Source: Oikopleura dioica
Taxonomy: Eukaryota > Animalia > Chordata
Length of the DNA stretch: 64,000 nt
Assembly: GCA_907165135.1 (NCBI GenBank)
Contig: OU015568.1
Span: forward strand, 1,116,001-1,180,000
Direction of reading: 5' to 3'
How positions within the stretch are numbered: the first letter of the stretch is position 1; every line of letters starts with the position of its first letter. Of this stretch, positions 1 to 64,000 are shown one piece after another. The notes under the pieces are model-generated. The model searched no databases, was not told the DNA's origin, and saw only the letters and a program-made list of their open reading frames with translations. Made by a program: the position numbers and the translations under genes.

Positions 1-1278
1 CTGGTTATTTGGAAGAAACATTCTCAATATGCGTAAATTGTTATGCCACGTGACAGGGCAAAATGTCAGCCTGGCTGACAATGCTGAGGGTCGGCTGAAT
101 TTTTTAACGTGTAGCGTCAAAACCACGTGTATATCAATTCAGGTGTTCTGTTTCGTTTCTGGTTTTTGCACGATAATTTGCGGCAATAAATCGGCATTTT
201 TCAAAGATTTTTTACCTAATCAAAATCAATCGAAAATTGCATCTACAATTCGATCCTTCACCTTACTTCTCCGGTAACCAAATTCTGTGTGCGAAAATCT
301 CTCAAGCCCATAATGGTAATGGCATCTTCGGGTGAACAGGGCGGCACACCGCGCGAAAGAGATTGCGGTGCAAAATTAGACCATGCGCGGAAACGTGGTG
401 CCGTTTACTCTCAACGGGGTCATCAATACATTCTTATCGGTTTCCCCCGACTTTTTAGACCACTTCGCTGCGATAACCTTTTGAATCAACAGTTTCTAGA
501 GCAACACAAGCCGCTGCTGCTAAATCACTCCGTGTGCGCCACTTTGTTCGGGGCTAATCCCGCATCAAAATTCACCAGTTGCGGTAACTTGTTCATCCCC
601 ATCGGAGGATCATCCCTTAGCTCGGAATTTTAGGCCTCAGACAGAGCGGAAAGATTAGCGAAGATTAGCACTGAATCAAGAGACCTTTTCGAAATCTAAA
701 AGCCACAGACTTTGGTCAACGCATCTTTAGATTGCCTTTGTTTCTCAAAAATATACAGTTAATTCTCGATAAAAATGACACTGCACCTTTTGTTCAAGAA
801 AAGTAGTTTCCTGCTAGCCCTGTTCGTTAATTACAACCTTGGATCAAACTTTGGCCTGAGTAAACGTCCAAACATCCCAATTACTGATCTGGCATCTGGC
901 TCTTGAATTTCATAAGCAGCTTCGAGTGCCTGGAATAATATTTTATCATGTCTCTTTCGTACCCGACAAGAGAAAAAATCATGTTCTTGCGTCACCCGCT
1001 TTATTTTTGCAAAAAAATGACTCCATCAAAAAACTCAATGATCAACTTGAAAATGGATAAGAACTGTCTTCCTGCATTTCTTCTGACTGTCATTTATTCG
1101 TTCAGTGAAAGAATGCCAGGTTACAAACAGCAAGGTTGAAATTGCGAGTGCCACAGAAAACACATTACTCGATTACTTCGATATTAATGAACTCACTAAT
1201 GGGTGACACCTTTCCGTATAAAAAAGAAGGAAGAGCGGCCTTCGCTATTCAACAGTTTCTTTTTTGTAGAAGAAAAAG

Positions 1279-1465
1279 ATGAAACTTTCAATAATTTTTG
1301 CCTCTTTCGCTTCTTTTACCAACGCTAGTGGTCCACGCCGTCCAGGACGCTTTTCTCAGAATAAGGTACTGCTCCTTCTCAAATTCTTCTAACCAGCTTC
1401 TTTTTCAGTTCGGCTTATCAGGATATCAATCATTTGACCGAAACAACAAATTCGGCGGATTTTGA
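1279..1465 (+). CDS. 47-aa secreted micropeptide (2 exons; absent from ORF track)
   Basis: ATG 1279, GT-AG intron 1366-1408 (43 nt), TGA 1463-1465, AATAAA at ~1500. Product MKLSIIFASFASFTNA-SGPRRPGRFSQNKFGLSGYQSFDRNNKFGGF, with a hydrophobic signal-like N-terminus. Confidence 0.6.
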
Positions 1466-1789
1466 CGAGATAACCATGTGATTTTATGTCTTGCTGTTCA
1501 ATAAACCGAAAAATCTAAAAATGAGATTCTTCCTTGATTTCAAGGCCATTGTGATAAGAGTTTAATCATTCGAACCCGTCATTGCTGACTATTGGAAAGT
1601 TTTGTTCGTTTCGATGATGTGGTTTAACCGCGTCATAAACTTCAGTAGTCTTCTTTGGTCAGAATTAAATTTGAATAAATATCAAAGCAGGAGGAAGACA
1701 ATTTTGGAGTTCATAAAAGTTGTGGCATACACCCTAGATTCTATTAGAGAGCATCGAAATCGATCATCTCAGGGAAACCATTTTTGCTA

Positions 1790-2874
1790 GTAGCTGCCTT
1801 TGGCGGTCTTATTGAGAGTGCCTTAGTTGACAACTTTGATTTTTCAGCGACCCGAAAACTCTCAAAAGAGGACTGCGTGTAAGCTGAAACTGTTATTTTA
1901 TGTAATTTTTTACGAGAAAAAATAGTGACGCGGATATTTATGAAATTTGCCTTTCCGATTGCCGATTGAAAAATAGGGAGTGCCTTGCTAGCTGTGGCGA
2001 CTCATCGCTCTGTCAAAGTCAATGCCGAGTCGATTATGGAGGTAGATTTCCGAAATAAAAAGATGATAGTAATGTTAAGATTGCAACTCATCCTGTCCTT
2101 GTGGCCTTGATTGCCCAATCGGCTGCGAAGGCTGCTCTCATCCTCTTTGTCCCCAGGTTATTTTTCTACAAAAAAATCTCAAAAACTTGCGATTCAAGCC
2201 AACAACGACGACAACGAGAACTACTTCAACCACGAATAACTTTCAAACAGATGACAGAATCGGCTTTCTTACTTATGACAGAAACGTAAGTCTCCTTATT
2301 TGTTGTTTTCGTTAATTGTTGTTGACTCAAGATGACTGTCAAATGCGCCACGAAAAAATCAATAGACAAGATGATCGTGAAACACGATTGTATTGACGGC
2401 CCTGATGCGAGACCATGCGACCTCGACCAGGTTCAAACTCATTTTGTCTTTTTGGAATGGACTGGAAGGCAAAACGAGGTTCATATCAACACCCATTACG
2501 ATCTCGAAGGTCCTCCGTTTCGCGCAATGTACTATAAAGACGTATCATCAACTGCAGATCCGCTGCATTTTGGTTTCATAAACCAAGTTCCCTTTCCAGA
2601 ATACAACGAGAACTACGAAGAATTTGGCGATACTTGGATACTTGATCAAGTGAACTGCCAAGAAGAAATCTGCCCGTATCGGATCCGAGCTGGGGAGCAG
2701 CCACACAAAGGTTTTGACTTTTTTGATTCATCTTCCTTCACTCTTTCAGGGTGGAAACGAGATGAAGATCACGTGAAACAAGGAACATGGCTCGCATTTG
2801 AAGAAATTGACGAAAACGACGACAACTTCTTATGGTTCGTTTTCACAAAGAAAGATGAAAATAGCAGCCTTTGA
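1790..2874 (+). CDS. Secreted Cys-rich protein (CPCxxxCPxGC module, Thr tract, unknown C-terminal domain); 5' end uncertain
   Basis: Exons join in frame: LLVAAFGGLIESA...EICLSDC...ECLASCGDSSLCQSQCRVDYG|DCNSSCPCGLDCPIGCEGCSHPLCPQ|PTTTTT..., then ORF 2332-2874. The same Cys module occurs in the gene at 44961-52969. Confidence 0.6.
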
Positions 2875-2922
2875 GCAATTTCTGTTGTTAAAACTAAACT
2901 CGACCCAATTGTTTTAATAAAT

Positions 2923-5179
2923 TTATTTCATAATCATGAAAAGCAAAATTAGAACAAAGCTAGATCTTGAGTTGATTTGAGAAGAATCCGAACTAGTCGT
3001 GGTCGTTGTAGTCGTCGTCGTCGTTGTTGTTGTTGTTGTTCGCGTCGGTTGCAAACAAACAACATTAAACCAATCGTTTTCTACAGTTGTTGTTTCAGTC
3101 ATTATCATTGTTGTTGTCGTTTTTGTCGTCGTTGTTTGATTTCCATAGGTCTTGAAATTCGTTGTCGGCATTTTTGTAAAGAACTCTGTGTGCAAAAGAT
3201 TTGTTTGAACATCTGGATGAAAGGAATAAGGAGCAGTCGATGGTAAAACTGTCGATTCAGGGCCTTTTTCGAGCTTTGCAAAGTTTCGCTATTGACAAAA
3301 AAACTTTAATAAAAAACTTTTCTTGGTCGTATTTTTCAGTATAATAGCCTTCGCACCATCTTATTCGAAAGCCAGTTCCTTCCGTCGGAAGCTGAAATGC
3401 TTTATACGGTGCGATAGAATAATCCGCTCTTTCATTGCCTTCTTTACGGTCAAAAGTTTCAAAATGGACCGTCACATTTTTTTCCACCTTGAAAACAAGG
3501 ACTTTTCCTCTACGAGCGAGGATAGCCGATTGATCTCCTTTCAGAATGAGCTCTTCATTTGCGGTGCAGATATTTAAAACCGTAGCATTGTCGAAAACAA
3601 GAGTCAAATTGGCAGTGTAGCATCCAACAATTTCATGATAATCGAAGTGGAGTTGGTCAAGCACAAGAATCGACCCAGTTTCATCAGCTTTGATTGTCCA
3701 ATTGCAGTCAAGATTCAGGTTATACGGAATATCTTGATCCCAGCCGCTTTCTAGTGGTCATTTTTTACTCTTATCCCCAGGACTGGACAATTCGAAATCC
3801 ACACAAATCTCAACACCCATATTTCGGGAATTTTGCCATCCTGATAAGTCATTAAGGGGGTGGTGGTCGAGACTAAGACTTTTTTTCCAATTTTTTCAAA
3901 AAATTTTTTTTTCTCTGGCTGAAAATAAGTTTAAAAGGGTCCAATTTATGTGGGCGGCTATGTTTGAAAAAAATATTTTCTCGAAAAAATGGTGAAAAAT
4001 TCCTTCAAAGTAGACCGATCTCTTGACCTAAAAAACTCGATCCCCTTATTATTTTTTCGAAATAAAACTTACCGAGAGGAAAGTTTAGTCCCTTAAGCGT
4101 GTGGGCGGCTTAGTTTTAGAAAGTTCACCTTGTTAGAAAAGAAAATAGTAATTGAATGAAAACATGTTGTTTTCTGAAAAATCGTCATTTTCAGTCATTT
4201 TTCAATGAAATTTTCGCAAACATCACAATAATCGTAATTTTTTTAGTTTTTTATTATTAAAATATGATCAAGAAACATAACTTGGCAATGAAAAATCAAT
4301 TTTGAATCGGGTTTAGTGAGAAAAACGCGTTTCAAAACTCCCGAAAATGGTGATTTCATAGCATAAAATCGAAAATAAAGCTGGTCCAATCAAGAGAAGC
4401 TAGAGACCAAAAATGCTCCTTTTTTATCGGGGAATCTAAAATTAATATCAAAATTTTTAAAAGTCGAAAAAAATTTTCTCGACCACCACCCCCTTAAGGC
4501 CGTTTTGGGGTGTTGAGATTTGTGTTGATTTCAAATTGTCCAGCCCTGCTTATCCATTCTGCTGACCATTCCTGTGGCTAAATAAAGCTCTGTTTTCAAG
4601 CTGTATCTCTGCACATTCTCTGTTAACATTCACATAGGATTTTTCAACAGTTACTTGATCTTCGTAATAATATTCGAAATACATCGTAAATTCACTTATA
4701 TCCTCGATTTCAAATGTCATTCTCTTTGGCACGATAATTGATAAGAAGAATTCGCCATTATGCTCAATATACTCTATGTCTCTCCAAGTAAAAATTGGGG
4801 GAGTAAACTTTGGTCCAAACCAATGATGAACTTCGTAAGTCAATCTCTGAGGGTTTCCACCAGGATTAATGAAGATGAATTTCGGATATTTATCCGTCCA
4901 AGAGATCCTTATAGCCATTCTCATCTCCATATCCTCATGTTCATGGTTGTTATTGAACTGGTAGCTGCATTGAAGATCTTTTTCGTATCTCAACCTTGTC
5001 ATGTATTTATCGATGTCGCTACTGGCCCAAGCTGGGTAGTCTTCCGCGTCCAGATTATTTGAAATTTTCACTTTCTTATTCTCTTTCACTGGGCATTCTT
5101 GGATGACTCGGTAGATATAAGGTGAACCCATATCTAATCTCCCATAAATTCCAAGAAATATAAGAATAAACAAAAGCAT
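2923..5179 (-). CDS. Signal peptide + two divergent CUB-like domains + Thr-rich stalk + hydrophobic/GPI-like tail
   Basis: ATG 5179 (MLLFILIFLGIYG). Phase-1 intron 4566-3751 joins ...SHRN to ESGWDQDIPYNLNLDCNWTI (CUB motif). Probable 34-nt intron 3322-3289. Ends TTTTTSSDSSQINSRSSFVLILLFMIMK. Track ORFs 4550-5254, 3257-3664 and 2923-3195 are parts of one gene. Confidence 0.7.
3778..4548. mobile_element. hAT-type non-autonomous element (outer member of a nest)
   Basis: ~45-bp imperfect TIRs (CAGGACTGGACAATT.../...AATTGTCCAGCCCTG). 8-bp TSD CTTATCCC (3770-3777) / CTTATCCA (4549-4556). Confidence 0.8.
3856..4493. mobile_element. TTAA-flanked MITE, copy 1 (nested in the hAT element)
   Basis: 17-bp TIR GGGGGTGGTGGTCGAGA / TCTCGACCACCACCCCC, TTAA on both sides, second copy in opposite orientation at 40201-41097. 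Confidence 0.9.
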
Positions 5180-5520
5180 ACTCAAAAAACTTCGTTTCTT
5201 CAACAAAAACAGCAATTGCTTGAGTGGGAGCACTGCAACCTTTCGATAAGACAAGAAAATCTCGCTGAGTTTTTACGAGCATCCTTTTCTTCCCGCTTTC
5301 TTGTCATCTAGACGTTCTACGCTTTTGGTAACAGGAAAAATGATGCCTTGCAAAATCTATGTCAGTATGTCAAAATGTATGTTTTCGGAATTTCTAGACA
5401 TTCTAGTGGTCCTGGAACTCAATGTTGTTGAAAACGCAAAAGTTGCATTTTTCTCTAGAATTTTTATTTTTACTTCAATTTTGAGCATTTCTTCCTCATT
5501 CTCAGAGATCAACAAGCAAC

Positions 5521-6516
5521 ATGCAGGTATTTTCTTCCTTTTTTAGCATTTTTTTCTATAAATAATTGAAGCCGGGACAACAACCAATCGTCATGAACAT
5601 CCAGCAAAACGCTGGCCCCCAGTACGCACCGCCACCACCACAGCAGCCAAACTATGGGTACCCGACCCAGGCTCAAGCTGCCCCTGCGCCTGCTCCCGTG
5701 GTTATTCAGAAGAACAAACAGGTCTTTAGTAAACAGAGAGATTTCTTGTCGATATGTCGGTTTAGGGAGGTACTTTCTGTTGCATCTGCTGCGTTCTCGT
5801 CGTTCTTGTTATCATTGTCATCGGTGCGATCGCTGGCACTCGCGGCTCTTCCGCACTCCAGCATAAGAACATTTGCGAAATGGGCCCGACTTATGACCTG
5901 ACTTTACCAATCGTTCTTGAGTAAGATAAAATATCATAATTTGAGATAAAAATCGTGACTTTAGAGAACCTGAAACCAACTTGGACAATTACGAAAGCAA
6001 TAAAGATTGCCAAGGTAAATCCAAAAAATATATGAGCATCATATTTAACATGTTCAAGTTGACATTCAAGTTCAAGACAAACAGATTTCGATCGAGTTCG
6101 AGGAATTTGAAGTTGAAGGATCTTATGGCTCTTGCCCTTTCGATTATCTTCAAATTGGAAATGAAACATTTTGTGGTACTGTTCATGCTGGCACTGATAG
6201 TATCTTGGTCGGCGATTCCGTAAGTTTTAAATCATATTTAGTACTTATATGTTATGATAACATTTATTTAAAGGAACTTACTCGCTACACTGAATACGAC
6301 ACTCATCAAAAAAATCTTACTTTCCGGTGGGTTACTGATGGTGTCGCCAACTACCGCGGATTCCAAGCGATTCTTAGACACCAGACTCCAAGTAAGTCCG
6401 AATTATAAGAATAAAAACTCATTCATTTGCTTTTAGAGCCGCAAAATCCAAGCTTCTTTTCGAGCTTCCGATCACTTCTCGCCGAACGCGTCGGTTCCAG
6501 ACAGCCAGAACAATAA
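5521..6516 (+). CDS. Type II membrane protein: Pro/Gln-rich N-terminus, Cys-rich TM, extracellular CUB domain
   Basis: Six GT-AG introns of 44-54 nt (5527-5571, 5722-5765, 5921-5964, 6015-6058, 6220-6273, 6392-6436) keep the frame. CUB motifs NYESNKDCQVDI, CPFDYLQIG, FCG, FRWVTDG..YRGF. Confidence 0.8.
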
Positions 6517-6574
6517 AAAACCTCCCTGCCTTTTTTCTGCATTATTTATTTTTATATCAAACAATAAAATATAA

Positions 6575-9500
6575 TCATTCTTCTGGACATTCACAGGTGT
6601 CTTCCTCGATCGGGTAGCGCTCGTTGTTACAGTGAGCCTCGGAGCAGGTGTCTTTGCAGGAAGCGTAGTCGATGCCGTCTTGGTACTGCATGTGAGCGCA
6701 GGTAGCGGTGGAGACAGTAAAGGCGGAGCAACCGCGATGAACCTCTGTTATGATTTCATTTTCTTCAATGTGAATAACGTCGGCTTATTTTCGGTCAAAA
6801 AGAGACCTCTACTCACAGACTTTTCTCAATTATCCTCAAAATACCGAGAAAAATGTCTCTTCTTGACCGATTTCCTGTAAAACAGCCCTCAGATTGCCAG
6901 CTACCACACTCTTGAATAAAGTCTTCATTATCCAAAAGCTCGTTTGAAGCAAGACAATTCTTGAAATCTGGCCCCTCTTCGCTATTATGCGAGCACGAGT
7001 AGCAATCGATGACAGGAGAAGGATTGGAGAAGTAAGCCAAGATATTGAGATGAGAGTTTGAGTTGGAGCCTTCCATGGTTTCAATGCATTTTTTGAACTA
7101 AATTGATCAAATAAAAAATTTCACAGAACCCTCTCACGTGGAAATTGGAGGAGCTTCCCGCGTTGTTACTGCATTCTGTATGTGGGCCCGCTTCTTGATC
7201 GCCCCTGGTGCAGGTTCGTCTCACCACAGTGTTTTGCTGGCCGTTGATGAGCCAATCAATTTCGAATTCTACCGCACAAAAATTTGCATCCGGTCCGCAT
7301 TCAACGATGAATTCTTCTGCTGGATTCATAAAACAACCTTAAAGTACCATGCATAATTGGAAAATATTAGGGGAAGCGTACCTTCATCAGAGTTTCCGAT
7401 GGTCTCATTCAGATGGTTCCGAGTTTCGGAGCAAGAATAGCAAGAAACTCGCTCTGGCTGAGTCACTGGCTCAGCACTGTTGCAGTTATCTTCAGAACAT
7501 GTTTGCTTACAGCCTGAAAACTTTCATGTAATTATCAATTCTTATGTCTTACTGTTAAATTCTCGTGACACACCATCTTCGTCCTTGGCTTTGAATCCAT
7601 TACAGACAGGCTTTAAATCTTCAATGCCTCCTTCTGTCGCTAGGTTAAACGTAGAACAACCTCTGTAGGTGTCTCTTCTTTTGTAACCATCCACAACTTC
7701 TCGAATTGTATGAGATTGAAAGCAGCCTGCTTGAGCGTAAAGTGGGCATTCTCGAATCGTCTCGTCTCCAGGAGCTTTATCACATGTATTTTCCTCTCCG
7801 TGAATATCTGAAAAATGCTCGCAGACGTGACAAGAAACAACAGGTTCTTGAAGCGCATTATTCCAGAGGCCAACTCCCGATATCGCTTTTTCAAGCTCTT
7901 CTGTATCTTTATTTAGTGGCTGATCTCCCTGTTTTGCGATTGGGAAGGATTGAATGCAATCATTGTACAGAAAAGCGCCGTTGACATCAGAGCTAGATTC
8001 GCAAGTGATTGGGTATTCCGTAGCTTTTGAGCCATTATCTGCACTTGGTGGATCTTCATCAGAGCATCCTCTTGTTATTTGCATCTGTTGTGTGCCGCTA
8101 GGAAGCCATTCGACATGCATTTTTTGAAAACAGGATTTACTAGAAGACGGGCATTGTCGAATATTATCGAAGAAGCCGTCTACGTCAAAGTCGTAACAAC
8201 CTCCTGTTGCAGCGCCGTTGTTGTAGTAACCAGTGCAGACAAAGCAGTAGAGAGGAGGTTCTTCCTCTGGAAGCCCAATCACCTGGTTATTGCAATTGTC
8301 ACCAAAGGCGCAAGTTTGTTTGCAAACTTGATGTTCTATCTTTCCAGCTGTATCTTCTACCGTTGCATCGGAGTAAGTGACACAAGATTGAGAATTCTGA
8401 GTGAACGCGGAGCAGCCGTGAGTAACCGTAGATCTTCCTTCAGGATGTACATCTACAACTTTTCTTGATCTAGCGGCGAAACAAGACGCTCTTGCGTATT
8501 CTGGGCAGGGTGTCTTATTCAGTTGACCTTCAATACCGCTTGCACAGTCATTTTGATCATCATCAGCTACTGATTCCGAAGTGCAAACGTGGCAACTGCT
8601 CACATTATTTTCCGACAACTCTCCAGCGATTTCACTGTTGTCCTTATTACAAGGATCTTCTCCAGCCTCAGCAGTGCAGGTCTTGATACAATGTCGTCGT
8701 CGAAAACCAGCTGTCTTGCGCCCATCGCAAACGATTGTATCCGGATCTTGCTCAAGGTCAAATGAACTGCCGCAGCCTCGGCGAATCGTAGTCGTCTGTT
8801 TGCCAGACGGGAGCCAGTCAACTTCCATTTCCACCACGCATATGTCCTGATTAGGTCCGCAGGGTTCGATGAACCGGTCTGCCGCGTTATTGATGCAGTC
8901 CTCGTCGCCCCAGTTCACGATGTTACCCTTGTAGAAACAGTTTGTCAGTTGCTAAGGGAGTACGTTTACCTCGTGGTCCAAGGTCACTGAGCATGTGTAA
9001 CAGGAAGGAGTAAATTCAACGAGGCCGGAATTGCATCTGTCCTCAGTGCAAGTACTTCTACACGTCTCATAAAGACCGTTGTTACCATTTACGATCCTGT
9101 TCGAAAATGAATGTTGTATAATCAATTTTTCTAGAATCTTACATAGCAAACTCGTCGCATCTTGAGGCTTCATCTGGGAACGCGAAAGGAGAACATCCTT
9201 TAGAAAAATGTTGCAGTTCGTTGTCTGCTCCGGGACTAAGATTGAGCGGGAAAAAGTTAGCATTGAAGCAAGCAAAGTTGGCATAAGGCGGGCACTCGGG
9301 TACATCATCCGATACTCCGGGGTTATTTTGACAGGAATCCTCATCATCGCCATCTCTAGTATCGCAAGTATTACAGATAAGTTTCACTGGTTTTCCTTCG
9401 CCGTCTTTGTTCGTCTCCATCAAGAAAATCGGATCCTGGCCCTCTGGGTAGTCGTTACAGTTGTCTCCGTCCATACACTGATGATAGCATGTTCGTCGAA

Positions 9501-9955
9501 TTCTACCATCTTCTTCTATCAATTCGCAGCCTTGCATTTCTGGTCCATTGGGAAAGCTTTAGAAAAATATATAAAAAATCGACCTTTCATAGCGAATCGC
9601 GAAATTTGGCTAGAGAAAAAAAAGGAAAACTTACAGATTGGCATTGTAAGAGTTGCAACTTCTTCTGAGAGAAAATGTCATGGCCCCCGTTTTATCCCAT
9701 GTCGAGACAAATCTTGATTGGCACGCAATTTTCTGGTTGAGACCGGGTCCGACAACGCATGTCTGCAGGATGTCAGGATCTCCTTCCAAATTGAGACATC
9801 TATCGTCTCCAGCGATTGGATTCCCTTTATGATCCCACTCGATATCGCACACTGGACATAAAATCTGTCCAACTGCAGATCCTAAAAAGCGTTTTGGTTG
9901 AAATCTCTCTTGTAGGAAAAATCTTGCCTAAGATAAAACTCGGTAGAAGCTTCAT
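6575..9955 (-). CDS. Secreted protein with 8 tandem Ly6/uPAR(three-finger)-like Cys domains in four A-B pairs
   Basis: ATG 9955 (MKLLPSFILG|SAVG, GC-AG intron 9927-9882). Repeated CxxC...C...C...RxC...C..CN units. TGA at 6575 after CECPEE. No TM or GPI tail. Confidence 0.75.
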
Positions 9956-11185
9956 TATCGAATGAAGTTGCCCGCATTTCCGGCTGGTTGGGACGTCTGC
10001 CCGAACTTTACGAACGGGCCATAATTTCACTTATCGAAAGTTGAGTTTAAAATGTCAACGTTGCGAAAATATCAAAACCACGCCATCTATTTCGAAAGTT
10101 TGAAAAGTAAAACGCCGCATGAAATTTTCTGAAAGCAAAAAAGTGCTCTAAAATAGCGCGTTTATAAGACTAAAAGTGCTGAAACTAACTTCATTTTGGA
10201 TTTAATTAGTGCTCAAAAAGCCAAATACACCCAAGAGGCTGTTCAATCAAGTACCGTATGCGCTGATGCTTTTAAAAAATGCAAGTGCAGATGTCAAAAA
10301 TTGATGCAGGAGGATAAATGAGCAAATTAAATATGCCGCTTATTTGTACCCAGTACATTAGTTACTTGAAATTTCTCGTTGAAAAATTCTTTTGAATTTT
10401 ACTTCCAAATATATTTTTTATTTGATTAAAAATTCGATCATGAAAAACTAAAAGAAAAAATTGAAAAAGGGCAAAAATGAAAATTTGCAACTAAAGAAAC
10501 TATATTTGATTTTCAATCATCAATCACGAATTCTGAGCCGAACATTTTGTTTTGGAAGAGTATCGGGCTCTCAGAAAATAATCATGCAGTAAATAATTTA
10601 ATCGACTCCGCAAGCGGCGCACGCTCAACCCTCTCTACAATAAATTATATTGCTACGTCGAAACATTTTTATACAGAAAAAAGGTTGAAAACGTCAATTT
10701 TTCATTTTTCTGATGAAAACAGATTGATAATTATCAACCTGACTCAAAGTCATATTGAGAATAAATGAAGAGACAAGTCTAATAAAAATCGAGTCAGAAG
10801 GAACAAAGTCAGACAAGAGCGAAGATGAGACTCCTGGAGTTGATGGCGGAGGATTTTGAAGAGAGAAATTGGCGATTTTATTTGTGCATGGTTTTGGCAG
10901 TGACCGGACCAGTCATGAGCTGGATTTGCTGCTGGAGTTTAGGAACGCTCAAAATCTACACCGAATTTTGTCCCTAACCCTTACCTAAAATAAGGCTTCT
11001 TTAGTCGGGAAAACAACAACTTTAGAGCTCGAAAAAAGTGTGTTTCGACAGGTACAAACAGGGCCGTTCGCAGAAAACTCTTCCTGAAAAAGTATGAATA
11101 GATGCTCATCAAAAAAATAATGCCTGAATGTTATCTTTTCCTGCCTGTACTTAAATGCACTTGAATAATTTCTAGAGCCATTAAT

Positions 11186-12150
11186 TTATTGAAGAGAAGC
11201 CTTAAGAGCTCCGTAAAGTTTGTTTACAGATTCATTCGAGTCTGACGTCAGATATACAGTTTTCTTCGCGCTGATGATTTTCAGCACTTTCCTCTTGTCT
11301 TGAAAGTCTTCTATGATTTGAACAGAATTGAGCTGTTTATTGGTGATTTCTTCTTTTTTTGATTTCAGGTCGATTTTTAAATTTCCTTGGTGAAATTCGA
11401 CCTGGGCTTCGTGCCATTTTCCACGGCCGAAGAGCGCCGTTTGAAATTTAAGCATGTCTTGAGAGAAAGAAATGGAAAGGGTTGAAGATGTTCTTCGATT
11501 TGCTACAGAAGGGTCCGCATCGTCAGGGTAGAGGGTAACGTAGTTTGAGAGGTCCTGGAAGTCTGCTTTGTTTAATCCTGTGTGTAGATGAAGAACAGTC
11601 TGAATGAAGGAAAATTCTCTTGGGAAAGGGATTTGGGTAGATTTACTTGATTAGATTGCTCGTCGAAAAAGCGCAGTCTCAACTTTAAAGCGGCCAATTC
11701 CTCGTGTAAATATCGCTCAGAAGGGAAAAGATTGTGATCCCCAATGACGATGCTTCCATCAAGACGGGCCAAGATCTTGAAATGATAGACTTCACCATGT
11801 TTTAAGGAGATACATGGAGAATTGTCTGATGATTTTCTCAGAAGAAATGTTCCATCTTAAAATTTAGTTCACAAGAAAGCCAGATATCAGTGTAAAAGGA
11901 GAAGAGAAAAAAACGATTTACCAACAAATTGGTTATTTTGCCGAAGGGGTTAAAAGTTGAACTGACCTAAACTGTTGCATAAAATACTATGCGCAACTTC
12001 TCTCGAGCAGTTTTTCCAGAAAAAGGTCAGTTTCTCATAATCTTCCGTGAGCATCGTTAAGTAAATGATATTCAAGAAATCGAAACAAAAGAAAGGAAAA
12101 GTTCCTGACTCTGAGTTTCTCTTTTGGCGTGTAGTATAACTCAGCGTCAT
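11186..12150 (-). CDS. SH2 + PH domain adaptor (DAPP1/Bam32-like architecture)
   Basis: SH2 motifs FWKNCSREVAHSIL, DGTFLLRKS, GEVYHFKI..DG.IVIG. Linker with SNYVTL. C-terminal PH-like exon 11186-11455. 5' exon boundaries approximate. Confidence 0.7.
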
Positions 12151-12423
12151 AATCGTAAAAAATCAAGAAGAAACGTAACCGTCAGCTAATATTTGCAGGT
12201 TATGCTTGCGAAGCCCGCGCTGAATTAGCGGGCTTTATTGGTGAACTTTAGGACTTACCATATTTGATCAAAAGCTAGAAACGAGTCCTTGATTTAATAA
12301 ATTTCCCGTCTAAAATTATAAAATAGACAATCTCAAAACGGAAATGGCCCAAATTTCAATCATAAAACCTCGCCGCACATAGCATTTATTTTGCATTATT
12401 TTTTGATTTTGCATAATTGAAAA

Positions 12424-14012
12424 ATGGCAGAAGGTAGAGACGGAAAATCGCGCCGCAGAAAGTCAAAGGCGGGGCATTCTAAGTCCCGCCGCCGCAGAAC
12501 TGTGGCCAAGGCTGTGGATCTTGAGGACAAGTTCGATGTCAAGAAACTCTTCCAGGAGAAGTCTGCCTTGAGTGAAATAACTTCCACTGAGCTTCAGAAT
12601 GCTAAGAAGGCTCTTTATCAGGTAGAAAACCGCTCAAATCCTTATTGATACCCTTAATTCAAGGCGGCCAAAACAGCTGTTCGCGCTCGCCGAGTCGATC
12701 CAGCCAAATCCACCGAAGCGGCCAAAAAACTCAATGCGAAGGCGAAAGAAATCAAAAATGCTGCTGATGGAATCTACAAGAACTCTAAAGCCAATAAGAA
12801 GGCAGCACTCAAGTTGAACAAGACGTTAAAAAAACACGCCTCAGGAACGCGGATTATCTTTGTTCTAAGAATCTAAAGTTGTTTTGACAAGATAAATGTA
12901 TTAAAATTTAGAGCATCAGATGCGGCTCGCGACGTGTTTGCACTACATACAGACAATCCACCTCATCAGATATTGATGGATCGGTCCTTTCTGGCGAAGC
13001 AGATGTCCCCGTTGATCCCGTTGAAGCATCTCAAGAGGCCGCAGAGGTGACCTTTTCCGACATCATTTTCTCTTCTCCAGTCCTGATTTTAGCTTTCAAA
13101 AACTGCTGCCGCAATTGCCGAGCAAACTGCAAAAGTCACCGCTGATCCAAACGAGGAATCCGTCACTGACGGCCCTGAACTCGCCAAGGAAGCATTCAAG
13201 ACTGCTAAAGCCAAGGCTCAAACCTCCATCAAGCGAGCAAAGGCTGGAGCGAACAACTATCTCAATCTCTTGGAAAAGAGCATCAATGATTTGAAAAACA
13301 ACGGCGAGAAGTCACTCAAGCAGCTTGCTAAAGCGACCAAGGACAAGAACGATGGAAGCTGCTTAACTTCTGTCAAGGAAGGATTCAACGAGCTGGCGGA
13401 TAAAGTTGAGGATGCGCTTGAAGATGCTGAGGAGGAAGCGAGGTGCAATCTTAAAAACTAAGGAACAGAATTCTTATCTCATGTTTCAGAAAGCTCCTCG
13501 GTGAAGCCAAGGAATCCCTCGAAGAAGCCACTAACGCCGGCCTCGATGTCATTTCCGACATAACCGGAGCTGCAGCTGAAGCAACTGGCGCCGACACCAC
13601 TGATGGCGGCGCTCTTTCTTCCTGCAAAGAAAAGATCAACGCTTGCAAAGAACAAGTGGAAGACAAACTCGAAGATGTTCAGGAAGCAATTGAATCCGTC
13701 GCCGAACACGCCGCTAACGCTGTCGATGAGCTTGGTGATCTTTTCGAAGAATCCGCGGACAAGGTCGCCGAGGCGGGAGAGCAAGCCCTCGCTGCAGTTG
13801 AGAATCAAATCCAAGCGGATGGAGGAGCCTGGTCTTCTCTCCAAGCGAGCTGCGCAAAATGCACCGCTGAGACTCGAGAAGCCATTGATGAGCTCGCTCA
13901 GGATGCTCAGGAGTTGGTCAAGGATATTGAATCTGAGGTCAAAGATGCGCTCAATCTCGATGATGATAATGAGGAGCCTGAAGCTGAAGCTGATCCTGCT
14001 GCTACTGCATAA
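12424..14012 (+). CDS. Low-complexity helical protein: Arg/Lys-rich N-terminus, Ala/Glu/Asp-rich LEA/apolipoprotein-like C-terminus
   Basis: Exons 12424-12621, 12665-~12860, 12911-13047, 13093-13440, 13490-14012 read with consistent composition. The junction near 12860-12910 is ambiguous, so this may be two genes. Confidence 0.55.
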
Positions 14013-14366
14013 TCGATACTCTCTCAATATATTTTTGATAAAAGAAATATTAAAAAATTACTTATAACAATTCTTCAAGGGTTTTATTAACATCGATTAT
14101 AATTAAGTTTCAACAATAAAGTAAATTTTTAAAGTAAAGAATGATTCTTATTAGGAAATGTACCTAATTTCGAATTTTTAAAAGCGAAGGATCGAAGAAA
14201 GAAATAAAACAAGGTTTTTTGAAAGTATTTTTATATTTTACTCTGGGCAGAGGCTGATAAAAAAAGTACAAAATAAAAATGTCAATGTGTAAAATTTTCA
14301 TTGTAAATGAAGTGAACGATTATTTTAAGTGATTGTGACTCTGACAGTTATTGATACAGTCTGTTT

Positions 14367-15551
14367 TTATTCGTCCATTTGATCATCAAGCTGCCAATTT
14401 GCCTTACTAAATCGTTGATCATCTTCTTGGTCGGATAGTATCTCCGGTTTTACTTCACCCTTACACTCCAACACATCGTCATCATCTTCCTTCACTTCTA
14501 TTTTCACAGATTCTTGCTCTGAAGATTCCGACTCTGAGAAAGTACTCATATTTGGCAGCTCGTGTTTTCCACTCTCCATCCTAGCCACTCGTCTCCGGAC
14601 TCTTTTAAATAGGTTTCGAACCATTTTTCAGAAGTAAAACTCTTCAACTAAGAAAAAAACCCGTTCCTGAACCACGACCAGACAACTTGTTCTTGAAGCC
14701 CAGTTTTGCTGCAGATACTAAGAACTGTATTTTTTGTAGGAAGGTTTTTCTCAGCGAATGATTCTTCCAAAAGATTCTTCATTTCATCAGTCATTGTTTC
14801 TCCCACTTTCTGAAATAAAAATGAGTCGTTATCTAAATCAAAAAAAATTCTTACAATTTTTGACGAGCTAGCTTTCCTGTCCTCAGGCGTCACCAATAGT
14901 TTGGGAGAAACAGCGACTGAGGTAGAAGAAGCGGGTCTTTCTTTTGAATCAGCTTCAATTTTCACGGCTTGCGCAGAAGTATCATTTTTGGATGTTTGAA
15001 GTGGGTTAATCTTCACGTCAGAATTCGAGTTTTCGATCACCAGGCGGCTTCGCCATTCGCCAGTTCTTCTCGAAGTCGAGCCATTTGATTGAACGATTGG
15101 TACCAAGTGAGTTACAGTACCTAGGACTTTTCTAGAGGGCATATGACATGAATCATTACTCACCAGATTTGGTTGGGTTTGGTGGTGAAACAATCGATTG
15201 ATTCAAGTCACTGACCTTACCATCTCGAATTTTGAAGGAAGGTTTCAAGGGCACGTTTTTAGAGAGTGTTTCAGAAAGAATCGGGACGAGTTCAGGGACT
15301 TTCTTTGCGTCTTTCTTCGGTGGAAACGCTTCGACGCCAGACCTTCGAATTTCCCAGCCGAAAAACCTGTCCCGAGGTCGACGAGCAGATGGAACATGAA
15401 TTTCGAATTTCATGAAGGTGTCTTCGCCGTCATAAAGCTTCAGCGCTTTCTGGAACTCTTTCTGCAGATTTTCAATAATTTTCTTTCGTTGTCTGTATCG
15501 CGCTTTTCTTTGAGCATTCTTCGTCCTTTTGTCTTCGCTTGTAGAGGCCAT
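14367..15551 (-). CDS. Divergent homeodomain-containing protein
   Basis: MTDEMKNLLEESFAEKNLPTKNTVLSICSKTGLQEQVVWSWFRN followed after an intron by VRRRVAR gives a homeodomain-like helix pattern. Basic N-terminus and acidic C-terminus. Middle splicing unresolved. Confidence 0.55.
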
Positions 15552-16033
15552 GATCTCTTTATTCCATCAGAAAAGCGTGTTTCCTTCCAAAGATTATTTA
15601 TCTGTCAGAAAATGAAAATCTGAACATGTCGAAGAAAACATTGCCCAATGGAACGATCGATCTAGAAAAGAGCGCGCTTTTAGTTTGACGAATCAGAAAC
15701 CCGGAATCGGTCAAAGATCCACGGAGGTCTTCATGCTCAAGATTTTAACGAATTTTGAACCTTCCGTCAAAAATGTGTTTCATTTATTTTACTTTTATTC
15801 TAAATAAGAGCAACCAGTTTTACTGATAATTTTTAAAGATCTGGACCCAATTATCTATTTTCACATAAACAATCCCTAAAGGCCGTAAAGTCCCAAAACC
15901 TCCAAATTTTTAATCGTCATTTTTTACAACCGGCAGCGTTGTGACTCAAGGTCATCAAATAAGGAGGTCTTTGTCCAAATTGCCGCTCATTTCAATTTTC
16001 AAATTTTCACCACTCGAGAAAATCAAAAAAAAA

Positions 16034-16917
16034 ATGTCCGTCGAAGGCAAAGCTGAAATCGGCGAAAAAGCACCAACTTGGACTTGCAAAGCCGTCGTTG
16101 ATGAAGAATTTGTTGATATTTCTTCAAGGTGCGTTTCATTTTTGGCGTTCTTTTGTAAGCGGATTTTTAGCGATTACAAGGACAAATGGTTGATTCTGTT
16201 CTTCTACCCGCTGGATTTCACCTTTGTCTGTCCAACCGAGATCATCGCCTTTTCCGAAGCGGCGAAATCCTTCCGCGAAATCAACTGCGAAGTGGTTGCT
16301 GCATCATGTGACTCGCAGTTCACCCATCTTGCCTGGATGAATCAACCGAAGAAGGAAGGGGGTCTTGGCGAAGGTAAAAGAATACTTTTTCCTTCTTTTT
16401 TGACTCATTTTGTAGTTGATATTCCCATCATTGCTGATACCAATCACGCTCTTTCAAAAGCATTTGGAGTTTTGAAGAAAGACGAAGGCATTCCATACAG
16501 AGGATTGTTCATCATCGACAACAACGTAAATCCTTATTCCGTGCTCGGCAACCTGTGTAGAACCCTGAGTCAGGATCCCTGACCCGGCTTTTATAAAAGC
16601 TCTTTCGGAACCCTTACTCAGGTTTCTATACGGGTTGCCGAGGCTTGAACTTGCTCGATGTTCGTAAAATGAACCGATTTTAGGACGTTATCAGGCAAAT
16701 TACGATCAATGATCTCCCGGTTGGAAGAAGCGTTGATGAAGTCAAACGACTCGTCAAGGGTTTGGTGTATTTAAGAAACAAGAAATCGAAAATTTAAGCC
16801 TTCCAATTTGTGGATAAGTTTGGGGAAGTCTGCCCAGAAAACTGGCAGCCAGACGCGAAAACAATCGTCCCGACTGTTGAAGGCTCCAAGAAATACTTCG
16901 AAGAAGTCAACAACTGA
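16034..16917 (+). CDS. PRDX: Typical 2-Cys peroxiredoxin (Prx1 subfamily)
   Basis: [14 protein letters not shown] (peroxidatic Cys), [30 protein letters not shown] (resolving Cys). Four GT-AG introns. Confidence 0.95.
16544..16642. repeat. Short palindromic MITE-like element (CTCGGCAACC TIR family)
   Basis: Arms CTCGGCAACCTGTGTAGAACCCTGAGT / ACTCAGGTTTCTATACGGGTTGCCGAG. Related copies at ~18054-18148, 41225-41289 and ~43117-43190, all intronic. Confidence 0.65.
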
Positions 16918-17537
16918 AACTTCCAGTCTGAAAGTCATGAGTTTTTTCTTTCAAATCTTTTCTACCGAATAAAAACACCTTCCAATCAACTGTTGGTTGC
17001 ATAACAATAAAACTGAAAAGCAATAAATCAAAACGACCTCGATTGACAGGTGATCGGATGAGACAAGATCGTTAATTTAGTTGGGTAAAACATATAGAAC
17101 AAAAACCATAAAATGGTTCTAGCGAACAACTTGAGTATGAAATTCGTGTTTAATAGAAAAAGTAAACGGAAATAAAGAGAAGAGCAAAATTTGAATATTC
17201 AGAATAATGGGTACGGTTCAAAATCATTATGCTGGTTCGGCAAACCTTCAAAAAGGCATACAGGGTCAATTGAGAGACAGCTAGAATTCCGTATCCATGA
17301 TCCTTGGCGCTCTTGTTCCGCATCTTTCCATCATGGCTTTCAATCATCTGGCTTTGACATAAATAACCCTAAAGGCCGTATAGTCCCAAAACCTCCAAAT
17401 TTATAATTGCCATTTTTACAACCGATAACGTTGTGACTCAAGGTCATCAAATAAGGAGGTCTTTGTCCAAATTGCCGCTCATTTCAATTTTTCATTTAAT
17501 TTCGAATTTTTACTACTCAAGAAAATCAAGATAGAAA

Positions 17538-18336
17538 ATGTTTGTCAAAGGCAAAGCTGAAATCGGCGAAAAGGCGCCAACTTGGACTTGCGAAGCCGTT
17601 GTTGATGAAGAACCTGTTGATATTTCTTCGAGGTGAGTTTTATTTTTGTCGTTCTATTATTGACGGATTTTTAAGCGATTACAAGGACAAATGGTTGATT
17701 TTGTTTTTCTACCCGCGTGATTTCTCCTTAGTCTGCTCACCAGAGATCATCGCTTTTTCGAAAGCAGCGAAATCCTTCCGGGAAATCAACTGCGAAGTCG
17801 TAGCTGCATCATGTAACTCGCAATTCGATCATCTTGTCTGGATGAAGAAACCGAAGAAGGAAGGGGCTCTTGGCAAAGGTAACAAATAAATTTTTCCGGA
17901 ATTTTTTTACTCTTTTTCAAGTTGATATTCCCATCATCGCTGATGGCAATCAAGATCTTTCAACAGCATTTGGAGTTTTGAAAAAAGGCGAAGATATTCC
18001 ATACAGAAGCTTGTTCATCATCGATAACAACGTAAATTCTACCATATTCATTGCTCGGCAACCTGTGTAGAAACCTGAGTTAAGGTACCTGACGCGGCTT
18101 CCATAGAGTTTTCAAAACCCTGACTCAGGTTTCTATACAGCTTGCCGAAATGTTATTCCGAATAACTTATTCGTTAAATGAACCGATTTTAGGACGTAAT
18201 CAGACATATAACCATCAACGATCTCCCGGGTGGACGAAGCATTGATGAAGTCAAACGACTAGTCAAGGGTTTGGAGTTTTTTAGAAGCATGAAATCAAAA
18301 ATTTAAGCCTTCCAAAACGATCGTCCCATCTGTTGA
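17538..18336 (+). pseudogene. PRDX: Tandem peroxiredoxin duplicate lacking the resolving-Cys segment (pseudogene or truncated variant)
   Basis: Same introns as copy 1. Active-site motif changed to FSLVCSPE. A ~53-nt deletion (equivalent to 16807-16859) removes VCP and frameshifts to NDRPIC*. Confidence 0.75.
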
Positions 18337-19300
18337 AGTCTCAAAGAAGTACTTCGAAGAAGTCAACAACTGAAGAAAAGCTCTGTCTTTAAAATCTTTT
18401 CTAGCGAATAAAACCCCTTTCAATCAACTGATGGTTGCATAACAATAAAATTGAAAAGCAATAAATCAAAACGACCTCGATTGACAGCTGATCGGACAAG
18501 ACAAGATCGTTAATTTGGTTGGGTAAAACATATGTAACAAGAACCATAAAATGGTTCTAGCGAACAACTTGAGTATGAGATTCGTGTGTTATAGAAAAAA
18601 TAAACGGAAGTAAAGAGAAGAACAAAGTTTGAATATTCAGAATGATGGGTACGGTTCAAAATTTCTTCATTCTTTTTTGAATAACTTTTTGATCTTCCTG
18701 ATTTATTAGCTCTTTCTGAATACTCATGTTTAATCGAATAAAGAGGGATGATCAAGATTTCACTCAGAAAATCTTATCGAGCTTACAGTCAATTAGATTT
18801 TCTGATTGACTGATTCTAGCGTAATAATGGCAGACAGGAATATCTCCAATTAACAGAAACTTCTAACGAGCTTTGTTCCAAAATAAAGTTTCAGCTAAAA
18901 TTTTTGAGTAAAAATATCACAAAATGAAAATTTTATAAATTCATAAGTTTTGGAAATTGCATTTTCTTTCTCGGGAAAAATACCGGTAGAAATTTATATG
19001 AATTGGAGATATTCCAATATGCCTCTATATTACGCCAGAATCTGCCAATTGGAAAAGTGCATCAAAATGACGCAAAAAGAGGAATTTCCTTCTTTCGAAG
19101 GATCTGGACGCGCGCGCTGATTCGCGGAGCCTCTCGTTCACTGAGTCACAGTGTTCCAATTTATCGAAAAATGAGAATACAGACACTTTTGTGGATTTAA
19201 CATTTTTACGAGTCGAGAGAAACTGTATATAAAAAACGAAACTTCTTGAACCAAGAAAAAAGAGAAAGAAGCTTTTTGGTATCCAGAAATTCCGAAAGAA

Positions 19301-21210
19301 ATGGAGAAAATTCTGCATGTTCTGTGTGCTTGCTTTGGCATGGCTGCTTGGCTTGGTAAGTCTCTCCTCGCTAGAAATGATTTTTGTGGCTCATTACGAA
19401 AAGTAACGTAGAATAAATACTTTCAAATTATCACAGGCAGGAAACTGCGCTATTATCATTTAAAATATCGACTTTGTTCTTTAATTTTTAGCTGTTATCA
19501 TTTAATAACTCTTCGACTTTTACTTAGACAACGATAACAGTCCAGTATCTATCCACTTTATGAATAAAAACCGCATAAATTTCGATTTTCGGGGAGTACA
19601 GTCATCTGTTAGGCCCTTATTCAAAGTTAAATCTTTCTATTTTTACTCAATACCTTTTAGCTGTCAATGGCTGCTGGATCGAGCTACCTCTTCTCGTCTC
19701 GGTCATGCCTGAAAGCTGGAATCTGGCCTCGCACATGTCGATTATCATCCAGTGCGCGAATATTGGCCCGCTTGTAATCACGCTTTTGGACATGTACTGC
19801 CCCAGCCGGTTAAAACTAAAGCCTCTTGTACGCCTTTACCGTCTTTTCTCCCTTTCACAAGCATTTTAGATTTATATTTTGCTGCTCATCGGCCTTTGCG
19901 CTCAATTCCTGATGTTTTTCTTCTGGAACGATACAGTTGAAATTAACGGAAGCAGCTATTCCGTCCCCTTTTTGTTCTTTTCTTTGCCGCTTCACTCGTT
20001 GACTGTACTTCCTCAGGTAATTCCTTACATTGTTGGTAGAAATCTATCCGTTTTTAAGTTTCTTTCATCCCCTTTATGATGAACCTGCAAGCTCGTTTTC
20101 TTCAATCCTATTTTCTCGGCGAAGGCCTCTCCGGCTTTCTCCCCGCAACAATCGGTATCATCCAGGGCGTCGGCAAAACTACCTGCAATGGGACAACTCC
20201 AGAATATCACGAACCGAACTTCGGCATCGGCACTTTTTGGATCATTATGAGCTCCTTGATGCTCGTTTCAACGATTTCTTTCGCGTCAATGAATGTCAAC
20301 TTTCAGAAGTACTTCGTGAAATATGAAGACTCTACTATTTCTGATTCAGTTGCTTCTTCAGGTAAGAATTAAGGCTCTTTCGTATGCTAAACATCAAAAA
20401 ATTTTCATTCAGAACTGACTGGCAATCGCGAAGAAGGCCCTCTGGACGAGCTCGATTCATTCGACGAAAAAACCGACGAGATCCCCGTCGTCGCGCCAAA
20501 CTCCTCTTCTACCGATTTGAAGAGCTACTACCTTCTGTATTTCATGCTTTTCATCTCGTGCTTCTTTTCGAACGGATTCCTCACCGCTATCGCAACTTAT
20601 GTCTCTATGCCTTACGGAAGCCAAGCGTATCACACCTCAGTAATTCTACAGACTTTGGCAAATCCGATTGCTTGTATTATCGCACTGTTTCGACCGCTAT
20701 CGAGTGAAAGGGGCATCATTTTGTCTGTTGGTATTTCTCTGGTAAGCATTACAGACAAGAGCTAGCCTCTGCAACATATATACAAATCTTAGCTCGGGCC
20801 CTTTACTTCTTTCTTCAGGTCCTCGCTGGATATCAACTCTTCCTCGCCCTTGGTTCACCCTGTCCTGTTTTTGGTAAGGCTTCGAAATCCTTATATTTCT
20901 TTGTAAAAAGCCGATTTTAGTGGATACGACACTCGGTTCAACGCTGATGATCCTCAGTAACACCCTTTACATGTTCTTCGTTACCTTGGCAAAAGTTTCG
21001 TTCGCTGATGTACTGAGAAACAAAGCGACTTCGAGGCATTTACTGTGGTACGGCTCCATAACGCAGGTACGGTTCTACAGAGATATCACCGACTAAAGCC
21101 TCTCTCTCTTTTAGATTGGGTCTTTCTGCGGCGCAGTAGTCTGCTACCCTCTCGTCAACAATTTGCAAATTTTCCAGCCTCGTTATGATTGCCAACCCTG
21201 CCCGGCATAA
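19301..21210 (+). CDS. SLC52A: Riboflavin transporter family (SLC52A), with an apparent 1-nt frameshift near 19980
   Basis: FGMAAWL|AVNGCWIELPLLV..MPESWNLAS, VDCTSS|VSFIPFM, YFLGEGLSGFLP motifs across multiple exons. Confidence 0.85.
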
Positions 21211-21468
21211 AATTCTGCAGAATTAAAGATGGGTTGTGTTTATTTTCTATTGTTCGTTCTGTGGCAGGTTTTCTGCCTGTATATCTAGAATTTTAGTCGA
21301 AATTTTGCAAAAAAATCGACAATTGTCAAGAAAAACTTTGATAACTTTAAATATTTCTGCTTTCCACCTCTTCTGCCTTCAATAATTTATTCTGCAAATA
21401 AAACTTTGCAAAAGTTTACCTTTCCTTCTGGCAATCTGTTACACAGATTGTAGAAACCTGTTTCAGCG

Positions 21469-23265
21469 TCATGAATTAGCGGCTTTGTGACGCCTCTTAG
21501 TTTATTTTCAAGCAAATGTTCACTATCAAAGATTGAAAGATGAAGCATTTTTCAGATAGAAATAATTTTCAGTGTTATAAATAAAATATTCAGTGTTGAG
21601 GATTGAATGTTATTTTGAAGAAATAATTTCAACATTTTTCAGGGCCTTAACCTCAGGCAGAGCAATTCCGACGTACAGTTCTGTGAAGTGCCTTTAATTT
21701 TTGCCAGCTTTCTAGCTTTAATCGGATAGCAAAATATCAGTCGTGGCTTTTCAGAGCTTTTAATCAAAATAATGACTTGTTGCTTCCTTGTTCCTAAGAG
21801 TAAATGCGAAACGAGAACCAAAAATGAGGAAGCGTAATGAATAATTACGCATCTAATGAAATTTCCCTTCGTGTCAATTCCGTACCAAAGAATAAAGACG
21901 ACAAGATGTTCAATTTGATGCATCACAAAATTAAGACGTCTCTAAAAGTCCAAAACAAATTTGGGAATTTAATTCTGAAAATCTTACCGTAGAAGGATTT
22001 TCATCATCAAAATCATAATACGTGAATTTTGAAAAAGAATAGCCAAGATTCTTTTCGCCTGCGAAGAAACCAAACAGAAAAAGTATAGTACCGTGAAGAA
22101 GGAAGACTTTGATCAGGGTTTTAAAAGTCTTAAATTTTGGAGTCTGAGTCTGAGCACGACTGAGCACATCAAGCTCAAAGTTCGCTCAGGCTCTGACTTT
22201 TCAAATCCTGACTATGATAAATAGAGTTCCACCAGGATGTTTTTCCAAGTTATCGAATGCCTTAGTTTGAATAATATCATAAAATTTGAAATGAATGTTT
22301 TCAATTGATGAGATGAAAGCTATTGCCATACAAAGTCGTATCAGCATTTGAAGGAAATACTGAAAGAAAAATGATTTTCTTACTGTCTGGGGTTATCCTA
22401 AGCCCTTAGCCTAACTGAGGTAGCTATGAGACTCGGGAGCCCCTGACCACCCTCTCTTCAGAAATCTTGACGAAATACTTACCAGAAAATATATTTGCAG
22501 AAGAGTCCCTGTAGAAAGCTGATTTGGGTGATCGTTTTTCTTTTTCTCTGTCACGACCCAGAGATATGTGATAAACGAAGTTCCGATACTAATAAGCGAC
22601 GCAATAAAATAACCGCCACTTTTAGGGCAAACAGTCTGGTTACTTTTCAAAAGGTAAAGACTAAACCATCCCCTACATTTGGAGAGAATAGTCAATTGAA
22701 GAAGAAGCTGAAATTTTTCGTTCATGATAACATGCTTGATTTCATTCCCAACCTGAGGGGCGGCTTCCAAAGTTCCTTCAAGAAATCGTATTTTGAACAG
22801 GTCTCTTTCCAAAAGCGGGTCTGGACTCAACCGATCTTTCCAACTCCTATAGAATAACATAACCGGTCCAAGAAGTAATATATGCATTATAAGAATCAAA
22901 GGCGATCTTTCTTGACGAGAAGTTAATTGCGACGTCTTGAAGATTATAAAGAACGCGATTGTCCAACCAGCAAGTAGAGTTATAATCAGAGTCAATATTC
23001 CCTGATCAAGGATAATCATAATTTTCAATTTCTACCATTATAGTAGTACTACAGTAGAATATCATAGAATTACTTCTGATTTTCTCCTTGCCCCAGTAAT
23101 AGTTCTCAGCAATTATGAAGGATACTCCGAGATACAAATCAGAACTTAATTTTTTTAATAAAAAAGGTAAAGACTGACATACCCGACGTCAAAAGAAAAA
23201 AGGACCATTTTCAACAACGGCGATATGTTCCTCGCATGTTCTCTTATCCTTGATAAAAAACTCAT
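21469..23265 (-). CDS. XKR: XK-related (XKR) multi-pass membrane protein / scramblase family
   Basis: FSFDVG|SDLYL near the N-terminus, MHILLLGPV, hallmark LEGTLEAAPQ|LLLQL. Exon ends approximate. Confidence 0.8.
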
Positions 23266-23849
23266 CACTCATTACTTGAATTTTGTCTATTCATATTTAT
23301 TCGAATGAGAAATGATGCTCATTTTTACGTTCATTTAATACCTATTAGTGTCCCCACCGCCGTAAATATTTTTATTGTTGAGTTTCTCCGCGAGATTCTC
23401 CTTGACTTATTCTCAGGTGCGATTTTTAATTAACTAATTAAAAAGTTATCTTGACCAGAAAAATTGCCAATTCGTCGAAAGCTCAAAAAGTGGGTTTGAT
23501 CGATTTCGGCGGATGAAACAGGACTTTGGGTAATTTTGAGCTTTTTGCTGATTACTTTTTGAGGATTGATTTTCAGTGATTTATGCGACGCTTCTTGATA
23601 TCTTCCTATCTTAATTGCGGTAGTTTTTTGAGAACAAAGAGGACTCATCTTTGGAAATTGTATTTTCATCTTCAACTCGACTCCTTCATATTCTGACCGT
23701 GTTAAAGAGCTTCCGGACAAACTACTAGGTAGTGCAAACAATGATCAGCATAGATTCTGTATTCAAAGCTTCGAAAAGTTCAAATATAAATTTCCCTAAT
23801 TGAAAAGCTCTCACAAAAATAGATTAGAAATTTATAAAAACATTTCAAT

Positions 23850-24305
23850 CAGGGCTGGCAAATTAGGGTCCTAACAGCCGCACTACCGAAAAATTGTTAG
23901 GGTTCTAACTCAAAATTAGTGCGAATTAGTGCGGCATCCCCGTCCTACCCGTCCTATTTTTTTTTCCTTGATATTTTTTCGTCTATTAGGACTGAATCGC
24001 CGCCCTAACCGTACTAATTAGGAGGCTCTTTTTCATCATCCAATCGGCGCGCGCTTCCCACCAGGCGCGGAGGACAAATTGGTGGAAGATTGCAAAAAGA
24101 ATGGAGCTGAATGGACGAGAAAAACGAATGACCCGCCATGATTGGCGGACCAATAAGCGCGCGCCTATTTTAGGACGATTTTAGTGCGGCTTTTTCCAAC
24201 TCGTACTACTCGCACTAAAAAGTTATAAAATGAGAGTTAGGGTTCTAACAATAGGGTTCTAACTCAAATTAGTGCGGCTGGCGGGACCCTAATTTGCCAG
24301 CCCTG
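23850..24305. mobile_element. hAT-type MITE (456 bp)
   Basis: 22-bp TIR CAGGGCTGGCAAATTAGGGTCC / GGACCCTAATTTGCCAGCCCTG. Perfect 8-bp TSD ATTTCAAT. Subterminal TAGGGTTCTAAC and TTAGTGCG repeats. Confidence 0.92.
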
Positions 24306-24879
24306 ATTTCAATATTCATTTTCATTTATTCTCAGCAGAAAAATAGATAATCTGATATCGCAATTAGCTAATTAAGAACTGCAATATGGTCAGGTAGAGG
24401 CCCCTCTACTAGAGGGTTCTTTAACGACCGACCAAGAAAACCAAGAAATGATGAAAGGGACATTTAGTAACTGACGAATAAGAACGCAGGAATGTTCGCT
24501 TTTTGAATATTTAGAATTTTGGAAGTTGAAAATCGGTGTTTAATTGACTTGTAAAATTCCGTTTTTACGAAAAAAAAATAATTTTCATAAAATAATTTCT
24601 AGATTCATAATTTCAGTACGAAAATGTATCGTATCTTATCACAATCAGTAGAACAAAAAGCCTTCTTTTCTTCTCGCCTTCTTTTTTTTTCTCAATCGAT
24701 TGCAAAAAGAGAGGCAGAGAGGGCCGCAAAGAGAGACGCAAGGGGCGCTTCTTGACTCTTTTTTTCTGCACTTGAGCTGCTTCGAGTTTGATTTTCCATT
24801 TTCTGAAAGAAAGAGAAAATTTACTGAAGAATAAGGACACTATTTTCGCGATTTTGCGTCGAGATAGTTGATTGAAATC

Positions 24880-27620
24880 ATGGAAGAAAACATTCAAGGC
24901 GACATTGTCCAAAAAGACCCGATCGAGTCGGAAAAATGCTTGACGGCGTCAGACTACAACTGTAAATTAAATTACCTATAGGTTTTATTTATTTCAGTGA
25001 ATTAATAATTAAAAAACATTTAAACGAAAAGACTTTTTTTAAATAAAATGGTCCGTTTAGTTTGTCGAGCCAGATTCTTATTGAAATAATCCCCCTTTTC
25101 TTATTAAAAAATATATTTATTTCTTGTCTTAAATTATTGAACTATATATTTTTAGCTCAGCGGCGGCTTCTGGACTCAGACGTGATCATCACGTCAAAAA
25201 GCTCAAAAGAATCCAAATCGCCCGCGGCGCGTGAAACATGGGGCAAAAGCATCGATTTCATTCTCTCGGTGGCAGGTGGCTTCATCGGACTTGGAAACGT
25301 TTGGCGCTTTCCATATCTTTGCTACAGAAACGGCGGTGGTGCTTTTCTCATTCCCTACTTTATCTTTTTGATCATCGCCGGAATTCCTATTTTCTTTCTT
25401 GAAGTTGGAATCGGCCAGTTTACTTCCGAAGGCGGAATCACTGCTTGGGAGCGTCTTGCGCCGATCACTTCTGGAATCGGCCACGGCTCAATCGCCCTCA
25501 CGATCATTTTGAACATGTACTACGTCATCGTGCTCGCCTGGGCAATCTACTACATGTACTACTCCTTTCAAAGCGAACTGCCGTGGACACAATGCGGCGA
25601 CTGGGCGACCAACTGCTGCCGCGTCGAGGACAAAAATCTGACGGGCGCGTGTGTTCGAGATCCGGCGAAATTTCCGACGGAAAATAATGTCACTTGGAAT
25701 TTGAATTGGACGTCGCCGACTCAAGAATTTTGGGAAAACAAAGTGCTAAAAGTGTCCAACTCGGTGGAAGAGCAAGGCGATTTAAACTGGGGAATGGTGC
25801 TTTGCCTGGCAATTTCCTGGTTCATTTGCTATCTCTGCGTTTGCAAGGGAGTCAAACAGACGGGCAAGGTGGTCTACTTCACTGGCACATTTCCCATTCT
25901 GGCGAGGGTTGAAAATCGATAGCGGCTGTCTTTGTCGGCGCATTCGCCCGATTAACACGTTCCTAAGCTCGTTCATTTGACGTCCCCAATAATTTATTCA
26001 ACTAATTAATCCAATTATTTTTAACCCGGTTAAAAAGATGCTGATTGTGCTGCTTTTCCGGGGCATCACGCTCGAAGGAGCTTGGGACGGAGTGTACTAC
26101 TACTTGAATCCTGACATGGAGCGACTCAAAGATCCAAAAGTGTGGGTAGATGCTGGAACTCAGATTTTCTTTTCATACGCTTTGTGCAAGGGCCAACTCA
26201 CCTCTCTGGGTAAGGAAAAAAGGGAACTCGATATTTTGGAATTTCGCCAATTCGTGTTCTGTTTTCATCGATAATGCTGATCGCTTATTCAGGCTCCTAC
26301 AACAAATTTAACAAAGACATTTACAAGGACGTCTGGATTCTTTCAGCTTTTAACTCAGGTAAGAAAAAAAACTCTTTAATAGTTAGTCTTTCATCAAATA
26401 GGTACTTCCTTCGTCTCCGGCTTTGCGATTTTTGCCATCCTCGGCTTCATGGCTCAAGAACGAGGTCTCCCGATTGCGGAAGTTGCCGAATCCGGACCTG
26501 GCCTCGCCTTCATCGCCTACCCTAGAGCTGTGGCTCTCATGCCTTGGCCACAATTCTGGGCAGTTTGCTTCTTCTTCATGGTTTTGTTGCTTGGCTTGGA
26601 CTCACAATTTGTCGGAATGGAGGCCATCATCACTGCCATTACTGACATGTAAGCCTTTTTCGTAAACAAAAATGATTAAATGACGCCTTTTTTGTCCAGT
26701 TTAGGAAGAGTAAGGACTTCTTTCACATAAATCTAGTTACCCGTCTTACCGAAAAGGCCGAAAGCGACAAATCCTGCTAGTTGGAATCGTCCTGTTCAGC
26801 TTTTGCGTCGGTCTGACAATGTGCTTCCAGGTTTGAGGAAAATCGACTGTATTTTAGTTTATTTTTCATGTAGAACGGAATCTACGTCTTCACCCTATTT
26901 GATTACTACGGCGCCTCTGGAATCTGTCTTTTGTGGCTCTGCTTTTCGCAGTGTATCGCCATCGGATGGATTTACGGAGGAGAGAAGTTTTGGCAAATGA
27001 CCACCAAGATGATCGGCTACCGCCCCTTTCCGCTTTTCAAATGGTGCTGGATGTTCTTTAGTCCCACCCTTATCATCGGTCTCCTGTACATGCTTCTGGC
27101 CAATTTCAAGCCACTTACAGTAAGATCTCTTCTGAGCGCAGTTTTACAAGGCAATATTTTCAGTATCGCAACACGCGCCAGGATTACTCTTATCCTTTCT
27201 GGTTCGAGTCGATTGGGTAGGCCAATTAGACGATTTTAATCAGAAAATTAACCTTTCTTTCAGATTTTGCCTAGCCGCATGTTCTGCGCTGCCTGTTCTG
27301 GTCTATGCGCTAATGAGGTTTTTCCTCGTTGTTTTCAGAGGAACTGGAACTTTCAAAGAGGTAGGCGAATTGAAAAGGAAAAAGTTTAAAGAAGCTCTAG
27401 AATCTTTCGCTTCTGACGAAATCCAACTTGAAAGATGACCATCCTTGCAAATCGATCGAAAACGCGGCTCCAGAAGAAATTCCATTTTTCAATTATTGGC
27501 TTGGCGACTGGCTCGGAAACAAACTCAAATCGCGGTAAAAAGGGTCTTCATGTAAGGAAAAATGAATCCTGTTTAGATACGATTTACAAAGAGTTCCAGT
27601 CTCAGACGAGCCAGAAGTGA
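24880..27620 (+). CDS. SLC6A6: SLC6 Na/Cl-dependent transporter, taurine/GABA subfamily (SLC6A6-like)
   Basis: [77 protein letters not shown]. One intron has a GC donor (25902). Confidence 0.9.
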
Positions 27621-29760
27621 TAAGATACGGAAAGAACAACAGTGAATGCTAGAATTTTAAAATTATTTTTTATTGTCCTGCCAAGTGTAAACTAAAGTTG
27701 TAAATACTATTTCAACTCTTATTTTTGTAAATCTGCTATTCTCTGGTCATCAATTCTTGGATATTGTCCTATTCGAATTCGATGACTTTTTCCGTTTTCC
27801 ATTTTTTGGCCGTCTATAATTTATCGAAAATAAAAATTTTAAAAAGATTTGTGCAACGCTTTAATTTTTCTTCACGAGAAGTTCATTTATTTCATTCAAT
27901 TGCATCTAAAATCTCATCAACTGTCACAATACTATTTATATTATTACTGACATTGAAAGCCTTACAGAGGCTTCAGCTCACACCCAATCGGAGAGCCCCA
28001 GGGGAGCTCAGCAGAAACAGAACAGAGCAGTTTTTTTATTCAAAATGCTAGAGAAAGAACAAATTCAACAATGGCTTGATGATTTGATACCAAAGCTCAA
28101 AAGAAAAACGACAAGAAGTCAAAGATGCAGGCTGATTAGGTCGGTCGAGCGACAAGTTTTCAAGAAAAATGACTTTATTGATTGTACGTGGGTTTGCTTT
28201 CAATTCAAAAGAAACCAGCGTGGCGTTCTCACTGGCTTTGTGTTCGACCAAGAATGTCAAGGAAAAAAGAAACCTCTTACTTCTTGGCCGGCGACCGCTT
28301 TTCAAAATCACCTTATAGAACGAAACAAGTTTCTGCTCGGAAAATTAATCTTCAAAGACCAAGTTCGCGAAGAAACAGCATCTTGGATTTCTCATGGTTC
28401 CAACTTCCTTGACGAGTCTGGTGGAGAAGCTCTCGTTTGCAAAGAAAACACTGCCTTCAACGCGCTTTATCGAATTCAATGTTTTGATCCGGCTCTTTTT
28501 ACAGACAAATTCCGAGATAAAATGCTTTTCCGAATCAATCTTGCTTCTGATTTCAAAAAAGCATCAAATGCGAAAAACAGACAGGAAAATTCAATCCCGG
28601 TTCATAAAAATGTATTGAAAAATATTGCCAACATCGAGATCTTCCATCAATCCGATGAGCAATTGGTCGACTGTCTCGGCTGGATTACAATCATGGAAGA
28701 AGGAAATCAGAACTTGCGATATCTTCTTCGAAGAAATAAGCTGACCATTGAAGAAAGAAGAGGGCTGGCAATTCAATTGCGCGATGGATTGAGTTATCTC
28801 TTCGAAATTGGACTTGAGCACAATGATCAGAAGCTCGAAAATATTGTCCTTTTCGGACCAGAGAAGACTCCAAAGTGGATTGATTTTGGTGTCATGCATG
28901 ACCATACTGGCAGAGAGAGTTACCGGCAAATGGGTTACGTAAGAAGGGGAAGCAAGTTTCGGAATTATCAATCTCTAGCAAGTGGAACTCCTACGTACGA
29001 ATCAAGTTCTTGGCGGGCCGCTGAAAAGTAAAAAGTACACTGTGACAATCGGTAAACGATTGTTCTTCTTTCTCTTTTGTGACTGGAAAACTGCATGGAC
29101 TCTTTTATTCAAGCCGATGGATAGAGATGAGAGAACCAGGGTAACCTCTCTTCTAGAGCATTTCAACGCCTCATTCTTAACCACAAGTCGACAGTACTAT
29201 ACTTGGGATGTCACAGACGATGATTTTAATTCCGTCGTTGAAATCATCTCCCTTCCCCACTCATCGAATAAGTTCGTTTTGGACAGCAAGGTGACAAAAT
29301 CAGTGCAAGTTTCCGAGCTGTGCCAGAGGCTCAAAAGAAACCTTCATCTCGACTTTAGAAATATCACTAAAAATGTTGTTGATCAGAAAGACTCAGATTT
29401 ATGCGTTCCAGTTTCGCTTACCACTCTTATTCGATCAGCAATCAGAGAACGCTGTGGCTTATCAAATGTTCGGATCGTCGAAAAAGTCATGGATGCTTTT
29501 AGTGTCGAGCGAATTCTGTATTTTTTGACGATTAGAATTTATCCTCGAAGTTTGGCTGGAATAAACTTGAATCCAAATCGTCCTGAAATGGAGTGGCAAG
29601 CATTTAATAGTTTCGAAGATATCTTGGAGCGTATGATGAAGCCAACGTTTGCATACGAGCCTGGGTGGAACTGGATCCGAAGAGTTGTTATCCGAGACTT
29701 TTTGAATGCTCCGGATAAAATGAAAAATTTCTTGAAGAATGATGATTGAAATTTATTTTT

Positions 29761-29797
29761 GGGACGCGTTTCGGTCTCAGTGGACCTTCGTCAGCCC
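29761..29797 (-). ncRNA. Minimal type I hammerhead ribozyme (3' pLTR copy)
   Basis: Reverse complement reads GGG-CTGACGA-A-GGTC-CACTGA-GACC-GAAA-CGCG-TC-CC, with all core residues present. Confidence 0.85.
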
Positions 29798-30684
29798 TAA
29801 GTACAGATTTTAAATGAAAGTTCAAAAACAGGAAAATCAGTCTCTCACCTAGAGTGGACAATTTCGAATGAAGGCAGAGATTGAAAACATAAAAACATAC
29901 TTCGCTTTCGCGGGCAGATGTAATGGAGCGCCAGAAGAAAGCGAATTACAAATGCTCCATTACAGAAATTTAACTTCAGCGAATTTGATCTGCTTATTCA
30001 AGCAAGGATCATTTAACTTGATCGAAAACGCTTCACAAAGGACACGGTCTTTGTAGTACGGTTGGTTGGAGATAACAGAAATAAAGTTCTTTTCGAAACA
30101 GAATTTGGTTTTGATTAACGCTCTCGATGTAGTAGGCTTGTATTTTGGAGTGTCTGGCTCACTAAGATATTTATCATATTCCTCTCTGAATTTTGGACAC
30201 TTCAAAGAGTGGAAAAACATAGGACTACGATAACGTGGCTCAAAATGTTCACGAATTCTAGTTCCAAGCTGTCTTTTTGTCTCCCCCTGGTAATCCGTTT
30301 TCCCACATGGACATTGGAAATGGTACACCACTCCACTTTTCTGCTCAATTGGTACCGGGCGCTTCCAGGTTGGGTGCAAACATTGTTCTATTCTCACTGT
30401 TTTCCAACAAAGTCTCAGAAAGAACTTCGGGGTAACTTTTTTAAGAATAGCACGCATTTTGCCGCCAATACTGTCGCACCGGGGACCAGTAAAGCTTGCG
30501 CAAAAATTGTGAACTATTTCCCCTTCCACTTTGTAATTCGCTTTCTTCTGGCGCTCCATTACATCTGCCCGCGAAAGCGAAGTATGTTTTTATGTTTTCA
30601 ATCTCTGCCTTCATTCGAAATTGTCCACTCTAGGTGAGAGACTGATTTTCCTGTTTTTGAACTTTCATTTAAAATCTGTACTTA

Positions 30685-30721
30685 GGGCTGACGAAGGTCC
30701 ACTGAGACCGAAACGCGTCCC
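30685..30721 (+). ncRNA. Minimal type I hammerhead ribozyme (inverted pLTR copy, sense to the host gene)
   Basis: CTGACGA 30688-30694, stem II GGTC/GACC, GAAA 30710-30713, palindromic stem III ACGCGT, GUC cleavage triplet ending at 30719. Confidence 0.85.
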
Positions 30722-31474
30722 AAAAATAAATTTCAATCATCATTCATGAGAGGTCAACACCGACAATCTTTCTTGAAGAAGTTCAAATTTCGCTACGAAA
30801 AAATACTTCTAGGCAGAAACTTCGTATTCCAGCGCCCGTTGTCTGTGACTGGAGCCATTTTTTCTCGGGGTGAAGTTTACCGTCATCAAATGGTGATGGA
30901 CAGAGTGGAAAACGGCGAATACATTCTTCAAAATACACAGGAAGACAAGAAAAATCCTCGTTTGCTGCGGATCTCTCAGAGTCGAAAATATTTTCGGGTT
31001 GTAAATGGTTACTTAGAGTTTGTCAAGAATCCCTGTGAAAGAACTGATCAAACCTGGGAGGAAGATACTTGGTACCTCGGATTAGAAGCATATTCTGTTG
31101 AAATTAATTTTTAGTTACAGACTGTGACTAGAAATTAAGTTAAATAAATCATTTGAGCACTTCCTTTAACCAAGGCTGTTTCTTATTTTTTTTAATTTCG
31201 ATTATGCAAAAGCAAGAAATGCAATAGCGAAGACCAATCGGCTGCCAATAAAATTATGGTTGCATATGATCTGAAAGAAGCATATATCCTTATTGATCCT
31301 TTCTTCTTATTAGTTCAAATAAAATCTAAACGGAAATTGGTTCATGAATTTTAGTGGATTCACATTATTGCCTAGTAAATGTTTATTTATTTGTGTCAAA
31401 ATATATTTGACGCATCAATATTTGCGACCAAATACGGTGCTTTTTTACCTCCTTGAAATTTCAGTTCCTCCAAA

Positions 31475-32105
31475 ATGCGAGTTTTCTTACCTTTTTTCTT
31501 GTCTCTCTGCTCCGCAAGAATTTTGATCGCGGTAGAAATGTGTCTCTGCCGATACAAATGGGCGAAGTCGGAAATTTTCATCAGAGAGCTCTATGCAAAA
31601 TTTCAAGAAAGAGGAGTGAAACCTGACGTGATTCAATTCGCGGAAGAGGTGATTTTGCCGGCGGAAGTTTTGGAAAATGGCGACTTGTTGCTTGAACCGC
31701 CGATGAGTTTTGCTGGTCTGGCGTCGGATATTCGACCAGTAAGATTGCGCCCTATGATCTTTCTGTAAAGATAAATTCTAGTTTTTGGAAGAAACGGCTG
31801 ACTACGATGCTACAATATTGCTCCACGATGCTGTAACATCCGTTTCTGTCGATGATTACATCCGAGCAGTTGACTTGATCGGCGAGGAAGCTACAATTTA
31901 CCCAGTTGCGATCGGAGAACTCAGTCGGCCACGGACATCGTACTCCCCAAATGTTGAGAAATTGAGCATCCTTGCTGATACTCAACTCTCCGAGGCAAAA
32001 GTCTTCGGTAAGCGAGATTAATAATAATGCTTGCGACTTATATTATTTTAAGATTTGAATAGATACGGCGAGGCAGACAAACTGATCGAGATTATTCTGC
32101 AATAA
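31475..32105 (+). CDS. Small secreted protein with a divergent von Willebrand A-like domain
   Basis: Signal peptide MRVFLPFFLSLCSA. VWA-like strands ILIAVE, DVIQFA, TILLHDA, IYPVAIG. Two short introns. Confidence 0.55.
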
Positions 32106-32193
32106 ACAAAGGAAAACACTATTTTCACCTTGAAAATCAAAAGAGAGAATATATTTTTTTCAATCAGAAAAAGAGTTTTTTATATTCGGAATT

Positions 32194-33600
32194 TTACTTT
32201 GGACAGTTTTTGCCGTTGTTGCCTTCGTTGGTGTTGTTGCAGTTTTTGTCATTGTTACCATTGTTACCGTTGTTGCCATTGTTAGGTCCGTCGACGCAGT
32301 TCACATTTTCGGGCCAATCGCAGACAAGGAGTTCAGTGTTGAATTGGAGGCCACTTGGGCAGTTCATGGTCCATTCAATGCCATTGGCGCAGGAGAGGTA
32401 CTTGTCACACTTGGTAGGGTGGGGATGGAGGCCATCAGCGCAACCTTCAGCAGGTTCTTCCTCTGGCTTTTCGGTTGTGGTGGTGGTTGGTTCTTGAGTG
32501 GTCGTAGTTGGCTCACCGCAGTTGACATTATTCGGCCAGTCGCAAACCAAAAGTTCAGGGTTGAAGTGGAGTCCAGCAGGGCAATCCATGATCCACTCGT
32601 TGCCATTGGCACATGAGAGGAATTTGTTGCACTCGGTGGGATGGGGATGAAGACCATCGGCACATCCAGCTGGTTCTTCAGTCGTAGTCGTTGTTGGCTC
32701 TGGAGTCGTTGTTGTCGTGGTGGTAGTGGTTGTAGTAGTTGTTGTTGTAGTAGTAGTTGTGGTGGTGGTTGTGGTGGTTGGTTTTTGAGTGGTAGTGGTT
32801 GGCTCAGGGGTGGTTGTTGTCGTGGTAGTTGTTGTTGGTTCTTCAGTTGAAGTCTGAAGAAGGCATTCCGCATTGCAGCTGAAATCAAACCAGCCGCATT
32901 CAGCAAGACACTTTTCAAGATCAAATTCTGGAAGCTCAATCTCCGGGAAGGTCAGTTCTCGAGTCGTAGTTGTGGTAGTGGTTGTGGTGGTCGTTGTTGT
33001 TGGGATCCACTCGAGACATTCGGCAACGCATTTGAGGTCGTCGCAAGTTTTAAGACACTCGTACTTGGGGAATTGGACGTGGCACTTGACGGTGTTTGGG
33101 AAGGCGCACATGCTCTAGAAATGCGTTATAAGAGTCAAAGGGGTAAGTTTATTACTGTTTCAGGGTTGAAAAGGAGGCTTCCGGGGCAAGTCAAGTCGGG
33201 AAGGCGCTTTCCGTTAATGCAGGTGTAGAACTGGTTGCAGTTCTCTTCGTGGGGGTAGATTCCATCTTCACATGGCTAAAAAGACCATAAGTTTTATTTC
33301 AACCAAAGATGTTGGGCAAAAAATGGCCTTTCTTAGCTGGTTAAACACATAAATCTCTAGAGTAGAAGTTATTTAATTCGAAGAATATTTTACCTTCCAA
33401 TTTCGATACAAGCACTTTCCACAATCAACCAAGTTCTCCCGGAAATCTCCGTCGAGGCAAATGTCCTTGCAAGGAAAGATCAGTCCATTAGGCAACTCAA
33501 CACCTGGAAACTCAATGATTCCAACAATGTCCTCAATGTTCAAATCTCTTGGCGCTCTTCCCGCCTGGGAAAGGCCGATAAAACCGAGTGCCAGTTTCAT
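32194..33600 (-). CDS. Peritrophin-like protein with three CBM14 chitin-binding domains and Thr-rich mucin linkers
   Basis: CADGLHPHPTECNKFLSC...CPAGLHFNPELLVCDWP twice, plus a third copy at ~33110-33270. Signal peptide MKLALGFIGLSQA. Confidence 0.9.
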
Positions 33601-33952
33601 TTGTCGTGGTTTTTTGATATTTTGAAATTTTGAAGACCTGCGGTTGAATTTTATACAGTCTTTTTGCGTCAGAAGAGCAAACGTTTTAAAATGTTAGCAC
33701 TATTTGACCTGCTGAGATTTTGTGATCGCAACGAGAATGTGAGCTTCCGTATTTTTTTTTGACGCAAAAGAAGATCGCGTGATTTTTTTTCCAGAACAGT
33801 ACAAATGAACAGACATTTGCAAAATTATGAATGTGAAAAATATTTTTTTCCATTTGAATGTTTTTCGTTACATGGATGTTTCAGTGATCGTAAAAACTAA
33901 CAAAAAGTTGATTGAAATTTTCTTAATTTTCAATTAAAGAATCTTTCAGAAT

Positions 33953-34552
33953 TCAGCTACCTGATGCTTTTCGATTATTATGATCCACTTCCGGCGAGCC
34001 AATTCTCGTCGGAAACTTCACCGCTTCTTCGAATTCTAGCGCTTTTCTTCTGAAAAGGTCATCCTTCAACTTGCGAAAGAGCGTCCACTTCTTGAGTCTA
34101 TTTTTCTGGTCGAGGTGCTTTTGGAACTCGCGGATCAAATAGACGGCGTACAGTAAAAGGGGAAGAATAAGCGAGAAGAAAATCATGTCTGTTGCGTTTC
34201 GCGTGCCATGAAGATGGTCTAAAATTTTATTGAGTAAATTTAATGTCGGTGGAGACAAGGAGGTGTAAAAAATAAAATCATAAGATCATGAGAGATTCCA
34301 CTCATGAATCACCATAATAAAAAGATATGTTAAAAATTCGGTGGAGTAGAATAAATTAAAAAGAAGAATCTTACCGACTTTTACAATTTTGTATGTTTCG
34401 TTAACGAAGTAAATTTTATCAAGTATTTTTTCTAAAAATATTTTTATAACTTGAGGTCGTGCTATGACCCTTTTAGACAAACTTTTTAGTCTGAAAAAGA
34501 ATGAGGCCATCTTACCACTTTGTCTCTGTATAGCTTTATCATCATTTTCCAT
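33953..34552 (-). CDS. Small single-TM protein of unknown function (2 exons)
   Basis: Exon ending ...YKIVKV g|GTAAG joins in frame to AG|ac HLHGTRNATDMIFFSLILPLLLYAVYLI (TM). Confidence 0.45.
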
Positions 34553-35833
34553 TCAAAAAACCCTTCTATTTTCTGATCCCGAGAAGAAAAAGTGATCCCA
34601 GGCTGCTGAACTTACTACTCTTTATTTGAGTGGCCTCCTCCTTCGCGTTGCCCTCCTCCTCCCTTGTCAAAAGTAAAACGCTTTTCATGTTTCGGAATTT
34701 GTCATTTCGCTCAATTATTCAATTCGCAAGTTTATCCCCTTTCTCTTTTTATCTTTTTTCGCTTCAATTTCACTTGTCAGGAAAAAGGGGAAGATATGTG
34801 GGGCAAGAAATGAGGGAAGAATATCTGGAGCAAAGTCTGTAATTAGCACCTTGATTAGCCAGCGTGATAAAGAATCGATCTTAAATTGAAAAGATGATTT
34901 ATATCAAAGACGATTTTTTTCTTTCAGAAAATGGGTTTTTATTAGTCGAAATAATGACTTTCTGACACAAGAAGCTTCAAATCATTTTGGTCTTCTGATT
35001 CTGATGCTGCTTCAAAGAACAGGTGGTTTTCAGTCCGTTTCATTTTCGTCCAGTTGAAAGGATTCAGGGCTCTTAAGACGATTTTGAAGTAGGATTGATG
35101 AGCCAAAATGCCTAAAATAAAAATTTGTTGAGATAAAATTCCAAAGATATAAATTTTATCTTAAAATATGGTACCTTGAAGGAATAAAAGTGCAAAAGAA
35201 ATATTCATTGTCGGTTTTCAGTACGTTCGTTCTGGATCTTTTCGTTTTTATACATTCATATCTATCAAAAATATATGATTTACCAAATGGTTAATGATGA
35301 TGAGCGTCAAATTTATTGGTGGGTCACCAAATCATCCATTATCTTCCAGGAAAATCGCAGAAAATAGCCTATTTTTTAATAACTAAAAAGAAAACTTTTT
35401 ACTAAAATTTTTTCGAGAGCTTTATTTCTTTATCTCCAATAGACAGGTTTAATTAAGAACGTTGCAAAAAGGTTTATCGTTTTCTGCGGGAAAAGGCTCG
35501 TCTAATGCAACTTGTCCTTCTCCGGATGATTAGATGTTTTTACCTGCCGTTATCGGGAAGACTCGGGAAGCGTCACTTTTTTATCAGTAAGTAGGGTTTA
35601 ATCCGCTTTAAAAGATTGCAATTGTGGAATCGTTCGTAAGAGTGTCTTTTTGACTTTATTTGAACTCGAATGCTTCATGGGTTAGCTGCTTGCGGAAAGA
35701 AAATAAAAACAATCAGACAATCTTATTAATTTAATGGCTATAACTTTTACCTAGGTTCTACGCGGAAAATTGCGTGATGCCTATATTTATAGGCTCTAAA
35801 TAAGGTGACCCTCAGAGAAATATCTAACCTTAA

Positions 35834-35917
35834 GGGTGTCAACAACGATCTTGAACAACCCAATTTAAGGTACGTCTACCGGGGTCAAAAGATGGCTGAA
35901 AATCGTTGTTGACACCC
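35834..35917. mobile_element. 84-bp mini-MITE
   Basis: 16-bp TIR GGGTGTCAACAACGAT / ATCGTTGTTGACACCC, TTAA on both sides. Confidence 0.8.
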
Positions 35918-36343
35918 TTAATTGAATTAAATTTATTTCTCAACGTATTTTGAACCTTGAGTGATTTTTACGCTAAATTTTTGAAATCGGCGTAACATCC
36001 AGAGCTTTGAGAAGAAAATGAAAAAAAAACAACCGTTGAGGTACTATAAAAACGGTTACAAAATAAAATTTCTTTAGGATAACTTCGTTCGTTTATCACC
36101 TCACTCGTTGGATAAACCATAACAGAAATGATTTCTAAAACCAACATTGCGAAAAAACCTGAAAGGCGATCTACTCGATCCCATCTAGTATTAAATTAGA
36201 TAACGCTATAATTCGCGATTAGGTGCTCCCGCGGCGCCCCCACGCAGCGCTTATCAGTTCCTATAAAAGCCCAGCGCCATTCTCTTCAAAATCATCTTTT
36301 TTACTTTTTTATAACTTGTTTCATATACTTGTAAGAAAGAAAT

Positions 36344-39014
36344 ATGAAACTCACACAAGCTGTACTCATCGCTTCCTCCCATGCTGCCTGGAAGGATCGA
36401 TGGCAAACAATCTTAGAGAAAAGACAAAACGGACTCTCGCCGAGAAATGGAGGATCCGACACTGATGCACTTTGCGTTCAAGACGTTGTTGATGAGACGG
36501 ACAAGTTCCCGATTGAAAATGGCTCATGGGAGTGCGACGATGCTCCAGACGGAAAAGGAAAGGTAAAGTGTGTTGGAGTCTGCGATTCCGGCGAAAAGCA
36601 GTGGAAAAAAGCCGAAATCAGCGCCAAATGCAAGCCAAACGGGGCGCAAATCAAGAAGAAAATCCAAGGTAACCTGAAATGCGGAGAAGTCGTCGATGAA
36701 TGTGCCGAACTTGTGGATGCAGCAGAGATCACCATGGGCTCTCTTGAATTCGTCAGCAGTCATCCTAAAAAGGGCAACACTTACAACCTTGTCTGCGAAG
36801 ATGGTGTGACACTCGGCCAAGTCCAGTGCAAAAAAGGAAAGCTCTCTTCCAAGAAACTCCCCGACTGGGAGACCGCTTGTGATCGATATGTCTGTGATGC
36901 TGCTGATGCTGTGGAAGAATTCCCCATTGGACCTGGAAGCTGGAACTGTGGCCAACTCAAAAAGGGCAAATTCAAGTGCAAGGCCAAGTGTGACTGGGAA
37001 GATTCGGACCCAGTCAGGTTCCAGATTGAATGCAGTGAGAAAAACAAGGGATGGAGAATCAGCAAGAATCCCAAGTTTGCGGAAGACGTTTGCGAGGAAG
37101 AAGTTTTCACGACAACAACAACCACAACTACCACTACCACTACCACAACAACAACTACAACCACAACTACGACAACGACCACGGAAGCGCCAACAGATCC
37201 TCCAACAGAGCCTCCATCAACTACAGTGGTTTTCCATTTTAAGAGCGCCCAATTTAAGAGCGCTTTTGTCAAGATTTTGCGAATTTTGTCATCCGCTGAG
37301 ATTCCAAGAGCGTTTTTGGATATTTTTCATGAAAATGAGAAAAATTAAGATTTTGGTGAATCATTTGCCGAAGAGTTGAATATGTCCATATATATAGAAA
37401 ATGAACTCTTAGGCATGTCTTCTAAATCATGTTGGTTCGATAGCGCTCTATAACTTGGTTTTTCCTGCATTCTTTAAAACTCTCCTCAATAGTCTTCGAT
37501 AAATGATTCGGGTCTTTTGAACGAGAATCAACTCCTGATAAGAAAATGTTAATCAGGTTCTTGCAAAATGAATATCAGTTATGTTGAGAGCGTTAAAACT
37601 GGGTATGGTCGTCCTTGAGCATTTGCAAATATAGACTTCATACCGGTATAATTTTGCAAGGTTATTAAAATAAATTTCTAGAACACATCTAAAAGCTCTT
37701 ACAAAAAGGCCCAAAAAATTCGAAACCATAGATCTTATTCGAAATCCAATATTTCTTCCTTCAAGGTCCATTCTGGCGCAAAGATTTGAAATTTCTGACG
37801 GAAAAATAACTGTCATCCGGCCTTGATAGAAAAATTTCCAATTTAAGAGCGTTTTGAGCGACCATTGTCATCTAAAAAACGCTCTTAAAATGGAAAACCA
37901 CTGTACCACTTCCACAACGGAGACAACAGAATTCACGACCGAAGAACCAGAAACAACCCCTACTGTACCTCCAGTGACAACCACTCCCTTCGTTCCATCT
38001 ACCGAGGCTCCAACCGATCCCCCAACCGATCCCCCAACTGAACCACCAACTGAGCCACCAACTGAGCCACCAACTGAGCCACTAACGGAGCCACCAACAA
38101 CTTCCGCCTCCGAGTTTAAAACCCTCACCGACCATATCACTGCCGACCTTGACACCTGCACCAATGCATCTAACTTCCCCACCGGTGGCAAGAAAAAGAG
38201 GGCAAAAATGTCCAAGATCGTCGATGGAGTTACAGCTGGCGACAACGAGTGGCCCTGGATCACTCGACTTTTCTTGCGAGAAACGATTGGTAGCGGCGGT
38301 GGATTCCGATGCGGTGGTAGCATCATTCACACGAACTGGGTTTTGAGTGCTGCTCATTGCTGCGAGGACATGGCGGAGATCTTCGCCACTTTTGGCGATA
38401 CCCGCGACGACACCTCTGACTCAGACGAGTACACTCTTCAGTCAACCACGTTTTTCAACCATCCAGAATATGGAAACAGCTCCGACGGGACCGGATCCAA
38501 CTCCGATTGGTGCCTGATCAAGTTCGACCAGGACATCATCGCTGCAGACCCAGAGGGAAAAACAAAGATTGCATGTCTTCCAGACGCGGAGCCAGATCAC
38601 GGCGAGGCCTGCTGGGTCGCTGGATGGGGAACCACTTCTTCCGGTAAGAGATGAAATTAATATTTGTTTTTAACTTTTCGCTAAGGTGGATCGACATCAA
38701 GCACCCTCCAATCTGTCGGAGTTAACTACATGAGCCAGGATTACTGCAAAGCCAAGAGTAACATTAGCTTCTTGGTCGCCGATGACATCTGCGCCGGAAT
38801 CCCCGACCTCAACGATGACGGCAGTACCGATGGCGGCAAGGACTCCTGCCAGGGTGATTCTGGTGGACCTCTCATCTGTCCAATCAACGGTCGAGCCACT
38901 CTTAGCGGTGTCGTCTCCAGAGGAACAGGATGTGCCTGGCAAGGATTCCCTGGTATTTACTCTTCTGTTTTCGTAGCCAAATCGTGGATTCAAGAAACAA
39001 TTGCGAATAACTAA
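36344..39014 (+). CDS. Mosaic trypsin-like (S1) serine protease: three sushi-like Cys repeats, Thr/Pro stalk, protease domain; MITE inserted in the stalk exon
   Basis: KIVDG activation site, [27 protein letters not shown] (Asp189). GT-AG intron ~38644-38685. Confidence 0.85.
37224..37903. mobile_element. Tc1/mariner-type MITE (680 bp) inserted in a coding exon
   Basis: 24-bp TIR CAGTGGTTTTCCATTTTAAGAGCG / CGCTCTTAAAATGGAAAACCACTG, TA TSD. Excision restores ...PSTTTST in frame. Confidence 0.9.
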
Positions 39015-39275
39015 ACAAACTCTGTGCAGTATTTTTTATACACAATACTTACCACGTTTACTAACAATACTCTTTTATACGACTTCAATAAAAAATATCG
39101 ATTCGTGTTAAAAATATCCACTCATGACATTGTTCAAAAGCGGTCATTGCTCCTTAATTCTATAAGACCCGAGCAAATAGCAGACAACGCATAAAATCCA
39201 TTACAAACTCGCCTTTAGCTGCTCAAACAAGCCCCGGAAGACTAAAATGCTCAAAACCAGAAAAACGAGTAGAAA

Positions 39276-39797
39276 ATGAAGCTTTTGCCTTTTTTCGCCG
39301 GTTGTATTTTTGCCGCTGATGTTTGCAAGGACGCTGCAGTTTCGACATGTAAATTTGTGATTGACGAGATTTGCGGGTCGAATGGAAAGACGTATTTGAA
39401 TGAATGCGTTTTTCAGAAAGCAGCGTGCTTTGGAGAAGAAGATCTCTCAGGTTTTTGTCAATTCTAGAGCCATGTTTAAACTTTTCTAGTTGCGTATAAA
39501 GGCGCTTGTTGCCCAAGCTCCTGCCCAAGCGAAATCAAGGGAGAGTCACCCTACAGATCAACCTGCGGAGTCCTTTATCCAAACGACTGCGAGTTTTACC
39601 GCCAAAAATGTCTCCTTCGACGAGCTTTCGACAAAATCATCGATTCTGGAAATGCCCCTGAGGGTGACCTGCAAACAAGCTTGGATAACTTTGAAAATGT
39701 TCGACGATTTTTCGGAACTGGCGACTGCGAGCTCCCTGAAACTTGGGAGGAACTTCTCGAAGATTTTGAAGATGTTTTTCTTGAATATAATGATTGA
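39276..39797 (+). CDS. Secreted protein with two Kazal-like domains
   Basis: CKFVIDEICGSNGKTYLNECVFQKAAC. One phase-1 GT-AG intron. Second divergent domain CGVLYPNDCEFYRQKC. Confidence 0.85.
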
Positions 39798-40064
39798 GAA
39801 GATTTCCGCTGGAAATTTTTTGCTATGAATAAATTTTATTCTCATCTGATATGGCTTACTCTTTCAAAAATGCTGAATTGACACTAACAAGTACTCAAAT
39901 ACATCTCATTAAAAAGCGAAGCTTTTCGCCTTTTTTATTGCCGCACAAGTCATAATTTTCAAAAGAGAATAGCAACAACCTTGAGAAGTGATAAAATATA
40001 TGAAATTTATAAATTTGTGTTATTAATAGCGTGATGTATTCTTACTATAAATTACCTTAAAAGA

Positions 40065-42065
40065 ATGGCTTTCGAGTTAAAAAATATAAAGAAATCGTTA
40101 ACTGATCCGGAAAGACGCACATCTTTAATTTTTTTGACTTTATTCTGTAAGTACCAATCTTTATCTCTAATAAAAGGCTGATATTAAAAGCCTCTCTGAA
40201 GGGGGTGGTGGTCGAGAAAATTTTTTTGGACTTTTTAAAATTTTGATATTATTCTTAGATTCCTTGATAAAAAAGGAGCATTTTTGGTCTCTAGCTTTTT
40301 TTGATTGGACCAACTTTATTTAAGAAAATTTTCGATTTTATACTTTGAAATCGCCATTTTCGGGTGTTTTTCTCACTAAAACCGATTCAAAATTGTTTTT
40401 TCATTGCGAATTTATGTTTCTTGATCATATATCTTTTCGGGTTGACTTCGTTAATAGATCATATGATTTTGTATCGAACGTTTTCGTTTATTGGATAAAC
40501 TTCATCAGGATACTAAACTTAAGATGAACGAAAAAGAAACAGAGGAAAAAGAATACTTTTATGTTGAGAGAGCAGTGTGAAATTGCTAACTGAGGAAAAC
40601 AGAAAAACAAGATCAAAAAATGGCTGTTTTTAGTCGAGCGCCAAGGTGGCCCAAAACATCTATTTCTTGATCATATTTCATTTATAAAAATCTAAAAAAA
40701 TTACGATTATTGTGATGTTTACGAGAATTTCATTGAAAAATGATTGAAATGACGATTTTTTCAGAAAACAACATATTTTCATTCAAATACTATTTTCTTT
40801 TCTAACTGGGTGAACTTTGTAAAACTAAGCCGCCCACACGCACAAGGGTTTAAACTTTCCTCTCGGTAAGTTTTATTCCGAAAAAAATATTAAGGGGATC
40901 GAGTTTTTTAGGTCAAGAGATTGGTCTACTTTGAAGGAATTTTTCACCATTTTTTCGAAAAAATATTTTTTTCAAACATAGCCGCCCACATAAATTGGAC
41001 CCTTTTTAACTTATTTTCAATCAGAGAAAAAAAATTTTTTTTGAAAAAATTGAAGTTTTTTAGGTTGAAAAAAGTCTTAGTCTCGACCACCACCCCCTTA
41101 ATAATAAGAGACTCTCGAATTGAAGAAACCTGAAATTTTTTTCTATCGTCATAAGAAGCTTTTAACATGCATTTTTTCAGGTGGAGGATTGGTTTTCATT
41201 GGACTACACATTTACAGGTGATGGCTCGGCAACCTGCGTCAGGGCTTCTTTTGGACTCTGACTTGAGGTTATGACTTGAGGTTGCCGAGTCGAGTTAAAG
41301 ATCGCTTGACGGCCTTGGCTTTAAATGCGAACACACAAAAATGAACGAAACCATCACGAACCAAATCCTCGAAGACAAAGTCTACTGCGAGGAAACTATG
41401 ATGGTTGGTAATTTACCATATTGTGGTTGTTATAGTTTGGTTCTGAGTCTCAGATACCGGATCTCCTAAAAAGCGCAATCTCATGGGAGAATTAGTAAAA
41501 GTCAATGTCAAATACTCCTTTTTAATCAAACGTAGCCCGATCTCCGCGAATTCATAGACTCTAAGCGAGACAATCACACCTGGTGCGGCTTTCTTCACGA
41601 CAATGTTGGTCACCAGAAGACAAGAGCAAAGTCGCCGATTTATGCTTGCTTTCCAGCCGTCCCAGCTGACATGCAAATCCAAGTGACTTGCCCGATGAAC
41701 TCAACAGTTAGGACCGGACAGGATCGCCGTTTAGGATGGACAGTCAGCCGATGGTGTAATAGCAATGGAACTTGGGATATAAGCAGCTCCCTGCTCCGGA
41801 CTCTTTATTTTATTTCTGATACTTTCGAGAGTAACTATTAAATTTCTCTGTTCAGGAGAGAGAAGGAGACTGCGGATGCCACTACAACGAGAATTGGCAG
41901 AAAAGTCTATTCAAATTGATGCTTCCTTTAATCATTTTCACTTTCTTTACTCTCTGCGCTTACATTCTTAGAAATCGAATTTCGGATTCAATCTGCTCTT
42001 TTCGGCGGAACAGTCAATTCAGCCCCGATCCCTTGATTCTGGACTCACCAGGACGAGAAAATTGA
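40065..42065 (+). CDS. Hydrophobic N-terminus + class-B-GPCR hormone-receptor (HRM)-like domain + single TM, copy A
   Basis: Five exons join in frame. TWCG...ACFPAV....VTCP....SRWCNSNGTWD matches HRM Cys/Trp spacing. TM LMLPLIIFTFFTLCAYIL, then a short tail and stop. The exon-4 donor reads ATAAG (41779) where copy B has GTAAG. Confidence 0.6.
40431..40662 (-). mobile_element. 232-bp hammerhead-bearing retroposed element (solo pLTR / retrozyme-like)
   Basis: 14-bp direct repeats TTTCTTGATCATAT (40417-40430, 40663-40676). MITE copy 1 has the single empty site (~4263-4276). No ORF. Confidence 0.8.
40471..40513 (-). ncRNA. Minimal type I hammerhead ribozyme
   Basis: Reverse complement reads GTATC-CTGATGA-A-GTTTAT-CCA-ATAAAC-GAAA-ACGT-TC-GATAC: 5-bp stem I, 6-bp stem II, palindromic stem III, UUC cleavage triplet. 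Confidence 0.88.
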
Positions 42066-42321
42066 ATAAATTAATGATATTTTTTCTCTAGTTTTTTGTT
42101 AGAAATTTATTGCGATGAGTAAATTTTTCCGCAGAAAATTGCAAAAACCAACAAAACAAATTTTTTGCTCGCTGCAGACTTAGCAGTATCGGTCGGCGAT
42201 GGAGGCCTTGATCTTCTTGGCAGATGGATGACTTATCTGGAGACGTTGCCTCGTCCTTCGCAGACAAACTTCCGTGCGAGCGAGTTAATTGCTCGGTTAA
42301 CCTGTTGATTGAGTCGGCAAC

Positions 42322-42593
42322 CGAAATCAAGGAAGAGTCACCCTACAGATCAACTTGCGGAGTCCTTTATCAAAACGACTGCGAGTTCTACCGCCAAAAA
42401 TGCCTCCTTCGACGAACTTTCGGCAAAATCATCGATTCTGGAAACGCTCCGGAAGGTGATCTGCAAACAAGCTTGGTTATTAAACTTCGAAAATGTTCGA
42501 CGATTTTTCGGAACTGGCGACTGCGAGCTCCCTGAAACTTGGGAGGAACTTCTCGAAGATTTTGAAGATGTTTTTCTTGAATATGATGATTGA
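42322..42593 (+). pseudogene. 5'-truncated duplicate of the Kazal gene
   Basis: Matches 39530-39797, lacks exon 1, and has a small insertion changing the frame near 42475. Confidence 0.8.
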
Positions 42594-42872
42594 GAAAATT
42601 TCTGCTGGAAATTTTTCGCTATGAATAAATTTTATTCTCATCGGATAAGGCTTATTCTTTCAAAAATGCTGAATCGACACTAACGAGAACTCATTGAGTA
42701 CTACTCAATTACATCTCATTAAAAAGCGGAGCTTTGCCTTTTTTATTGCCACACAAGTCAGAATTATCAAAAGAGAGTAGCAACAACCTTGATAAATGAA
42801 AAAATATGTGAAATTTATAAATTTGTGTTATTAATAGCGTGATGTATTCTTACTAGAAATAATCTTAAAAGA

Positions 42873-44204
42873 ATGGCTTTCGAGTTGAAAAATATAAAGA
42901 AATCGTTTACTGATCCGGAAAGACGCACATCTTTACTCTTTTTGACTTTATTCTGTAAGTAGCAAACTTTATCTCAAATAACAGGCCTTTCTAATTTATA
43001 AAAAAATCTAGAATTGAATGAGCTTGGAATTTTTTCTCGTAATTTAAAATATTAAAACAACATCTCTTTAGGCGGGGGATTGGCATTCATTGGACTACAC
43101 ATTTACAGGTCATGGCTCGGCAACCTGCGTCAGGGCATCTTTCGGAGTCTGTCTCAGGTTTTGCACCTTCTAGATAATTTGCCGAGTCGAGCTAAAGGTC
43201 GGTTGAGGGCCTTGGCTTAAAATGCGAATACACAAAAATGAACCAAAACATTTCGGACAAAATCCTTGAAGATAAAGTCTACTGCGAAGAAACTTTTATG
43301 GTAATTAAAAACCATGAGGTTGTAGTCTAAGATGCCTCGCACCCATGGTCGAATTGTTCACAATAGTCTTAATCAACGTAGGCCGGTCTTCGCGAATTCG
43401 CTGAATACAGCCGAAATAACAACCAGACCTGGTGCGACTAGGTTGCCGAGTCGAGTTAAAGGTCACTTGACGGCCTTGGCTTTAAATGCGAATACACAAA
43501 AATGAACCAAACCATCACGAACCAAATTCACGAAGACAAAGTCTACTGCGAGGAAACTATGATGGTTTGTTATTCACTACAATGAGGTTTTTATAGTTTT
43601 TTTTTGAGTATTGGATACCGGATCTCCTTAACAGCGCAACCTCGTGGTAGTATCAAAAATAAATGTCAAATACTCCTTTTTCATCAAACGTAGGCCGATC
43701 TCCGCGAATTCGTAGACTCTAAGCGAGACAACCACACCTGGTGCGGCTTTCTTCACGACAATGTTGGTCACCAGAAGACAAGAGCAAAGTCGCCGATTTA
43801 TGCTTGCTTTCCAGCCGTCCCTGCTGACATGCAAATCGAAGTGGCATGCCCGATGAACTCAACAATTAGGACCGGACATGATGGCCGTTTAGGATGGACA
43901 GTCAGCCGAACTTGTAATAGCAATGGAACTTGGGATGTAAGCAGCTCCCTGCTCCGGACTCTTTATTTTTTCGAGAGTAATTATTAAATTTCTCTGTTCA
44001 GGAGATAGAAGGAGACTGCGGATGCCACTACAACGAGAATTGGCAGAAAAGTCTATTCAAATTGATGCTTCCTTTTTCACTTTCTTTACTCTCTGCGCTT
44101 ACATTCTTAGAAATCGAATTTCGGATTCAATCTGCTCTTTTCGGCGGAACAGTCAATTCAGCCCCGATCCCTTGATTCTGGACTCACCAGGACGAGAAAA
44201 TTGA
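42873..44204 (+). pseudogene. HRM single-pass gene, copy B (damaged)
   Basis: Internal duplication of exon 3 plus a truncated exon 4 ending TWCD* (~43440). A 7-nt deletion near 44070 frameshifts the TM segment. Confidence 0.65.
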
Positions 44205-44303
44205 ATAAATTAATGATATTTTTTTGTCTAGTTTTTTGTTAGGAATTTATTGCGATTAATAAATTTTTCCGCAGAAAATTGCAAAAACCAACTTGCTGCA
44301 GAC

Positions 44304-44726
44304 TTAGCAGTATCGGTCGGCGATGGAAGCCTTGATCTTCTTGGCAGATCGGATGACTCGTCTGGAGACATTGCCTCGTCCCTCGCAGACGAACTTCCGT
44401 GCGAGCGAGTTAATTGCTCGATTGACTTGTTGATTGAGTCGGCAATAGTCGTCTTCAGAGAATACGCTGACATCCTCTTCTTCAGCGACATATCCCTCTG
44501 GGTTGCAGATGGATTCATCAGTGAAAGAGGGAGATCCACTGAGGATCAAGCCAAAGACATGGCCGATTAATCGGTTTCCATATCTCTTGTTCCTGGAGGG
44601 ATTGCTCTCCTGAGTCTCAACCCAGTCAAGAAGTCGCATAGCATGGCTCTGAACGATATCAAATCGGTCTGGTTTGTATTCCTCAGCCTTGGCAACGGCT
44701 GCGAAAAGAGCAAGTCCGAACTTCAT
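44304..44726 (-). CDS. 140-aa secreted protein of unknown function (intronless)
   Basis: Signal peptide MKFGLALFAAVAKA, four Cys, complete ORF. Its 3' part is duplicated at ~42160-42320. Confidence 0.75.
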   Translation of the reverse strand: MKFGLALFAAVAKAEEYKPDRFDIVQSHAMRLLDWVETQESNPSRNKRYGNRLIGHVFGLILSGSPSFTDESICNPEGYVAEEEDVSVFSEDDYCRLNQQVNRAINSLARKFVCEGRGNVSRRVIRSAKKIKASIADRYC

Positions 44727-44960
44727 TTTCTCTCAAGTTATTTCTTTCTTACGTTTCTGAAGCCACGGTTGAGTTTTGATAATAACTCAACCGGTGGGTG
44801 GCGCAAGAAACTTGTGTTTAGCAAACCAAGGCAAGAGTTTAGAAATAACTCGGTCTTGTCAAGCGATTTTTTAGAAAAGACGAAGTGACACGTCTGCGGA
44901 AATACCGAGCGTTATCCCCATGATTGATTCTATAAGAAATTGATTTTATTCTAAAAGAAA

Positions 44961-47900
44961 TCACGGATAGAAGTAGCAATATTCTTCATAATCAAAGGAA
45001 TACCCACTTGGTAAAGATTCAAAAACTATCGGTCGAATGCAAGGTCCATCATGTCTGTTTATCACTTCCGAAGAGATTACTTTTTCACCATCCCAAGTTG
45101 CTCTTTCAACATAAGTTATGTTACATAACTAAAGTGCGTTCCTATCAAATTTTTAAATAAAGCTTGCTTACTTTGGCGCATAGCCGCCAAAAACAAGGAA
45201 GAATTCGCCGAAATGAATTGATGTCCCGCGATTATTCGGCTAAAGAAATCAAAAAAGAAAGGTTCATCTAACCTTACATGTATCAGAGCTCCAACATGGC
45301 TCCACTGTCCCTCCCGTAATAGATAGACATTCTTGGTGTTTCCCATTTGAGGACCATCGTATAAATATCCACCGATTGTGAGGACTCCGTTGTGAACTGA
45401 GATACACGTATGCGCAGCGATTTCGCGAAGATGAGAAACTGATTCTTGCCAACCACTTAATGGTTTTTCCAATTGCGAATATATTGTTCTGAATTTTATA
45501 AGAGCACCTTGATGCTAGTGTCTCTACTTGATTTGATCGTGTCGCTCCAATTATCATTGCTTTGTCTTCATACAGTGCCATACAGCCAAATTCATGTTTG
45601 ACGCGTGTCGAACTGATAGCTTGAGTTGATTCTCCATCAAAACTTTCGCAAGAATTTGTCGTTCCGTGACATAAAATAACCACTTCGTTATTGAGTGTAA
45701 TTAAAGATCCGGAACTCGCTTTGAATGAATTGAGAAGCTGTATTTTAGTATCTTCGATTTGACAGCCAGATAATTTAGCGATCTATTACATTTATGAATG
45801 AAGGGATCCTAGCTTCTGCTGAATCTCCCACTTCTAGCGTAGTTTGCCTGCTCTCTATATCTGGACGAGTGAAGAAAACGAGTAAAGTATCTTGACGTCT
45901 GTATTTCGAGCTGGAGTAAAATAGAGGTTAATTCACGAACTGCGTGAATTACCGAATGAAGAGAAATACACGGCGGCGACCGAGCAAAGCTCGATCTAGA
46001 TAAGCAAGTGACCTTAGGGGACGAGGGAGTCTAACGAATCTAAGATCCCAATACCCCCCATGAGACTGAAACGTCCTCTAAGGCCAAAGTGTGTGATTTT
46101 TGCAGGAGTATAAGCGTAAGATGAGTAACATGGCAGGTTCGAAACGTCGAGGCAGTCTGATTCGCGTTAAAAAACCCTTTTTTGGGAAAAAGCTTGAATC
46201 AGATGCGAAGTTTTCGTGATGTCCGAGCGGTGATGACATGAAGGAGTAGCTGCACATGTAGAAGAACTCAAAATACGTCGGCGACGGTAAACTGTGATAA
46301 TTTCCGTACCTTTTCAGGCCCCGGTCGATGAATAGGGGACCTGAGTGGGGCAGTACTTGCGCTTAGTCGTATGACTGACCCGAGTTTGTGCCGATGTTTA
46401 GAGGTTCGACGGGCCTCGTTTCACGGTGTGCTCGTTTTGTATGTTTCGGGAGATGAGCTGCTCCAACTTCGGTTAAAGTCGCATTCGGATCGGCGCCGGC
46501 TGAGTATTGACGATCTGGTGAAGACTTTGGACGGGTTCTTTTCTTGCTGTTTTCAGTTGCTGAGCCCTCAACTACTGTTGAATTATGTTTATCGACTGAC
46601 ATATGGCTATTGTCGGGCGCAGCAACCTCCGAAATCACTGTAGCATCAGCTGACATGTCCTCGGCAGTTTCATAAAGAGTACCACCAGAGTACCAGCGAT
46701 CTGACGGCTCGGCTGGAGCTACCGACGAGTCCAAAATAGATGTAGCGGTTGTATCTCCCAGATTTTCCATGTCCAATCGGCGTCTACTTTCCAAAATAGG
46801 TGATAGAGATGATCTTGGCGGTTTTTCCATAGCAACCATCGGAGTCGACGCGACCTGAGAAGATTTCCTCCCCCCATGCGACTTCGACCCGGACTTTTCC
46901 ATCGGTTTGGAAGTAGGAACAGGCGATTTTTGTGGGACTTTCGACTTAACGATTTCGGTTAAATGTGGGAATACGTACTCGGCCTCGTAGTAATCAATCC
47001 AGCGTAAGTCGTGATTTCGTTCTGCGGCGTGAACCACGTGTTCTCGATGGATGAAATCACGTTGTCCTTTTTTATCTTCGACCATGACGACCCAGTCGTT
47101 GCTCGAAACGGCTTTCAGGGGACCTACCCAGCGTTCCTTCTTGCTTTTAGCGTCGGTCAGGTTTTCTCGCTTAATGTACACGACAGCGCCAGCGGGGATT
47201 GGTCTCGGCTTAGGCTCGTTTTTCAGCCTGTGCTCCATGGCTCGGTCAGCAGCTTCCATCGCAGTTTTCACAATGGCTTCCGCCGATTTCGCTAAAGCTC
47301 CCACATTGAGACCAAACACCTGAGGTGTTTCCGCTGTCATTTCTGCGCCAGTAGAGTGGGTGAAAGTACTTTTTCGGCCAAACCAAACTTCTCGCGGTGA
47401 AATTTTCGTGCTTTTGTTTTTCACACTATTGAGCGCGCGCATCACGTGGGGAACGCAGTCGGCCCAAGTTTTTCGACCGGAAGATGAGTTGACCATGCAG
47501 AATAGACTGTTTTTGATAGTCCGATTCGCTCTTTCTGCGAAAGCGTTTGATTGAGGGTGAAATGCGGTACTTATTGTATGTTTTATCTGGTTAAGCTTAC
47601 ACATTTCGTCAATCACGCTTGCGCAGAAGTGGGTACCTCTGTCACTGTGTAGATGTTTCGGCAAGAAATCCATGGGAAGGAAGACCTTGTAGATGAGCGC
47701 TTTTGCAGCGCAGATAGCAGTGTCGGACCGCGTCGGAATGCACCAAGTGTAGCGAGAGAAAGTGTCCGCCACCACCAAATAATACTTGAATCCGCCAGCG
47801 GGAGGCATACAAGCGAAATCGATCTGAATCGATTCGCCAGCTGTTTTTCCACGACGAAGGGTTCCAAGTGGCGGTTTGGTACGAGTTCCAGCAGATCCTT

Positions 47901-50900
47901 TTCTGCGTAGGCAAGGGACGCAGCTGTGGACGTAGTTAGAAACATCGTCTTGAAATGAAGGCCACCAAACGTCCTCTAATCGCTCTAAAGTCCGCGGCTC
48001 GCCCAGATGACCGGACAAGTCGTGAGCTAGAAAGAGAAAGTGACTTTTACCGCTTCCGGTACCACCGCCCGCGCGCCAGATTTGAATTGACACATCAAGC
48101 ACCCGGTAGTGTTATCCAGGAACAGAGCTTTTTCCATCTTGAGTAGAGACGATTGTCGGTGGTCGGAGTCCTTCACCAGCGATTTTATGTCCAGTGGCTC
48201 CTTACCAGATTCCAGAAAAGTGATGATTGCACTCAGAGCAGAGTCCTCCCTTTGATAGTCCAGAATGTTATTATAATTCGCTGACACCAACGGAATCTCC
48301 ATTGGCGCCGCGATAGCCTTGACGTTTACCTTATGTATCTTCACCTCTGATAAAGTGATTTTCTCCGGAAACTGATTTTCGTTCCAGAAAGGGACGAAGA
48401 CACGTACTGGTGAATTCTTGTCGATTTCGTACTCGCGACCAACGGGAAACTCAGAGTCGTATCCAAGTGATTTGTCGTCCTCGCCAGGTCTGCGGCTCAT
48501 AAAGTCGGCGAATTGATTTTCTGATCCCTTGATGTAGACAATGTGAAAATCGAATTCTTCCAATCGGCTTTGCCATCGGCTTATTTTAGAATTCTTGAAC
48601 TTCTTTTTGTGTAGGAAGATCAAAGATCGGTGGTCTGTGTGAATCTGAAAGAATCTACCTTTCAGGAGCTTTTCCAGTCGCTCGCAGCACCAGACAATGC
48701 TAAACATTTCCTTTTCTGAAGTGTTCCATTTTCTTTCAGCTTTGTTGAAGGTGTGGGAAATCGCGCTTACTAGGTGCACTCTCCCGCCATACTCTTGTAG
48801 CAGGACGCCACCCGCTGCGTACAGGCTCGCGTCTGTGTAGAGATGAAAAGACTCGTCAAAGTTAGGAAAACTTATGACTGGAGTCTCGGAGAGTCGTCGT
48901 TGAATTTCCTTGAGCGCCAAATCCGCTTCTTTGGTCCACTTGAAACAATTTGTTTCGTTCGCCGAATTTCGAACATCGTTTATGGGCTTCATTCTGCTCG
49001 AGAAGCAACCGGATGAAATAGCTTCGCCCATTTTCGTTTCTAGAAAACCTCGGATCCAATTCAATGACCCGATTAATGAAGCTAACTCCTTTTGGGAGCG
49101 TGGGGGTTTCATCTGACGAAGAGCGGAGACTTGCGCAGGGTCCGGTTTGATTCCATCTTCGTTGATGATTCGGCCCAAAAAGTGAGCTTCGGATTGTAGG
49201 AAAGAGCACTTTTCGCCCTTGAGTTTAGCGTTAAACTTGCGGAGCGCGATGAATAGGTTTCGGAGAGTGTTGTAATAGCAGCTGAAAGTCTTCCCAAAAC
49301 ACACTATGTCATCGATATAAGAAAGCATCTTTTTCCTGGTGGGGCTTGAGTCGAGAATTGTGTTTACGACGCGCGAGAATATATTCCCCGAGCATCGATA
49401 ACCGAATGGTAGTCTGCAGAAGGCGTAAGATTTCCCACCCCACTGGAAGGAAGTCTTGTACCTGTCGCTTTTCTTTACAGGGCACTGCCAATATCCACTT
49501 CGTAGATCAACTGTGGCGAAAAACTTATTGCCCGGTCCAATGTTCGCAATCGTATCCTCCATGCTTGGGAGATGGTAAGGGTCGGATTTGTCGGAGAGGC
49601 ATTTGTTCAGGCTGTTTTTGTAGTTGATGCAGAAGCGCATTTCCCCAGATTTCTTAGGAATAGGCAATACCGGGCTGTTAAACCCTTTCTGGTCTTTGAT
49701 CTCTTCTATTATTTTCGTTTCGAGCAGTTCGGAGATGTGATCGCTGACCTGACCATGAAAAGCTTGCGGAATCGGGTGTTGACTGATGTTTCGACTCGTA
49801 CCATCAGTCGGGATTTCGATCTCGAACGGGAATTCACCCATTTTTTGACCGTCGCAGCCGAATCTGTCGTCGAATTCCAAACACAGCTCGGCGACCACCT
49901 TCTTTTGCCCCGGGTCGGCGTTTGCTGGTAGGGTAATTCCGAGTTTTTGCTTCGCTAGCTGAATGGGGCACCTGGCTGCGTTCTTGTTAGGTGCGTCCAG
50001 CTTTGGGACTTTTGGTGGCGGTTGAGTGCGGGATCGATCGCTATCCTTGACCGCTGATCTAGTAGTCAAGTATTTCTTGATTTTGGTCCGCTTCACTCCG
50101 TCCAGCTTCACCACTTGAGTCTCAGTTTGTGTGAAGGCTTCGTTGTAGCAAAATGAGAGAGTACGATTCTTATTGTCGACTGTGAAGCTGTCCGTCATCG
50201 CATTCTCTAGTATATCGCGGCCCAGTAGACTTGGGTATTTACTGCCTGGCATAATGGTGAGATTCAGGGAGAATGCAGGGCCACCATTGAATGATAAGCG
50301 GCAGGGAAGGATACCCATCGGCTGCTCGGCGGGAATATTTGGGCTGAAACCGGTGACCTTGAAGGGACAGGGCTTCAGCATCTGGAGAAATTCGTCGGGA
50401 ACGTAAGCAGCGGACAGACAGGAGGACTCGGCTCCGCTGTCGACTTCCATCGATACGTCAAAACTTTTAGAGCCCGTAATGATGGTAGCCGAAGCGAAAT
50501 AAGCCTTTCCTGGTCGCTTCTTCTTCACTGTGTAAAAGTGAACGTCGAATGGTTGGAAATCTTCAACGTTCTTAGTCGTATTTATCTTCTTGGATTCTGG
50601 TTGTTTATCGTCTTTCCCATCCTTAGAATCGTTGCTGGCGCGCTTAGCATTCTTCTTCTTTTTGTTCTTATTTCTGTTGAAGTGCTGGGAGACGGTCGCG
50701 CTGTCAACTCGATTCTGTCTTGTGGATTGGGCGAGACGGCAGAGTTCGTTGATATCGTAAACTTTTGATAGGCTTGGAAGGATTGCGTTGAAAACGTCTG
50801 GTTCTTCTTTCCTAAGATTCAAGTACAGCATCATCGTCGAGAATATGTCAAATATTTCATCGACCCCGGCGTCGGCTGACTTCTCTTGTCGGTAAGAGTT

Positions 50901-52969
50901 CAAAGTCGCTTGCTTCGCCTCGTTCATCTTTTGCAAGACGTTGGCGGTGTAGTGTGCAAACGGCTTCGAATGGTCGTATTCGACGTCGAAAACTTCGCTT
51001 AGCTTCAGTAAGTAGTGACTCTTCGCGGCGAATGATTTCTCTAGCAGCGCCTTGGCCGATTTCCAGTCTTGACAATTCAGAAATTCGGTTCCAAGTGAGC
51101 GTTCGATGTTCAAGTCGAAGTGGCTGTACACTGCTGCGATGAAAGGCTGTTCACGTGAAGGTCTGTCGCGGACGTAGGCGCGGTGATAAATGTCGGCTCT
51201 GCCCAAGAAGGTGTTGAAAGATGTGTTGCATGCGGCGTCCAGCTTCGGCAAGTCTTGGACGTGACGAGACCAGGTAGTGGCCACCCATGCTTCTTCTCTC
51301 ATTGTCGCATTCGTAGAGTCTTTTCCTTGATCGAGCTCGCAGGTAAGAAGCGTTGTACTGAGCTGTTCTAATTTTACTCTGCTTTCTGTGATCAAGGGCT
51401 CTAGGCTTGGCTTTAGTGATTCGTCATTTCGCACTTGTTCTTCGAGGTAGTTTACTCGATCGTTTATGCTTCTTATTTCGGTGACGGTTTCTAGCAGTGA
51501 TTTGTTCGCCGCCATAGCTCGAAATATATCGGCAGTAAGGGTTTATGGGCCTTGGATTACCTTTCAGGCCCTCAGAAAATACTGCGACTAAAAGTCGCAA
51601 TATGATGAGCTGAGGTGCCTTTTTGCGCAAACGCCCGACGATTTCTCTGTCCAGCGATTGTCGAAATTTCAAGGTCTGGTCCAAGGGTCGATTCTTCGTA
51701 AACTTCTCTCGATTTTTGGTGAAAAGTGGCGAAAGAATTATGTTTTTCTCAGTATTTTAGGTTTTCCCCGGCGTGCGTGCGTGGTTGCGTGGGCGCGACT
51801 TTCGGCGCGTGGGTCGTGGTGGCGCTCGTGTGGTGGCGCTCGCTCGGGGTGGTGTTGGTGTGGTGCGGCGCGGAAAATTCTCTGAGTGGAGTTTCTCCGG
51901 CGGCGCGGTGGCGGTTGGTGATTCGGTTCCCCTCGACTCCGCTGACGGCCAATCAGCGTCCAAGTTGCGAAACTTCGGTTGTCGATGGCGGAAAATTTAC
52001 CTTTTCTCCAACGGGACTACTCTGATACCACTGAAGGGATCCTAGCTTCTGCTGAATCTCCCACTTCTAGCGTAGTTTGCCTGCTCTCTATATCTGGACG
52101 AGTGAAGAAAACGAGTAAAGTATCTTGACGTCTGTATTTCGAGCTGGAGTAAAATAGAGGTTAATTCACGAACTGCGTGAATTACCGAATGAAGAGAAAT
52201 ACACGGCGGCGACCGAGCAAAGCTCGATCTAGATAAGCAAGTGACCTTAGGGGACGAGGGAGTCTAACGAATCTAAGATCCCAATATGAACTTAAATTGT
52301 AGATAAAAACCTTTTTGGTCGATTGAGTTATTGAGCCAAAGAAATAAATTTCTCCTTTGAGCAAGGAGCTGCCAGATCCCTCCAGATACGGGTTTGTCCC
52401 ATCAAGCGGGAAGTCAAATTGACGATCCTCCTAAAAACTGATATAAAACGAATAACGGTTTTTCATTTACTTTGAATTCTCCATCGGCAGAAATAATGTA
52501 GTTGAAACTTGCGTAGCCAAGATTCTCAATATTATAAGGCTGACTTTGGCAAATTACTGTAACGTGGGGCTGACAACTGTATCTGCTTCGGCAAGAGCAG
52601 TCTGCGGGACATTTTGTCATGCACAGACAAATGCTGTTTGAGCATCCATCGCAACCATTCGGATAATAGCGAAAACAAGGACAGGAGGAATAGCACTCTT
52701 CAAAATCGTTATCAAATATAAAATTTCCTTTAACCAGTGAATTGGGAAGAACACTCAATCTCACATGAAGCCGTACTACAATTACTAAGGCAAGTTGTAT
52801 ATTCTTGCGCACATTGATTGTAGCAGATTTCCCCGATTTCGGCATCGCTTTGAAAAAAAAAAGAAAAAAATTTTTTAGATCAAATCGTTCAAACTTACGG
52901 ACAATCAGAGTCAAATCCAGTCTGCTGACCAAAAGCGAAAGATATTAATAAAATTTTTTGATGTAACAT
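44961..52969 (-). CDS. Secreted Cys-rich + kelch-like beta-propeller protein; one intron holds the LTR element
   Basis: ATG 52969. CYNQC..C..C..CSSCPC...PNGCDGC module. Intron 52310-45783 joins STKK|IAKLSGC in frame. Kelch-like GG..Y, W and FGG motifs. Stop at 44961. Confidence 0.7.
45799..46053 (-). repeat. 3' LTR
   Basis: No difference from 52032-52286 found by eye. Termini TA...CA on the element strand. Confidence 0.95.
46054..46059 (-). other. Polypurine tract (GGGGGG) abutting the 3' LTR
   Basis: CCCCCC on the + strand directly next to the LTR. Confidence 0.75.
46363..48102 (-). CDS. Integrase (HHCC, DDE core, GPY/F) with a long Ser/Pro/Thr-rich C-terminal extension
   Basis: AHDLSGHLG...CVPC, IQIDF, HSDRG, AERAN, RWVGP. 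Confidence 0.93.
   Translation of the reverse strand: MLDVSIQIWRAGGGTGSGKSHFLFLAHDLSGHLGEPRTLERLEDVWWPSFQDDVSNYVHSCVPCLRRKGSAGTRTKPPLGTLRRGKTAGESIQIDFACMPPAGGFKYYLVVADTFSRYTWCIPTRSDTAICAAKALIYKVFLPMDFLPKHLHSDRGTHFCASVIDEMCKLNQIKHTISTAFHPQSNAFAERANRTIKNSLFCMVNSSSGRKTWADCVPHVMRALNSVKNKSTKISPREVWFGRKSTFTHSTGAEMTAETPQVFGLNVGALAKSAEAIVKTAMEAADRAMEHRLKNEPKPRPIPAGAVVYIKRENLTDAKSKKERWVGPLKAVSSNDWVVMVEDKKGQRDFIHREHVVHAAERNHDLRWIDYYEAEYVFPHLTEIVKSKVPQKSPVPTSKPMEKSGSKSHGGRKSSQVASTPMVAMEKPPRSSLSPILESRRRLDMENLGDTTATSILDSSVAPAEPSDRWYSGGTLYETAEDMSADATVISEVAAPDNSHMSVDKHNSTVVEGSATENSKKRTRPKSSPDRQYSAGADPNATLTEVGAAHLPKHTKRAHRETRPVEPLNIGTNSGQSYD
48027..51515 (-). CDS. Gag-protease-RT-RNase H polyprotein
   Basis: VDSGAE (protease), RFCINYK, DLRSGYWQ, LPFG, YIDD (RT), YTDAS and IHTDHRSL (RNase H). 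Gag is in frame with Pol. Confidence 0.96.
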   Translation of the reverse strand: MAANKSLLETVTEIRSINDRVNYLEEQVRNDESLKPSLEPLITESRVKLEQLSTTLLTCELDQGKDSTNATMREEAWVATTWSRHVQDLPKLDAACNTSFNTFLGRADIYHRAYVRDRPSREQPFIAAVYSHFDLNIERSLGTEFLNCQDWKSAKALLEKSFAAKSHYLLKLSEVFDVEYDHSKPFAHYTANVLQKMNEAKQATLNSYRQEKSADAGVDEIFDIFSTMMLYLNLRKEEPDVFNAILPSLSKVYDINELCRLAQSTRQNRVDSATVSQHFNRNKNKKKKNAKRASNDSKDGKDDKQPESKKINTTKNVEDFQPFDVHFYTVKKKRPGKAYFASATIITGSKSFDVSMEVDSGAESSCLSAAYVPDEFLQMLKPCPFKVTGFSPNIPAEQPMGILPCRLSFNGGPAFSLNLTIMPGSKYPSLLGRDILENAMTDSFTVDNKNRTLSFCYNEAFTQTETQVVKLDGVKRTKIKKYLTTRSAVKDSDRSRTQPPPKVPKLDAPNKNAARCPIQLAKQKLGITLPANADPGQKKVVAELCLEFDDRFGCDGQKMGEFPFEIEIPTDGTSRNISQHPIPQAFHGQVSDHISELLETKIIEEIKDQKGFNSPVLPIPKKSGEMRFCINYKNSLNKCLSDKSDPYHLPSMEDTIANIGPGNKFFATVDLRSGYWQCPVKKSDRYKTSFQWGGKSYAFCRLPFGYRCSGNIFSRVVNTILDSSPTRKKMLSYIDDIVCFGKTFSCYYNTLRNLFIALRKFNAKLKGEKCSFLQSEAHFLGRIINEDGIKPDPAQVSALRQMKPPRSQKELASLIGSLNWIRGFLETKMGEAISSGCFSSRMKPINDVRNSANETNCFKWTKEADLALKEIQRRLSETPVISFPNFDESFHLYTDASLYAAGGVLLQEYGGRVHLVSAISHTFNKAERKWNTSEKEMFSIVWCCERLEKLLKGRFFQIHTDHRSLIFLHKKKFKNSKISRWQSRLEEFDFHIVYIKGSENQFADFMSRRPGEDDKSLGYDSEFPVGREYEIDKNSPVRVFVPFWNENQFPEKITLSEVKIHKVNVKAIAAPMEIPLVSANYNNILDYQREDSALSAIITFLESGKEPLDIKSLVKDSDHRQSSLLKMEKALFLDNTTGCLMCQFKSGARAVVPEAVKVTFSF
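52020..52030 (-). other. Primer-binding site TGGTATCAGAG
   Basis: Lies 1 nt after the 5' LTR and begins TGG, complementary to tRNA CCA. Resembles initiator tRNA-Met PBS. Confidence 0.85.
52032..52286 (-). repeat. 5' LTR
   Basis: Direct repeat of 45799-46053. Confidence 0.95.
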
Positions 52970-52972
52970 GGG

Positions 52973-53301
52973 TAGGCCCCTCGCTTAAAACCAAAAGTCC
53001 ACCTACGAGAGCTCTGATTTAGACGTTTGTAGGCTCTTTTGAAAGAGCATTAAAATCTCTACAAGAAAATCTATATTAAAATTTTGCAAAATGATATTTA
53101 GGGTATATTTGCGTAGGTTGAAATTTCGACCAAAAATCAGTTTTTACGCTCTTAAAATTACAAATATAATTCTGCAAGAATACGACTAGCATATTCTTGA
53201 TCAGCTTTTCATTCTCTTTCTATAGACCCCTCAATCGTCCGCATCAGAGATCTCGTAGGTGGTTTTTGAAAAAATGGAGCGTTTTTTAAGCGAGGGGCCT
53301 A
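52973..53301. mobile_element. hAT-type MITE (329 bp)
   Basis: 18-bp TIR TAGGCCCCTCGCTTAAAA / TTTTAAGCGAGGGGCCTA. Perfect 8-bp TSD AACATGGG (52965-52972, 53302-53309). Confidence 0.9.
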
Positions 53302-53466
53302 AACATGGGTCTCTTGGGGAAAGAAAAGTCGCTTAAAATAGCATAAGAATACAAAGCAAATGCTAAAATGGTCGGCGAGTTCGACAAACTTTGAAGCCAG
53401 AGATTTTAATGAATAATGAATATTTTATTTGAACAGAAAACCTCGAGGAACAGGCAAAATCGGGAA

Positions 53467-54560
53467 TCAGTCCCACTTTTCCGGAGCAATATGGCCAAGT
53501 AAGTAGACATTGTCATAATAATCTCCAACTTCGGACGTAAATTTTTCGCAGCTAGCATCAGCATTTTCAAGAGCTCGTAGAGTATTTTTGATAAACTTAA
53601 TTTGGTAAATAAATGTCAATTCTTAAGGGTGTACCTCTCGTTTGCTCATCTTATTTCTTATTTGTCCCGCAAGGGCAAATTGATCAACGCTCAATAAAAC
53701 CAGAGCATAGGCGATGATCGACACTCCATCAAAAGTCACGTGGGAGTCCTGAGCGTTTTGAGTCGAAAACTCTCGGGAGAAGATGGCGAGAACAGTATCC
53801 ATTCGTTGCCGGTCGCCAAGAACTGGGACATGGAACATGGCGAAGAATTTTCGAAGACTTGTCGGCAAAAATTGATCCTGAAGTTAAATTTTTAAATTCC
53901 GTATGAAAAAACACAGCTGACCTTGAAATTCATCATTCCGGTCAAATGCTCCAAAACATCAGTGTTCTTCCTCAAAGTCAAAAAACTCCTGACTTGATTC
54001 CAATGAAGCCTTGTTGTACCATTTATAAACTGTGCGATTCCTCGCGAATCAGTTCTTTTCAGCAGCTCTTTTTCGTCAAGAAACTTGAGTCCCCATTCAG
54101 GCTCTACGTTGAATTGAACACATGACTCGTCGAGAAGGAGATACAAGGATTTCCAGCTTTTGGGCTTGTTTTTGTAAAGAGAATCGGGGATTTTCCAAGT
54201 TCTTTTGCACAGATTCTCCCAAACGGATCCATCTGAGCCGAGTTCAGACCAAACACAACTCGCGAGGGACAAGTCTGAAGAGGTTTTTTGGATAAAAAGA
54301 GCCATAAAAGATATTCAATAAATATATTTTTAGTCTCGAAATCCGAAAAAACATCATCTTTTGAACCCTCAGTTTCTGTCTCAATAAGTTATTTTCTACC
54401 TGTCGCATCAAGATATTTTAGAACTTTTAGCGATACTTCAGCTGGAAAGTTGCTCAAGTCACACGTTTTTGATTCTGACATTCTGAGATGTCGCAGAATG
54501 TCGGCGAAGCCATTCGCGATATAGATCTGAACATATTCACTGAGGTTATTTGATTGACAA
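53467..54560 (-). CDS. FBXO8: F-box + Sec7 domain protein (5' end uncertain)
   Basis: DLSNFPAEVSLKVLKYLDAT|DLSLASCVW...LCKRTW (F-box). Sec7-like region ending KMSKRE|FIKNT...YYDNVYLLGHIA, matching the FBXO8 C-terminus as I recall it. Confidence 0.88.
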
Positions 54561-55346
54561 GAAATATTATGCGCTCTTCATTTAACTTGTTTGTTATGAA
54601 ATGAAATTCTAAATTTATAATGTCATATTAATATGATTGATTTATGTTATGCTTGAATTCATCTTTTTGAGAATAATGCTAAATGATTGATAATAACAAA
54701 GAATTAACGAATCTTGATCATAATTTAATTCATAATTAAAGCCCTAAATACCTCTGATATCTTATTCGAAATCAGCTGATAAGCGCAGTATCCAACTTGA
54801 ACCAGGAAATCCCGTTCTCTGAGCAGCTCGCTCATGCTGGCAGAATATGACCCCTATCTTATTCAATTAGCTGAGGTGTCACGATCAGGTCTTCTGTTTT
54901 ATCTTTTATGGCTGGCTCTCGGGAAAACAAAAGACTTGGAGGAATTCATGGAGAATTAGAAGTGATCGCGGATTGGACAAAAATGACCAATGAGCGAAAA
55001 GGTATGCCAAGTGCTTCTAGTAGTGAGACGTCTGAAAAGGTACCGACTGTTTTACAGTACAGTCGATGGTCTTCGGACAACAGCCTCTACTGTAGTACCT
55101 TACTGATTATTGTCGAAATAAGGGGGTCAATTTAAACAAGAAAAATGACTCTAGAATGCCTCAATTTTCATGGATAAAGTACAAGTACTCATCAGAGTCC
55201 TTTATTCAAAGAATAATTTTATACAAATTTATTATATTTACACAAATATATTCACAGGAGTTAAGGATTAATGCAGAGGTAATATATTGATATTGAACTT
55301 TGAGGTTTTATATAAAAAAATAATTCGGCAGTTTAAAATATTATCT

Positions 55347-58106
55347 TTACAAATAAAATTGAGCAGATTCTCTTCGCTTGAAAAGATTCATCAAACTTGT
55401 TCGAACCGGCTTCACTCGCATGGAGTAGAGTAGTGGGTTGAGTGATGAGTTAATTTGCAGAAGAGTGGTACCAATCATCGATATAATCGGAGAAGCTGAA
55501 AGAATTTTATTAAATTGATCTGGTTTTATGATTTCTGATTATTTTGAGCATAGTTACTGATGGAATATGCTGATGGAATGGATTTTATCCATCTCTTTCA
55601 GCATAATTGCGATCTCAAAACGCCTCAATCTTTTATTCTTATTCATAAAATTTTATATAACGAAGGAAAATAAGATTAATTTTCGAATAACTTAAGCGCT
55701 TTCTCAGTTCAAAATGACTGCTCATTTTTCTTACCAGCAAAAGTCGTCAAAAACGGAGCAAGGAAGAATCCAACTTGAGTCAAGAAAATCGTCGCAACAA
55801 GAAGAATCATCACTTCTCCAGCTTTTTCGGAAACGGTAAGGGCATCTCGTTTTGTTTGAAATTTGTGGATCATGTGGAGGGACTTGTTCGAGACGGCTAG
55901 GATCTTGTTCTTCATAACTTGGAAGTTGGATGAGGTCTTTTGGGAGTCGCCGGAAATTGATTCTTCGCAGCCAGAACCGGTTGATCCTGAAATTAATTTT
56001 GAAGAATTTGAAGATTGAGAAAACCCTAACCCTAACCCTAACAGTAAAATTAATTCCTACTGAGCTTTGTCGTAATACTAAGAGTTTTATCTTACCTTGA
56101 GAACAATATCCAGAAGAAAGAGTTTCCTGGCTCCCGCTTTCCAAATCGCATGAAGGATGCAAGATCATGTCCGCTTTTGAGCTGTGGATCACTTGATAGT
56201 TGAGTCGGGAAACGTCTGGCATTGAAAAACTCCGCTTTGGGGCCGCATTGATATTGGGGAAAATGATTGTCGATCGGCGGGCTCGGATCTTTTTCTGAGC
56301 CGCGATGGCGACTCTGGACATGCGGAAATAGAAGGTGGAGATGATGAGGATGCAGAGGATAAAGATGGCCAGGCAGAGAATCGAGTACCACCTTAAATTT
56401 TTTTGTAAAGAACTTAGAGATTTTCAATATGTTTCCGGAAAAATTCCGTCAAAGTCAACCTCAAAAAATATGTTTTTTCAAGCTCCTGGTTTCAAGGATT
56501 GACACCCTTGAAAAATCTTTAACAACCTTAACAACTTTAAAAGGCTTTAATTTGGAATTAATTTGCGAAGAGCGTCGCGCTGCTTCCGGCTCAGCGCCGG
56601 ATAAGCTTGTCGGAAGTGGCTGGAATTAAGAGGATGAGGAGCGAGAAAAAACATTTTTAAAGATTGAAATTGATGAATTTTAGTGAAGAGAAATTTTCTC
56701 TTACCTTGGTGTTGCGGTGCCGAACGAGCAGGTTTCCACCGCTTCATCTTCTCCTTTTGCCAATTTTACGAGAAGAGGTAGTACAGACAAAATACAGGAG
56801 CATCCCCAAGTCGAGCCAATGAACATCTTGTTTGCGAGTCGACTTCTGCTGCTGCTGTTAGAAACAGTCAGAAACCGCTCGATTGAAATGAACACCAAGC
56901 CGAAGAGAGAAGCAAAGTGCGGAACTAAAAGGATTCGTTACATTTTGCTTCGCGTTTTCAGATCGATCAGTTCAGGTACATGCGCCCAAGATTCAAGGGG
57001 AGAGCATATGGGAGCCACTTGAAGGCTTTTTGAAATTGAAACAAGGGGATTTAGCTGACTGGAACGAATTTTTTTCGGTTCAATTTTGTCTTCTTGATTC
57101 TTACCTTGGATGGAAGCTAAAGCTCCGGAGCAAGCAATAACAGTCGAAAAGAAACCAATTCTAGCAGCAACTGTTAGGGGAATGCTAATCAAGCCGACAC
57201 AAAGATCAGCTGCGGCCAAGGAAAGGATTAGCTCGTGCGACGACTTCCGGCGTAATCGGCCAGGGCCCAACATCCTGAACAAAATAAATGAAAACAGCGC
57301 CAAGGTCAGGGTCAGGGTCTTGACCGGGATTGGGATTAAGGGGCTTGGGGAGGGAAGGATTAGGAGTTATATAAAATAATATTACGCCTAAACATTTGTT
57401 TACCCAATTTTTACTGCTTGAAAAGTAAAATTTTATTTCTAAAATAAAAAATCATATTATCCTTGATACCCTTAAATAAGAGGAAGAGCTTGAACTTTTA
57501 CGATGAAGGTCAAAAGTTCAAACTCACTCAGACTTCTCAATCGCCCCTAAACCCGCATGGGAATTCCTATTTTCGCCCTGCTGAACATATCGGTCCCTAC
57601 ATCGGGGTTACAACACAAGCAAGCGCGCTTTGTTTATACAAGAGTTGTACCCTTGACTTGCAATATCCCCTGCCTAAATAGGCCAACGAAAGGAATTGCG
57701 AAATTTTGGTCTTCGCGAAAATTGAAGGTTAGTTTACGCAATTGATTCTTATCGGAAGAATGACCTCAAATTGCCATTTTATTCAAACGGGCTCCTCTAA
57801 GTAATTTTTCTCAACTCCTTTCGACCATTTTAGCCAATAAATAATTTGTAGTTAAAAATAAAATATAAACAAAAATTTTTCTAAGACTTTCTATTTAAAA
57901 TTTTTGAAAAGTTATATTTTTTTTAACCAAGCGGCTTCAAGATCAAATAAGAAATTATTTCATTAATCATTTCCTTAAAAATGACAATCATAAAATGGTT
58001 ACCTGGTCAGTGCGAGGGCCACTAGAATATTGCCAACGACGATTATCAGCGACAGAAAACTCTCGATTCCGACGAAAATTGCAAGTGAAAAATCAAAATT
58101 ATCCAT
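55347..58106 (-). CDS. Class A (rhodopsin-like) GPCR with a long third intracellular loop
   Basis: TM1 GNILVALAL (exon 58106-58003), TM2 SLAAADLCVGLISIP, TM3 ISIERF, TM4 STWGCS, TM7 INSSLNPLLYS. Stop at 55347. Confidence 0.88.
56022..56042 (-). repeat. Interstitial (TTAGGG)3 telomere-like tract in a GPCR intron
   Basis: AACCCTAACCCTAACCCTAAC on the + strand. Confidence 0.6.
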
Positions 58107-59229
58107 TTTCCGATTTCAATATGTGTCTTTTTGACTCGGGAAAAGTATTGAATTACTCTACTGATTCTGCTCTTTGGAATTCTAGTTGGTCGAAAATTTG
58201 AACCTGGCGCCCAAGAAGCGTGCGCTCGCGCGACCCCCCAGATTGTTGGTCGCGCGCGCGAAGTTTGAAAAAAATCGATGATGGAAGAAAATGATAAGGG
58301 CTTAATGGGCGGATTATCGCTGCAAAATGCGAGCACTTGATTTTTGATTTTGTTGGTTTCGAATTCTGTTGGGTTATTGATCGAAAAAGGAGGATTAGCG
58401 ATTATCCAATTTTGGATTTTCAAGTCCAAGAGTATCGAATCGCTGAAAAAATTGGGGAGAATTGAATTTGGTGAAGGCTTTTTTATTTAAAGAGCTAAAT
58501 GAAAGGTTCACTTAAAATTGTAAAACAGTATTCAAATAAGACGTATAAAACTATGAGAGAATAATTTTATTTGAGAAAATTTTCCTCTTTTGAGTCTAAT
58601 CTTTTCGGGCATTCTGAACGCAATCCCAATTAAATATCTCGCACAAGACTCCAGAATGTGCGCATTTATTTTGTGAATTTTATTGCTAAATAACTTAATT
58701 TAAATGGCGATCAAGTAGTAAAATTTCCAATCAATGGACGCATCAAGCTGCAAGGTGGTACTTTGAAGTTTTGAGACTCGCGCTTTTTATTAAAAAAAAA
58801 ACAAGAATATTGTCTCGTGTTCACTGTCTACTTTTCATTCTCAGGATAGACCTTGTCTACCGTTTTTAAGGGGATAGATATCAAGAATCGGATTTTTTTG
58901 TAAGTGTTTTCTCAACTTTTTAATAAAGTGACTCCCTTATTTTTCTGCTAAAAATTTATTTCAGGCAATTATCTCTTTCCGATTGTCGTCTAAATGACCA
59001 TTTTTTGAAAGTTAGCGATCTTTGACGATAAATTTTGTTAAAAATTTTTTGAAATTCAAGATTTCAGCGTCCATAGGAAATAACCAAAGGTTGAAAGTTT
59101 TGTTTCCAAAGTAAAATAAGGCTGTTATTATTTTAACTTTGGGAGAAAAATCCGACAGAAAATGGCGATTTTTGATATCTACCTCCTTAAAGACTGTCGA
59201 ACTACAGAAGCAAAGAATTTCAGGGCTCG

Positions 59230-60494
59230 CTTTTTGGACTTTCGAAATCTGTACCCATCAAAAAAGCCCTCGATAGTTATCAATTTCCGAAACTGATGAA
59301 AAGAAGAGCAGAAAATTGAAGAGATTTTGAAGATGTGCCAAGGGCGCGAAAATTATAAATTTTCTGCCGTCGTAATGAAATTTGACATGACCTTGATTGA
59401 AAACTGCTTTTTTGGGTGGGTCGAGGTCGATTATTGCGCAATAATTTGGGTTAATTGAGAGCGAAAAGATTTGATTCCTCAAAAATTTGAAATTTTTCAT
59501 GAAAAATAGGCCTTTTTTCAGACAAAATTCATGTTGATTCGATTTCAACTCCCTCTTCTTTATCCCGGAAATCCCAAAACTAATGGCCCCACTGATCCCC
59601 ATTTTCCTAAAAATTCCTTATCAGCAGGCTCAAGTGCCCGATGCCTTCTAAAATTCCTGATCAAAGGGTTCCTTTTCGAAAAGAATGGTGCAAAACGACA
59701 ATACCCGTTGTCTGAAAAAGTGATCAAAAGGAGGCGCGGTGTTTGGTAAACTAGAAGGGATAAGCTGATCACGTGGGAAGTCGAGGAGCCCTGGACTTGA
59801 CGGATGGAGTCAGTAGATAGGATCAAAGAAGGGAGAGGAAGGGGACAAATTGGGGATGCTGAAAATCACCTTGATGGTGGAAGAGATAATCCTTTGGATA
59901 TTCTCACGACATTCGATTGAGCTCTAGAAATTTCAAAACCATAAGTCTTTAAAATTCTCAAGCTTTTTTATATTTTATAAAATTAAGTTTCTCGAAGCGA
60001 AAATACAAATCCATCCAAGACTTATTCCGCAACTCATTGAATAATTTAACAATTATTTACTTGAAAAAAATTTTTCCCAGGAAGAGCAGGAGATCATTTC
60101 TCCTCTTGAATCTGGGTCAAAATGCAAGAGATGATAAAAATCATCGAGTTGTTTACTGCAACAATAAAACTCTCAAGCCTCATTCTCAGACTCCCTGATT
60201 TACTCACTTCCGAATTTCCGCGAAAAAACTTGAGTTTCGGATGCTTTTTATAGAGTTATAAAATTTGATTAATCTGACAGGGAAGAGTGTTTTCAAAACT
60301 TGCCCTTCTCGCTTCCTAAAACCAATGTCCTCGTGTTTGGGGAAAAGAAGATTAACGAAGAGGGGAATCCGAGGATCGTGTATTCGAGGAGTTCTAGAGC
60401 TCGTGAAAAACCTTGTGGGACGATCCATGTCAGTAACTTCCGGGAAATAAAGAGGCTTACAGATAAGCTCCTTCGTTTTGACTGTATTATTTAA
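59230..60494 (+). CDS. Possible multi-exon gene of unknown function
   Basis: Exon-like open segments (EEQKIEEILKMCQGRENYKF..., 59531-59749, 60256-60494) bounded by AG/GT. I could not assemble a consistent frame. Confidence 0.3.
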
Positions 60495-61417
60495 GGAGAT
60501 ACACATCAGAAGAGCCTCTTTTGAAAAAGGTTATTCTGAATAATTTTATAAGGTTTTAGCCTTTATTTTTCAAAACTATTTTTTCGTTCTTCAGAAAACG
60601 GAAATTTGGCTAACAGATGTTTTTCCATCTTCAAAACTGAAAATAAAATTTCATTGAAAAAGAAGTTAGCGGCGCCACTTGAAAATGTCAACGGTCGCAT
60701 CTTGCTTTTAAATAATTACTCGGAAATGGCGAAATCACAGCGGTGATACTCTTCATCGATCGGCCATCTTTCCTTTTTTTCAAATTTTGCGCACCTGAAA
60801 GTTGCAACTTGCACTTTTCAAGTGTGCGTTTGTGCTACTGGTTTTCCGTTTTATATCTTCAAAAAGTTACTGCAGGTGTCTGATAAATAAAAATATAAAA
60901 AAAAATTGAACTTAAAATTCCAAAAGTCGACAATGAAAAACCGAAAAAAAAATTGATCAAAGACCGGCATGAACTCTTATTAGTCCGCTTTTTCTGTCTG
61001 AAGAGCGATCTTTCTTCGTATATTCGATGATCCCTTGTTTTTAGTGTTTTTCATCGAGTGTCAAACAAGACGATTCTAACCCGTTTTCTTTAACCCGCTC
61101 GAGCGTTTCGTGACACCGCATCATCAAAGCAGTGCTTTTTTGCCTCGACTGAGATGACAGTTCTATCGCTGACGTTGCTTACTGATTCGGTAGACTTTAA
61201 TTTATTCAAACATATGATAACGATTACGAGCATATGATAAAAAAAAGAAGAATAAGCGTTTATATTTCATCGATAAAAAGGATCAACTAGTTAGTATAAA
61301 AGGTAAGTCACTTTTGTTAAAATTGGTTTGAAGTTTTACAGTAAAATATTTACTGTTTATATAATAAACAAATCATGGGCCTTATACAAGGGACTTCGCC
61401 CCCATCCCTCCGTTTGG

Positions 61418-61571
61418 GGAGGTGTCAGGAAGCGACAAAAAATTTCGACAAATTTTGCGTGGAAATTTTCAACCAATCAAAAGCCTGGATTCGCTTTACC
61501 GGTCAATCAGCAGCCGATTTGCCGCCCACGCAAAATTTGTCGAAAATTTTTTGGCGTTTTCAGACGCTTCC
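61418..61571. repeat. ~155-bp imperfect hairpin / MITE-like element
   Basis: Arms 61418-61462 and 61526-61571 share a 20-bp perfect core TTTCGACAAATTTTGCGTGG. Confidence 0.7.
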
Positions 61572-61805
61572 TTGAGCGAATATTATATTTATAGTTTCGT
61601 TGTCAAGTTTATATTGTCTTCGAAATCTGTCTGGAGCTGAAACACACTCAATGAATGTTCAAGTTAATGCTCAATACGAGCATAAGATCAATACAATAAA
61701 TTCCTAGCAGATCAAATTCCCTTACGATTATGTTTACGACTAAAGTAATGCGCCTAATCGAGGATCAATTTGAAGCGCCATCTATATCGCTGTCTATTTT
61801 TTGGA

Positions 61806-61813
61806 TATATAAA
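61806..61813 (+). promoter_or_regulatory. TATA box of the 61873 gene
   Basis: TATATAAA ~60 nt upstream of the ATG, followed by an A/C-rich leader. Confidence 0.5.
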
Positions 61814-61872
61814 CGCCCATCTTTCTCTCAAAGCATCATCAAAAACATTCAATCTAACAAAAATCAACAAGA

Positions 61873-62124
61873 ATGTCTTACTTCACCGATCACTCAATCA
61901 ACGCTATCTTGGGTGGTGACGGCCGACTCTGCTCTAGAACTGACTACGACTCCGACGACTCCAACTCGCGACATGAAAAGTACTCCGAGTACTATCAATT
62001 TCACGATGACAAGGAGTACGAGCACGGAAAAGCGATCGAAGGGATGAACATGTTCATGAATCGGTTTATTCAGGAAAATATGGACATTGTTCAAGGTCTC
62101 CGGGCACAAAGCTTCAAGAAATAA
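61873..62124 (+). CDS. 83-aa intronless protein with an N-terminal eh1/octapeptide-like motif
   Basis: MSYFTDHSINAILGG..., upstream TATA, AATAAA at the stop and at ~62190. Confidence 0.65.
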   Translation: MSYFTDHSINAILGGDGRLCSRTDYDSDDSNSRHEKYSEYYQFHDDKEYEHGKAIEGMNMFMNRFIQENMDIVQGLRAQSFKK

Positions 62125-62727
62125 AACCGACAAAATCTTCCTTCGCTTGTTTGATTCTTTCTTTCCTGCGTTTTACTGCCTCTTATTTGAATAAATTTGT
62201 GTTTCAGTGTTTTCCATTTTTGCTATTTTTTGCCTAGACTCGTATGTTTGCGGATAAATAATCTTATATTCAACTTGATGAATTAAAGAGATATTTTTTT
62301 AAACGATCATTTATTGCTTTTTCTTAATATAATTCAAATAAAATCATTAAATTGATTATTACCAATAAGAGACATAAATTATGTCACATAATCCCAGTCT
62401 AACAAGCTCTAGACTTGGCCTCAGGCATATTTTTATCTGTATGTTAATATCAAGAACATATTCCTTCTGCTGAAAACAATATAGGAAACATTGAAAGGTC
62501 AAGTAAAAACCTTTCTTACAGAGGTCGAATCCGGTTGGAACTTGGTTAATGACGAAAATGATGACCCCCCTAATTCATTGAATAAAATGGCCTGAGGGCG
62601 TTTTGTGTGTGTGTTCTGCAAGTGTGATAGCGTATTTGGCGGTGGTGGTGCTGGTGTGTGGGCGTCCCGTCACTCAGAAGGCTGCTGCTGAAGTGAGCTT
62701 GACCAGCATTCACTTTACCGCACCCAA

Positions 62728-64000
62728 ATGCGCTTCCCCGGATACATCGCTTTTATAGGTTCGTTAATTTTGGTTCGAAAATTCATTGGAGAGAAAATTT
62801 CATGAAAATTATAGAGATTTTACGAAGAAAAATGAAAATTTTAAGCCATCTTTTCGCCGCTTCTGGCAAAATATCAAGACAGAAAACCTTTAAAATTTCA
62901 TTTTTCAATTTTTTTTTTGAATATTTATGCCGTGATAAAAATCAAGAAAAAGGGGGAAAGGTTTCATATCTCTTTTAAGGTGCTGCCCGCGCTGAAGACA
63001 GTTGTCCCCCACCACCATCAGTCTCTTATGCTTCCTTTGATTATGTAACTGGAAGCAGCACTGCATCCTACTCCTGCCAGGCCGGTTTTTGCTTTGAAAA
63101 CGAGCGAACTCGAACAATCGACAGTAATTGCCAGGTGTGTTTTAGGATAAAATACTTAAGAATGAATCATCATTTTATGTCAAAATTAATTTTTTAAAAA
63201 TTCATTTTCAGGGAGGCGAATGGTCATCAGTTCCCTCTTGCAAGCCTTGTAATGCATGTGTCCTCCCCCAGGTCGATGCTAATCAGAATATCAACTGGAA
63301 CGTTGATGACTGGACAGCCTCGATCTCTTGTGTTGAGGATGGCGCTGTCCTCGAGCCAGGCACCGACATTACAGAGATGAAAATCAGCTGTATTGAAGGT
63401 GGCAAGTGGGCCCGAGACGTGCCAGTTTGCTCCCGACCAAGCAAAGTCACCTGTGGCGATGATCACATTGAAGTCGTCGTCGACAAGAGCCTTTTCCGCG
63501 CAAAAGGATGGGACGCAAGCACATCCAACGTCTTCCTTGCCGGACCTGGATCAAATTTAATGAGCATCAACGACGTCGACAACTCTTGCTTCGCAACTGA
63601 AGACGCTGATGGAAACTACCGAGTTCGAATCGAAGCTCCCTTCATGGGCCAGTGCGGTACCCAAGCTGCGATCGAAGACCAGGATTACATCTTTTCGAAC
63701 AAGATCAAGTGGCGAGTAGAGAACGATTTCACCGTCAAGGATGCTGAGGTCCTCGATTTCACCTGCAACTACCGAGGCGTTTTCATGGCTGGCCTTCCTC
63801 AACTCGTCAAGCTCGCTATTAATACCAAAACCTACTCTGATCCAAGGTAAACAAAGCCAATCTTCGCCCACATAATCCTCTTTATAGCACTGAGGAGGAT
63901 TTTACCGTCTCCATGTCCGTCTACGATCGCGCCAACTACACCGGATTGGTCGACAACATCCCCCTCCTCCATCGAGGAAAACGATATTTCGTCGATCTCC
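62728..64000 (+). CDS. Secreted protein with two sushi/CCP domains + ZP module (runs off the window)
   Basis: MRFPGYIAFI|GAARA signal. CPPPP...YSCQAGF...C..G.WS.VPSC. VTCGDDHIEVVVDK...CGT...FSNKI...FTCNY (ZP-N). FTVSMSVY (start of ZP-C). Confidence 0.85.

Follow-up and report, generated by a model that had tools for sequence, protein, structure and literature searches.

The insertion at 29740-30769 of the window (i.e., the whole 64,000-nt stretch of Oikopleura dioica DNA that we analysed) is, with a probability of about 0.85, a recent, dead-on-arrival copy of a Penelope-like element (PLE) that sits in the final exon of a gene on the plus strand, with a hammerhead ribozyme that is predicted to be masked in host RNA. 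The 1030-bp segment interrupts an otherwise open plus-strand ORF and is flanked by 11-bp target site duplications (TSDs). By sequence reading, the left copy TTCTTGAAGAA covers 29729-29739 and its 11 nt recur at 30770-30780; both copies also agree with a paralogue on C4, which is contiguous across the insertion point. A search for the 31-nt empty-site pattern in metagenome contigs gave no match, a result that has no bearing on polymorphism. A preliminary description of the locus, made from the sequence, had placed the insertion at 29740-30768; its start holds while the end lies at 30769.

The interrupted gene spans 28045-31114 on the plus strand, with exon 1 at 28045-28938, a 40-nt intron at 28939-28978 (GT..AG, read from the sequence) and an exon 2 that is split by the insertion (28979-29739 and 30781-31114). 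It was searched exon by exon, and its lengths are from coordinate arithmetic. The gene is kinase-like, with a Pkinase match that narrowly misses the cut-off (E 2.6e-7), and is one of a family that counts at least 150 loci, many of them broken. In the protein atlas, the host exon gives no taxa and only weak papain-like leads (0.90-0.91), whose recognition does not attain the reliable range. Eight nucleotides into the insertion, the host frame (ORF 28982-29749) ends at a premature TGA (29747-29749), in line with the stop codon mentioned in the preliminary description; the host ORF continues in frame past the insertion, and its last ~110 codons are lost. This is the certain damage, and the insertion into the last exon is an ordinary gene-breaking event.

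The insertion consists of three parts, namely a minus-strand 3' end of a PLE, an inverted copy of its UTR and a 27-nt tail. The sense copy has a 220-nt 3'UTR (29740-29959, minus strand), which aligns collinearly, at 99% identity, with the 3' ends of further copies in the genome; when comparing these 3' ends, it terminates with ...CAATCATCA at 29740 without a tail. The inverted copy of the entire 3'UTR (30530-30742, plus strand, 213 nt) is 100% identical to 29740-29952. The inverted repeat has arms of 216 nt each (29737-29952 and 30530-30745, 100% complementary, 577 nt apart), where the outermost 3 nt pair only thanks to a nearly palindromic TSD, i.e., the element's share is 213 nt (29740-29952 and 30530-30742). 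The tail TTCATGAGAGGTCAACACCGACAATCT (30743-30769, plus strand) is present only beyond the inverted arm and matches the PLE 'tail' described in PMC8557442 and PMC11167929; an inverted 5'-truncated copy with a one-sided tail is typical of PLEs (PMC8557442). Within the inverted arm, an AATAAA (30725-30730, plus strand) lies 6 nt past the predicted scissile bond of the ribozyme and 12 nt short of where the element ends. The hexamer is found at the matching place in 4/4 subfamilies, with a register that varies with the length of the A-run, and is a candidate poly(A) signal.

Between the arms, a 5'-truncated ORF remnant (29960-30529, minus strand) comprises the C-terminal 189 codons and the stop codon. 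Where a GIY-YIG remnant had been described between the repeats, homologues indicate that the endonuclease is present and its domain complete, while the missing part is the reverse transcriptase (RT). Along 197 aa, the minus-strand ORF from 30559 to 29960 is 73% identical to the C-terminus of P0001, a protein with RT and GIY-YIG. Its residues 72-105 show a local alignment with the PF01541 region of P0011 (29.1 bits for that region, cut-off 22.6), and the motif VVY...YQG...R...E can be discerned. When scanned directly with Pfam, the 199-aa window ORF gave no family match, i.e., GIY-YIG is assigned via homologues. With regard to the hallmarks of EN+ PLEs, RT upstream of the endonuclease is found in a longer copy (L031, 99% identical), whose 614-aa ORF carries RVT_1 upstream (33.8 bits, cut-off 29.6) and whose homologues carry PF00078 together with PF01541. 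The window copy is 5'-truncated at 30529 and thus without RT; it shows GIY-YIG, the inverted terminal repeat, the one-end tail and the TSD. Judged by RVT_1 and the homologues of the longer copy, the insertion is a PLE, and the perfect repeat, the TSD and the RT-endonuclease homology bear out the Penelope-type insertion with an inverted 3' arm that had been proposed.

Like the canonical EN+ PLEs (Penelope/Poseidon, Neptune, Nematis; PMC8557442, PMC11167929), the element combines RT with a C-terminal GIY-YIG in longer copies, heavy 5' truncation, variable TSDs, a hammerhead in the repeat, an inverted 5'-side copy that forms flanking repeats, and a short extension at one end only. It differs from them in the length of the tail (27 nt vs. 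30-40 nt) and in an inverted arm that is nearly fixed in length and equals the 3'UTR. Unlike PLEs with pseudo-LTRs (pLTRs), the copies examined here show no direct (tandem) pLTR, the inverted layout being the sole repeat arrangement found.

We find 110 DNA matches to the element in the genome, several of them at 99% identity; according to the genome paper, PLEs are "almost absent" from the assembly (PMC8008620). The ribozyme motifs number at least 54, 34 of which form 17 outward-facing pairs, i.e., a ribozyme lies on each strand in at least 17 of the roughly 37 insertions of the element family. Among 13 dual-arm copies, the arms within one copy are 95-100% identical to each other and 205-217 nt long in 11 cases, while the spacer between them ranges from 139 to 2804 nt. 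Among dozens of copies, the arm sequence is 77-100% identical. In copy L032, both arms share a private run of 10 A, which fits the copying of both arms from one template. In each of the 12 dual-arm copies that were inspected, the tail sits at the inverted-arm end and never at the end of the sense copy, and the TSDs of five other copies measure 10-14 bp (11 bp at the window site). As a separate observation, the inverted arm ends 9-17 nt (median 12) past the first base of the stop codon in 12/15 dual-arm copies, where six older, nested copies are too degraded to add much to the count. This boundary, which nearly always falls some 13 nt past the stop codon, holds across the subfamilies examined, wherever the sense copy is truncated.

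Each ~213-bp repeat had been said to hold a complete minimal hammerhead, which the sequence and its covariation confirm. The 32-nt core CUGACGA-A-GGUC...GACC-GAAA-CGCG-UC occurs exactly twice in the window (expectation in the shuffled window: 0.01 matches), once in the sense of the element (29794 to 29763, minus strand; helix I flanks 29761-29797) and once in the sense of the host (30688-30719, plus strand; predicted scissile bond after the C at 30719). Both are assigned by pattern match and covariance model, with our own model R1 giving 79.4 bits (E 9e-18) for the motif at 29763-29794. The core CUGANGA ... GAAA ... H17 is exact in both arms and invariant across 12 aligned variants. Known criteria for PLE-type hammerheads are an unpaired nucleotide, a G10.1-C11.1 pair and a palindromic 15.2-16.2 / loop 3 (PMC4209133); the respective extra A between 9 and 10.1, GGUC/GACC with G10.1-C11.1 and the palindromic A-CGCG-U are all present. 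Among the four genomic subfamilies, 4/10 pairs of helices I and II are altered on both sides, 87.5% of the cells are paired (vs. at most 46% with partners slid) and the covariation score is 0.267 (vs. 0.110 in shuffles and at most 0.08 when slid), where the basis of four subfamilies plus one relative comprises few independent events. A search for related loci gave two short metagenomic relatives, both of which R1 failed to recognise. Read by eye, the metagenomic relative L047 shows different yet complementary helices I and II, a palindromic ACAUGU, and an A at the invariant G5. In terms of sequence, the motif in each arm is a genuine PLE-type minimal hammerhead, with C17 as the putative site of self-cleavage.

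A check with Rfam models, as had been suggested, yields no hammerhead match, neither at gathering threshold on the window nor at E<=10 on 1.2 kb. Genome-wide, RF00163 gives 0 matches; it is silent in control genomes too, such that the negative result carries no information on this ribozyme class. The best, sub-threshold match of an 81-nt query is nevertheless a hammerhead family, namely Hammerhead_HH9 (RF02275; 19.4 bits vs. a gathering score of 52), with a full-length alignment over core and helix II. Unlike in HH9 and Hammerhead_1 (RF00163), helix III is almost absent, and with a score below gathering the motif is no member by Rfam criteria (clan CL00010). As a by-product, the covariance model R1 finds these motifs where Rfam does not.

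The metazoan PLE minimal type-I hammerheads (PMC4209133) share the conserved core, the unpaired nucleotide between A9 and G10.1, G10.1-C11.1, a 1-bp helix III closed by a palindromic tetraloop (here ACGCGU), a short helix I and compensatory changes within families. In contrast to these, helix I beside the core has only 2 bp in the window's subfamily (both G-C) and the activity of the ribozyme is putative; helix II measures 4-5 bp here vs. 7-8 bp in Schistosoma (PMC4209133). Pairs of opposite-strand hammerheads 100-700 bp apart have already been noted in Schistosoma (PMC4209133). Inverted upstream copies, tails and opposite-strand minimal hammerheads are already described for PLEs (PMC4209133, PMC8557442), and the geometry, which the preliminary description considered outstanding, recurs with the same layout at the 17 or more loci mentioned above.

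All statements on host transcripts are predictions from sequence and folding. The hammerhead of the right arm (C17 at 30719) is sense to the interrupted gene, as had been recognised. From this, a silencing in three independent ways was proposed, i.e., the host-sense hammerhead cleaves host transcripts after 30719 in addition to the effects of stop codon and dsRNA arms. For such a scenario speak the complete and intact host-sense motif, the covariation of its helices within the family, which implies an RNA structure under selection, and the presence of both the stop codon and the predicted hairpin. However, the ribozyme is of the dimer type (1-bp helix III), the host-sense RNA holds one sense copy only, and the antisense arm is transcribed first. 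In the MFE fold of 29700-30800 (plus strand), all 216 arm positions are paired (duplex -405 kcal/mol), helix II has a pair probability of 0.0, and each ribozyme nucleotide pairs with the antisense copy at probability 1.0. For the isolated monomer, the hammerhead fold has +1.6 kcal/mol vs. -11.6 kcal/mol for a rival hairpin. The cofold of two copies is an extended intermolecular duplex and no double-hammerhead fold, which nearest-neighbour energies cannot judge. Such folding leaves out the hammerhead's tertiary contacts, helicases and co-transcriptional kinetics; a short active window for the ribozyme or the dimerisation of two transcripts is conceivable. Published data show no detectable in vitro cleavage for single minimal hammerheads and weak activity for dimers (PMC4209133), 8/9 Xenopus dimer elements without cleavage (bioRxiv 10.64898/2026.07.22.740005) and, for an anole PLE, no in vivo RNA-seq ends at the ribozyme site (PMC11167929). 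Self-cleavage of the host transcript at 30719 is unlikely because we face a lone sense copy of a dimer-type, intrinsically weak ribozyme that is predicted to be buried in a duplex. Furthermore, there is no selection for other silencing routes since the stop codon alone inactivates the gene. Thus, from the three-way silencing, which is highly improbable as a whole, the stop codon is real and the hairpin predicted, while the cleavage is not supported.

The long dsRNA fold fares better, i.e., a read-through RNA would form a perfect duplex of 213-216 bp that hides the sense ribozyme. This duplex could feed RNAi, and the AAUAAA of the arm could end the transcript early; it lies past the hairpin and so would not stop the hairpin from forming. 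One might go further and consider the hairpin rather than the ribozyme to be what matters, such that the 213-bp dsRNA, made by read-through that starts at the host's promoter, is diced into small RNAs, which lower host mRNA and target the shared 3'UTR of all family copies in trans. The perfection of the predicted duplex and the presence of the arm sequence in dozens of copies are compatible with this, and there are publications on RNA interference and dsRNA in O. dioica (e.g., PMC5345011). Still, the host gene is only one of many, often broken paralogues and may be weakly expressed or silent, and we regard this scenario as possible but doubtful. A quite different reading takes the locus for no retroelement at all but for a foldback/MITE-like DNA transposon with 213-bp TIRs and a captured endonuclease fragment, or for a palindrome that long-read assembly created artefactually. 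Superficially, long and perfect terminal inverted repeats within a TSD do resemble a foldback element, and the assembly (apparently OKI2018_I69) is Nanopore-based (PMC8008620). Yet the arms consist of the 3'UTR of the element itself, and the interior follows the 3' end of the RT-endonuclease ORF collinearly. 5' truncation varies the interior length at constant arms, the two ends are asymmetric in that only one has a tail, and TSD length is variable. An assembly artefact is also argued against by the at least 17 independent loci with the same layout, each with its own TSD. Both variants are hardly credible and are rejected given the 3'UTR arms, the one-sided tail and the many independent loci.

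The dead-on-arrival PLE insertion that we favour can be modelled on the in vitro behaviour of an anole PLE, in which extension takes place on both target strands and the tail corresponds to what lies between two start sites of the RT (PMC11167929). By analogy, the element endonuclease would have made a staggered target cut that led to the 11-bp TSD, and both target 3'-OH ends would have primed reverse transcription on element RNA. The first cDNA, begun at the inner start site, would have crossed the 3'UTR and entered the coding part for the endonuclease, 790 nt in all, and become the minus-strand sense copy. The second would have started 27 nt further out, producing the 'tail', and run through the 3'UTR only (213 nt), producing the inverted arm. 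The two cDNA ends were probably joined at an AAA microhomology. Since the UTR carries the hammerhead and is present in both arms, the finished insertion holds one ribozyme per strand, which would serve the element's own RNA biology and not that of the host gene. L1 5'-inversions by twin priming, a model attributed to Ostertag & Kazazian (2001), reportedly likewise start from both target strands priming cDNA on element RNA, with microhomology-joined cDNAs yielding an inverted segment within one TSD pair. The inversion point of L1 is said to vary, with segments that are adjacent parts of one RNA, whereas the inverted segment here duplicates the 3' end at a stereotyped length. Dual priming by itself leaves the near-constant arm length unexplained. 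As a speculative and rather improbable idea, the arm length may reflect a programmed halt of the second reverse transcription, the one primed from the top strand, which a terminating ribosome or an element protein bound at the ORF/UTR boundary could bring about, i.e., a natural 'toeprint'.

The insertion shows no new ribozyme-based gene silencing. Any PLE insertion that is built in this way places one hammerhead on each strand, and in host transcripts the ribozyme should be masked by the antisense copy that the insertion itself supplies. If the toeprint idea were true, such a halt would tie PLE integration to translation in cis, and each such insertion would carry a perfect hairpin, such that host read-through could feed family-wide RNAi. 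For the integration mechanism of PLEs, which is poorly understood, the arm boundary offers a clue that can be tested cheaply. For O. dioica, the insertion shows a low-copy PLE family that was recently active in a very compact chordate genome and is able to knock out genes.

The insertion shows a 216-nt inverted repeat (29737-29952 and 30530-30745; 100% complementarity, 577 nt spacing), and its flanks carry an 11-bp direct repeat, i.e., the target-site duplication (TSD) TTCTTGAAGAA at 29729-29739 and 30770-30780. The insert thus occupies 29740-30769 and is 1030 bp long. Since the TSD 11-mer is nearly palindromic, the repeat looks 3 nt longer than the element's 213 nt. The right arm (30530-30742, plus strand) is an inverted copy of the element's 3'UTR and is followed by 27 nt outside the repeat (30743-30769). 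When 29740-30780 (1041 nt = 3 x 347) is removed, the ORF reaching to 29749 and the one reaching to 31114 (both plus strand) share one frame. The closest paralogue of the host gene, on sequence C4 of the same genome, is uninterrupted at exactly the insertion point and has a single open frame.

The element's ORF runs on the minus strand from 30559 to 29960, its real part starting at the arm junction (30529). Over 197 aa, its product shares 73% identity with the C-terminus of the homologous protein P0001 (680 aa, reverse transcriptase (RT) plus GIY-YIG), and residues 72-105 (VVY..YQG..R..E) align with the PF01541 domain of a second homologue, P0011; a direct Pfam scan of the insert ORF did not call the GIY-YIG domain. 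Searching the same genome with the element DNA gave 110 matches, several of them longer at 99% identity. The matching locus L031 contains a 614-aa ORF in which RVT_1, passing the Pfam cut-off, precedes this same endonuclease part, and homologues of this ORF combine PF00078 and PF01541. Given this RT plus endonuclease ORF in longer copies and homologues, the element is a Penelope-like retrotransposon (PLE) on the minus strand, of which the window copy retains only the endonuclease coding part and a 220-nt 3'UTR. The structural identification as a PLE insertion, already proposed in the preliminary description together with the inverted repeats, is supported, and the initial observation itself is confirmed.

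The arrangement of tail and inverted arm is the published PLE layout. The PLE tail corresponds to the segment that separates two internal RT start sites, and both target strands are cut and then extended by the PLE protein (PMC11167929). Among the dual-arm copies inspected, i.e., insertions with both arms, the conserved 27-nt tail follows the inverted arm in 12/12, the sense copy ends with ...CAATCATCA directly against the TSD, again in 12/12, and TSDs measure 10-14 bp. Arms of the same copy are 95-100% identical (n=13 dual-arm copies; 100% for the window copy), members of the window's subfamily show 1-3% divergence from one another, and copy L032 has a private 10-A run common to both of its arms. 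These sequence comparisons fit with both arms being copied from a single template at insertion and with the window insertion being very recent. The junction of sense copy and inverted arm is AAA, which is present in both parental sequences and suggests that the two were joined by microhomology. We also note an AAUAAA hexamer at 30725-30730 (plus strand) and 29752-29757 (minus strand), which follows the cleavage site of the hammerhead by 6 nt and precedes the 3' end of the element by 12 nt. It is found at the corresponding place in 4/4 subfamilies, and the element's poly(A) cleavage site and its inner RT start site may be one and the same.

Each arm contains the motif CUGACGA-A-GGUC(CACUGA)GACC-GAAA-CGCG-UC, which matches twice in the window (GC content ~40%) compared to 0.01 expected matches. 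It has all features of metazoan PLE minimal hammerheads listed by Cervera & de la Pena (PMC4209133), among them the conserved core, the G10.1-C11.1 pair and a 1-bp helix III with the palindromic loop ACGCGU. Within four subfamilies of the same genome (77-100% identical overall) the core is invariant, while helices I and II show compensatory changes (U-A to C-G, C-G to A-U, and G-C to A-U at 1.1-2.1). Both sides changed in 4/10 pairs, and 87.5% of the cells are paired compared to at most 46% with partners slid, though this covariation reflects few independent events. In a metagenomic relative (76% amino-acid identity of the endonuclease), helices I (UUAGC/GCUAA) and II differ but are complementary, and the palindrome is ACAUGU; this copy is probably dead because an A replaces the invariant G5.

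Rfam gave no match at the gathering threshold, nor at E<=10 on 1.2 kb, and RF00163 had 0 matches over the whole genome. When an 81-nt stretch was queried, Hammerhead_HH9 scored highest among 4227 Rfam families, with 19.4 bits (gathering score 52), helix III being deleted in the alignment. R1, a covariance model that we built from 12 hammerhead variants, scores both window copies at 79.4 bits. Formally, the lack of a covariance-model hit that had been named beforehand as speaking against a hammerhead holds for Rfam, but such a negative is uninformative for this ribozyme class. Genome-wide, R1 finds at least 54 motifs, 34 of which form 17 outward-facing (-,+) pairs. The inverted geometry, which the preliminary description had considered to stand out, is hence the family norm and was already published. 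R1 does not pick up a different PLE-type minimal hammerhead at 40476-40508 (minus strand; CUGAUGA-A-GUUUAU..AUAAAC-GAAA-ACGU-UC, palindrome AACGUU), located in a short element at 40417-40676.

The right-arm hammerhead (30688-30719) is, as described before, on the host sense strand with C17 at 30719. Self-cleavage of a host transcript after this position, which had been predicted as well, is unlikely in our models, because the ribozyme is of the dimer type, would be buried in a duplex, and has a disfavoured active fold even in isolation. Self-cleavage of single minimal hammerheads was undetectable and dimers or trimers cleaved only weakly (PMC4209133), 8/9 Xenopus dimer elements showed no cleavage (bioRxiv 10.64898/2026.07.22.740005), and for the anole PLE, RNA-seq revealed no ends at the ribozyme site (PMC11167929). 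Host-sense RNA carries one sense and one antisense ribozyme copy. In the predicted fold of 29700-30800 (plus strand), 216/216 arm positions are paired in register (duplex -405 kcal/mol), with pair probabilities of 1.0 for the arm duplex and 0.0 for hammerhead helix II. Transcription reaches the antisense arm before the sense arm, whose distal end holds the ribozyme, so that the arm helix could zip up to the ribozyme while it emerges. For the isolated motif, the hammerhead secondary structure has +1.6 kcal/mol compared to -11.6 for a hairpin pairing the core with the palindromic box, in energy models that disregard tertiary contacts and proteins. Next to the core, helix I of the window subfamily has two G-C pairs only.

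The host gene starts at 28045 (plus strand) and has a sole intron at 28939-28978 (40 nt, GT..AG, frame restored). Searching its exons one by one, the N-terminal part is kinase-like (Pkinase, E 2.6e-7), with 30.8 bits slightly below the Pfam cut-off of 31.7; the C-terminal part of the gene (28045-31114) has weak papain-like similarity. The family comprises at least 150 paralogous loci with 30-68% amino-acid identity, many of them with stops. Paralogues, found e.g. at C1:14.5-16.6 Mb, C2:11.0-12.7 Mb and C4:5752218-5752823, cluster in particular chromosome regions. The TGA at 29747-29749, 8 nt inside the insert, terminates the host frame such that ~110 C-terminal codons are lost. Read-through RNA would form a long perfect dsRNA hairpin, the predicted duplex spanning 216 bp; for O. 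dioica, RNA interference and dsRNA are the subject of existing papers. The AAUAAA at 30725-30730 could also cut host transcripts short. An ATG in the tail (30746) shares the frame of the host codons that follow (122-codon ORF, 30746-31114, plus strand), probably by coincidence. Just downstream of the gene, a 305-aa ORF (32194-33111, minus strand) has two chitin-binding-like cysteine domains with long, mucin-like threonine runs between them.

The inner end of the arms is stereotyped. Arm length is 205-217 nt in 11/13 copies despite spacers of 139-2804 nt, and in 12/15 dual-arm copies the arm ends 9-17 nt (median 12) past the first base of the ORF's stop codon (subfamilies examined; two offsets read by eye, the others by script). 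The stereotyped end was noted for window positions 29949-29962 and 30530 and for the element-matching loci L031, L032, L033, L034, L004, L007, L008, L009, L010, L013 and L050. The remaining dual-arm copies have arms of ~100 nt (two) or an arm running into the ORF (one). In contrast, the point at which the sense copy is 5'-truncated varies by kilobases. Such a fixed end resembles what an RT halted at the stop codon by a ribosome or protein would leave. A terminating ribosome or bound protein blocking the second reverse transcription would explain it, and a discrete RNA 5' end would do so too. Two complementary pairs interleave within the first ~65 nt of the UTR (29900-29966, minus strand), namely TGTAATGGAGC/GCTCCATTACA, which overlaps the stop codon, and TTCGCTTTC/GAAAGCGAA, which the metagenomic relative (L047:1176-1226) preserves through compensatory changes as AAGGCACTTTC/GAAAGTGCCTT. 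Judged by sequence, they may form a pseudoknot-like protein-binding structure. PLEs were described as "almost absent" from the O. dioica assembly (PMC8008620); the family found here is indeed low-copy, yet looks recently active.

Follow-up and report, generated by a model that had tools for sequence, protein, structure and literature searches.

The 232-bp segment inserted into MITE copy 2 of the window, the whole stretch of 64,000 nucleotides analyzed here, is very probably the solo long arm of a young Penelope-like element (PLE) that encodes a reverse transcriptase (RT), and comprises a pseudo-LTR with an embedded hammerhead (q5-208) followed by a tail (q209-234). Positions in the insert are numbered on its sense strand, the minus strand of the window, with q being 40663 minus the window coordinate, such that q1 corresponds to 40662 and q232 to 40431. 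Its identification as the pseudo-LTR and tail of a coding PLE stems from the observation that arms 99-100% identical to it flank an open reading frame (ORF) with an RT and a GIY-YIG-like block. The insert is a dead-on-arrival fragment of a recently active PLE lodged in an old MITE, an ordinary by-product and no new ribozyme-defined element.

Table. Features of the window (positions in window coordinates) and the longest young copies of the PLE family of the insert (positions within the respective loci)
Feature	Position	Strand	Basis or remarks
MITE copy 1	3856-4493	+	TTAA on both sides; uninterrupted target at 4262-4275
MITE copy 2, inverted relative to copy 1	40201-41097	+	GGGGGTGGTGGTCGAG terminal inverted repeats; TTAA on the right, degenerate TGAA on the left
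Target-site duplication, left copy, TTTCTTGATCATAT	40417-40430		alignment with copy 1
Target-site duplication, right copy	40663-40676		alignment with copy 1
Insert, very probably the long arm (pseudo-LTR and tail) of a young PLE family	40431-40662	-	identity to PLE arms
Tail, q209-232, in one arm only per insertion	40431-40454	-	comparison of arm ends; tail concept from PMC8557442 and PMC11167929
Minimal type-I hammerhead of the PLE kind, predicted cleavage 40476/40475	40471-40513	-	core pattern, stems and features given in PMC4209133
TAGA (q1-4), between the duplication and the repeat proper, which starts at q5	40659-40662	-	junction comparison
29.7-kb PLE	29737-30768		arms 29737-29952 and 30530-30745; tail ~30746-30768; duplication TTTCTTGAAGAA
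Longest young copy, L031	3326-5112
Longest young copy, L032	2822-4665	-
Longest young copy, L033	3267-5018

The alignment of MITE copy 2 (40190-41110, plus strand) with the reverse complement of copy 1 (3846-4503) is broken by one large gap, which accommodates the 232 bp along with a second occurrence of the 14-mer TTTCTTGATCATAT, both of them in copy 2. Aligned from end to end, copy 2 and the reverse-complemented copy 1 are identical in 81% of the columns, and the 14-mer is present once in the latter and twice in the former. An earlier reading of this DNA from its letters alone (the sequence-only reading) had described both the insertion with its 14-bp duplication and an empty site in the same window, and these descriptions are confirmed by the alignment. 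Beyond the window, a genome search with a 291-bp empty-site probe recovered no fewer than 20 further MITE copies that run uninterrupted across the insertion site, the site being split only in copy 2 of the window. As these copies are continuous, the empty state of copy 1 is ancestral and not a product of deletion, and the insert is a gain in copy 2. Together with its duplications, the insert lies at C1:1156417-1156676 of the genome. The final 2-3 nucleotides of the left duplication (ATA in the sense of the element) could be derived from the element, since the long arms of its other copies end in q232 followed by AT(A); the duplication would then measure 11-14 bp.

The host MITE is ~640 bp long with GGGGG...CCCCC termini (3852-4497 and 40197-41101 in the window), and its terminal inverted repeats and TTAA flanks place it, by its ends, in the piggyBac style. 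At least 35 matches to it were found in the genome, and it is an old family, as its copies share only 66-89% identity. Searches with the insert and with the empty-site probe detected the insert in no other copy of the MITE, and, given this and the age of the family, the suggestion that the insert now travels inside the MITE finds no support. As had been claimed, the insert is non-coding, with no ORF of more than 60 aa overlapping it; no tRNA-like head or structure was found in it either.

The genome searched comprises 64,281,565 bases in 19 pieces, the longest of 17,092,476 and another of 16,158,756 bases, and it yielded ~50 matches to the 232-bp insert, many of them 99-100% identical, copy and ORF searches giving lower bounds in this assembly of one merged haplotype. 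The segment is hence not single-copy. Nearly all the matches form pairs of inverted arms lying 0.1-2.8 kb apart, and the junctions indicate that each pair is a single insertion with an AT-rich target duplication of 8-13 bp. Over 225-228 nt the window insert matches arms of PLE insertions at other genomic sites with 100% identity. Including the window insert and L023, 14 insertions with duplications of 8-14 bp at AT-rich sites were recognized. The common plan of the two-armed insertions, contained within one duplication, is an inverted long arm (~q5-8 to q232 plus AT(A)), a body truncated to varying extents at its 5' end, and a short arm (q5 to q208-213), the last being contiguous with the body in 10 of 12 cases. 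Thirteen inverted-arm structures were seen, two of which (L031 and L040) carry an additional partial direct repeat.

The RT encoded by the bodies of these insertions contains the YVDD motif and matches RVT_1 at E 8e-7, its 29.4 bits falling just short of the curated cut-off of 29.6. Its database relatives (36-71% identity) measure 700-850 aa and are RT proteins carrying PF00078. C-terminal to the RT lies a GIY-YIG-like block, VYSWKC-DCKAQYIGQS...R..EH, which can be aligned with a stretch of the database relative P0013 to which Pfam gives a sub-threshold GIY-YIG score (E 6.5e-4); Pfam itself makes no GIY-YIG call in the ORF of this family, nor in that of the 29.7-kb element. An older full-length copy (L040), with arms 93-94% identical, displays the order inverted long arm, partial direct repeat, q232-ATACC-ATG, and an ORF equivalent of ~850 aa with one frameshift. 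The starts of L031-L033, the longest of the young copies, all fall within 22 nt, at a point ~720 nt beyond the ATG of the full-length copy, and these three have open frames of at most 583-594 aa devoid of the N-terminal domain, the copies of 99-100% identity lacking ~245-270 N-terminal residues. Their common start could be a preferred stop of the RT, an internal start of the RNA or the mark of a short sub-family. The autonomous PLE with the same pseudo-LTR that the sequence-only reading had looked to was thus found in part: coding copies with the RT and the GIY-YIG-like block exist, but an intact full-length ORF of the family was not found in the assembly. The enzyme that served the insert may have come from an unassembled master copy, from an N-terminally short ORF or from another PLE family; several other PLE families in the genome have open frames of 840-850 aa. 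One locus of the family holds two copies with identical flanks, L034a and L034b (L034:2332-3029 and L034:5557-6253; G000:C3:548331-549028 and 551556-552252), which represent a segmental duplication. Between the two, the body and the inner parts of the arms are in opposite orientation, and this looks like an inversion through recombination between the inverted arms.

The comparison of arm ends also delineates the tail. Every insertion examined combines an arm ending at q208-213 with one that reaches q232 plus AT(A), the difference being a tail of 24-28 nt that terminates just before the ATG of the element. The tail of the insert includes the word GTCAAC (40441-40446, minus strand), and GTCAA(Y) recurs 8-14 nt before the tail end in at least 8 PLE families that are otherwise unalignable, all with tails ending in (A/G)AT. 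Tails with this word were read in the window at 40441-40446 (minus strand) and 30746-30768 (plus strand), and at L044, L046, L047, L049, L053, L058, L063, L067 and L071. Its recurrence makes GTCAAY a candidate signal for recognition by the RT or for internal initiation.

The hammerhead within the pseudo-LTR had been described as a well-formed type I motif on the minus strand, and its stems are as claimed. It reads GUAUC (q150-154), CUGAUGA (q155-161), one unpaired A, GUUUAU-CCA-AUAAAC, GAAA, ACGU, UC and GAUAC (q188-192), with a stem I of 5 bp (GUAUC/GAUAC) and a stem II of 6 bp (GUUUAU/AUAAAC) closed by the loop CCA. Cleavage is predicted after q187, near the 3' end of the insert as had been proposed, albeit at 45 nt from it rather than about 40. 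That PLE repeats contain hammerheads has been known since 2014, when Cervera and De la Pena (PMC4209133) defined four hallmarks of the metazoan PLE versions, and all four are present in the motif of the insert. It has the unpaired base 5' of helix II, a palindromic helix III and the CUGANGA...GAAA core. It further resembles the minimal hammerheads of that study in its CUGAYGA and GAAA core elements, the G10.1-C11.1 pair, the long helix II (6 bp) and short helix I (5 bp), and in that many such motifs are either solitary or closely paired on opposite strands; judged by its nucleotides, it appears to differ in nothing essential. In three arms of the same PLE family (L007 and two other loci; CTGATGAAATTTAT...) G10.1 is replaced by A, which breaks the G10.1-C11.1 pair.

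Unlike the hammerheads captured by the curated Rfam models, the motif of the insert is matched by none of them, whether the threshold is the gathering score or E<=10. We do not take this silence as evidence against the motif, as the helix III hairpin expected by those models is missing from minimal PLE hammerheads. The pattern CTGAYGA-N9-28-CGAAA-NNNN-TC is matched 195 times in the genome, compared with 16 matches to the reversed control, and two sub-patterns have 57 against 0 and 45 against 0. At least nine hammerhead types were distinguished among the loci read, those of families with an unpaired A, apart from the two families in the window, being read from the pattern output only, and a core-anchored count of pairs revealed compensatory changes across all three helices. 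Thus, seven stem II sequences were seen (including GUUUAU/AUAAAC, GAUUU/AAAUC, GCC/GGC, GGAG/CUCC, GGUC/GACC and GUCC/GGAC), along with five types of stem I and five helix III hexamers (AACGUU, AAGCUU, ACAUGU, ACGCGU and AGUACU), every one of which is palindromic. Given the excess of matches and the compensatory changes in all three helices, the motif is more than a chance occurrence. In vitro, single PLE motifs showed no detectable cleavage, and dimers were cleaved weakly (PMC4209133). With a helix III of 1 bp and a palindromic loop (AACGUU), the ribozyme would be expected to act as a dimer, and the monomer in the solo copy is expected to be nearly inactive.

A second PLE in the window, at 29.7 kb, has a different hammerhead-bearing repeat. 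Its 216-nt, perfectly complementary arms enclose a 577-bp body, the right arm alone bears a tail, and the body encodes a 199-aa, GIY-YIG-like C-terminal fragment (29960-30559, minus strand). The claim that it belongs to a family distinct from that of the insert is upheld, in that no similarity exists outside the ribozyme core, and RT copies flanked by its hammerhead type have 38% protein identity to the family of the insert. The targets of the two share the same first 8 nt (TTTCTTGA). The window also contains two overlapping ORFs of 1162 and 579 aa (46363-51515, minus strand) with protease, RT, RNase H and integrase motifs, by which they are assigned to a predicted Ty3/gypsy-type LTR retroelement. 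Across the genome, we found 61 matches to PLE RTs and ~180 hammerhead motifs above background, and both kinds of match are enriched on the 2.9-Mb piece C3, which would be the Y-specific region.

Any account of the insert has to explain why an arm should occur alone. There are only two solo arms in the genome, that of the window and an independent one at L023 (C5:6762063-6762287), which is 93% identical, has the same extent and is flanked by a 12-bp duplication. A candidate solo arm of another family (L065) was rejected, as it runs on into the body of an element. The sequence-only reading had taken the 232-bp unit for a non-autonomous, ribozyme-defined family of its own, SINE-like or retrozyme-like and copied in trans by a Penelope RT. 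The unit is indeed non-coding and inserted alone with a target duplication; L023 supplies a second solo copy, the parent family offers no intact full-length ORF in the assembly, and a 2026 preprint derives animal retrozymes from PLE pseudo-LTRs. In being short, non-coding and equipped with a type-I hammerhead, the insert also resembles animal non-LTR retrozymes and Sm-alpha-like hammerhead SINEs. These, however, are multi-copy and usually tandem units bounded by cleavage, whereas the insert is a single unit that ends elsewhere and is identical to a coding arm. Its 100% identity to the arms of coding copies leaves no separate lineage, two solo arms stand against ~12 independent two-armed insertions, and neither tandem arrays nor a tRNA-like head were seen. 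Its ends (q1/5 and q232-234) bear no relation to the cleavage site between q187 and q188. Every arm holds an intact, uncleaved hammerhead and no junction falls at the cleavage site, so that ends set by the hammerhead are rejected and the term ribozyme-defined is inapplicable. We therefore consider a family of this kind highly improbable: what stands of the proposed mobilization by a Penelope RT is the PLE origin, attested by arms that flank an RT ORF, and not a separate non-coding family. Mobilization of the insert in trans by the enzyme of another family could nevertheless have taken place, given that an intact ORF of its own family was not found in the assembly.

Solo LTRs of LTR elements arise by recombination, and one might likewise derive the insert from a complete or two-armed PLE that lost its body and second arm through deletion or through recombination between direct pseudo-LTRs. 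The partial direct repeats in L031 and L040 and the arm-to-arm recombination suggested by the L034 inversion lend this idea some substance. We nonetheless think it unlikely to a high degree. The arms are normally inverted, and recombination between them would invert the body instead of deleting it, which speaks against an origin of the solo arm from this process. Furthermore, the 100% identity to other copies leaves little time for two successive events, both sides of the duplication are intact, TAGA being all that separates it from q5, and the solo arm of L023 has the same precise structure. That the segment was original to the MITE, with copy 1 a deletion derivative, is suggested by nothing beyond the comparison of the two copies in the window. 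It is refuted by the at least 20 MITE copies that are continuous at the site, none of which contains the segment; moreover, the 14-bp sequence is duplicated at the segment and single in copy 1, and elsewhere the segment occurs only as PLE arms. This derivation can be set aside with near certainty. A reading of the inverted arms as those of a DNA transposon or foldback element was rejected because an RT ORF is present, the arms are unequal and the duplications vary in length.

For the solo long arm of a PLE, the most likely mechanism is target-primed reverse transcription from the outer of two internal starts. The critical details come from the junctions. The TAGA at q1-4 is reverse-complementary to TCTA (q205-208), the 4 nt with which the short arm ends, TAGAG is found in L038 where the truncated body meets the long arm, and L023 has TA|G at its junction. 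These junctions suggest an RNA 5' end at ~q5 and two sites at which the RT would start. On the model of Frangieh et al. 2024, the sequence of events might have been as follows: 1) the putative GIY-YIG nuclease would cut the AT-rich target in the MITE with a stagger of ~12-14 bp. 2) One DNA end would prime the RT at the outer internal site (~q234, just upstream of the ATG), on a template RNA left uncleaved by its own hammerhead. 3) The cDNA primed there would extend to the 5' end of the RNA (~q5). 4) The other DNA end would prime at the inner site (q208), halt after 4 nt (TAGA) and be joined to the first cDNA. Under this scheme, TAGA would represent a 4-nt abortive start of the second arm, and the cap might be the source of the extra G found beside q5 on two occasions. 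An 8-nt match of the target (ATATGATC) to q199-206 was taken to be fortuitous, as it lies away from any junction.

Canonical endonuclease-positive PLEs with pseudo-LTRs reportedly carry an inverted truncated copy and a one-sided tail (Arkhipova 2006; Craig et al. 2021; Frangieh et al. 2024). The family of the insert is like such elements (Penelope/Poseidon, Neptune and Nematis) in having an RT followed by a C-terminal GIY-YIG-like block, inverted pseudo-LTR arms, heavy 5' truncation, a one-sided tail and a hammerhead in the pseudo-LTR, as well as duplications of variable length at AT-rich targets. The copy in the window differs from canonical insertions in being an arm alone. Craig et al. 2021 (PMC8557442) described PLE insertions as heavily 5'-truncated, often with an inverted, 5'-truncated copy at the 5' end that gives rise to inverted repeats, and with a tail of 30-40 bp at one end only; the tail of the present family, at 24-28 nt, is shorter. 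For a PLE of Anolis, Frangieh et al. 2024 (PMC11167929) showed that in vitro the protein both cleaves and extends the two DNA strands, and that the RT starts at two adjacent internal sites of the RNA that have no homology to the target. The tail corresponds to the interval separating these two starts, and uncleaved RNA is the main substrate (PMC11167929). The family of the insert agrees with this scheme in every point, its inner start being placed at q208-213 and its outer start at ~q234. In the Anolis element the outer start lies ~110 nt into the ORF, whereas in the present family it would lie just upstream of the ATG. Severely 5'-truncated or twin-primed LINEs offer a further parallel, being dead-on-arrival retrocopies with a target duplication, in which priming by both DNA ends generates inverted segments. 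In contrast to truncated LINEs, the ends of the PLE arms are fixed (~q5 to q234), and initiation is internal rather than at a 3' poly(A).

A truncated PLE nested in a MITE is a routine finding and, as stated, matters little by itself. However, the young set of PLEs to which it belongs displays, in a genome, the two-start tail signature that had until now been mapped in vitro for one lizard element. The paper on the OKI2018_I69 assembly (PMC8008620) reported PLEs as almost absent, with 44% of the repeats unclassified; if the genome searched is that of Oikopleura dioica OKI2018_I69, its repeat annotation understates the PLEs, which comprise at least 10 families and have been active recently. The GTCAAY word, conserved in the tails of unalignable families, is amenable to testing by mutation. 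More tentatively, as a reading somewhat less likely than not, we suggest that PLE solo arms might be in vivo footprints of an unusual integration pathway, in which both cut ends prime at two fixed internal sites marked by the GUCAAY tail, the inner start often aborting after exactly 4 nt and the outer running off at the capped 5' end. Such solo arms might also represent the earliest stage of animal retrozymes. If the footprint reading is true, the ~14 young insertions in this small genome would constitute a natural data set for the mechanism of PLE integration.
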